Assembly: GCA_964016885.1 (NCBI GenBank)
Contig: OZ024742.1
Span: 303,862,001-303,926,000 of the forward strand
Reading direction: 5' to 3'
DNA length: 64,000 nucleotides
Source: Eledone cirrhosa
Lineage: Eukaryota
Part shown: positions 1 through 64,000 of the stretch, piece after piece
How the letters are laid out: every line of letters starts with the position of its first letter
How positions within the stretch are numbered: position 1 is the stretch's first letter
Translations under genes and position numbers: made by a program
The notes under the pieces: generated by a model
Told to the model about the DNA's origin: nothing
The model's input: only the letters and a program-made list of their open reading frames with translations
Databases searched by the model: none

Positions 1-54
1 TCTTCATCGCAGTCTATTGTTATGCATTATTTTTCTTTGTTCACTAACCTTTTC

Positions 55-103
<49 letters not shown>

Positions 104-238
104 GTGTGTTGTGAGAGAGAGAGAGAGATGTATATAAGTGTATTTGTGTACATATATGTAAATGCACGTCTATGTAGGTATGTATGTATTAAGAATGATA
201 AATCGAAGTTTCAGTTGAACATATTTTATCCATAATCA

Positions 239-314
239 CCCTTAACACGTGTTTCTCGGAACTTTAATATAATGCAGTCAACTCGACTTTAGGATCGTTA
301 TGCTCGTCAGAGGC
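239..314 (-). ncRNA. Degenerate type I hammerhead-like motif
   Basis: Minus strand reads CCT-CTGACGA-(48 nt, partial hairpin)-GAAA-CACGTG-TT-AAGG. Stem III (ACACGTGT) is palindromic; stems I and II are imperfect. Confidence 0.45.
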
Positions 315-783
315 AATGGGATTTATAATCGGAATAAATACATCTCTCATACATGTAGTATATATCTATAAGAAATTAGCTTATTTACTTCAGTACTGAG
401 TGAGTAACCATGAGTGATGATGGACAAATATCGGGAAATACAAATTTTGCCTTCTCACATGGCTACGCAGATCGCTAGGAAAAAAATACATATTCTGATT
501 CTAATGTGTATTGCGTCTGACGTGAAAATTTATCAAACAGTAGAGCTGCTTGTTACCGATTAATGCTCCGAGCTGGTTATTTGCATAGCACATGTTACGA
601 ATATCTAGGAATAAAATATGATCGAAATGAAACTTCGATCACTCTTTCTTAGTATAAACACTGTATATTTTACCATTAGCAACCAGTTAAGGAATACCCA
701 TTTGTGGAATACCCATTTCCCGTAAAGGTCTTCAGTGCTGAACGAGTTACAAACGGTCATGATTCTCATTATTCACTACCTGG

Positions 784-827
<44 letters not shown>

Positions 828-1199
828 TGTTATATTTGGGGAGGGTCATATTTGCGTAATATTGCCAGAATTAATAACAGAACACACTCACTGTTTGGTT
901 GGTTTTCGCTTCTCGCTGTCTTTTATATATATATATCTGCGATCTAACTTACTCGGTCCTCAATGTTGCCATTGACTGACCGGCGGTCAAAAATAATACA
1001 GATACAATATAGACACAAACACATATATATAGTTTACATAATTTACATAAATCTTTCGTTGCACATCTGCAACATCGTCAGTGGTGTTATATTCATTGTT
1101 CCTCCTGTTGTGTTGTATGTCTACGCCATTTTTTTTTTTTGTTCAGTCTGTCTATATATTTATTTATTTATTTGCTTGTTTGTTTATCTTATTTTATTT

Positions 1200-2636
1200 T
1201 GGCTAAAAAGACTCCCATAGGAAGGTGGATTGGGTGGACCAAAGCTATACGGACCCCCCAAAACACTGATCAGGTAAGAAAAATGGTCGCACATGCAATA
1301 GGGGCTAGTATCAAAACTACCCTAAAGGGCCACATATTTAAGTTCAATGAGAAAATCTACACCCAAAATGAGGGAGCAGCCATCGGCGTCAGCATAGCTG
1401 GTGATGTTGCCAACCTTTTCATGGTATGGTGGGAAAGGAGACTTAAAGATCTCCTTAATGAAAGCTCCATAGACCTCATCATGTACTCTCGTTATGTAGA
1501 CGATATCAATATAGTTATAAGAACACCCCCACTAGAGAGCACTAACAAGTTTGATTTAGAACGTAGCACGATGGAAAGCTAATTCCATACACCAGAGTAT
1601 AACTGTAACTATAGACTTCCCTTCCAAACACCCTAACAATAGACTACCTGTATTAGACACAGAACTCTGGATTAACACTATAGACGAGAGAGCCCAAATT
1701 CTCCACTCACACTATGCTAAACCCATGGCCTCCAAATACCTGATACTCAAAACCTCAGCAATGTCCAGTAGTGCTAAGTTTAATATTCTGATCGCAGATT
1801 TGGTACGAGTGATGAAGAATGTGTCCAGCATGTGCGACCCAACAGAAATGGAAGGACACATCCAACACTTCATCAACCGCATGCAGTTCTCTGGCTACAA
1901 CCAAAGAGACAGAGTCAGAGTATACGAAGGAGCCATGGAAAAGTATAAGACCCTCATAGAAAGAAATTTGAAAGGAATTTGCCCACTATACAGGAGCAAA
2001 TCATGGAATAGCTTAGATAGGGCTAGACATAAGATAGGGAAGGCCACATCATGGTACGACAACCAGAGATATCAGAGTGTCATGTTTGTGGACGCCACCC
2101 CTGGAGGGAAATTAGCTAACCAGTGTAGAAAGGCCCTGAGAAAGACCCACTTAAAAATAAAGGTGGTAGAAAAGCCAGGAACCACCATAAAATCCCTGAT
2201 CAGCAAAACCTACCCTTTTAAGAAAACCCACTGTACTAATAGGAAATGTATCATATGTAAGGTGAACCCCCGGATAAACTGTAAAACTAGAAACGTAGTC
2301 TATAGCATAAGATGTACAGAGGGTACTTGCAGAAACATGACAACAACATACATAGGTGAGACAGCTCGTAGCATAGGTGAAAGGATAGACCAACACTGGG
2401 GGGAACTAAAAGGACGAAAAAACGGGTCAGTACTATACGAACATGCTAGACAACAACATGACGGTAACATAGACAACATAGAAATTAGAATAATATCTAA
2501 ACATAGGAATGACCCAGCAGATAGGCAAATCAGAGAGGCCAGTGAAATAGAAATTAGAAGACCAAAGCTAAACAGAAAGAATGAGTGGAACAACAACAAC
2601 ACCCAAACAAACAACACTGACCTAAGAGAAGTATAA
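1200..2636 (+). pseudogene. PLE RT (motif B onward) + GIY-YIG endonuclease, frameshifted near 1577
   Basis: ORFs 1139-1582 and 1725-2636. Comparison with the sister copy near 43870 shows about 13 nt (CATCCAGCAGATA) missing here, which breaks the frame. Confidence 0.9.
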
Positions 2637-2904
2637 ATAAGTAAATAAAATTAAATAAAATAAGATAAATAAATACATACACAAGCACATAAACACACAC
2701 TAGTCACCCAGCAGACACAACACTATACACACTAGTCACACATCACACATAACACTATACACACACGCAAACGCATGCGCAAAGAAGACAAAATAAAATA
2801 AGATAAACAAACAAGCAAATAAATAAATAAATATATAGACAGACTGAACAAAAAAAAAAAAATGGCGTAGACATACAACACAACAGGAGGAACAATGAAT
2901 ATAA

Positions 2905-2951
2905 CACCACTGACGATGTTGCAGATGTGCAACGAAAGATTTATGTAAATT
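2905..2951 (+). ncRNA. Atypical hammerhead core in Naiad pLTR (mirror copy at about 1040-1085 on the minus strand)
   Basis: CTGACGA-T-GTTGCA-GATG-TGCAAC-GAAA gives a core and a perfect stem II. No clean stem I or III was found. Confidence 0.5.
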
Positions 2952-3232
2952 ATGTAAACTATATATATGTGTTTGTGTCTATATTGTATCTGTATTATTT
3001 TTGACCGCCGGTCAGTCAATGGCAACATTGAGGACCGAGTAAGTTAGATCGCAGATATATATATATAAAAGACAGCGAGAAGCGAAAACCAACCAAACAG
3101 TGAGTGTGTTCTGTTATTAATTCTGGCAATATTACGCAAATATGACCCTCCCCAAATATAACAATATCTGTTTCGACACACGATTTCATATAAAAAACCT
3201 CGCAAAACTAATTCATCGCCGCTATATCTATA

Positions 3233-3341
<109 letters not shown>

Positions 3342-3373
3342 AGAACAAAAGATGGTTAAAAGAGTTCCATGTA

Positions 3374-3440
3374 TTTTATTATGCGCATTTCAAAAACAAA
3401 TATCGTCATGCAATAATATTTGTGTTTTCATCAGATAAAA
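3374..3440 (-). ncRNA. Minimal type I hammerhead ribozyme (pLTR)
   Basis: TTTTAT-CTGATGA-stem II-GAAA-TGCGCA-TA-ATAAAA on the minus strand. Confidence 0.85.
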
Positions 3441-4265
3441 CAGGAAGACATGATATGAAGGTTAAAAAACACTTGTGAATAGTTCTGTTTTAAATCAACA
3501 TATGAGAAGTAGTTTTAGATTGATGTGTGATATTGGGAAAAATATTTTATTTAGAGGGGGGTGGGTTGGAAAGGATGAAAAAGAGGAGGAGATGAGAGTA
3601 AAAAGTTGAGAGGGAGGAGTATAATGAGGAAGGATGAGATAGGAGGAGAGATGGGTGATAGAGAGAGAGAGATAACTTTTATAACTGAGAAAGATATATT
3701 GTTTTACATAGAGAGGTTGAAAACCGTTGGAAGATAATGTATAAATTAAAAGAATTTGAAAGTTAACGAAGAGAAAAACATAATGTAAAGTTAATATTGA
3801 GGGGTTTGATAATATGTGCGATGTTAAGAAAATGTTGATATGTATTATTAAAAGGAACAACAGGTTATTTAAGTAAGGAAATATTGTGAGATGACCATGA
3901 ATGAGTTAGATGAAAGTGAGAAAAGATAATGAATTGAGGATGAATAATCTAACGTCAAAAAAATGTATATGTTTACGAAGGATTTTTACAAGGTGATATA
4001 GAGTAAGAATGTATTGTATTATGTAATAATTGATTCTATGTTAGGCAAGAGTGAGAAAAGGTACAGATTAGGGGTTAGACATTAAAAGAAGAAGAGAAGA
4101 AAGGGAAGTGATAAATAGGAGCGATGTAGAATGAGTAACAAGTATTATAGAATGTATAATAACCTTTGAAATAAGGTAGACAGATGGGTATATTTTTAAA
4201 AGAAGTGTATATATATATATATGTGCCTTTGAGAAAAAGATTCTAAATTGATAAAGAATTGAATA

Positions 4266-5264
4266 TTAGCTGTATACTTTGTGAAATGTTTTATGGAATT
4301 TATGCAAGCAGATAGAAAACAAGTCAGTGCGTCTATTTATTATAGAATCTAAATTAGAAATAATGGTAAATTTTTCATTTAGACAGAGATTGCAAATTTT
4401 GGATAGAGAACTGTTCAAGTATGGAGACGCAGAAGAAACCTTCTTCCAAAAGATGCTATATTTAATATTTTTGTCTTTCAAGGACCATATGAGTTCTGAG
4501 AGAGCCGTGTTGGTTCTTTTAAGTTTGTATTTAAAAGACGAATGATGGTTATAAAGACGAGCTTTAAAAGAGGTGGAAGTGGAGCCAAAATAGGTGAAGG
4601 AATTGGTGTCAGTTATAACTTTACATTCGTAAATTAAGTTTTTATCAAGACAATGGTTGTTGAGAGGACATTTATTTTTAATAGGGCAATTGCGATTAGA
4701 GAGATTATTAATGAGTGACCTAGTGTTATCTATAGAAGGAATTGGATTGGAGAAGTTATTTGCGATAGGAATAATAGTTTCTTGATTTAGAATGGGATTA
4801 AGAACATTTAGCGAAGTTGTGTTTGACGTTGTATTTGGGTTTGTAGAAATTAGCCTAGGGTTTACAATGACGTCGGGAGTACTATTATTATGATATTCAG
4901 TGTTGGAAGGAAGAGATTTAGTATTTAGTATTTTATTGTTGTGTTTAGAGATAATGTTGGAAATGTTGGAGCATGTAGAATAGGAACATTTTATAGTGTG
5001 TTTGTTAAATATTTTACTATAGATAAGTGAGGGAGGGAAGCATTTATTTAAGGCACTAAAGAATAATTTAGGAATATTGTTATTAATAGAGATGGAGAAA
5101 GGAGCATTATACCAGATTATGTTTTTGTATCTAGGTCTTTTATTAAACTTATTGGAATGATCATGATTAATTATTCTACTGTAATTTCTTCTAGAATTTG
5201 TTTCTTTACTATATTTGATTTTATCAGGATAGCCGGATTTAGAAAGCGCGTTATTATAGTTGAT
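4266..5264 (-). pseudogene. Truncated PLE polyprotein C-terminus with GIY-YIG endonuclease
   Basis: Motifs checked at 5264, 4697 and 4481-4266 are in one frame (999 nt). The N-terminus and RT core are missing; the frame was not fully checked for stops. Confidence 0.8.
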
Positions 5265-5317
5265 TTAAAACTGAACTATCCACAAGTGTTGTTTAACCTT
5301 CATATCATGTCTTCCTG

Positions 5318-5384
5318 TTTTATCTGATGAAAACACAAATACTATTGCATGATGATGTTTGTTTTTGAAATGCGCATAATAAAA
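5318..5384 (+). ncRNA. Minimal type I hammerhead ribozyme (inverted pLTR arm)
   Basis: Stem I TTTTAT/ATAAAA; CTGATGA at 5324; GAAA at 5367; palindromic stem III ATGCGCAT; predicted cleavage after 5378. Confidence 0.87.
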
Positions 5385-5509
5385 TACATGGAACTCTTTT
5401 AACCATCTTTTGTTCTTATATATTATGTATACTCCTCTCCTACAAACTGTAGAGTGCTTCTTATCCGATATCTGCATTGCTTTATTGTACTACAATAAAA
5501 CTCACCTCC

Positions 5510-5580
<71 letters not shown>

Positions 5581-5586
5581 TTGTGC

Positions 5587-5644
<58 letters not shown>

Positions 5645-6006
5645 CCTACGTTTGGATTTGATGTTGCCTCACAAATATTCCCTTTTAATGCGGTATAATG
5701 CGGTATGATGATGTTGCTAAATTATATACAATATTATCCGTAGTAATGACGTCACGGTGTTAGATAACGAATATCTCCCTGCACATATAACATGCAGATA
5801 CATATGAACATAAGATTTTGCTAAATGTAAATCTAACATGTTTGATATGGATGTTCGTGACAGGATATGAAAGCCAGAGAGGTGAGCTGCCCTGCTCTGT
5901 GGAATATTTCTACCAAAATATTCTGAGAAAAGGATTAAATACGGACAACAAATTCAAAACTTTCATATCCTCTACGCAGTTTATATATTCACACACACAC
6001 CCATAC

Positions 6007-6129
<123 letters not shown>

Positions 6130-6468
6130 CGTGCGTGTTGATAATTATTGTTGCATTTAGCTGTGATAGTAAATGCCGAAATCACGATTTGAAAATCTAG
6201 GTTATTAAGTCAAAGGTATTGGCCAGCGACGACACACCTTAGAAATAGACTAAGTAATCGGAAAAGTAAATATATATTAGACATGTCTAACAAGATGAGA
6301 CATACATCGTTATCGTATCTAAATGACTGCGGTAAAGCATAGTTACTTTGTTAGAAACCACCTCATTCCTAAATGGAAGCAATCAAATAATCAAAAAGTA
6401 AGCGTACACTTATCCGAATAGACCTAGTGAAAATACTTCTGCATAAACACACGTATACACCACACATA

Positions 6469-6558
<90 letters not shown>

Positions 6559-6633
6559 GGAGTGGATGCATGTGTAGGTGTGTGTATGTATGTTCTCCCT
6601 CGCATACAAGACAAGAAAAAACGTGTAAAGTAA

Positions 6634-6695
6634 GGAAGAAGAAGAAGAAGAAGAAGAAGAAGAAGAAGAAGAAGAAGAAGAAGAAGAAGAAGAAG

Positions 6696-6742
<47 letters not shown>
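6634..6742. repeat. (GAA)n(CAA)n compound microsatellite
   Basis: Direct reading. Confidence 0.95.
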
Positions 6743-6743
<1 letters not shown>

Positions 6744-7049
6744 ATCAACAGCAAATATGTAAGAATATGTCAACAAAGTAGACAGAGTAGAAAATAATTA
6801 CTCTTGTGTATTCTCTTGACACTGAAGACTGTTTTATCGGGATTCAACGTTAGCAAATTGTCCTAGTCAGTTGTAGGACGAGTGATAACGTTAGTGGTGG
6901 GGAAAATACATCATCCGTATGTGGTGACATCCACAAACACGTGTCGTTGTAATGTAAATAAATAAATGGAAAAGGGCAGAAATAGAAACTGAAATGTAAA
7001 TCCGGGAAAGAACCTCAGAACAAAGAGGGAGTGAGGGAAATAGTGATTG

Positions 7050-7452
<403 letters not shown>

Positions 7453-8462
7453 GTTAACTGATAAATTAAAAGAAATGAGTTAAGAAATAATGTTAAGATG
7501 AGGAAAATATTGAAAATAATAAAAAGAAAATAAGGAACAGTAAAATATCTAAAAAAAAAAAAAAATAGAAAAAGTTATATCTAAATCTAAGAATAATGGA
7601 ATGAGGAGAATAAAAATACATTTACTATTTCAGATGAAACTAATACAGTAAATAATAAATAACAGAACATATGTAAAAAAATATTATTGGGGTGATAAAG
7701 AAATCATTGTTGGTATGTATAATGGTATGGGTGATGATATGGTGTGCAGTATATTTAATGGTTTGGGGTGAATAAGTGGATGAATGTGTTGATTGGTAAG
7801 TGGTTGCATGGATGATTGGATGGGGTACCGGATAGGTTGCGGAATGGGTGGCTCTATTGGTGATTTTATTGAAGGGGGGGAGGGGGTGCGGGATATATTG
7901 GTAGATGGATGGTGGTTGGGTAGTGAAATGGTTGGTTGGTTGAGTGGAAGGGTAGATGGATGTGAGATGGGATTGCTAGGTGATTTGGTGAGTATTTGGA
8001 TAGGTGTTGTTAAGTTGTAGTTGAATTTGCGGGCAGAATGGTTGGCTGGTTGTGTGGATGGGCGACTCTATTATCGGCTGCATTGAGAGTTGTATTAATG
8101 GTAGTATTAGTGGTTGGTTGTGAGATTAGATAGATGTTTGGATATATGGCGGGTTGTAATAGTCAGTATGTTTTCATTTATTTGTTTTGGGTCAGGTTGA
8201 GACATGCCACCATTCACCACGTGGCTGACTGATATTACGATTAGAAATATTATTTATACGATCGGTAGTATCTTTTCTAAAGAAGAAAAAAATAAGGGAG
8301 ATATATAGAGAGAAACAGACAGAAACATAGCTAGAGAAAATGTGTAAGAGAGGGAGTGAGGGAGAAAGAGAGAGAATGAAAGAAAGAGAGAGAGAGGGAT
8401 ATATATACAGTATATATATATCAGCAATTACACAGCCTCTGTTTCTTCCTATATATATATAT

Positions 8463-8572
<110 letters not shown>

Positions 8573-9164
8573 GCAAACAGAAAGCTAGGAGGGACGGTAC
8601 AAATGATTTAAAATGAGTTAGAAGGAATAGAGATATGATGAGTAGATATATGTTACTATATTCACTGGAGAGAAGGACAGGAGAAGGAGGAAATGTAAAA
8701 ATAAAGAGATACGTGGGGGAAGATTGTGTCAAATGTGAATATTTTAACATTCGTATGCATGAGGGATAAAAAATGGGACGGGTCGGTGAGAGAGAGAGAG
8801 AGAGAGAGAGAAGAATAACAAACATAGATAGACAGAGAGATTTGATAGGAGGTGAAATGTACATGAATGAAGGGGAGGTAAAACTGAAAGAGTTAAAGAA
8901 AGAAGCAAAAATTAATTAACATATGCATTCAAGTTGAATAAGAGGTGGAAAGAGAGAGATGGATGGTGAGATAAAAAAATTCTGAAGGGGGAGGGGAGAT
9001 ATGGAGGAAATTCCTAAGTTTTCCAATATGATTGAGAAGGAAATATTTTTGCAAGAAATCAATCTTAGATGGGAAGATTGAAAAATAATTCAAATGCCAC
9101 AATACATTGGAATCTGGATTTCACACTGGATTCTTGATTCTTTATGGGGAACTAGTACAGCGTA

Positions 9165-9200
<36 letters not shown>

Positions 9201-9485
9201 ATTTCATTTACCAATTGTGGGTCGCTCCCTTTCCTTGACGAAATGAGTATGTGTATGTGTGTGTGTGTCCATTGGTGTGTATGTGTGTGCGTGTGCATGT
9301 GTGTGCGCGCGCGCGTGTGTGTGTGTGTGTCCACGTGTTTGTGTGTGCGTGCGTCAGTATAAAAATGTATGGGTAGAAAGTCGGAGTATGCAAATCTCAC
9401 ATGGCTAAACTCAAGTATAAATGTAACAGAGCTCTGTTTCTGGTTGCTGGATTAATTAGAACTTTTATCAACCAGTTACAATACC

Positions 9486-9537
<52 letters not shown>

Positions 9538-9542
<5 letters not shown>

Positions 9543-10455
9543 TGGAAGATCACTGATGAAGGACTAAATTTATTCATATGTAACCCATTTGCAACCACGC
9601 AGCACGCCATGTTTTCATATTCATAAATAATTCCCCCCGCTGTGACCCGTCTGTTTCTTTCTTACTGCTTTCCCTTTTCTCTGTATCTCTCACTTCCTTT
9701 TACCCCCTCTAACAGTCACTCTCTCTGTTAGCCTCTTCCTCACACTTTCACTCCCTCTCCTACTTCCTCCCGTTTGACCTGTGCCAGATTCTTTCCTCGC
9801 GCACACTTTGACCCGGTCGGATGGCCTTTATTCTCTCTCATCCACGATTTCACAGAACTTATGTTCATCGATTTCAGGGACTTGACTCCTTCTTCCTCCC
9901 ATTTGAGCTGTGCGAAATTCTTTCCTTACTCACATTTCGACCAGGTTTGATGGTCTTTATTCTCTCTCATCCACGATTTCACAGAACTTATGTTCATCGA
10001 TTTCAGGGACTTGACTCCTTCTTCCTCCCATTTGAGCTGTGCGAAATTCTTTCCTTACTCACATTTCGACCAGGTTTGATGGTCTTTATTCTCTCTCATC
10101 CACGATTTCACAGAACTTATGTTCATCGATTTCAGGGACTTGACTCCTTCTTCCTCCCATTTGAGCTGTGCGAAATTCTTTCCTTACTCACATTTCGACC
10201 AGGTTTGATGGTCTTTATTCTCTCTCATCAACGATTTCACAGAACTTATGTTCATCGATTTCAGGGACTTGACTCCTTCTTCCTCATTTTTCGTTGCATT
10301 ACCACCTTTGTTTGTTTACTGTCTCGCTCGTTCCCCTTATTTACGTGTCCCAACGACTTTCTTTAGCCGTTGCTCGCACCAACCGGAGGTATATGCTCTT
10401 TAAAGCGATGAGATACCAATGAAGGTTGGAAAATGAAGGACTAAATTTATTCATA
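9538..10455 (+). mobile_element. ORF-less pLTR-like repeat with terminal direct repeat and internal tandem array
   Basis: AAGGTTGGAA...TGAAGGACTAAATTTATTCATAT occurs at both ends; CTGATGA half-core at 9553; homologous to 53040-53595 and 29561-29598 (minus); flanked by (TA)n. Confidence 0.7.
9821..10285. repeat. 129-bp tandem repeat, about 3.6 near-identical copies
   Basis: Units start at 9821, 9950, 10079 and 10208. Confidence 0.95.
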
Positions 10456-10553
10456 TATATATATATATATACACGGTATTGGAACTAATGGATACAATTT
10501 CGTTTTTTAATTTGTTTTGCAAGATTTTTTATTGACAGCATAACCCTCCCAAA

Positions 10554-10606
<53 letters not shown>

Positions 10607-10697
10607 CATTACAAGGTGTCTAACTATATATATATATATATAAGGGGTCTAACTATATATATATAACAACAGGTCTATATATATATTAACATTACAA

Positions 10698-10784
10698 GGG
10701 GTCTGACGAGCCGCGGGTTACAGAGTAGGGTCAGATCGATATAAATCGAACTTTGAGCTGATCAGTGGCGAAACGCGCGTCACC
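10698..10784 (+). ncRNA. Type I hammerhead ribozyme with long stem II, in a solo pLTR-like fragment (about 10685-10940)
   Basis: GGT-CTGACGA-GCCGC...GTGGC-GAAA-CGCGCG-TC-ACC; palindromic stem III; GUC site at 10779-10781; AATAAA at 10789. Confidence 0.85.
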
Positions 10785-10965
10785 AACCAATAAACGTAAT
10801 GAAGGAGTAACCAATCGTCCTTTTTATCTTATTTCACTGTAATACACTCTGTCTAGCTCTACACCTCGACACTGAAGTGAACCTAAACATCGAGTGCTCA
10901 CCCGGGTGAACCTACAGTATCTCCAAGTTACACTCCCTGGATATATATATATATATATATATATA

Positions 10966-11027
10966 GTGAAAGAATGAAGAATAACATGGTCAACAGTACA
11001 AAAAGGGTTTTATTTACAGAATTAACA

Positions 11028-11085
<58 letters not shown>

Positions 11086-11136
11086 TGTTAATTTTGTAAA
11101 TAAAATTCTTTTTCTACTGTTGACCATGTTATTATT

Positions 11137-11141
<5 letters not shown>
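10966..11141. repeat. Inverted repeat centred on (TA)n; pLTR fragment of the family also seen at 26971-27040
   Basis: 10966-11031 is inverted at 11081-11141. Confidence 0.85.
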
Positions 11142-11204
<63 letters not shown>

Positions 11205-11271
11205 AAAAAAAGATGAAATCGAAAATGCAACTGGAGTCTTATTTAAAAAAAAAAAAAATATTTATTTGGTT

Positions 11272-11308
11272 CCTTTACCGGTTTCGCAGTTCTTCTGCTT
11301 TTCAAAGG
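11272..11308 (-). ncRNA. Variant-core hammerhead-like motif (UUGAAAA) in a solo pLTR-like element (about 11200-11820)
   Basis: Minus strand reads CCT-TTGAAAA-GCAG-AAGAA-CTGC-GAAA-CCGG-TA-AAGG, then AATAAA. Confidence 0.65.
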
Positions 11309-11414
11309 TAGAGTTGAGATGGAGGGTCTGTTGTTTTTCTCACATCTGGTTGGTCTCTGAATGTCACTTGTCTTATATGGAAAAAGTGGCTCGAAATGCC
11401 AGGTGTTTCGAGAA

Positions 11415-11660
11415 GTAATTTGATTGGTTGGTCAATAATTATAATAAATTTCGCCACAGTTCGCGTTACAAAGTTCTTCAAACAAGGGGGGGGGGGGGTC
11501 ACAGGTTGTTTTTTTCATATATGAGTGCTTGAATTTCTTTTTACTTTAAATAAAGGGGGCTCACGAACGCTTTTTTTTAAATAAACGTAATTTGATTGGT
11601 TATAAATGAAATTATGGCTGTCACGTGAACAAGTTTTCATTAAATTTTCGCGCCCTTATT
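11415..11660 (-). promoter_or_regulatory. Candidate pLTR promoter: two CCAAT boxes, E-box, E2F-like site
   Basis: GTAATTTGATTGGTT occurs twice (about 11414 and 11587); GTCACGTGA at about 11619; TTTTCGCGCC at about 11645. All lie upstream of the minus-strand hammerhead. Confidence 0.4.
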
Positions 11661-11860
11661 TGGAAATCTATTCTGTAGCCTTTTTAGAGAATTTTATGAC
11701 AAGTAAAAGATAATGGTCAAGAGAAATTGGATGGGAGAATTGTTCTGGTTCAGTGAATATGGTTAGTTCGCTGGGGTGTCAGAATTCAGATTTTCTATTG
11801 AATAAAGAAAGTAAAGATATGTATGTTTATTTGTGTGCTTGTGTGTGTGTGTGTGTGTGA

Positions 11861-11937
<77 letters not shown>

Positions 11938-11961
11938 TGTGTTTGAATTTCTTTTTACTTA

Positions 11962-12059
<98 letters not shown>

Positions 12060-12223
12060 TCTCGAATTACTATTATTTCTTATAGATTGTCTAATAGAAT
12101 CATAAATAATTTTTTTTATATTCTAATAACGATATTTTCATTTGTTTTTGAAAACTGGGACATCGGAGCGCATTAGAATACATACATACAAATATACACA
12201 TATACGCAATTACACACATGCAT

Positions 12224-14540
12224 TAGGCATATGGCTTTTTTACAACCCCATATTGAGTTTTTTGTCATAAAGAAAGAATTAGAGTAGTTTTTTTGTAAAT
12301 TTTGAAAAAAATTCTTGCACATAATGAATTATATTTTTAATTTTTTGGTAATTAGCCAGTCCCATAAAATAAATACCTAAAACAATAAATTATGACAATA
12401 AAAAATATATTTTAATTATTAGTTAAACAAAATTTAATCTCTAAGGTTCTACTACTTTTATAAAATGGCAAAAGGTCCTTCACAACTTTTACAGCTCGCT
12501 CAACGCAAATGTTCGAGCGTTGCGTCACAATTGGAGATTCTTCATTAGACCAAAATTTTCTGACGGTGTTTGCAGCCTTTTCACACTTGGCCTTATTTAG
12601 TTGGTCAATGAGTTTCTGCTTGCAGTTGACTTGAGAACCACATTTTTCCCCACAGATGTATTCGGCACCAGCGCGCAGCTTCGCTCGTTCAGCAGGCATC
12701 AAAATAAACCCAAGCAACAAATAAATTACTCGGCTATTCCAACGAGCATTGTGCAAATTAGGTAATTTCTTAAAATTTATTTTAGGAAACGAACCGTTTT
12801 CAAAGAAATGTTTCACGACTATCTGAAGGATATCCATGTCACTTCTCCAGCGCGTCGGGGTTTCATTAATTTCCGTCGTTCCATTTGAAAAGTTCTGCTT
12901 CAGTTCGTCATAGTTCTTTAAAATGGCCTCAACAAAGTAATAATTAATATATGGCGAAGTTGTTTTGCTACTATATAGCTGATCAAAATAAACTTTCAAT
13001 CCACGGTCTAAAATGTGGTACTGGCATCCAACATATAATGGCTTGCTGTAACCGCAAGCGCGAACTCACTGTTGAGCATTGCAACAACTCCTGCCTTTTT
13101 GCCGGTATTGACACTAGTTGTGTCGGAGACTATCATCACGATAGATTCCCACAGTTCATATTTGTCAATAACTTCTTTCAATCCATTAAATATAGTAAGA
13201 GCCTTTCGATCGGTTAATGCCATCGGTCTCAGGCGTATTTCTTTCTCATCATTTTTTTTATCATTACAACCTGATATTCTACGTCTCTCATTCGTTTTCC
13301 ATCAAAATGAAGGCTCCATTTTTCCCTTTTGAGTTCATTTTTCCACTTTTCCATGAGTTTCTCACCTTCTCTGATAACTGCTTTGTGCAATGCCGACTGA
13401 CTCAGGGTGCTCACCTTAATACCACCACTTTTAAATTCTTTGCAAACTGCTGCTGCTTTTCTACTAACTAATTTAGTATTTCTTACTAGGTTAACAGCAT
13501 GAGCTGTGTTTTCTCTGTTTCGTTTTTTTTTTCTGCTGAAGGTGAAGGTGAAGGTTTGTAATCGCTGGTATTTGTATCGGTGTCACTGTAACTTTCATTT
13601 GAGTCCAGATGAATGTATGAGCAGGATGGCTTATCATGATCTAGTTCTTGTTTTTTGTTTTTAATTCTCTTAGAAGGATGAATTTTCTTTTCACTGTATA
13701 TTTTCATTGTAGTATACCCAACCTTTCCACAACTCTCAACTTGCTTTTCATAAAATGATAAATCTTCGGCTGCTAACTATATCCCATATCTTTTTGTAAT
13801 GTCAAACAGATTATTGAAATTCGTAGAGCCAGGTCTTTTCACTTCTTTTTCCTTTTTTTAAAATTATTTTTTCAATTTTTCGAGGTATTGAAAGTTTGTT
13901 GATAGTTGGAAAGCTGAATTTTTCCCATAAACTTTCACATTCTCCAGTAATTATCTTAATTTTTTTCTGGTATTTTTCTCTTCAGCAGCAAGAGTAATAT
14001 ATCTATCAACGATCTGTTGCTCAGTAGATAGCTTGCAAAATTCGATTAATGAACTTTGAAGTTTCGTTTTCCTAGATTTCTTTCTCTTCTCAAAATGACA
14101 AATATTTTGTGCCCAAATTTTTTTACTTTCCTCTTTAGCAACTGGATTTTTATACATCTGAAATGTATAATATTAATATAATATAATTATAAATATTAAA
14201 ATATATTAATAAATATACCTCGCAAATTTTAATTTATTCTATTTATATATTTTATGAATTTTATTAACAGATTAAACTGACAAATAAGTGATGAATTTGA
14301 AGAAGAATACTATATTTTATAAACTGTTAAATTGTACACTATATTTTTATTACATACACACGTATATTGTATATGCAATTCTATATTAGTTAATCAATGT
14401 TAAAGAATCTACCTTGTGCAAGAGTTTTTAAAATTCTAATATTTTTTAACATGCTCACAATTATTTTCTAGTAAAAGTTCATCTGAAAATGGCATGCTCA
14501 TTTATTTTTTTAACAAAAGTGTACTTTAGGAATATGCCTA
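12224..14540 (-). mobile_element. hAT-superfamily DNA transposon (hATm-like), both ends present, coding region decayed
   Basis: TIR TAGGCATAT/ATATGCCTA. 8-bp TSD ACATGCAT (12216-12223) / ACGTGCAT (14541-14548), one mismatch. Transposase fragments inside. Confidence 0.85.
12412..14160 (-). pseudogene. Frameshifted hAT-like DDE transposase
   Basis: Motifs in successive frames: WSLHFDGK, SDTTSVNTGKKAGV, GCQYHILD (CxxH), HNARWNSR, SNICVERAVK. Confidence 0.8.
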
Positions 14541-14586
14541 ACGTGCATACATACATACAAAAATACATACATACATATATATATAT

Positions 14587-14617
<31 letters not shown>

Positions 14618-14646
14618 CATGCATACATACTTATATACATACATAC

Positions 14647-14970
14647 ATGATGGCTGCCCCCTCGTTATCGAGTATGGCCATTGCACGGCATAACATTATT
14701 AATAATTATCAATGTGAGGATTCTTTTCAAAGTGAGGAAGGACTGTACACTGAGCCTATCCCCTCTCGGAGCAACAGTTGGTTAAACCCGAAAAGACATC
14801 AACATCATCGGTAACTACTGAGCCGCAGGTTTTATGTCGGAATTATCCCAGTTTCCTGAGTTGCCGTCTCCTAGACATATGCCCTGACAACGGCTTGTGG
14901 TGCTTCACTCCCAGTGATTTAACCACGCGATCAGGTATCCAGCCCGATTATTTCTATGTCCCCACGCGCA
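14647..14970. mobile_element. (TACA)n-associated interspersed repeat
   Basis: Similar starts after (TACA)n at 14647, 15097 and 45888 (CATG[A/G]TGGC[T/A]GC...CGAGTA). The block AAAGTGAGGAA.GGA...GC.TATCCC.CTCTC is shared with about 46054-46095. Confidence 0.55.
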
Positions 14971-16126
14971 TATACATACACATGCATACATACATACATA
15001 CATACATACATACATACATACATACATACATACATACATAGATACATACATACATAGATACATACATACATACATACATACATACATACATACATACATG
15101 ATGGCAGCTACCTCGCGCCCGAGTATAGCCATTGGTTTAAATTTTCAAATATGCTTCTGCATGTGTCTAACAAGGCTGTGACATTTATGCCAGCAAATGA
15201 CCTACATTTCTTGGCACAGATGTTACAGCATGGTATTTGGCAACAAGAATCGAAGAATTTGCTGACAAGTATTTTCATGTGCCGCCTCAGACCTCTTGCA
15301 CGATACACTTAAGGTACTGCCAAGATACTCAAAATTAGAATATAATCTCACAACTGTTTTCAAGGAAACGTTGCTTAAATATACAACTGGTCTGTTGCAA
15401 TTGTAGTCCTCTAGAATCGAAATTTTCTCCTGAAAGAAACCAGATTAATATTGTCGACCTTTCAAATTAACCCTAGGCTCTTTTTTTTAAAACAGGACTT
15501 ATCTAAATTTGGTTTTGATAAAGTTACCTCCCTTTTCATTTACAAAATTTAAGTTATTTGTCTAATTATAGAAACAAATCGGGATAACATTCATGTTTTA
15601 TCCCAACATTCATTCATATATTCTGTTTTCTGTGCTGTATTCTTTCCTTTTATTTTTTTGTTATACTAATTTTCATGATAAAAAATTGTATAGTTGTTGC
15701 TGGTTTGCCAGAAGCTAGCAGTGATCACGCAGATACCTAATGAAAGACGTTCCTCATATGGACTTCATTTGTTTTGCTTTTTACAAATCAATGTATCCAA
15801 TGTGGGTCTTTAAAGGTAGTTATGAATTGATATATGGATGAAAATACGAGCAGTCATGTTTCAATGTCCTTGTTTATATGAATTTGTAATTCACAAATGA
15901 AATAGTAAATTGATGTATGATATTGGTGTAAATAGGTATATGCATCGTTTATAAAGGCGTATTACATAATTATTACTTTAAATTAGCTAGTAAAGAAAGA
16001 AAGTCAATGTGCATATATTTTCAGACCCTCTCGCACAATGTGGTGTTAGATGTATAGATGTGAGTAAGAGTGGAAATGTGTGTTAGTAAGAGATGTATTA
16101 TCGATTACACCACACACACATACACA

Positions 16127-16201
<75 letters not shown>

Positions 16202-16289
16202 TACATATATATATATATACTTGGATTTGGGGGCCTCTGTTGTATATATATGCACTTGTGCGTACATATATATATACACACCTGTATGG

Positions 16290-16608
16290 ATTTGTGTGTG
16301 TAGATGTGTGTGTGTGTCTGAGGAGGTAGGTGTGAGTGTATGTACAAGTCAACCAACATAAGTCTTTTTATTTCTAAAATTTCTAAACTTTCTAAGTATT
16401 TGACTCTAACCATAATTTTCAGTATTACCACCCCACACAAATTCCTCAATTTGTATGTGTGGATATGTGTGGATATGTGTGTGTGTCTGTGGGGTGGGTG
16501 TGAGTGTATGTGCAAGTCAACAACATAAGTCTTTTTATATGTAAATTTTCTAGTATTCTACTCTAACCATAATTTTCAGTAGTACCACCCTACATACATT
16601 CCTCAATT
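16290..16608. repeat. Diverged tandem duplication, unit about 165 bp
   Basis: GTGTGAGTGTATGT.CAAGTCAA...CTCTAACCATAATTTTCAGTA.TACCACCC...TTCCTCAATTT occurs twice. Confidence 0.85.
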
Positions 16609-16916
16609 TAAGAATGACTTGTAGTATCGAATTTCATACTATAAACCTCAATTGAATATATATCTGACCAGGAATGCTTTTTGTGGAAATCACTCATATG
16701 GAACTATTGTCATCTTGCCTGACAGTTTCAACTTTACAACACCACCTGCCTCTTTGAGGTCAAATACCAACCCTACTAGCATCTACAAACTGACCAATGA
16801 GAATTAAGATTATTCCTGCTGACAACATTAAATTATTCCTAACAAGCTGATATGTCCCAAGGCTCTGATACCATCAACACCATAAACACAGATATATCAT
16901 ATCTAAGAACTGACTA

Positions 16917-16972
16917 ACTGCCTGATGAGGTCATAGCCATTCAATGGCTATCATCGAAATATATATAGCAGT
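16917..16972 (+). ncRNA. Minimal type I hammerhead ribozyme
   Basis: ACTGC-CTGATGA-GGTCATAGCCA-TTCAA-TGGCTATCATC-GAAA-TATATA-TA-GCAGT, then AATAAA at 16974. Perfect 5-bp stem I; palindromic stem III. Confidence 0.88.
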
Positions 16973-17029
16973 AAATAAAGGATTATGAGTCCATGCAATT
17001 GACTTATGTTTGTCACTATATATATATAT

Positions 17030-17592
<563 letters not shown>

Positions 17593-19789
17593 GTGTGTGT
17601 GTGTGTGTGTGCGTGTGTGTTTATATATATATGCATACCCACACATGTATATATTTATGGAGTGAGAGAGAGAGAGAACGAAAGAGAAAGAGAGAATGTG
17701 TCTTCCTGTAATCAAAATGTTTAACGTGTATTTCAACTTTTATGTAATAATCTTAATAATCTTCCTCACACTCGCTTTGACAAAAATTGTCTTCTAACCG
17801 ACTAACCGTTTCAGTAGACACCTGTTTGGGTTTATTTTTTAGCAACACGTCTTTCCTGATTAATCAAAAGTGTTCTAGCTACAAATATAGGGTTCTCTTT
17901 CCCTTCCAATCTTCCTAGTGGTGTATTGTATGTGATTATATAATTTCTTCCTATTTCTAAACGATAACATAGCCGCTCTTGTTTGAGTTTGTTACAAATA
18001 GTTTCAGCATCATAAGCGAATACAACCAGTTATTACATAGAACAAGGACTAAGTTGCAGAATTACTATTGATTCTACAACACCTGCCAGAATTATGATAA
18101 TACAAAATATTACTAGTACATCAAATTTTCTCTGCCATTATTTTTTTTGTGAATATTTTTAGTATTGAAGTATTTTGAATATATTATGTGCCCCAACAGG
18201 CATTAAAACAAAAACAAAATTATCCAGACAAGACTATTAAAGTTTATATATTATTACACCCATAAAGGAAAGCAAAATATTTCAGAAAGAAGAATATAAA
18301 TGTACTTCTATTAAATTAAAATGTCATATAAATGCTTTTTGAAAGTAGTAAAACGAACATTGGGGTGTCATAAATACTACTCTCAGTAATATACGGAGCA
18401 GGGTGTTGAGAAAATAGTACATTTACTATTTGGTTTTATACTAAGTAATATTTCAATTTTTTCTAGTTCTTATATATCAATTATAGTGACAGTAGGATAT
18501 GCTATTTGCCATACAGTATGGGTAGTCTGCCAGAAATACATTATATAATATATTTCTGGCTGAAATATATTAACTACTTATATTCCTTCAATATGCTTTC
18601 ATATAGAGGCTTAATATATATATTGTGAGACTTGATCTATGACTAACTATACCTAACTGAAGCTGCATAAACAGATCCATTCACTGGCGATAAAATACTA
18701 TCAACTATTTGAGCAATAATCATCATTCAATCAACAAGACCAATTGCCAAGCTACGAGATTAGTCCATGACAAGAAAAGATAATGATAAAAAATTAATAA
18801 CTGATGGATGAATGAAGGAATTAATGAAGCAAGACAATAATGAAATAATAGAATTATTGGAAAAAGAATGACAGATTGATTGGTGATATGAAAGAAGAAT
18901 TTGAAGTAACACGAAAGATGAAAGTGATGAAAAAAAGATGACTTTGATGGGAGAGATAGACAACAATGAGGGAACTGAAGATATTTAAATGCATCTAGAA
19001 ATAAAACTAGATACATTAGGAAGATAATTAGATGCTAGATAGTAATATAAAAGCAAGATGTAGTTGTTAGTATTTAAGTGAGAAATATATAGATAACTGA
19101 AGGATAACAACGATGAGATAAATAAAAGATAAAGAAAGTATTGAGAAAATAAAGACAAGAAATGCATGCTATTTTTCTCAGATTATATAGTTTGTCACAA
19201 AGATAGTGGAACAAGGAAATATTCGGAAGTTATATATGGAAAAAATATGAAAATTTGATAATAAAAATAAAAACGTTGTTGCAAACTAAATGATTCGGAT
19301 GTGCCAAGAGTAACTGTTACTGATAATACTCACGTTGAAATGAAAAAAATGAATTGTGAGAACATGGGAAAATACTGCCTTTATTATGATGGTAGTAGCA
19401 GAGCAGCGTGTAGGTTTTCTGTCGCTGTTGTTGTTGGAACACAGTTCTCCATTGATTGTAAACGGATTAATGTATTCTAGTGCTGTTTGTTGTGCACCTA
19501 TGAAAATGGGATACACATATTTTTCTCTTCTCTCCTGTTATCATATCAATCTATCATGCCATCATATGGTACATCAAAATCTATGATCGTACATGTTTTA
19601 GTTCTCATTATTATAAACATATCTGGTATATATGCTTTTACTACACTATTATCTGAAAAAGAAATTTTATAAGAATTTAAAATAGTAATTTTCCAAAGAA
19701 GAAAATAATGCTGTTGTGTGGTGATGTCACCATTTCTCAACTACTTCGAAACCGAAATTTCAACTAAACGTTCAATGGGTTTTTTATTA

Positions 19790-20360
19790 ATGTATATTGA
19801 CTTGTTCTATATTTTTGTAAGATAGTTTCAGGAGTCTGATAATGTTGTATATCATCGTTATATGACTGCTAATTTTGTATATCTGTATAAGATTGAACAG
19901 TTTATATGATATCTTTATATCACTAATAATCTTGTATGATATTCTTTTATGATTGATGATGTTGTATGATATCATTACATGACCGAATAGTTCATATGAT
20001 ATTTTATTTCTCATATTCTGTATGGGATCTTTAAATGATTGAACATGACTGACAATTTTTTATCATATCGCTATATGTGTGGTGATTTTGTGTATCTTTA
20101 TATGACGGATAATGTTGTATAATGTCCATATATGACAGGGGATTTTGTATATATTTATATGATGGATAATTTTGTATAATATCTTTATATTATCGATAAT
20201 GTTGTATGATATTTTTCATATGACTGACAGTGTTGTGTGTTGTGTGATATCTTTATATGACTGAAAATGTTGTATGATATCATCATATGGCAGATCAAGT
20301 TGTGTGATATCAATATAAAATTGATAATTTTGTATGATATTCTTGTATGGTAGATACTTT
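19790..20360. repeat. Degenerate minisatellite, unit about 30 bp
   Basis: Recurrent ATGACTGATAATGTTGTATGATATCTTTAT-like units. Confidence 0.8.
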
Positions 20361-20876
20361 CTGCTACATAGTTCATAATTGCTAGTTTCGTCTATTTTGT
20401 GTTCTATAAAGCTGTTACATTTTTGCTGGATTACCTTTGTTTGTTGTTTCGGTTTTGTTGTTTCTGCAAGGTTTGTTTTAATCACAAACATATTTGTTAT
20501 CAACCTTCTCATGTTATTGGATGTCCGTCGATTTTAACAACCAGTGTACCAGTTGACAGAACAACAGAACAACCTGCCAGCGAAGGTAACATGCATATAA
20601 CTGAGAATTCCACAGATACATGGATCATTAACGAAAATCCCACAGATTCAACATAACATACTGCGTGACAAGTCTGGTAAAACTCAATTTTGCTAGCTGA
20701 GTGGATTGGTGGAACATGAAATAAATTGACTTGTTTAAGAACACAACACCCTGTCAGGAATGGAACCACTGACCATTCAGTCATGAGACAAACACCCTTT
20801 CAACAGTAGGCTACGCAACTTCATATTCACATCATGATACAAATTTCTGTTTCTTCATTTTTGTCTAAATTATAAT

Positions 20877-21050
20877 TGTTTCTACTTTTGGCGCAAGGCC
20901 AGCAATTACTCAGTACATTACTGGTACATTATTTTATTGACCCCATAAGGATGAAAGGCAAAGTTAACCTCGACGGGATTTGAACTCAGACCGTAAAGGG
21001 ACGTAACTATTCTAGAAAGCATGGCGTCCAACCCTCTACCGATACTGCCA
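20877..21050 (-). mobile_element. tRNA-derived SINE (octopod-type) with 12-bp TSD
   Basis: Reverse complement of the 38524 SINE. TSD CTAAATTATAAT at 20865-20876 and 21051-21062. Confidence 0.9.
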
Positions 21051-24000
21051 CTAAATTATAATGATACGTTTTCCTAATATTTGCCAAAATAGACAGCCGC
21101 ATTTCAGAAGTTTGATACGTTTGAGGAATTAGCAATCGTAAATATTGCAAATGTTGATAATTCCTCAAGGCTTCAATAAATGTCTTATTTCTATCTCCGA
21201 CATTTCTCCCGCAACTGCCGTTGCCTCAGCTTTTCGAAGATGAATTTTCTGTATATTCTTGTGATTAATCTATTTCTTCGTATATGTATTCGAAATGGAC
21301 TTTGCTGATTACTTATATAAGTTTCTTCTCAGTGTTTTCAAAGATATGTATCTGGCTATCAAGTATCTAATCTACTACGATTGTTACACTGACTAGTCAC
21401 CTGTTGTCTTCTTTTCTTTATATATACAATTTATTTTAGGTGTTTCGCAAAAGTTATCGATTATGATTCATTAAAAGTTCCCCAACTGTTTGAAAGGCTC
21501 CCAATATTTCAATTTTGGTACTATTAACTTATTGAATCCTTTATCATTACTGTGTCCATTAAATATGGTCAATAAATTCTTTTATATATTCTTCTAAAGA
21601 GTTCTTCATCTTTATCTTTTATTACTCATGTATCACCTTAACATGTTGCAAGACAAATATTTATAAATTCATTCTTCTTCGGTAGTCTTTGTAACTTATC
21701 ATGTCGGATGACTTTCTGGAATTTTATCTTTTTTCCATTATTACCAGCATGACACCTTTGTCAATAGTAATCTTAGACTGTAATAAAAACATATATTGAA
21801 GTCTTAAATATAAGTTAGTAGGTTTCATTATTATATTTGGAAAGGATGCACCTTGGTTTTTTCTGTCGGAATATACATAATGTGTTCTGTGTTCTGTGTG
21901 TGACTATTTAATGTCTTTAATTATTTCTTCTAAACTGAAGGTCACACACTTACTTTCGATTACATTTATGTCATCTTGACTTGCCAATATCCAAGCTAAC
22001 TACATAAAATGTATTCCAACTGTTGCTGGAAGTCTTCTATCGAAGCAAACTGGGGTCATATTATTTTATTTTCGTTAGTTGATATTTATGATAGTCTCTT
22101 ATTATTATTTTCAACCATGCTGCCACCATTCAATACGTTATCTATTGTATTTCAAAATTGTTTCTGTTCAAAATAATTGGGAGATCCATTTTATGAAGAA
22201 ATCCATTTTATCGGCTAACAATTCTGTTAGTAGTTTCTACATCCTCTGAAAACATTTGATGTACATTTAGTTACTATTAAGCTTGCTCCTCGGAGTTACC
22301 CGGTACATAATGCACTGAATTGGATGCCAATTTGCTGAAAAGAAATCATGGTAATTCTGCAAGAATGTATTCTATCAGAGACAATGTTTATATTATTACT
22401 AATATAGATACACCCTGTTACAGTATACCAACCACTCTGTCTTAAACTCTGCAAAATGAACCTCTAGCAGTCTTGTATATACATTCGTCTCCTTCGCCCA
22501 CATTCAAGACAAGGCCATGGGCGTATAGACTTCAGTCACGCCTTTCAGAGGGTCATATCTTTTCTGAACGATTTGGCTAGAGTCCCAAGCGAGACCAACC
22601 GTGTTAATGGTTGGTATCCAACCACCATACTCGAGGTCGATCACTGGTTTGCACGCTAATTCGTATACCCGAAAATTCTGACCTACGATTTTTTAGAGGC
22701 ATTCCAACCACATCTTCATAGTACAGGAGCTCTGGATTATCACTTCAGAGAAGCAGTGGCTCTACCTATGTTTCCCTGATCACCGAGATATGCACATCCT
22801 CGATTAAGGTTACAGCAAAGTCGCTGCGAAAGAATCCCACTTTGGAAACTGTATTTGCAATCGTATTCATTCGGTTACTTCTCAAAGTTATTGACTATAC
22901 GTAAGAGTAGGTACGAACACTGAAATGACGTTAGCGGGTATGGCTTTTACACATACCATTCTAAAGAAGGTATAACATTATTTTAGGGACACTTTCTGCT
23001 TATTATACTTTTATATTCTGTTCTACAGAAATTTGTTTATGTCTGTGAACGCAGCTGAATGGAGATTGTTTGGAAGCCCGTCGGATAGAATGTTCCCATA
23101 ACTCAAAGAGCCAGCCATGACACACTTTATTACATAGAATCTTACTGAGAATTACACTAAGGATACGGATAACTCTTATATACTCAGTCACATGTTAATT
23201 TCATGAGCAGATTGACAGAGGTTCATTCTTGTTTAAGTCTTTTTTTTTAATTGGTCAGATATAATCTATGTTGTTAACACCCCAACAGTTAATATATTAG
23301 AATTGACACAACTTTAGAAATTAACGGCAGTTAAAATTGTAAATAAGGATGGTGATTCTACCGTCCTTCAATTTAGCTGTGAGTTCATTAATTGATATAT
23401 AACATGTTTTGTGTTATACAATGATGGAAATTATTATATGATTCATACAATAAATTGTAAGAAATTGCTATTGAAAATGGAGACGTTTGTTGATTACCAT
23501 GACTTAAAGATTAATGTGACGGCTGAAATGAGATTAATGGCTGTAGCACTTTCATATGCATTTGTGCGGTAATTGAAATAATTTGACTTGGCTTTTAAAT
23601 TGAATAATACAAATGTGTTACTGTCTTCTTTTAAGGAACTACTTACATATTACAAACCCAACTTCGATAGGTGCATGGCCTGATATATAAAGAAACGTCA
23701 ATGATATTACATGAGTATCACACCATATTTAGAATCTTTAAAGCGATACCTAAATAACAGACAATCATGAATGAGTTGATAAAATAAAATCCTTAGCAAG
23801 TCCTAATTAAACACAAGCAATCAAGAATGATACATCACAGGAAAGAAAACACGCGACATAAACTAACGACGCACTGATATTAATACAAAAACTAAAAGAT
23901 TATATATAAATGAAGAATATTTTCTAATGCTCTGTCATTAATAACACATTAAATTCTACATAATTAGAAAGAAATACGCTAGATCAAAAGAAAATAACGA

Positions 24001-24159
24001 AATTTCATTAATTAAATGAAATCAATATAATAATATATATAAAATTCAATATAAGTGACCGATTACGAATCATAAAAAAAACTATGCAATCCTCGAGAGT
24101 AAACAGAATCAAGAATAAGCCTGAAATCTTAGCAAGATACAGAATCGTAAAGAAGAAAA

Positions 24160-24565
24160 AGTATATCTGAGTATAAGGAGGCTTGAGACGAGAGTTATAA
24201 AACACCTGAATGAAATGAAACCTTTGGAGAAATGAAGCAATTAAACTTTAAAACCCTACAAGAGTACAATATTGTTTGTATACACACACACACACACACA
24301 TACACACATACACACACACGCACATATATATGTATATATATATATATATATAAATAAATATATATATATATGTATATATATATACATATATACATATATA
24401 TGTGCGTGTGTGTGTATGTGTGAATGTGTGTGTGTGTGTACAACATTAACACACGCACAATATTGTACTCTTGTAAGGTTTTAAAGTTTAATTGCTTCAC
24501 TTCTCCAAAGGTTTCATTTCATTCAGGTGTTTTATAACTCAAGCCTCCTTATACTTAGATATATA
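24160..24565. repeat. Inverted repeat (arms about 105 bp) around a CA/TA/TG microsatellite
   Basis: 24162-24275 is inverted at 24456-24563. Confidence 0.9.
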
Positions 24566-25341
24566 TATTTTTCTTTACAATACATATATATATACATATG
24601 TATATATATATATTTATTTATATATATGTATATATATATATGTCTGTCTGTGTTTGTATATATATGTGTGTGCATGTATATATATATACATATATGTGTG
24701 TATGTGTGTGTGTGTGTGTGCGTGCGTGTATATGAAATAGCCAATGAGGAAAAACAACACAGGGGAATTATACGGTGCAATAAAGATATTTATAGTAGGA
24801 AAAGTGTGTTACATTTTTGAACGTTAGTCTGTTATCAGAAGATAGAGTGAGTGGTAGAAGAAAAACATGGAAAGATAGACGTTTGTAAAGAAAGAAGGGA
24901 ACAGAAAAACATCTTTGATATATATATCGTAAACTTTAATATATAATTATTCACTTCTAAATATCAATATTTACGGTGTGCGTACATATGAATCTTGCTC
25001 TTCTCCTACACATATCTGCTAAATATTTGTGAGTGTATTTGTATATGTATGTTTATATGTATGAGGTTATGTCACCGAAAGTTTCCAAAGTCATACGTTC
25101 TAGAGAAAAACGGATTTAATTTTTGAAATCTGCATCCCAAGGTGAGTTGATCGAAATCAGCATGGTGTATTTAGTGAGACGTTTGTGTAGATCTATTTCA
25201 AAGATGGATATTTCATATCAAGGACAAAGACAGGCTCATTATGACTCTAGAAATAGCTCCCTTCAAACCTGCCCTTTGCAAATCGTCAATAATGGATTAT
25301 AAAACAAACATAATAAAAGTTTTTAAAATGTACTAAATATA

Positions 25342-25869
25342 TAAGACATCTCAAGAAACGAGGCAGCTAAAAATATCCAGATCAGAGAAGTATATGAACA
25401 CAGTTTAACTTATGCCAAAGTCCCCGGAAGAGGGCGCGGGTTGAAAGCCGAATAAATTAATACGAGAAGATTTCGCTCGGATCATAACCCTTACTGCCTA
25501 TTCTGGAACAAGGAAACAATATTAATTATCTCAATCAATTAAAACAACCAAACTTGGAAGAAAATTCCTTCATGGGAAGGGGTTTGGGAAAGGGAAAGTT
25601 ATATTGATCTGTTAGTATAAAAATAGGGTGACTGATACAAACCCTATGTTGATCGAAAGCAGTGTGATGTATTTAAAGAAACGAATGTTTATTTCGATTA
25701 CAAAGATGAATATTTGTATATCAAGGAGAGAGCAAACGAAATTTTCTAATATTAATTTATTTGGCTTACATCCCCGCTCCCACTTGGAGGCTTTGGTATA
25801 AGTTAAACTGTGTTGATATACTGCACTGATCTGGACATTTTTAGCTGTCTCGTTCATTGAGATGTCTTG
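25342..25869. repeat. Diverged inverted repeat (arms about 135 bp), MITE-like
   Basis: AAGACATCTCAA...AACACAGTTTAACTTAT.CCAAAG...AATAAATTAATA at 25342-25478 is inverted at 25735-25869. Confidence 0.75.
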
Positions 25870-26799
25870 TATGTACATCTATCACAAAACACTTTTTTTA
25901 TTTTCATGTATATATGTATATATTGATGTACATACATACATATATATATATATAATGTATAATAAACAATACAATATAATTACCTCATTACAAGAGGTTT
26001 CCCGAATAAGACGAATACGAAAGAAACGTCCTCAGTCGTTCGTCGGACAAGGCAATATAAAACATAGTGAAATATTTGTAAAGTCTCTTCAAGAAATGCA
26101 AAAAATATATATATATATATAAATAAAGGTAATGCAATAGACATATAAAATATATAAAAAAATATAAGGAAATATAGTTAGGTGTGTGTATATGTATGTA
26201 TATACACTCACAAATGTACATATGTATGTATGTACAAATGCGTGTGTATGGTGAAAATGTGTGCGTAAGTACATATATGAGGGCAAGTATATTTGTGTAT
26301 ATGTAACCACAAATACGAATATAATCTAGTTGACACGAATCCAGAACCAGGTATTAGATACACATATGAGTATGAAAGCACGCGTATAAACACACACACA
26401 TGCGCGATCACTTATATGCGCAAGATAAAGGGGGAAGGGAGTGTAATAGTTAAAAGAAAGTGTCATTCTCGATATATGTATAAAAATTAAACAATATGTG
26501 AGAAAGAAAATATGTTTAAATGAAAGAGAAAGTAGTCAATTAACACTAGAGAAAAGAAAAGAAAAGAAAAGAAAAGAAGAAAAACGCGTACATACACATA
26601 TATCTATAAAAAAAACATATATCTATAAAAAAACATATATCTACAAAAAATATATATATATACACGCAATACGTACAGACAAAAGCTACTCCTGCGGTCC
26701 CCCTATTAAATCTTATATCATCAACAAAAAATCACCTAGAGAACATCAAAATATATATACATACATACATACTTACATTTATATATATATATATATATA

Positions 26800-27045
26800 T
26801 AAGGGATAACAAAATATCGTTATAGGTAATCCAGTTAGAGGTTGTGAATACTTCGTATTATGGATAGTTTTAGCGTACGGCGTTGTTTGACTCAACAAGG
26901 GGTTTACGTAGGTGGCGAGTTATGTGTTTTCTAGTATTCCTATGTAAGTTTATCTTGGAGTAATAATACTGAAAGAGTGAAGAATAACATGGTCAACAGT
27001 ACAAAACTGGGTTTTATTTATAGCCTGACAATTGTTTCACTGATT
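26800..27045 (-). mobile_element. pLTR fragment carrying the 3' half of a hammerhead
   Basis: Minus strand GAAA-CAATTG-TC-AGG then AATAAA; homologous to 10966-11031; ends at (TA)n. Confidence 0.6.
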
Positions 27046-27311
27046 AATTTGTCTAAAAATTGCTGAACACTTGAAGCAGTGCCACTCAATTTTAAATACG
27101 TTGTTAGCTTAACCAGATCAGCTTAACATACGCACAAGGTCAGCAATTTTCGGTGAAAGTGAAGTAGATTTTCTCTTTGCTACCGCTGGAACAAAACGAT
27201 GATTTTAGTCACCGAGAAAACATACATGTTATGAAGCTGTTTGCTTGCAAACGAACCGAATATTAATAATATTATTGTAATATTATTGTAATACTATTAT
27301 TATTCACTCAC

Positions 27312-27950
27312 TAAGGCGGTGGATTGCCAGTATCGGTAGAGGGTCGGATGCCATGCTTTGCAGCATAGAGTTACGGCTTTTTATGATCTGAGCTCAAATC
27401 CCGCCGAGGTTAACTTTGCCTTTCATCCTTACGGGGTCGATAAAATAAAGTACCAGTCACGCACTGGGGTCGATTTAATCGACTTTTCCCTCCCCCCAAA
27501 TTACTGGCCTTGTGCCTATATAAGAAACCATTATTATTCACTCACTAAGGCGGTGGATTGTCAGTATCGGTAGAGGGTCGGACGCCATGCTTTGACGCAT
27601 AGAGTTACGGCCCTTGCCATTCTGAGTTCAAATCCCGCCGAGGTTAACTTTGCCTTTCATCCTTACGTGGTCGATAAAATAAAGTACCAGTAATGCACTG
27701 GTTAATTTGCTGGCCTTGTGCCAAAACTAGAAACAATTATTATTCACTCACTCTGGTGGTTTGGTGGATTGGCAGTATCGGTGGAAGGTCGGACACCATG
27801 CTTTGCAGCATAGAGTTACGCCCCTTTATGGTCTTAGTTTAAGTCCCGCCGAGGATGACTTTGCCTTTCATTCTTACGGGGTCGATAAAATTAAGCACCA
27901 GTAATGCACTAGGGTAATTGCTGGCCTTGGGCCAAAAGTAGAAACAATTA
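27312..27950 (+). mobile_element. Three tandem tRNA-derived SINEs
   Basis: Copies at about 27312-27530, 27546-27737 and 27753-27950. Each has a B-box-like GAGTTCAAATCC and the GCCTTTCATCCTTACGGGGTCGATAAAAT domain. Confidence 0.92.
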
Positions 27951-28009
27951 TTATTATTCACTCACGAATACGGAGCGGTATCCACCATGTTAGAGCCAAA
28001 AGACATTTT

Positions 28010-28157
28010 GAAGTAGATTTTGTATTGTTTATCGACATCGGAATGATGAATGCTAAGCTGACCATGGTGGGATTTGAACTCAGAACATAGAGTACTGGAA
28101 TTAATATTCTAACGCATTCTACCCGACCTTCTAAGAATTCTGCCAATCAACCACCAT
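28010..28157 (-). mobile_element. Diverged SINE of the same superfamily
   Basis: GGGATTTGAACTCAGAAC and TTCTGCCAATCAACCACC match the SINE head in reverse. Confidence 0.7.
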
Positions 28158-28319
28158 AATTAAGGTTAATTACCACAACTAGTATACTCATGTCCTTCTT
28201 TACTCGATCTGTTGTCGGTTACTTTCTTTTATATATATATATATATCAGGGCACACATACACACATGCATACACACACAAACATTCACTCCCTCACATAC
28301 GCACACCTATACGTATAAA

Positions 28320-28450
28320 CGCCAGCACGAAAACACGCGCACACATCCAAACATATACACACATATATATATATATATACAAAAACACATATATACACAT
28401 ACTCTCCACCACAAAACACGCGCACACACCCAGATAATATATACACAAAA

Positions 28451-28525
<75 letters not shown>

Positions 28526-28577
28526 CGCTTCAGCACAAAAACACGCGCGCACACACCCAGATAATATATACACAAAA

Positions 28578-28639
<62 letters not shown>

Positions 28640-28718
28640 GAAGTAATTCCGTCTGAAAAGTCCAGGAAAAAAGAGTGCTCTATGTAGGTAATAGAGCTTA
28701 ATAGTTATGTTTATTACA

Positions 28719-28761
<43 letters not shown>

Positions 28762-29020
28762 GCTTCAGCATAAAAACACGCCCGCACACACCCAGACACA
28801 TATATACACAAAATGTTATATATATATATATATACATATATACACACAGAAGCTTCAGCACAAAAACACACTCGCACACACCCAGACACATATATACACA
28901 AAAACACATATATATATATATACACATACGCTTCAGCACAAAAACACGCCCGCACACACCCAGACACATATATACACAAAAACATATATATATATATATA
29001 CATACGCTTCAGCACAGAAA
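28320..29020. repeat. Compound minisatellite with variable (TA)n spacers
   Basis: About 7 units of GCTTCAGCACAAAAACACGCCCGCACACACCCAGACACATATATACACAAAAAC. Confidence 0.9.
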
Positions 29021-29404
29021 CACTCATACATGCTTGAATATACAGAGACATAGAAACGGTCATAAACAAACATGCATACACAAACACGCACACATGCTGA
29101 GCAAAGAATTTCGCACTTTGTTTAAATTTGAACTAACGTCACCATCGTCACACTTTCTTTCACACATACACACACACTGGCACATTCACACATGTGTGGT
29201 GTATACAATATTACTTCGATATTCTACAGGCATTATCCTCTCTCTCTCTCTTTCTCGCTCTCCCTCACTCTCTCTCCTCTCTCCCTCTATCTGTCTTAAT
29301 GTCTAATCTTTTCTCTACTAGAACCTGACAACTGAATGAATGAAATACTACATTCATTAAACCCGATTCTGGCAACATTCTGACTCCCTTACGTTCACAC
29401 ACAC

Positions 29405-29521
<117 letters not shown>

Positions 29522-29595
29522 ACACACACACACACACACACAGATATATATATATATATATGAGAATAAACGTGCTGCGTGGTTGCAAATGGGTT

Positions 29596-29677
<82 letters not shown>

Positions 29678-29681
<4 letters not shown>

Positions 29682-29877
29682 AAGTATGACCCCGACGGCA
29701 GAGCTCAAGCCGTTTCAACGGCTATTTCTGGACTGAAATAGCTAGAAATAGCCGTCGAAACGGCTTGAGTTCTGCCGTCGGGGTCATACTTTTTCCTATT
29801 TCCCACTCTACTACCCTAAGTATTGAGTACTCTGGTACGTTATGGTCCAGCTGGCTCCTTACCACAATTCCTTTGTT
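29678..29877 (+). mobile_element. Hairpin element built from the 3' half of a hammerhead, plus tail
   Basis: Near-perfect inverted repeat 29678-29796. The right arm reads GCCGTC-GAAA-CGGC-TTGAGTTCT-GCCG-TC-GGGG. Flanked by (TA)n. Confidence 0.8.
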
Positions 29878-29996
29878 ATATATATATATATTGAAATAAA
29901 ATAACAAGGACGATTGGTTACTCCTTTATATATATATATACACGCTCACACGCACACACATGAATATATATATATATATATATACACACACATGCG

Positions 29997-30033
<37 letters not shown>

Positions 30034-30690
30034 ATGCGAATATATATATATATATATAAGCTACTCTCGCTCCCTGTCACCTCCACGCTCCTTCTTCATT
30101 CATCCTTATTTCACTCTTTCCTTCTCCTCTTCTTTTACTTCCCTCCAATTCTCACTCCCTCCTCTCTCTCTTTCTCTCTAAGTAAAGCTCTTCTCTTTTA
30201 ATCCTTCCCTTTCTTCACCCTTTCGATAATTTGTCTTTCTATTTCTCTCTTTCTTTCTCCCCTTTTTCTTCACACAGACACGCTATTTCTCTTTTTCTTT
30301 CTCTGACGTGACTCCCCACCCTAGAATCATTCGTCATTGTATCACTTTAACTAAAATTTCACAACTATCGTCCAACCTACCTATCCAACCCACACACAAT
30401 TATCTCTCTTCTTAATTTTCCTGTAACGCTAAGGCGCTTTCTCAAAATTTACTCTATATATCTTTCGTTTTATATAAATGCAAATGCACACAAATACACT
30501 CACATATATTTATATATATTACTCTTTCTCAATCTCTCTCTCTCTTTCATTCTTTCATTCTCCCCAACATCCCTTACATTATTCTTTCTTACTGTCCCAC
30601 ATAGCCAACTGTCTCTTTTTATAACTATCAACGCAGCCATCTCTCTGTATTCGAAAGTATCTATCTATCTATCTCTCCATCTAACTATCT

Positions 30691-30774
<84 letters not shown>

Positions 30775-30876
30775 CGATCTATCTATCTTTCTATTTCTCT
30801 GTCTATCCATCCATCCATCCATTAATCTCCATCTATCTATCCTTCTGTCTCTCTGTCTACCACCAACCCATCCATC

Positions 30877-30955
<79 letters not shown>

Positions 30956-31646
30956 CTTTCTTTCTATGTAACTCTCTATCTATCTGGCTGACTGTGTGCT
31001 TGTCTATCTGTCTGTATGTATGTGTGTATGTATGTATGTATGTATGTATGTATGTATGTATGTATGTATGTATGTATGTATGTATGTATGTATGACTGTC
31101 TGTCTGCCTACCAAGTTCGGTTCACAACTTCCTTTTAGCCCCTTTGTCTCTTCTTATCGAGGAACACTAATTAGAGAAGGGCCGATCAGTGCGCGTCCCG
31201 GAACAATCCCCACGCCACACAAGCGCCTCGACATCGCAGCAAATTGACGCCCAATTGTAATTACTCTCCTTGCTAAAACGTAGAAGCACCTGCAACCGCT
31301 GACGTCAGGAGCTCATTTCTTGCTAATGCCACATATCGCAAGTTACGTTGAACACAGAGGTCGTTGTCTACCATGACAGCTTTCAACTCTCATTTTCTTC
31401 TTTCTCACATTCCTTCCATATATCTCTTCGTCCCTCCTTCCTTTCTTTGCCATTCCTATTCTTTATTCCAAACCCCACTTCGTTGCTTTTATAACCAACT
31501 CACTCTCTTTCCTTCTTTCTTTCTATTTTTCTCTCCCTCTCACTAACTAGTCTCCCCTTTTATTACACCTACTCAATATAATTTGTATTTCTTATTTTCT
31601 CTTGCCTTCTAATCCTCACACTCTCCTTCCACCGTCTCTCTTTCTA

Positions 31647-31690
<44 letters not shown>

Positions 31691-31831
31691 TATATGCAAA
31701 GATACATGTATACATATATGCATGCCTGTATCTATATGTGCTTGTGTGTGCCGTGCATAGTTGTTTCGAAAGTATTTCGCACATGTTTTGCTTCACAGCC
31801 GCTTTCTCTTTCATAGTTTCTCAACTACTGT

Positions 31832-31882
<51 letters not shown>

Positions 31883-32039
31883 AATGCACACACTCATTTC
31901 TTTCCTACCCATCTACCTGCCCTGTGATTATGTTGTAATAATGAGGTGTGGTAAATAAATATATACATATACACCAGGTACGAATACAATGGAACCAAAC
32001 TCCCATTGCCAATGCCTCCGCTTTTCGTCTCTCCCACTC

Positions 32040-33110
32040 TCCCAATCTCTAATTATTATAAGCAAATGGGGATCCACGGGCTGGCCGCCCCGCGGCTCAT
32101 TCGGACAGAATAGAGAAGGCGGTTTCCCGGAGGATAGTGAGGGAGACGCGCTGGAAGACACACCAGCGTTGGTGGTGAGTAGAGAGGTAGTCCTAGAGCC
32201 AAGAACACCACACCAGAGGTCGCCACCGCTACGGGCTCACCCGCAAACCTGTCGGTGAGCGAGCGATATTTGGAGAGTTCGCCCTCCTTGGCTCGAAGTG
32301 CAGCAGAGCCTAGATTAGTTGCAGACTGCACCAGATTGCTGTTTGGAAATCTGTTGCTGCGTATGGCATCCCAGTTAACCACGTGGAATAGGAAGATGGT
32401 CAAGCCGTCTGGATTTTTGCCGTCCACTCTGTTCAGCCCCGCCGGCTAGAGCTTTGAGGAGAAGCCTAAGTATCCAAGCCCTGCTTTATGACCTCGTTGA
32501 GCATGGCGTGCAAGGCGGCCGGCACTGTAGCGACAGGACAGCGGGTGGAAGTAGAAAGTGCGATAGATCTACAGCGACATATGTGTGGCTCGCAGATCCG
32601 GAGGCCGAGCATCGGGGTAACCCGATTCGCAGGCTATCATTATCCAGCTGCGCAGCTGCGTGCCAGTAGAAAAGGAAGGTAAGGCATGGAGCCAGGTACC
32701 ATTGTGGGGTTGCGAGGCCGAGCACCGAGGGAAAACAAGAGAGGTGGTGCTGGTCAAGCTGGCGTGCTAGTCTGTCTGAAGCCATGTCGCACTGGATATC
32801 ATCCGATATGCTCTGGGGGGATTTGACATCTGCAGGGGGAAGAGAAGGAGGGACGTCTACTGGGCGGAATCCGAACCGGTTCCAAATCTCGCAGACGGCT
32901 TCGCGCTCCTCCATTACAGTGGGTTCTGTTGTGTTGTGAAGAACCCCGTTGATAAGGAAACGAAAGAAACACCTGCAATGCCAGCGACACCGGAGACAGG
33001 AGATCGGAGAACACGGTCACCATTTCTAGCATGTAAGGTGGCCTGTTGCCACCCAAAGTCGTCAAACCTGACGTTGCATATCTCCTCAACTGCCACTCGG
33101 ATACAACTAT
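32040..33110 (-). mobile_element. Decayed RLE-type non-LTR retrotransposon 3' region (CRE-like)
   Basis: Fragments HNGTWLHALP, LDNDSLRIG, RHAQRG, DGKNPDGLTIF, WDA, SKYRSL and PVAVATSG; GC-rich island with many frameshifts. Confidence 0.7.
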
Positions 33111-33261
33111 TGAGATCAGTGAGGAGAGACGCGTGGCTGTCAAACTATCAATTTTTTCTTGTCTGTATATTTCTGTTTCTTTAGTCATTGTCTTTCTCTC
33201 TCTCTCTCATTCTTCTTTCTCTGTACACAAACACGCCCCCCCCCCCACACACACATACATA

Positions 33262-33305
<44 letters not shown>

Positions 33306-33411
33306 CATACATATATATACTTATATAGTATTATTAGCTTTTATGTAGAACTTTTATGATCAGAACTTTGATTCTTATAACTTATATATACTTATATATA
33401 TATACTTATAT

Positions 33412-33489
<78 letters not shown>

Positions 33490-34140
33490 TATATGTATAC
33501 ACGGATGTCTGCATGTTGCACATATATAGAATCACAGACCCACAAAATTATGGATTTACGTACCAAACAAGCTAAGTGCATTGTATTTTACTAATAAGTG
33601 AATGTGCAGTAACTCAGATGATATAATGTTTTTTTTTACATAATATGCATGCGCGCACAAACATACACACTTATTTAATAAACGATGGCATATGTTGTCG
33701 TGTAATGCCGGAACTTGTACGAAGATTAAAGTAAGTTTGCTCACTTGATATGATCCACAATTTGGACAACGAAATAAGAAGATATTCCCCACATCCAAAG
33801 TGACAATGACAACATCTATGTAAAGCTAAATCATAAACTGCACCGCCCGATCAATAAAGGCAGAAACGATTACAATAGATGCTTAGTGGGTATTGAAAAT
33901 ATAAGCTAGCTGGGAATAGGTGAAGGACTCCTGAACTGTTGTCTGTGACCCAATGTAAGCCGAGCTAATCTAACTAAAGAAAGACCTAAAGGAGAAACAC
34001 TCAACAAACCAGCAAAGCCTAAGACACGGCTACTTACTCAGTAGTTAGATGATATCAGCAGTATTGAAATAGAGAAACTCCAGGACCACTTATATACATC
34101 ATATCCCAACTGGGAGGATGTACAATAGTCGTGTATGAAG

Positions 34141-34187
<47 letters not shown>

Positions 34188-34246
34188 TGTGAGATAGAGT
34201 GTGTGTGTGTGTATGCGAGAGAGTGCGCGTGTGTGTGTGAGAGAGA

Positions 34247-34286
<40 letters not shown>

Positions 34287-34341
34287 AGGAGACACAGAGA
34301 TGGCGAGAGATAGATAGATAGAAAGAGCGAGAGGTAGATAG

Positions 34342-34379
<38 letters not shown>

Positions 34380-34407
34380 CGAGAGATAGATAGATAGATA
34401 TATAAAT

Positions 34408-34441
<34 letters not shown>

Positions 34442-35223
34442 TGTGTGTGTGAGTGGGGGGGTCTGTGTGTGTGCATGCGTGTTTATGTTCATAGCAAATT
34501 CAGATATGTATATATGAGACTCGTCCAACGAATACTATATATTTGATGCGTATTACAGATTATGTCTTCGATTTCAATGTATAGTTAATATTGCGTTTGT
34601 TTAAACAATTACTGAAGTGACCTGTTGCAGAATGATATATATATGTTTGTAGTTGCTTGTCTGGCAGTTTATATTTTTTCAACACATCAGAACAGACAAA
34701 CAGACACAAAGTCGCAAACACTTATATATATAATTATATTAATTAGTAGATAGAAACACAACGATATATCGATCCTAATATGTATTTTTTCTTCTCTATT
34801 TTACTTTTTATACAATTGGAAGAGAAGGCGAAGAACAATAGAGACAAAACGGAAAAAAAGAAAAGTAGAGTAGCAATGAAATGATGATGATATAGCGCAC
34901 ATAAGTTATATCATATATCATATATTAGAATTTACGTCATTGTATGATTGTCAGTATGAACGTTTGCTGGTGCGTCTGAAAAACGAGTTTGAGTGTTGAA
35001 TGTGGTTTGAGTTGTCAATATGGTTTATATCTAGTGCAGAACCAACTCATTAATCCTGTTTAAATTAACTCTTTCAAAAACTTTGTTTCGGAAAAAATTA
35101 AACATCATAGCAAGCATTGGTGTTTATTGAAATAATTGAAATATTCGAAAGAAATGACAATGGTTGTTGAAACATTAACGATGACTAAAAGTACTCGTAT
35201 ACACACACTCACACACACACACA

Positions 35224-35255
<32 letters not shown>

Positions 35256-35443
35256 CACACTCGCACTCTCTCTGTCTCACACACACACATATATATATAT
35301 GTAAATATATATATATATTTATATATAGTTAATAAATGAAGCAAACAAAACAGAGGAGGCAATTTTACACAGTTATATCAGGTTCACTCTTGAAGGAAGT
35401 GGAGTAGGTTTCAACGAGTCGGACAGAAGTCCTTCTTCATATA

Positions 35444-35480
<37 letters not shown>

Positions 35481-35497
35481 ATATATATATATATATA

Positions 35498-35597
<100 letters not shown>

Positions 35598-35659
35598 ATA
35601 TATATAATATTATTAAAAATATTAATAAATGAGTAATATTATCATAACCCAAGTATATA

Positions 35660-35718
35660 TGTTATTATACATATTTCAAAGGTACAATGGTGTTTCAGTA
35701 CGTTTTCATCAGATAAAA
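35660..35718 (-). ncRNA. Minimal type I hammerhead ribozyme
   Basis: TTTTAT-CTGATGA-AAACGTAC...GTACCTTT-GAAA-TATGTA-TA-ATAACA. Confidence 0.8.
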
Positions 35719-35840
35719 TATATAAGAGATTAGATATACAATATACCGTAAGGTCTTGAATCTTCAATTTCTATAGTGGCACTACAGGAATTGAAGATTC
35801 ATGACCTTAGCGGTATATTGTATATCTAATCTCTTATATA

Positions 35841-35895
35841 TTTTATCTGATGAAAACGTACTGACCATTGCACATTTGAAATATGTATAATAAAA
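35841..35895 (+). ncRNA. Minimal type I hammerhead ribozyme
   Basis: TTTTAT-CTGATGA-AAACGTAC...GCACATTT-GAAA-TATGTA-TA-ATAAAA; stem II weakened. Confidence 0.75.
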
Positions 35896-37400
35896 TATAT
35901 ACTTGTGTTATGATAATATTTTGAATAATATTATATATATATAGATACTCCAGATAAATAACTGTCGAGTGCTTCTAATCTATTGTAGAATTGAATTCAT
36001 TGAATAATCAACGAACCATATAAACTTTTGGTTATATATATATATATAATAAATACATTAGACAATTATTAAAGTTGTGTTCAAATCTTTAATAGATGAC
36101 AATCATTTCTTACAAACTCTTGTTTGAAGTCATCGGAACATTATCAACGTTTCCACATATAATTAACCTCCTATTCAACTGAACAATAATATAGATACAT
36201 ATATATTGATGTTGTGAGCAACAGCTTCGTAGTTGCAGGGTGGAATGGATGTGACATATATTTTACGAGAATTGTACAATAATTGTACAAAAATTCAAAT
36301 ACAAATTCAAATCAAAAACACGGAGTGGAATACATGCAACAGATAAAACAAGAGAATAGTCCAATCATTAAAGAGGCATTGAGAGAGGAGTTTTGAGAAA
36401 GGAAGAGTACATTAACAATACATATGCAGGCGTGTGGAGAGTGCAACTGCGTTAGTCATATACATGAGAAGGAAACAAGCAAAGTTATTATGCATATATG
36501 TAAATGAATAAATACTGCACTTTAAGCAAATATGTTAATGTATTAGAATCTATGGTGGATGCTGTATGTTGATAGTGTTCGAATTTGTGTGTTGAGAAAC
36601 ATACAGTTTTTGCAGACTTTTCCATCACATATGTTGAATTACATTTTAGTTAATGTTTATATTGAATGTTTTAAGTTAGTTCGAGCAATGGATTGTAAAT
36701 TAGTCTTAATATTCATATTCATAGACAATATTTGATCAACCGGTAAATTTTCCAATCGTTAATTTCCGGAAGTGAATAAGGGGAGCTAATGCGTAAGGGG
36801 AGGTAACTAGCTAATTAAGTTCAATTCAGTTATTAAAATTCTTTGCTCTAATACACATTATAATGTGATACCATTGAATCTCTATTATACAACGGTGTAT
36901 ATTTATACTTGATTTTAAATACAGTGTATATTACTATCATACATTAAAGGTCTCTTTAGATTGTTATCTATTCATTACTGGACAAGGTATATGTTATGAA
37001 GAATTGTATAGCTGTTAATATGTCAAAATAAATATATCATATGTGTAATAATATACATTATTGTTTTGAAAGTTAATCCCTAATATACAATGCTACTACA
37101 TTTTATATTTAATTATAAATGTATATATAGTTTATTATCACATATTACATTAAATTTCTCTAGATACTAACTACCAAATATCCATTACTGTATATAATAT
37201 AATTAATCTATTGTAGTTATATCACAATGTGGTAACTCTATGTTTAATTCTAACTGTTATTGCAGAGCATAAGGTTAGAGATGAATAGGAGTTGTGTAGA
37301 GGAAAGAGTAGGTCGAAGTGTTTGTGGTTGTGGGTGCTGATAAGTCCTACATGTGAAGTGTTAATGGTGGTGGGGAATTCAAATCTGACATTGTTGTATA

Positions 37401-40035
37401 CTAACAGTTAGGTTTATAGTTATGGAACGAGAGCCGGTGCCGGTGTTGGCACGAGGAAAATGTCTCTGACTTTCTATTAAGGAGGTCTAGTTTTGGAAAG
37501 ATTATAGTATGGGTCTCCAGAATGCAAAGATTACACAATTTATTCGGTGGTTTATACGATGAGGCCCTACCTACTACTTCCCATTGCAGTGTAAATGGTC
37601 TATTCCTTGTTTTCAGAGAGTGTACGTAGCAAGATAAAGAAATGGAATTGGCTAGTTTTATGGAATTGGCTAGTTTTATGAAAGAGCGGAGGTGCGAGTT
37701 GTATCTCGTCTTGAAGCTGTTCGAAGTAGAGCCTATATATGTTTTAGAAGAGTTGTTTGCGTTGATGGTGCATGAGTAGATGATGTCTTTGGATAAGCAA
37801 TTATTACCTAAGGGGCAAGTTCTATTAGTTCTACAGTTACATTTATTCTGGATGTTAGCTTGCCGGTTACTATGTTGTGAAGAATTCTGGTTGCTAGGGA
37901 TAGTACTAGGGTAATGATATTCGTCATTCGATTTGTAATTGATTTCGTTAGTGCTATTATCATTATTACTATAATTACTACTATGGTTTATAGGTACTAA
38001 TTTTACCTCCTGTTGTTTTAATTAGTTGGAAATAATTATTAATCTTCCTTTTATTACTACTAGCTATATGGTATGCTATGTTAGGTGTGGTGGAGTACGA
38101 GATTTTAATGGTATTTCTATTGATAAGATTATGGTACTTGTGGCCGGATGGGAAGTTTTTTTCTAAGATAGAGAAGAAAGCCTTAGGAAAGTTGGTAGAG
38201 ACGTTTATATTGAAAGGGGGACTGAAGAATGTATTAGTTCTTCTATTTTTGTTTTTAGTAATGGTTTTTTTTATCTCTGTTTATATTATTATCGTGGTGT
38301 TTATTTTGTTGTGAGTTAAGTTTGGTATTAGCCTTCGTCTTAGAGTTATAGTGGCTAGTGCTTTTATTATTTTTCCTCGTGGCCATATTATGAGAGATAA
38401 TGTTGTAACTATGTGATTTTATAGGTAGGAATTCAATTCCGTTCTTGTGTCCTGATTTAGCTAGGACCTAATTATAGTATTGTGAATGATTGTTAAATGT
38501 GGTTTCATTATATGATAGATTAGGGCGGTGGATTGGCAGTATCGATAGAGGGTCGGACGCCAAGCTTTCCAGCATAGTTACGTCCCTTTACGATCTGAGT
38601 TCAAATCCCGCCGAGGTTGACTTTGCCTTTCATCCTTACGGGGTCGATAAAATAAAGTACCAGTAATTCACTGGGTAATTGCTGGCCTTGTGCCTAAAGT
38701 AGAAACAATTATATGATAGATTAGAGATTCTATTAGATATTCCTTTAGTAATAGAGTTTAATATGGATTTAGGGTGGTTAGAGTTGGTATTCAAATAAAT
38801 TAGTTTTTCGTTAGGTTTATGATAGGGTGTGTAAATCTTAGAGTCTAGGCAAAGGGTAGCATCTAGGAAGTTAACGTGTTTAGTGTTTTTATCTAGGGTG
38901 ATACTTAAGTTGAAGTTTTGAAAATTTTGTGTAATTGTTTCCTAGTTGTTTCAATATTAAATTTTTTATAGTCTATCAGGAGTAGTGCATCATCGCGGTA
39001 TAAAGCACCGCTGAGGTAGGGTAGGTTCTTATGAATTCCATTTAGTAGATATAGGCCCACCAAATCAGTGAGCTGCGCCGAGTCACTAGATCCCATAGTT
39101 ATATCGAATTTGTTATGCGTATCCTTGCGGGTCCACAATTGATCTTCAAATGTAATTATGGTTTTTCGGGCCGCAAGTATGACATCAATTTGGGATCTAG
39201 TCAGGTCCCTATTGTTCATGGCCATAATTAAAGCCTTATTTAATAGGATAGGGGAAATCGAGGTGTAGTATGAATTGATATCAACTTGAATAATTTTTTT
39301 ATTTTTACTCTCTTCAATACCCTTGAACCATTCAATAACTTCACCTGTATTTCCCCATTGGTTAAGGTATATTTTGTGCTTAAATTGTGGGATGATTCTA
39401 TCTAATATTTTCTTGCTGATAATACCAATGTCAGACTTGGAAGGGCAAATTAGTCTTATTGAAGGGTTACTAATGAAGTCCTCTTTATGGTCCTTCAGAG
39501 AGAGAGTCTAGGGGGGTTAGGGGTGTATGGCTGTGTATGTCTCTGAAGTCCTAATTTACACACTATACTACGGCCTTCTATATTTATATCTTCTAGGTTT
39601 TTAGTAGTAGTTTTCCTGTAGCTCCTATGCAGTTCCTTATATATAAATTTTCTATAAGTATCGTAATCTAAGCTATATATATATTATTAGTTTTATCTGC
39701 ATGTACTAGGATTTTTTAATTTTTATTAAATCCTTTAATAGTAGAGTTAAGTAGTTTAAGAAGGTGTTGTTTCTAACACGATGTTTTTTGTATCTTATGT
39801 TCTTAACTAGTTTAATCAGATCATTTTCAAAACAGTTTAATAATGTGTTGTGAGGAGGGCTTTTAAATGTTTTAAAGCAGTAAGTGTCGAAGTTATTAGT
39901 ATCTCTGTTATTGTCTGATCGGTTTCTATCGTAATGAAATGTACTCCATCTCACTCTATTGATAAAAGAGTTGACACTATTGATCAATAATTTTTCATAT
40001 GTATCTTTAGGTAATATAGGTATGTTCTTAGTTCA
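37401..40035 (-). pseudogene. PLE RT + GIY-YIG polyprotein, disrupted by frameshifts and a SINE
   Basis: KNIP...FINRVRW; FDITMGSSDSAQLTDLVGLYLL; LYRDDAL; CNCRTNRTCPLGNNCL; IIYSC; YIGSTSNSFKTRYNSH; CNLCILE; CQHRHR. Confidence 0.9.
38524..38707 (+). mobile_element. tRNA-derived SINE nested in the PLE, 17-bp TSD
   Basis: ATTATATGATAGATTAG at 38507-38523 and 38708-38724. Confidence 0.95.
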
Positions 40036-40940
40036 CATAGGAAGGTAATCCTTGATAAGCATACTGGTAATTTAATGTATGTTAGCTCAACCGTGTGGAG
40101 CAGTAAATAATAATAATACTATTTATAGTTATGTATATGCTATAAACAACTATAAACAGGAAAGGTCAGTAATGTTCTACTACCTTATTACCAGTAAGAG
40201 AAATGGCTCAACGTAAGAATATCAGTTGTTTTACAGAACAGGAAAATAAATAAATTAGACAATTATCAAAGTTGTGTTCAAATCATTTAATAGCCGACAA
40301 TCGTTTCTTCCAAACTCTCGTTTGAAGTCATTGGAGCATTATCAATGTTTCCACATATAATTAACCTCCTATTCAACTGAACAATAATATAGATACATAT
40401 ATATTGATGTTGTAAGCAACAGTTTCGTATTTACAGGGTGGAATAGATGTGACATATATTTTACGAGAATTGTGCAATAATTGTACAAAATTTCAAATTC
40501 AAATTCAAATTCAAATTCAAATAAAAAACACGGAGTGGAATACATGCAACAGATAAAACAAGAGAATAGTCCAATAATTAAAGAGGCATTGAGAAAGTAG
40601 TTTTGAGAAAGGAATAGTACATTAACAATATATATGCAGGCGTGTGGAGAGTGCAACTGCGTTAGTCATATACATTAGAAGGAAACAAGCAAAGTTATTA
40701 TGCATATATGTAGATTAATAAATACTGCACTTTAAGCAAATATGTTAATGTATTAGAATCTATGGTGGATGCTGTATGTTGATAGTGTTCGAATTTGTGT
40801 GTGTTGAGAAACATACAGTTTTTGCAAACTTTTCCATTACATATGTTGAATTACATTTTAGTTAATGTTTATATTGAATGTTTTAAGTTAGTTAGACCAA
40901 GTTGAATAAGAGGTTAATTATATGTGCAAACATTGATAAT

Positions 40941-40985
40941 GCTCTGATGACTTCAAACGAGAGTTTGGAAGAAACGATTGTCAGC
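40941..40985 (+). ncRNA. Minimal type I hammerhead ribozyme (inverted arm); mutated copies at about 40293-40337 and 36095-36139 on the minus strand
   Basis: GCT-CTGATGA-CTTCAAAC-GAGA-GTTTGGAA-GAAA-CGATTG-TC-AGC; GNRA loop; self-complementary stem III. Confidence 0.85.
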
Positions 40986-42169
40986 TACTAAATGATTTGA
41001 ACACAACTTTGATAATTGTCTAATTTATTTATTTTCCTGCTCTGTAAAACAACTGATATTCTTACATTGAGCTATTTCTCTTACTGGTAATAAGGTAGTA
41101 GTAAATTACTGACCTTTCCTGTTTATAGTTGTTTAAAGCATATACATAACTATAAATAGTATTATTATTATTATTATTATATATATATATGAGGTATGTC
41201 AAAAAAGAAAATGAAACGCAAAAAAACCCAACATATTTTAAATCCAAACTAGAAGTTTTCTCCTTCGAAATAATCCTCCTCGAATCTAACCCCCCCCCCC
41301 CCTCATTCGCCACACCTCCATGAATTTCAGGAAGGATTCTTTGGGTATTATTCACATATCAGGGCCCTCTCGATTGCTTCCATGTCCGGAAAACGGGTCC
41401 AGTTAACAAAAGCATGTGAAAAAAGAAAAAACATACAAAAGCTGCTGAGAACTGAGTTTGCTGTTAAATACTCCCCAGATATTACGTCTCACGGCGACGA
41501 AACCTGCTAATCCTTATTTCACTCATATAACACACAGCACACTAAGTCCTGTTACTTTTCTGACACGCCTCCTATAGTATGCTGCGGTAACCTGTATTAT
41601 TATAAAACTTACATTTATTTAGTATAGTATATTTTCAGTACACTACGCTATACATTGAGAATATAGTTCATAAACATAATCAATTCCTCCTTCTGATGTT
41701 ACAATATATTACATGTCATATATTATTTCACTTTGCAAACACTCATTCCTTATATACTGGCACCATATCCAAGTAAAGTGTACAAAATACGATCTAATTT
41801 GCCGACATTCGTGATGTGTATGAATTTTTAATGAACTGTCTGACTCCATAGTCATCGTTGTGATCGGTTTCAATAAGGATCATTCAAATCATCCTCTAAT
41901 ATTATCCTTCACCCCAAAGCTAACATTATTGTCTACGAAGATGTTTAGGAGAGTACTTGAAAGTTTTACTCCAAGGAAAATTTAGCTCTCAGTCTCTCTC
42001 TCTAGCTCTGTCTCTCTCCCTCTCATTAAGTACACACACACATATATATATATATTTATATATTATTAGTACAGATTAAAGTTTAAGCAAAGAATCGCTA
42101 CTTTCACCCTATTTTGGTCTTCATAATTTAATTATTATTGCTATATATATATATATAACCATGACCAGT

Positions 42170-42209
42170 CCGAGCTGAAGATCCACTAAGGTGAAACAAT
42201 TGTTCTCGG
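42170..42209 (+). ncRNA. Minimal type I hammerhead in a solo pLTR fragment (about 42158-42300)
   Basis: CCGAG-CTGAAGA-TCCACTAAGGT-GAAA-CAATTG-TT-CTCGG. Perfect stem I, palindromic stem III, weak stem II. Confidence 0.75.
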
Positions 42210-42333
42210 TATGGTGAATTAACTATTGTGTTACAACTTCTACTTAACTCGTCCCATGGACTGAGTGAACTACCACTACGGATATTACCTTCCAGTGTTC
42301 TACCTCTCTCTCTCTCTCTCACAAACAAACTCA

Positions 42334-42416
<83 letters not shown>

Positions 42417-42483
42417 CAGGTTTAGCAAATAATGAAAAAGTTTCAAAATAAATTAAAAAAAATTGACTTTACCTACTATAGTT

Positions 42484-42567
42484 ACCTTTACCGAATCGGT
42501 TTCGAATCTCAAAAATAAACGGAGACCATACGGCCTTCGTTGCAAAGAAAGATTCTCGTCAGAAGGT
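42484..42567 (-). ncRNA. Type I hammerhead ribozyme in an ORF-less element (about 42416-42870) between (TA)n tracts
   Basis: ACCTT-CTGACGA-GAATCT...AGATTC-GAAA-CCG-ATT-CGG-TA-AAGGT; all three stems pair. Confidence 0.9.
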
Positions 42568-42866
42568 TCTTTTCATTCGAAGAATATAAAATTCTTGAAT
42601 TTAAATTACGAACTAGCGCTATCCAAAACTGTTCCCGAGATGAGAGTGAATGAAGTGGAATCAATTTTTTCAAGGGCCGAAGTAAATATAGAGGCAGAGG
42701 GAGGTAGGTCAAACGGCCACCACTATCACTAGCAGCAGTCGGAACGACCAACTTTTTTTCTCAACATAGAGGAGATAAGTAATAATAGGATATGTGTTCC
42801 TACACGCACAAAACGCTAAGGGACACATGTATTGTCCAACCATATGCCAATGTGGTTCAATGGCAG

Positions 42867-42951
<85 letters not shown>

Positions 42952-42959
<8 letters not shown>

Positions 42960-43302
42960 AATAACAGGAGGCTGGACTGGTGTACAGCCTTGAAAGTTAA
43001 ATGATACTGTGATCATTTCAATGACAGGGTTCAGTATGAAATATATTATATTTTGAATACCTGATGATGTCACCGGATTCATACTGAAGCCGGTCATTGA
43101 AATGATCATCGTATAATAAACCTTTCAAGGATTTACACCAGTCCAGCTTCCTGTTATTTTATAATAATTAACTCCGTACTCGCACCACCAACTACACAAA
43201 CGAAGACGGGTGAGTTGCATTACGTTGAGTGCTCTCCATAATATTACATCGAGATTGTCCGTACGTAATGACCAGTTCTATCAAGAGGTGAACCAACAGA
43301 CC

Positions 43303-43305
<3 letters not shown>
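42952..43305 (+). mobile_element. ORF-less hammerhead fold-back element
   Basis: 42952-43040 is inverted at 43078-43166; the tail runs to (TA)n at about 43305. Confidence 0.82.
43057..43114 (+). ncRNA. Minimal type I hammerhead ribozyme
   Basis: ATAC-CTGATGA-TGTCACCGG...CCGGTCATT-GAAA-TGATCA-TC-GTAT, then AATAAA at 43115. Confidence 0.85.
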
Positions 43306-45249
<1,944 letters not shown>

Positions 45250-45887
45250 TACATTACAAGTGTTGTGAGAATTAAAAAAAAATTGAATGTGATGTTCGGA
45301 ATATACAATTGTTTAGTGGGATGTCCAACGTCTATCCGTGATGTTTTGAGATTCAGTAGTATGGTAATGTGGAATCTGTCAACCATCCGTGATGTATTGA
45401 GAAATGCATTCACAAATATATTATGAAATTGAATATCATCTTTTTCATTTTACACAGAAGTGTGCATGAGGTATTTTTGTATATAGTAAACATATATAAG
45501 TCAAGCTGGAGGGATTGTAAGCTATTATACTGAACCATAACGCATATGCTCTCATATACATCTCTATTATGAATCATGTTAAGTTAGTGCTACTACGAAT
45601 TTATCCTAAGCAGTCAAGCTCGAATAATATGCAAATGAGATTATCCAGAAGATGTTTAATAGTAAAGATATATATAATATATATAATAGTAAAGATATAT
45701 ATAATATAATAATATATATATAATATATAATATAATATATAACATAATATATATAATAGTAAAGATATATATAATATAGTAAATATATATATAATAGTAA
45801 AGATTTTATTTTCCTCTCTTTCTTTCTCTCTCTCTTTCTTTCTAGTCTTTTCTTATTTCTCTCTCTCTGACTCTCTCTATATACATA

Positions 45888-46330
45888 CATGGTGGCTGCA
45901 ACTCGATTTCGAGTAATACCATCGCTTGATATTTAAACATGAGCATTACGGACGTGGATTTTTAGTTCTGATAGGGACTTGCCTATGACCAGCAATACCA
46001 TGCATCACAAAAAAATAAAACATATCAAGCGATGCCGGTGTTTGAAGCATTTTAAAGTGAGGAATGGATTTGCACGGGGCTAATCCCACTCTCTGAACGT
46101 CGAATGCATTTGCCCAAAAAGAAGAACTGGTCTACATCATTTGATGCAACCGAAATCACAGGTCATATAAAAGTGACCTTCTCCTTAATGAAGACTAGGA
46201 ATCTCTCGCTCCACAAAAAGGAAATAAATAATTGATTGGATAGCCGTTGACTCTCCTGAGTTCCTCCTTTTTGACGGGTTTTGATTTTCATCTCGCAGGG
46301 TTTCCAAATTCAACCACCTCCCCAAGAAAG
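45888..46330. mobile_element. Diverged member of the (TACA)n-associated repeat
   Basis: Blocks shared with 14647-14970. Confidence 0.45.
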
Positions 46331-46929
46331 CTTACATACATGCATATATACATACGTACATACATACATACATGCTTGCATACATGTACACATGCATACA
46401 TACATACATTAATACATACATACATATAGTACGCAGCAAGCATGTATCATATGTATGTCGACAAACATACATACATAAATACACACATGTATACATACAT
46501 ACATACATATAGTACGCAGCAACCATGTATCATATGTATGTATACAATACTAAATATACGAATACTCAAAGCCAATATGATGACTAAATATGATCATAAA
46601 ATAAGCAAAGTTACTCTGTTCTTTAGAGACGATGTGTCTCGATATATTTCAGTCTATGTATTCGTTCATTATAGCCCGAAAGGATAATCTGTCCCGAGTT
46701 CATTCTTTTAATTTCTTATTCATCGAAAAAGCAAATTTCATTTCATTATTCATGATATCTTATAACTATTCGCTTTGCATCCTTATTTATTTATAATACC
46801 TTCATCTCATTTTTCCTCACTTTCCACACAGCTTTCTTTCTTAATCACTCTCTGCTTCTATATTTATCCATCTATCAATCAATCTATTGGTCTGTCCTTC
46901 TCTATCTCTCCACCTCTCTCTCTCTCTCG

Positions 46930-47001
<72 letters not shown>

Positions 47002-48069
47002 ATCTATATTATATATATATATATAAACATACATTTATACATATTTACACATACATCCACAGACTAATATACATGCGCACACGTATATATATTCATATAC
47101 ATTCGTATATATATGTATACACACATACACACACAGATACCGACACACACAGTTACACACATACACACGCACACACACATATATACATATATATATATGT
47201 TAGTTAAGAAATTCGATTCACAATGATGAGCGCAGTATCCTGGTCAAGTGTCATTTAACATAGCCCTAAGTCAACCCATGCTATGTGAGTGAAACGTGGT
47301 ATACAGAAATTTATGGCGGCTCCTTGGATGGACTCTGGCTACAATTAAGGTGCAGCCTTGTCCCACATTATCATACTGATTCCACTTGAGAAATATAGCA
47401 GGTGTACACGTGTGAGAAGAAGAAACACCCACTTCCAACACTAATTTGATGAGTAGATCGTTTTATTTTGTTTTGTTTATTGGGCTGTAGTATAACACAA
47501 TTGTTCCTTGCTGTAACAAAGTTAGATAGAATAATATTAACATCTGTATAACCCAAATGCCAAATAGGCGATTAATCTTAGGTGCAATATTTATAATGCA
47601 ATTGGCACCGAAATGAATATCAAGTATGGTGTCAGACACATGAGCAGCCTACACACGCCATTAACATATAACTTGTGACCTGAGATTCTAATAGTCATAT
47701 TTAAGATTAAAATTCCATTATGCAAGTCATACCATGAGGAAAGGGAGGTAAAAAATGCACATAACATTTAAAATCATTTAAAATCATATGACATTAAAAA
47801 TAAACCAATAACATTCTCAATGATGAAACCGTGAGCGTCTGTATAAGTTGAAAAATTAGTGACTTACCTTCAAATTCCAATCACAAAATATTGTTCAACA
47901 TGAAGATGTAGTAGAAGATAATGCTTCTGAAGACAGATCTATGTAGTTTCGAAGCGAATTCCTTAAACACACAACTTAATCTTTTCACCATGCTGAAGGT
48001 GCCTGAACGTCCAATTTTACAGTCGAAACAATAGAAGAAATAATTCAAACTCTTGAAATGAAAGCAAGA

Positions 48070-48790
48070 GAATTTATGTGGTGGCTCGGAATGTACGTAC
48101 ATTGCACGACCAGAAGAAACAACCTGAGCGGAGAAAAGTTATCGTTGCGCGTGCGCTGAAGGAAAAACGTATTGACATTGCTGCCTTGTCAGATGCTCTG
48201 GTCAGCTTAAGGAAATTCGCGTTGGTTACACCTTTCGATTTGGCAAACTTGAACCAGAAAAAATATGGAGTGCGCTATACGTTCAGAATTGACATTACAA
48301 AAATCTTGAATCATTGTAAACGGGCATAAATAAGCGTCTTATGAATTTACAACTTGCAATTGGTAAAAACAAGCATGTTAGCTGCTATGCCCCAATCTTG
48401 AAATCTTCTGACACTATCAAAAAATCAGATTTACACTGATTTTCGTGACTTTTAAACCGTTTGCCAAGACATGAAAAGATCATAGCCATGGCTGATTTCC
48501 ATGCTCCCGAAGATGTAGACCATCTTAACCGTCAACATTTTCTCGTTAAACATAGCATAAGTAAAATCAATTCAAATGGACTTTCTTTGCTCTTTCTGTG
48601 CGGCGGATTGGTCTCTGTGTAACAAATACCTTCTTTCAACTGGTCAGTAAATATAAAATCAACTAGAGGCACCCTAGATCAGGTAATGGGCATATTCTCG
48701 ACTATGTCATGGTGCGCAGACACGTTGAAAGGGATCTTACACAAAGTGCTGGTCAGACCATGCTTTAGTGCGAATTCTCATGAAAATGAA
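48070..48790 (+). pseudogene. Decayed RTE-clade LINE APE endonuclease
   Basis: ARNVRTLHD...PERR...IDIAALS; later CYAP, MADFHA, TNTFFQ, HPRS and LDYV-like motifs in shifting frames. Confidence 0.75.
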
Positions 48791-49003
48791 ATTAAGGCAA
48801 ACGTTACACGATTCACGTTTTGCAGATCACTATGGGATTACATACACATTCCTTTCGATACATGCAGTTCATTGTTGATAAGTCTACTTCAGTAGCTAGG
48901 GATTTCGGGGTAACGATTACCATAATGATGTCTGGACTCATGGCTCAACCAAGGCGAGGAAATAGTCTCTAAAATCAGCGAAGGATTTATGTTGAAGGCA
49001 AAA

Positions 49004-49059
<56 letters not shown>

Positions 49060-49060
49060 A

Positions 49061-51330
49061 TCTGCACACTCTTTGCCCAACCACCTTGACCCCTCCGCTT
49101 CCACCTCTTTCACTCCTTCACGTCCCTGAACTGTAGTTACCATACCCCAGGACCTACCACTCTCCGAAGCTGAGCGCTCCCGCCTCGCCCGTGGTTTGCG
49201 TTTTATACCAACCACATCTACCTGCGACGAGTTCCACATACGTGCCGAGACTGAAGGGTTCTTCCGTCGATTAAAGCTGAAAGCTTTTTTTCACGACACG
49301 CCATCATCAACACAGACGGATGATTTATTTCGTCTCAGTCACCGGCAATCACATTGGACGCCGAGCTCTGGCCAGTTCAGCACCCTCGACTCCTTTGGGT
49401 CAATACTTGCCGGCGTACTGTGAATCGGTTCCGTTTCCACCAGCATTCTCGTCGCTCTAACATCACGCGAACTGAGCTCTCCGCTCTTCACAACCTTCGG
49501 TGTCGCGATGACATTGTCATCAAACCCGCTAACAAAGGTGGCGTTGTCGTGGTTTGGAGCGCTGACCTCTATAGGGCTGAGGCTCGCCGCCAGCTTCACA
49601 ATACCCTTTTTTACCTCCCTTTATCCTCCGACCACACTCCTGGCTACCAACACCTCGTGTACTCCACCATCCACGAGCTCATCTCCTCCTCTCACCCCCC
49701 CCCCCCCCCCAGGCCACCAACCTCGCAGACCCACCATCTACTTCTCCCAAAATAATCCTGGTCGTCATATCGTTTCTGCGTGTCCCACCGAGATAATTTC
49801 TGAATATTTAGAAACCATCCTCACCCCGTTGGTCGGCAATCTCCCCTCCCACATCCACGATACCAATCTCCCCTCCTACATCCACGATACCAATCATGCC
49901 CTTAGACTTTTCAACTCTTTCTCCTTCACTCCTGGTCCCTCCTGCCTTCTCTTTACCCTGGACATCACTTCTCTCTATAACGTCATCCCTCATGATGAGG
50001 GCCTCCGCGCTCTCCAGCATTTTTTAGATTTACGCCCTACCCCTTACCCCAGCACTACCACTCTTCTCCGTCTGGCTGAGCTTGTTCTCACCCTTCATGG
50101 ATTTTCTTTTTCGGGTGAATTTTACCAGCAGGTCGCTGGGATAGCGATGGCGACCAGAATGGGTCCAAAATATGCTAACTTTTTTGTTGGCTACGTCGAA
50201 GCCCAGATCTTCTCTCTGTACGCTGGACCGACTCCTGAGCTATACGGTCGTTATATCGACGACTGTATCGGCTCCACCTCTCTCTCACGAGAACAGCTCG
50301 TCTGTTTTCTTTCTTTTGTCCAATATTTCCATCTTGCTCTCAATTTCACCGCCTCCGTCTCCGATTCTTCTGTCGCTTTTCTAGATATCTCTCTATCTAT
50401 TAATCTCTCTCACCACACTCTCTCTACTTCCACCTACATTAAACCAACAGACTCCCAATCCTATCTCGACTTCACCTCCTCCCATCCAACCCACACCAAA
50501 CACTCCATAGCCTATTCCCAATTCCTCTGTCTTCATCGACTCTGTAGCCAGGACGACGATTTCGAAACCCATTCCCTTCGCATGGCTTCCTGCTTCATCC
50601 AGCGTGGATTTCCCCCCACCTTGATCCAAGCTGCTCTCACCCGCGCCCGTGAAACAGACCGCACCACAGCCCTCTCACCCACCCCCGCCCTCCCAACACC
50701 CGTGTTCCTTTCCCTCTCATATACCACCGCATAACCCTACCAATCCGGCGACATATCCTCCGTTCCTTCCGTATCCTCTCTTCTGACCCCGCCACTTCTC
50801 GCTTTTTTCCAAACCCACCCATTACTGATTTTAAGCGCGCCCGCAATCTCCGCGACCCCCTGGTTCGCAGTTCTTTTTCGTCCTCTCCCACGACACTACC
50901 TGGCTCTCATCCTTGTTCCCGTTCCCGCTGCTACACTTGTCCCTTTATTTCCACCCTCTTACAGACACTAACGGGTCTTTCCACTCTTACAGACACTAAC
51001 GGGTCTTTCCGTATCCGCCATTCCATCACCTGCACATCCATCCACGTTGTCTATGCCCTCCGGTGTTCCCTTTCCCCATATATCGGACAAATGGGACGCC
51101 GTATGGCGGACCGATTTGCCGAACATTTGAGGGACATACGACTCGGTCTGGATACTCCTGTCGCCCGTCATTTCTGTTCTCCTGGTCATTCTTCCCTACA
51201 TGTTTCAGTCCTGGGTGTCCTTTTACATCATGGATCACAGGCTTCGCGCACCATGACTGAGCAAAGTCTGATTCACCGTCTTGGGTCCTATTCCCCTCTT
51301 GCGCTCAACTCACCTCCCCAATTTCTCTAA
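49061..51330 (+). mobile_element. Penelope-like element, Neptune-type, decayed RT + GIY-YIG
   Basis: GLRFIPT, FFRRLKLKAFF, DIVIKPANKGGVVV, LDITSLY, QVAGIAMATRMGP, RYIDD, KPTDSQSYL, CSRSRCYTC, TCTSIHVVYALRC, YIGQMGR...RFAEH. Starts at (CTAT)n; frameshifts and small tandem duplications. Confidence 0.9.
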
Positions 51331-51871
51331 TACCGCGTCCATTATCACACCCCTTGATTCCTATCGCTTTCTCTTGATCATTAGCAACTTCTCTTACTAC
51401 TAATACATGCCGATACACACCCTTATATTAACATACGTTTGCTCATAGCTTCGTACTTACATGCACACACACTCTTTTACTCACACACATATCTTCTTAG
51501 CTTCGTACGGACGTATAATAACACACACACAGACAAACTCATGCTTACGCACGTGCTCAAGTATAGCGCTTTTTACAAAACGGTTTTTTTTTCCATTTCA
51601 GGTAGACGCCTGCCATCATCCACTTTTCTAAAAAACAAATCATACACAAAACGTCAGCACCAACAGTTTTGCAAGAGATGTCAACATGAATGGACCTGTT
51701 ATTTTTATCTAAAGACATTTTTTCCAACTCCAACCCGCCCGTCTCCTCAATCTATTTTATTTCTCATTCTTTCTTCCGAAACGTTAAGACCCTCTTCCTG
51801 CTATATCAAGCGTTAACCTAATATATACCTTCCACATACTGTACCGATTGTGTTGTTATTTCTGTTTACCC

Positions 51872-51938
<67 letters not shown>

Positions 51939-52306
51939 GAAATTGTTCAGATATTTATTGCAAAGAATAGTTCGAAGCTCAAATCTGATATTTATAGTCC
52001 ACTGCTATATATGTAAATGACAGTTCAGAATATATATCTAGGAATGTAAAAAACAACAACAACGTACGAGTACAAGTTACAAATGGTAATAGGTGCACGC
52101 TTAGTGAGAGTGGTTGTGTGTATATATATATATACGCCTTCAGGGACCAGGGTCCGGTGCATGAGTTCCATTATAGGGTATATTGTACGATTAATTGAGC
52201 TCGGTGTTAGATGTATCTATGTTCAAGATAAAGCAAACGTTGGTCTTAGTTACGCACACACAGACATGCATATATGTACTATGTACACACGCACACACAC
52301 ACACAT

Positions 52307-52352
<46 letters not shown>

Positions 52353-52901
52353 CATTTCAATAAAAATATGAATGCTTTTGACTATTGCATCACAGTCTGC
52401 TGATCGGAATACCTGGATCACAAATCCAGCTACCTATTAGACCGTACAACTTACACACACACACACACACACACATATATATGCATGTGTTGGGGGTATC
52501 TATTTGTCTGTTTTATTTTCATCTATCTATCTATCCCTCTGTTTAACTTTCTTCAATGGCCTAATAGCATCTTACATTCTCTATATCTCATGATTTCTGT
52601 GCCTCTCTATTATTCTTTACCACTATCTCTCCCTCTCCCCCCACCACACACACACACGCACACACACATACATAGAGACACCCAGACGCATACACAACAC
52701 ACACTACCCTTCCCTTCTCCTCCCCGTCACGTTCTTACTTTCGGCATTTTTTCTGTTCGTCTCTTTCTTTCCAACTTCTCAATCCATTCTGTTCATATTA
52801 AGTTATGATTGTTTCTCCCTGCCTGTATATCTCTGTCTCTCTCTTTCTCTCATTATCCTTCCCTCTCCCACTCTCTCTTTCTCTCTCATTCTTTCTCTCG
52901 A

Positions 52902-52970
<69 letters not shown>

Positions 52971-53039
52971 ATAATAAATGTGAAGACTAAACACATTTTT
53001 TCTCCTCTGCTGCTACCCGTCTGTTTCGTTCTTTGTATC

Positions 53040-53595
53040 TTTACCCTTTCTAGCAGTCTCTCTCTCTGTTAGCCTCTTCCTCACCCTTCACTCACTCATT
53101 CTCTGTCACTACCTCTCTTCCTCCTCTTTCTTCCCGTTTGACCTGTGTGTAATTCTTTTCTCTCGCACGCTTGCCAAGCTGGTATGAATTTTTTTTCTCT
53201 CTCTCGTCTACGATTTCACAGAACTTATGTTTACCGAATTCGCAGACCAGACCCCTTCTCCCCCCCCCCCCGTTAGATCTGTGGGAAATTCCTTCCTTGC
53301 TCACATTTCAACCAGGTTTGATGGTCTTTATTCTCTCGTTCACGATTTCACCGAATTTAAATTCATAGAAATCTGCGACTTGTCTCTTTCTTCATCACTT
53401 TCTGTTGCTTAAACCATTTTGTTTGTTTACCCTCGCATCCCCTTTATTTACGTGTCCCAACGACTTTTTTTAGCCGTTGCTCGCACCAACCGGAGGTATA
53501 TGGTCTTTAAAGTGATGAAATGCCTATGACGGTTGGAAGATCACTGATGAAGGACAAACTTTTTCATATGTAACCCATTTGCAACGCCGCAGCTC
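53040..53595 (+). mobile_element. Second copy of the 9538-10455 pLTR-like family
   Basis: Shares CTCTCTGTTAGCCTCTTCCTCAC, TAGCCGTTGCTCGCACCAACCGGAGGTATATG and GGTTGGAAGATCACTGATGAAGGAC. Confidence 0.8.
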
Positions 53596-53660
53596 CATTA
53601 TTATCATATTTACATATATATATACATACATACACAGACGCACACAAATATATATATATG

Positions 53661-53734
<74 letters not shown>

Positions 53735-54326
53735 CGTGTGTGTGTGTGTCTGTGTTTGTGCGTCTCTCTCCCTCTCTCGGTTTCTCAATCTCATTATCTC
53801 ACCCCACCGCAGTCTACACTCACATACGCTTCTGCTTCACCACTTTCTCTGTCTCTACGAAATATCTTTCATATCCTCCATTTCACTTTTACTTCCACCT
53901 CACTCCGCCTTTCTCTCACCAGTTCACTTTCCCTCCATTCTCATAATACCACACCAACTTCATCATAGTCTTCTCTCCTCGCCATTGCCTACAATCTCAT
54001 ACCGACACTTAAACGATAATTGTATCTTACTTTCTATTTATTTTATATATTTATTATTTTATTTTATTAATTTTTTTTTTGTTGTAATTATCTCTCTTTG
54101 TTTCGGCCATATATTTTTTAAATGCATTTATTCTTTCTTACTCTCTTTATTTTTATCTTTCTTTTTCCCGCCAGACGATTCCTTTAAAGCAATGAATTCA
54201 CACCTCGCGCCCGTTGCACTGTCAGCGTTCATTTTTCATATTTCTATCCAACATCAAAAACACTCTACTCTAATATCTCTTCGTCGATATTTGATATATT
54301 ATACACACACACACATATGTACACAC

Positions 54327-54370
<44 letters not shown>

Positions 54371-54449
54371 GGTTTGTGTGTTCGTGTATATATATGTATA
54401 TATATATATATATATGTGTGTGTATATATATATGTGTACAAATATATAC

Positions 54450-54487
<38 letters not shown>

Positions 54488-54538
54488 GTATGTATATATA
54501 TATACATATATATATGTATGTATATATACATATGTATG

Positions 54539-54574
<36 letters not shown>

Positions 54575-54581
54575 AACATAC

Positions 54582-54646
<65 letters not shown>

Positions 54647-55383
54647 CACATATATATATATATACACACATATACACGAACACACAAACCGCATATATAT
54701 ATATATGCATGTGCGTGTGTGAGCACGTGTGTATGTGTGTATTTATGCACGCGAGTATATATATATTTACATACACACATTATACAGAGCATATATACAT
54801 ATATGTGTGTATGCCAGTGTATTTATCTTTGTATCTTTCTTTTCTACCATTCATATTTTTGCTATTTTTTTTTCCTTATTATAAATTCATTTTATCCTGT
54901 CTTATTTTATTTCATTAGTTATTTTTCTCATTATTCTAGCTCCATATCATTCATGTGGTATGTCTTCATCTGTTAAATCTAACTTTTAATTCGTCTTCTT
55001 TCTGGACTTTCTTTTCCTTCTCATTCTACCTTTTCTTCATGTTCAACTGTTTTTGTCGTCGGTGATGTCTGTCCTCTACCTCCTATCGCGTCTTCTTCTT
55101 CTTCTTCTTCTTTATTCTATTCAATTTACTTCATTTAGTTTCTCTTCAAATTTTCACCGTCTTTTGATCACATTTCATATGTTTGTTATTAATTTTAACA
55201 TTTTTTTTCTTTCTTTCTTTCAAATTTTTCATGTATTTAACTGAATTTCTTTCCATTTAAACATTTTTAATTGTGCTTCTTGTTTCAATTGTTGTGTTTT
55301 GTAGTTGTTTTTCTCGCTTCTCTTTCATTCTAAATTTTGAAATTAACAGATATTTGATTATCTAATACCTGTATATATATATA

Positions 55384-55427
<44 letters not shown>

Positions 55428-56189
55428 ATTCTTTATTATGTTTAAGTGATGAGTCTTGTTACTCTGGAATTTCACTTTTGTACCTGCTGGACAGTGTTTT
55501 GTCTGATGATATATGTACGTGAGGGTGTGTGCGTCTGTGTGTATGTGTGGGTGTGGTGAGAGAGAGAAAGAAAGAGAGAGATCATGTGTGTGTGTACTTG
55601 ATTATTTTACATTCATATGAAATTACTTAATTACTTTTAACTTTTACTTCCAGTCATAACTAAGTTTCCTATTACTATGAAAGTGTCGGAGACTTTAAGG
55701 CACGGATTCCTTAAGATCTTAAAGAGAAAACGATATATTGTCAATGAACGGACAACACATCGTCTTACTTATGTAAAATAATAACTTCAGAAGGGCTTTA
55801 ACAGTCGAAATAAACAATCCTTTATTAAATGATACATTTAATAAACTCTATACAAAAGTTAATTCAATCCCTACATACCTTGCTGATTAACAGAAATGGC
55901 TTAATTATTATTTTATGGACAGAGCTAAACGAAAGGATATGTGTGTATGCAGGAGACGAGGCGTCACAAAGTCTTTGGTTCCAAACGAAGGCATTCCATA
56001 GAGTACACCCACCAAGTCAGGCCGTCATAATCGGAGGAGAATATTTGTACGTCCGCTTTCCATTGTAGCCAGCGTGGAAGAGAGAGATCAGCTACCCTTT
56101 TCACTGAATAGCCTCTCCTATATTTTAGATAGTGCCAATACAAGGGAAGTAACTCGCTAGTCACTACAATCTGGACATTATCTAGCACT

Positions 56190-56300
56190 GAGTTCAAATC
56201 CCGCCGAGGTTGACTTTGCCTTTCATCCTTATGGGGTCGATAAAATAAAGTACCAGTAAGGCACTGGGTAATTGCTGGCCTTGTGCCTAAAGTAGAAACA
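56190..56300 (+). mobile_element. 5'-truncated SINE with 13-bp TSD
   Basis: ATTATCTAGCACT at 56177-56189 and 56301-56313. Confidence 0.92.
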
Positions 56301-59049
56301 ATTATCTAGCACTATCAATTTACATATTTGTGACGTGTTTTATTTATGTTAAAATCGTATTCTTTCAGACTACATAGAATATCTATCATGAAATATGAAA
56401 AGTCTCTGACTGCTTGAGCGGGCGGATGGATTTCTTTTTTTCAAGGAGCAAATATCGTAGTGTTAACCGAAAAAGAGCATTAATGGGATGTTTTTTGTAG
56501 CCAATACTCTACGTTTATAGGGTCATCATATTGTGAGTGGTTGATTAAAAAGACCATATTTTTATTAGGCCGTTGTTTGGAAGCGGTCGATAAAAATCCA
56601 CTCTCAAGTTAGCTGGTTTCAGCTTCATTTTCAGCGACTTGATTGCTTCAATATAGAGATATTGTTTGGGGTGTGGTTAGGTCTTGAACTTCATATGGAT
56701 TGGAGAAGGGTACCCAATCTCTTCCAGAAATAGACTGAGTTACGTTTATTTGTGAATGGTCGGGCTGAGATAGCAAACGCTTTTCTTGTTCCGGTTATAT
56801 ATCAACATCTCATCATAAGAATTGTCATAGTTTATGTATTACCATCTTGGAGGTCTTCTATTCATGTGTAAGAGACGAAGTCTTCTGTTAATTGCTCCTC
56901 AGCTGCCCATATTTTCTAAGCGGAGGAATCGTTATGCCATGTTTGATGAGACGCAAATATGTTCTGAATTTATTTTTAGTGGTTGAGGTGATGTGGGCAC
57001 TTTTTGTCAAGCAGGTCTACTTTTCATTGTTCGTCTCCTTGATAAAGCTGCAGTGTCAGATATGGATTATGAGGAGGGGTATATTTTGCTATTATATAGA
57101 GTATATATTGTGTAGAATATACTCTGTTGTGGCAGATATTTTATATTTGGTGCTTCTTTTTTACAGTGTGCAGGTATTGTCGGAGGGTGTGGGCTATATT
57201 TAAAAGAAATAAGTGTTGAATGGCGTAAACACTGATTTGATTTGTATGTTTCGCTCATATGATTTTAATCCTAATTAGTACTCTTGGTACTGTTATTTTC
57301 ATAACCCACATCATGTGTATCTCGCTTTCGAAATCGTTGAATATTGATACATATTTCCTCGGATCAGGATATCTATATGATTACACGTATTTTGTTCCCG
57401 TCTTTGTATGTTTTGCCTCTATTTTAAACCAGACATCTATTACAGCAACACAATACAAAAAAATTACGATTTTTACCGTTCAGTGCAATCAAATATAAAC
57501 ACACACACATATCCAAAAATTATCTGCAACAAAAATAACCACCATCATCTACGAGTCAGAGAAGAGTGTACAATATATTCAAAATGTCATGCTACGCCCC
57601 ATGATATTCCTCACATAACTCAGTTTGCAATATGCCCATCAGATAAAGAGATGGTATAACCTGGAGGAGGAATGTGTGGGGAACTTACATTCTGTCCACG
57701 CTTTTTTTGCTAACTAAAGAAATGCTCGTTCAGGTCGATGTTAGGATTTCCTAACAAATACATCCCCTTCAGCAATATTGCCGTTAGTCTAACCTAATAT
57801 ACCGTGACAAGTATTCTCGATATTAGTGCCAGCATCTGCTGTAATACCACAGCCACAATGAAAATAATGAGACATGAGGCAATATTAGGAGAAATATGGC
57901 GGCAGAGATCATAAACAAAATTATACGTATGGCAAGATGAATGAGCCTGAATGACTGGCGGTTAGCGATGGTCACACCTCCACCCCCAAATTACTGATAC
58001 CACAATAATGAGGTTGACAAAATATAAGAGTCAAGAAATGACATATGGTTAGGTGTCTCCATGGGCAAGTCTTAGTGAGCAGCCCAACCAGCTTCCCCAC
58101 CAACAACTACACAACCACAAAATAGACATGTGTTACATGGCGGAAGATCTAGTTACTATATATGCGGAAGTCGAGGCCATCGGAGGGTCTCTCCGGAGAT
58201 ACATGGAAAAAAAGAGCAACCGAGACAGTGGTGAAAACAACAATTCCTGGTAGTATCTATTTCAACAGCCTCTTGAAGCTTCAAGACTAACAGAAATAAT
58301 TGTTTTCTTCTTATAATTATCGGAATTTTCTCATCCAACAATTTTCAATAGCGGACCTAATCATCTTGTGATAATGTAGAAGATATGGAAATTGAAAAAA
58401 ATGTGGGAACTCCCTGGCCAATGTAAATAACAGAAAAAGAATATTGCACCTCAAGAAGGAAAGTCAATGCCAAGAGAAGCTTTGCAATGTAAGAAAATGA
58501 ACTCAAGATTGCGAACTCCATTCATACCTTTCAAAAGTCACAATTTCCACAGTACGACAAACATCTGGAAAAAAGCTGATACATTACTAATACGAACTGC
58601 AAGACAAAATGTGACTAACAATGATTTTGTTTTGGACAGCTGTATCAAAATTAAAGGGAACACTAACAGTAAATATACCGTAGAAACCCATATAACTATT
58701 CTGTTGGCAGATGTCATTCAGCTTCCGAAATAATATCGACACATTTATCACAGAAATTTCTCACAAAATCTGTCCAAGACGCAACACTCTGAATACGACG
58801 TATTGGTAAATACTTCGAAATCTGAATCGGTCTATATGATGGGTTCTTACCCGTTTGTGGATGGGTTAATCTAAATGTTTTTCATTATATATTTTGGATA
58901 CTGTTTGTTTTTATAAAATTATTTATTCTGAGTGTTTAGTTTAAAAGGATGTTTAACATGTTCCTATAAATACTGCATCACTTTATACCTACTCTTATAT
59001 ATATGTATATATATATTTCTCTTTCTGTCACTAACCAGGAAACTCGTCA

Positions 59050-59296
59050 GGCCGGTGCATATCTCGGCTTCGTAGCATGAAGCGACTAAGAGTACAAGAA
59101 TCCCCCCTGGACAGCACACCAGTCCATCGCGTGGGTCATCCCAAGGCTACAGCTGGTATTAATTGTCATCTGAGTATAGTGGAGCAATGTGAAATGAAGT
59201 TTGCTCAAGAACACAACACGCGACCCAGCCCAGGAATCGAACACAATACATTATGATCGTAAGTCCAACACCCTTACCACTAGGCCACACGCCTCC
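59050..59296 (-). mobile_element. tRNA-headed SINE of a second family
   Basis: Minus strand has an A box (TGGCCTAGTGG) and B box (GTTCGATTCC), then GTGTTCTTGAGCAA and GCGATGGACTGG...TGTCCAGGGG domains. Confidence 0.8.
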
Positions 59297-59357
<61 letters not shown>

Positions 59358-60297
59358 TTGTGTGTTTTTGTGTGTGTGTGTGTGCGTGTGTTTCTGTATG
59401 TGTGTTTGTGTGTGTGAGTGAGTGCGTGTGTTTGATGTTTTTTTATCCCTTGTGTATAACGTTTTTATTGTATGAGCGCTGATAGCAATAATAACAGAAA
59501 CAATTATTATAATTACTATTCATTCGATGTGAACTTCATTGCTTCTTTAGGGATCAATTTTATTTAGTTTCCAGGAAAAAATATATAGGTATCATATATG
59601 TACTGGGATTTATTCAAATGACAATAATATTTGCCAATACATCTTTGCTCTGGTTAAAAAAGAATAAATAAAATAACGTATAATAACTATTTTAGAATGA
59701 TATTTTATTTCCTTTAATTCATTGTTTGTATAAGAGAACTGTCAGCTCATCATTAAACCATGTACGGCAAAATATGTTAAGTTGCTATTTCATATTGCGA
59801 TTTTCTTTAAACAATTTTCCTCGCCAATCGTATTGATACTAAAAAGAAAATACATAATATAAATTCATAGTTTCTTGAAACTATGAATATAAGTTGAGAT
59901 TTTCTTCCATTCCTTACTATTCATAGCTCAGCGGGATATAGATTCCTTTTGATCCTGTCAGCGATGTCTCTTTGTGAAATATATCTGAGTTTGCTTAGAT
60001 ATTTTCGTGCATCTCGAATCAATACTTATTATGGGAATTATCGGAGTATTCACATACAATCTTATAATTTTTTCCACAAGCTGGAATTTCATTAAAATAC
60101 ATGATAGAGACAACATCGATTATTTTCTACCCGTTTGTTTGGGAGAAAAAGTATCGATAACGTTGGTAATTATTTATCCAAACTATAAACCTGATATATA
60201 TATGGGTGTATATGTGTGTATGTATCTGTTTCTTCGTGTGATGTACTTGCAAACAGATTCACATATATGTTCGTTTGCTTGTGTTATTTTGTCTAAG

Positions 60298-60346
<49 letters not shown>

Positions 60347-62084
60347 TACAGACTACGTTAGAAAACTCTAGACACGATTAGGTTCACTGAATAGAGGGCA
60401 GCAGGGAGTGGTCGCTATAAAGTGAATATTAAACAGACCGAAATTCATAGAGGAAATTAGACGAGACAACATATTTCATACTACTTCATTAATTTCTCTC
60501 TGTATTGCGATTTGATAATACAAGAATTTCTTCTTAAGTATATTAAGAAAATGAACCCATTTGCAATTTTCTATCTAAAATGTAATCACCCACTTAAAGC
60601 ATAAAATTTGATTACAAGTAAGTTGTTAATGTGACGGAGGAAGTGTTTTAATTTTTTTCTCCAATTTTAATAACTATAATGTCTTTTATTTTAAAATTTT
60701 AATTATTTGACCTTAATTCAATTAACAGTAAAGGAGGTCAGTACAACGCCCGATAATTTAAAAGCCAATAGATTTTAGCCAGAATATTAGATTGTATTAC
60801 TTTCTTCTCTCAGCTCGATATGAAAGTAATGCAAGACATCTAACAATTTTTTCATCACAAATATTTTAATGTTAGATTTATTATTTCGGCTTAGGAACTC
60901 TATATTTTATGAAGTGAAGGGCCACAATTAATTGACTCCATCCAGATAATTACTGGTACATTTTTTCTCAACTCTTTGTTGTGGTTGCTGAGCTCAGGAT
61001 CAACACTGACCGAATTGGCCCATGACTGAATTATTTCCTTTATTCAGAGATATTGTTTCAAGGAGTATGTAATCAAATATTTCCTTCGATGCCTTTTAAA
61101 GACCGCAGTAGGTGTGATTTGGGGAAAAGTTTCTTATATGTTGGGCAACCAGGTATAGTATTCCTTATTGGATCAGTATTACATTTTTATGTATAAAAGT
61201 ATAAAATCGGTTGATTACTCATGTAGTAAGAAGACAGACGAAACTAAATTTCACTTTTTGTATTATGTGAGATAAACTCGACATTTGAAACGGATAAATG
61301 TAGTCAACTGAATATGCATTAGTATATTCGTCATTTTAATCGTAATGATGCCAAAGTAATCTAAGATGTACGATTTAGTTCTCACAAGGTTAAAGTTTTG
61401 ATATTGAAGAGAAACATGAGTACTGAAATGAACGTTGATGGGCTAGAAAGCTTCTGTTGGTTAAAGCGTTACTGAGTGCAAGATAGTAATATATATTTTA
61501 GCATTCGTAGATGATTTCTTCTACCATGTTGTAAAGTTTAATCAATAGCATATTATCATTTACACTTTTACTGTTTTAAGTCATTGAACAGCGGTCGTTT
61601 GTTGATAATAGCTTAAGATATTTGTCTGATCCATTTTGTCATTTTTCTTCATTTATTTACTGTACATATACAAGTGATTATATATTTATTCTTATCCAAG
61701 CAAGTGTTATCACATAATCAATTCAAAATACAATAACTAGTAATTGTAGTTACTACAATGTAAAAGATTATACACCCAGCGAACTAGTGATGGTTTCCAT
61801 TTGACAGCTGAAGCAGCAACTGCTGAACTGAATACGCTCCATTTCATTTCAACGTCCGGTTTTCTCAGGAATTCTTCGAATTTTTCGATGCAATAGTATC
61901 TGCATACCTGGTTCTGGATTCTTTATCCCCTTATGCTTCCCACTGTATCCTGTAAGTCGACCTGAATCCAGATAGAGAGGCCTGTTAAAAAATTCATTGC
62001 AGTCTCTGTTCCATACCCTAAAAGGGAGGCATGGGAAGGACGCACAAAGATTGTATATCACTGGACCACAAAGAGAGTTTGGAA

Positions 62085-62790
62085 GGGAGCAAACCTTGAC
62101 AATTGGAACCTGGAACATCATCAGTTTTGCAGGTATGAAGTAAGAAATAGTAGAGGAGGCTAGATACTACCAGCTGGATATAGTCATAGTTTCCTCAACA
62201 AAGTTTTGTTATTTTGATACTCTAGATATGGATGGAGGGTGAAAACCCCACTATTCAGGTGTGCCGCCAGAAATGACTACTGCACAGGTGATTGGAGATA
62301 ATCAAAACCCCCCGGCTGTAAGAATATTTTATGGACTAAATGCCTTTAGTATCGAGGATTTGCCTCTTTAATCTTAGGCTGAAAAATAGGTCTCTGTGGG
62401 TGGTGCAAGTTCATGCGATAAACAAGGAGTCCTAATACAGATCCTTTCTTGATGCAGCGATAGATTCAGTCATATATCCTAATAGAAGGTTTCAGTGCAC
62501 ATGTTGACACTGACCACCTGACATGGAAGGAGGGATTTGAAGGAACTGTGATCTCGATCCAAATACAAATGGAGAGGCTTTATTAGACATTCCAGCAACG
62601 GTGTCTTTGATATGAACACCTTCTTTCAGTACAGAGACAACCATGAATATACATGGTATAAGGGGAATCAGGTACAAAATCAATAATTAATTTTGTTATT
62701 GTCTCTGATCTCTTCGACTCTTTGCTGGATGATCGTGTTAGGAGAGGGGCTGAGCTGTCAACTGATCACCATCTAGTTATCTGCAATCTG
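62085..62790 (+). pseudogene. Decayed RTE-like LINE APE endonuclease
   Basis: LTIGTWNI...EIVEEARYYQLDIV...STK and terminal GAELSTDHHLV. Confidence 0.72.
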
Positions 62791-63646
62791 AGTCTACAAA
62801 CCATTAGAAACATGACTTACGTACTCTTTCATTAATATATAATCTAACCAAGATATATCAGATTAAATGTTAGTTAAACTCGTGCTCGTTTGGAAAATTC
62901 ATATATATTCTTTTTGATTATCCATATGAATATATGTTTAATACATACAGATATAATGTTTTGAAACAGACACATAAAAAATTAAGTTAAAGAATCATGA
63001 ATTATATAAAAGAAATATAGCTTTCTAAAGAATCTAACATTTACTTTTAAGTTTTATATTGACTTAGTTCTACAGACAATGTGATGGAAATTTCGATAGC
63101 AAGATATAAATGATACATATAATGTAAAGTTAATAGATTCTATACTGACTATTTTCCCCAAACGAGCAAGCTAATTTTTTTCTTTCTTTCTTTTTTCTTT
63201 TTTTCTTTCTTTCTTTCTTTATTTATTTATTTTCTTTCTTTATTTCTTTATTTCTTTATTTCTTTATTTCTTTATTTCTTTCTTTATTTATTTATTTATA
63301 ATATTCTTTCTTTACTTATTTACTTATGTATTTTTTGTGTGGTATATGCTTGCTTTACCTATCTGTATATCTATTTTGTAAATATTCTAAACATTTCATA
63401 GTTAACGGTTAAAGACGTTTAATTTTTCTCTCTATTATTTTTTGTGTTATGAACAGCGTAAGATAAATGGTATTTAATAAAATAACAAATATCTGTTTTG
63501 ACCGGTTGTCATTTGTGACGTTCAATAATTGAATCCTCCAGCCACAAGCATACATCCTTCCTTGTGTATCTAGGACTTCATTATCAAATGTACATTTCTT
63601 TCTCCCACATAATTCCTCTTTACCTCAACCCAACGCCACTCCCCAC

Positions 63647-63692
<46 letters not shown>

Positions 63693-63929
63693 ACATCGGA
63701 AATTAATGAAAATTTAACTTTTATTTCTCGTAGTGAACGCGACCACACATTATCCCTCCGACTGCTAAGTCACCCAGGGGAGCCAACAATTTCTCCGTTG
63801 TTTACATTCATGGGAAATAGACTATGCTCCAAAGCATAGATTATGCTCTGTACATCTCCGTAACTGTATCCATATTGAATCGCCCACTTGCTCTATCACG
63901 ACAAGTTATAACCTCTGTTTTGACTTCAC

Positions 63930-64000
63930 AGGACGTAGTATGACCGAATGGTTAAGAAGTTTGCTTCACAACCAATAGCTTTATGGTCCGATCCTTATAC
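63930..64000 (+). mobile_element. Possible SINE tRNA-like head cut by the window end
   Basis: TGACCGAATGGTTAAG...GGTCCGATCC resembles A and B boxes. Confidence 0.35.

Follow-up and report, generated by a model that had tools for sequence, protein, structure and literature searches.

Head-to-head palindromic stubs of a Penelope-like element in Eledone cirrhosa as probable run-off copies of a single RNA

A hairpin-forming stub embedded in a (TA)n repeat of the Eledone cirrhosa genome probably consists of two target-primed cDNAs that ran off the predicted capped 5′ end of one RNA of a Penelope-like element (PLE) and were joined head to head. The stub lies in a stretch of 64,000 nucleotides (GenBank assembly GCA_964016885.1, contig OZ024742.1, positions 303,862,001 to 303,926,000 of the forward strand), hereafter the window. 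In two earlier studies, the origin of the inverted ends and one-sided tails of PLEs is named as an open question (PMC8557442, PMC11167929). The Eledone family offers thousands of independent junctions, which speak for a pair of cDNAs made from one RNA and link the palindrome's centre to RNA 5′ ends.

The window palindrome and its parts

The arms of the palindrome (29678-29731 and 29742-29795) differ by 3 mismatches in 54 bp and enclose a 10-nt centre, giving a total of 118 bp, in agreement with the approximately 119 bp reported in a preliminary description made from the sequence. Folded as RNA, the hairpin reaches -116.5 kcal/mol (z -17.9), and none of 200 shuffles was equally stable. Both flanks consist of (TA)n (29619-29677 on the left and 29878-29891 on the right), the repeat in which family copies sit. 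Between them, the insertion comprises four segments. The short-end arm (29678-29734, minus strand), likely one cDNA, is an inverted element end running from +1 at 29734 to about +57, with 29674-29734 aligning to positions 61 to 1 of the parent unit. It is followed by a junction filler (29735-29743, plus strand), which copies arm positions +7 to +14 plus one base and was described earlier as a loop. The first part of the tail-end arm (29744-29798, plus strand; +6 to +60 by family copies and unit alignment) extends up to the short-end site CCTA, and the 79-nt tail (29799-29877, plus strand) fills the distance between the short and long end sites without a mirror. An exact 29-mer of the tail occurs in 28,415 places, and in full elements the sequence after the tail continues into the 5′ UTR and the open reading frame (ORF).

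The tail-end arm contains the 3′ half of a type I hammerhead (29746-29784, plus strand), namely the 3′ strand of stem II (29746-29756), GAAA (29757-29760), stem III, GTC (29777-29779) and the 3′ strand of stem I with GGGG (29780-29783), the predicted cut falling between 29779 and 29780. This order is the one given in the preliminary description, and it holds up; parent copies fold as a three-way hammerhead. The 5′ half is missing, leaving the core incomplete, and the stub itself would be without function. Judging from its layout, the window hairpin is a single head-to-head stub with half a hammerhead and is not a non-LTR retrozyme, which is built of tandem short monomers, each with a whole hammerhead, according to bioRxiv 2026.07.22.740005. 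Among the 150 matches listed of 265 in the Rfam scan of the window, those at the position of the hairpin are to sub-threshold hairpin families, including MIR7723, and no hammerhead is present. Such stubs can be mistaken for microRNA hairpins, as well as for MITEs.

A search of the genome yielded 3,037 candidates, of which 40 were scored, and exact palindromes of the same centre region (exact 16-nt arms, centre gap <=30 nt) number 11,823, compared with 0 for a reversed-pattern control. The window palindrome is far beyond chance, yet common in the E. cirrhosa genome, and as a single locus it is ordinary. At its junction, the left arm ends at +1, the copy of +7 to +14 follows, and the right arm sets in at about +6. 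This filler class (arm ending at +1, restart at +7) has 102 genome matches, and the exact window form was found in 2 of the 100 listed. Compared with the most frequent parent, the window-type junction lacks microhomology, but an overlap of 3 nt would result from a minority parent that reads TTC before +1. The window copy carries no extra G before +1 and is of the kind whose short arm reaches further 5′.

A Hydra-like parent element

The half hammerhead had been attributed to the end of a retroelement, and the same sequence indeed ends an element that encodes a reverse transcriptase. The parent is a 3,531-bp tandem unit with an intact ORF of 717 aa, located downstream of the tail. Searches with the ORF returned 2,049 relatives, most of about 700 aa and about 40% identical, nearly all of them unnamed. 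Neither Pfam, queried with pieces of the ORF and with the whole 717-aa sequence, nor a PDB search produced a match. A C-terminal VIY...YIG motif was recognized by eye, and the top relative carries PF01541, which we take to be GIY-YIG. Besides this GIY-YIG-like motif, the ORF contains DKT, RWR (not RWK), CNCPDRSIC (CxCX5C), CNLC (CxxC) and CKH (CxH). The motifs DKT and YRDD, read against PMC8557442, indicate a PLE-type reverse transcriptase.

The parent thus appears, from its motifs, to be a Hydra-like endonuclease-bearing PLE. With the Hydra clade as presented in PMC8557442, it shares DKT, the RW-basic motif, CxCX5C, CxxC, CxH, a C-terminal motif resembling GIY-YIG and the (TA)n target. The families listed there are mostly <3 kb, in contrast to the 3,531-bp Eledone unit, and the Hydra hammerheads listed all have CTGANGA and short loops, whereas the Eledone one combines U3-A8 with a long stem III and a loop II of 33 nt. 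A length <3 kb and a canonical hammerhead are given there as general traits; since length and hammerhead core of the Eledone element differ from the listed families and its placement was made by motifs, we call it only Hydra-like.

Many ORF copies score identically, indicating that the family was active very recently. The 3,531-bp units occur in an array with an inverted arm, and further two-armed insertions are also present. One such locus (G000 C1:437196000-437215800; L145, L146) comprises four near-identical full units together with an inverted tail arm within the array. Full-length insertions have the same layout as the stubs, with arm lengths that are unrelated.

A variant hammerhead in the parent

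On the 5′ side of the position corresponding to the palindrome centre, parent copies carry the 5′ strand of stem I, TTGANAA, a G, the 5′ strand of stem II and a loop of some 33 nt that contains an inner hairpin. The window centre had been presumed to be the loop of stem II, but it is the scar of a junction. In the genome, 5,519 matches to the core pattern are present; among the first 100 listed, inspected by eye, 65 read TTGANAA and 35 CTGANAA, all four letters occur at N7, and G8 is absent. The preliminary description was correct in that parents possessing the missing half exist, but not in the CTGANGA core that it expected of them. In terms of the 3-8 position, the same 100 matches divide into 65 with U3-A8 and 35 in which an unpaired C3 faces A8. 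A C3 facing A8 is also found in a subfamily with long open ORFs (L154, L151, L072), so that cleavage may not be needed for spread.

The parent can be modelled as a type I hammerhead with three helices around a conserved core. Two parents fold as a three-way junction with z of -0.06 and -2.5, energy alone being weak evidence. In an alignment of 9 copies (90% identity), 93% of cells are paired, and no stem pair has changed on both sides among these close copies. U3-A8 is a variant previously described in Penelope hammerheads (PMC4209133). The Cercyon hammerhead of Schistosoma presented in the same source shares this core change, the G10.1-C11.1 pair, a large helix II and a palindromic loop III with the Eledone hammerhead, which differs from it in its full stem III and in a long structured loop II, the likely location of the start site.

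Arms end near a predicted transcription start

With the A of TTAGTC/TCAGTC in loop II numbered +1 (position 29734 in the window), the ends of the arms were located in an unbiased sample, the tail matches listed first on contig C1 (97 distinct of 100 listed). The sample includes 120 arms with a stem II anchor. Of these, 111 have their end at +11 to -5 and 9 extend past this region, while the stretch from -6 to -19 contains no end. Position +2 is the most frequent end (22/120), against 13/120 at +1, and a further 25/120 end at -1 to -5, a group inflated by the procedure, which picks the best match of all parents. By a second, mismatch-tolerant method, 103 of 159 ends lie <=7 nt from +1, with 0 at -99 to -21 and 8 at -100 or beyond. 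Arms extending past -4 have 851 matches in the genome, indicating that starts are spread or that some RNAs begin upstream.

We consider +1 a likely transcription start, predicted to lie inside loop II of the hammerhead. The surrounding TTAGTC/TCAGTC resembles the fly initiator TCAGTT (PMC10290830), presuming that the fly motif is applicable to Eledone. Furthermore, a TATA-like word, overlapping the 5′ strand of stem II, is present at -29 or -31 in 90 of 90 parent matches counted (overlaps included). A promoter and start inside the pLTR have been described for Penelope of D. virilis (PMC2377424). A downstream promoter element at +28 to +32 was not evident by eye. A splice site was also considered as the cause of the boundary and dropped, given that a mere 5 nt or so separate CTAAT from AG and that other subfamilies lack CTAAT.

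An extra G before +1

In all 57 parents counted, -1 is occupied by T or C. In the insertions, by comparison, 7,011 copies have G or A at this position (G in 89 of the first 100 listed) and 23,981 have T or C (C in 28 of the first 100 listed). Since the end of a partner arm is often a G, the raw ratio of 89:11 was not accepted as proof, and only a filtered count was used, for which the first 55 G/A matches and the C matches were classed by whether the partner arm supplies the base. Junctions without such an explanation include 27 with G, of which about 5 might still stem from partner or filler, versus 6 with A (p 0.0003). Over the first 24 Mb of C1, for which the listing is complete, inspection by eye gave approximately 11 G, 5 C and 3 A as free bases, a modest excess. 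The excess is confined to +1, with G in 1/6 of the arms ending at -1 and in 0/7 of those ending at -2, and in some copies both arms carry the extra G (L078, L101/L102, L110). An extra G marks the capped 5′ ends of LINE-1 (PMC11702581), and by analogy there is moderate support for the extra G in Eledone being a copied cap.

Insertions centred on the predicted hammerhead cleavage site

A pattern covering one group of subfamilies detected 47 palindromes centred near GTC-GGGG. By eye, GGGG is the exact end of both arms in 12 of these, which also contain foreign filler, 4 have one G trimmed, and 8 are ambiguous blunt joins, whereas symmetric stops 1-3 bases to either side of the cleavage site were not found among the 47. 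Of the 20 examined in detail (12 exact, 4 trimmed and 4 ambiguous), 19 have the tail on one end only. The base adjoining GGGG in the 12 exact insertions is T in 15, A in 5 and G in 4 of 24 cases, with no excess of G. These 12 symmetric-stop insertions are likely traces of rare hammerhead cleavage in vivo, the cleaved RNA sometimes serving as template, and they support the model of arms defined by RNA ends as well as the occurrence of such cleavage. The RNA that was cut may have been read-through RNA, cleaved in cis, or RNA from the putative start site, cleaved in trans. A template jump from end to end, joining cap to cleavage site, was recognized in 5 copies, one of them exact, too few to support it as a common step.

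It had been suggested that the hairpin itself could be cleaved in trans. Our calculations predict otherwise: the enzyme half gains 0.0 kcal/mol on the hairpin, compared with -16.2 on the free right arm, and the RNA of the hairpin is thus predicted not to bind it. The trans idea may survive in altered form, since RNA from the putative start site would hold the substrate half only, and the predicted cleavage site is where a few insertions, forming a rare class, come to their end.

Evidence for two cDNAs, probably on one RNA

The palindromes have two fixed 3′ ends, 79 nt apart, one per arm. Of the 69 palindromes in all fetched loci, 52 combine one long-end with one short-end arm and so carry a one-sided tail; the long/long class was assigned to 10 (in part through classifier errors caused by neighbouring copies), 1 is short/short and 6 could not be called. 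Within the 52 long/short palindromes, the short arm reaches further 5′ in 24, the long arm in 13, and the two tie in 15. Two cDNAs are needed for this, because fold-back of a single tail-primed cDNA leaves the tail arm furthest. The two arms of a palindrome agree in subfamily letters, with 49/51 pairs within one mismatch as opposed to 717/2,000 random pairs, an agreement that fits one RNA and one source locus alike. Reach towards the 5′ side is coupled as well: although only 9/120 arms are long in this respect, the partner is also long in 14 of 14 distinct long insertions with a visible partner, a count that leaves out 47 arm records without a partner inside the examined stretch. That long arms pair only with long arms suggests one shared RNA.

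This coupling bears on an alternative that we regard as unlikely, namely that two cDNAs stall on a longer RNA at a structure, either the inner hairpin of loop II or a bound protein. The 3′ strand of the inner hairpin does span approximately -3 to +5 and forms in both subfamilies folded, and the ends do spread over +7 to -5; however, stalling of each arm separately predicts pairs of mixed long and short reach, of which none was seen in 14, and the stronger stems III and II are passed. The restriction of the G excess to +1 and the correct spacing of the initiator-like and TATA-like words likewise favour an RNA end.

Even less probable is the self-priming of one cDNA that copies itself back, proposed, with an antisense template, for Penelope palindromes in PMC3846280. 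The matching of the arms in subfamily and the recurrence of arms ending at +1 with a restart at +7 are compatible with it, and a few centres do use the inner hairpin (about 3 of 100 listed loop-reaching matches; L008/L009) or stem III (L084). Most centres have no stem and show overlaps of 0-4 nt or filler instead, and both arms sometimes carry the extra G. A tail-primed cDNA cannot yield a short arm that lies further 5′ (24/52), and a run-off primed at the short end has no tail to copy. Self-priming is contradicted for about half of the copies, and the Eledone data argue against the explanation offered in PMC3846280.

Across 57 palindromes, we distinguished 47 different centres, with overlaps of 0-4 nt, trimming or fillers, as expected from end joining at each insertion, and centres of one type are shared between different subfamilies. 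Long inverted insertions exist in this genome, and inverted repeats of such length are generally unstable, raising the question of whether the centres were lost later by hairpin or cruciform deletion; such loss is highly improbable, as it gives no reason for the boundary at +1, the extra G or the empty zone from -21 to -99 and does not explain the exact symmetric stops at the cleavage site. We find it still harder to accept that the hairpin is a non-autonomous element, MITE-like or otherwise, propagated as one unit, an alternative already named in the preliminary description. In its favour, short inverted-repeat copies in TA number in the thousands and certain centres occur repeatedly, most of the 100 listed matches of the window class sharing one filler; against this, the diversity of centres and their crossing of subfamilies, the asymmetric ends with a 79-nt tail beyond the repeat, and the identity of the sequence with the end of an element encoding a reverse transcriptase show that the hairpin is not a MITE. 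Finally, fold-back or annealing through stem II of the hammerhead, the route originally proposed for joining two cDNAs, is refuted as a general one even though the centre lies a few bases 5′ of the 3′ strand of stem II and one arm (L217) and one loop-reaching match read through the loop towards the 5′ strand, since it predicts the whole 33-nt loop between the arms, a product of which no exact case is present among the first 100 listed of 851 matches with an arm running into the loop (one comes close), as against 11,823 palindromes with a centre gap <=30 nt, and 111 of 120 arms stop >15 nt before the 5′ strand of stem II; what stands of that proposal is that two cDNAs were joined.

Proposed mechanism and comparison with known systems

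For the joining of two run-off cDNAs, the following steps can be envisaged. The element's protein would cut both target strands, each cDNA would be primed at one end of the cut target, and reverse transcription would start at two internal sites near the 5′ end of the RNA. Position +1 would be the transcription start and the extra G a copied cap, and host end joining would produce the centre of the palindrome. Full-length insertions would arise from minority RNAs that run through +1, either by read-through or as multimers, in which case most events are abortive run-offs; read-through, circles and a homology jump are candidate routes to full elements. A more specific version, to which we give slightly less than even odds, holds that a protein dimer copies one RNA twice, cutting both strands and starting at one fixed site per strand, that the promoter lies inside the hammerhead, and that strong-stop stubs ending at the cap are the usual product, with read-through leading to full elements. 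With a promoter in this place, ordinary mRNA would start with half a ribozyme and yield palindromic strong-stop stubs. If this version is true, the genome preserves, to the single base, a record of the transcription start, of the cap and of occasional hammerhead cleavage in vivo. Identical intact parent copies exist, and each step is thus open to testing.

In retroviruses, minus-strand strong-stop DNA is primed internally near the RNA 5′ end and runs off at the cap; in contrast, the Eledone stub would be primed by target DNA, made twice and integrated directly. LINE-1 twin priming, as described in PMC11702581, shares two cDNAs on one RNA, end joining and a cap-derived extra G, but the internal position of its second primer varies and its arms are free of overlap. 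In Eledone, each arm has a fixed starting point close to the 5′ end, and because one stretch is copied by both, a palindrome results, unlike in LINE-1.

The architecture of the insertions is already known for PLEs. PMC8557442 and PMC3846280 describe, for endonuclease-bearing PLEs, a head-to-head 5′-truncated copy, a tail at one end, partial tandems, a microsatellite target, a hammerhead in the pLTR and a palindrome at the junction. The Eledone insertions differ from these in that 111/120 sampled arms stop at one site, giving stubs of about 200 bp, and in a tail of 79 nt instead of 30-40. For PAc, a Poseidon element of the anole studied in vitro, PMC11167929 reports that both target strands are nicked and extended at an AT-rich target, that two internal start sites bound the tail, and that product length is set by the RNA 5′ end, features that the Eledone insertions match; it found no strand bias in the start site and no reads at the cleavage site. 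In Eledone, by contrast, one strand takes each start site, and a cleavage-site class is visible in the DNA, indirect evidence for in vivo cleavage by a Penelope hammerhead. PAc belongs to another clade, and head-to-head joining and the cap are not treated in that study. The Eledone end sites at element positions +60 and +139 (29798 and 29877 in the window) are followed by or overlap TA/TAT, so that priming in (TA)n may use a pairing of 2-3 nt, unlike the non-homologous priming of PAc. Our literature search, with subscription literature outside its scope, turned up nothing on palindromes formed by run-off at the start site of a Penelope element, on a cap G or on cleavage-site stubs. Neither a predominance of start-site stubs with a cap-like G nor coupled arms or a class ending at the cleavage site appeared in it.

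Other hammerhead-like and inverted features of the window

At 39377-39498, the window contains an old fragment (70% identity) of the ORF region of the parent element. An inverted pair at 824-1204 and 2786-3167 (99% over 382 nt) carries a hammerhead-like CTGACGA...GAAA motif and ends in (TA)n; with a third copy at about 44858, it likely represents another Penelope family. More inverted pairs or palindromes are located at 3327-3499 and 5259-5431, 35635-35920, 17126-17381 and 42952-43166, all with CTGATGA motifs on one or both arms, and are likely further Penelope-type insertions. A small hammerhead-like motif at 42158-42310, with a CTGAAGA core, a short stem II and a palindromic AATT loop III, adjoins (TA)n, and a similar copy is found beside another of the loci fetched from the genome (L020).
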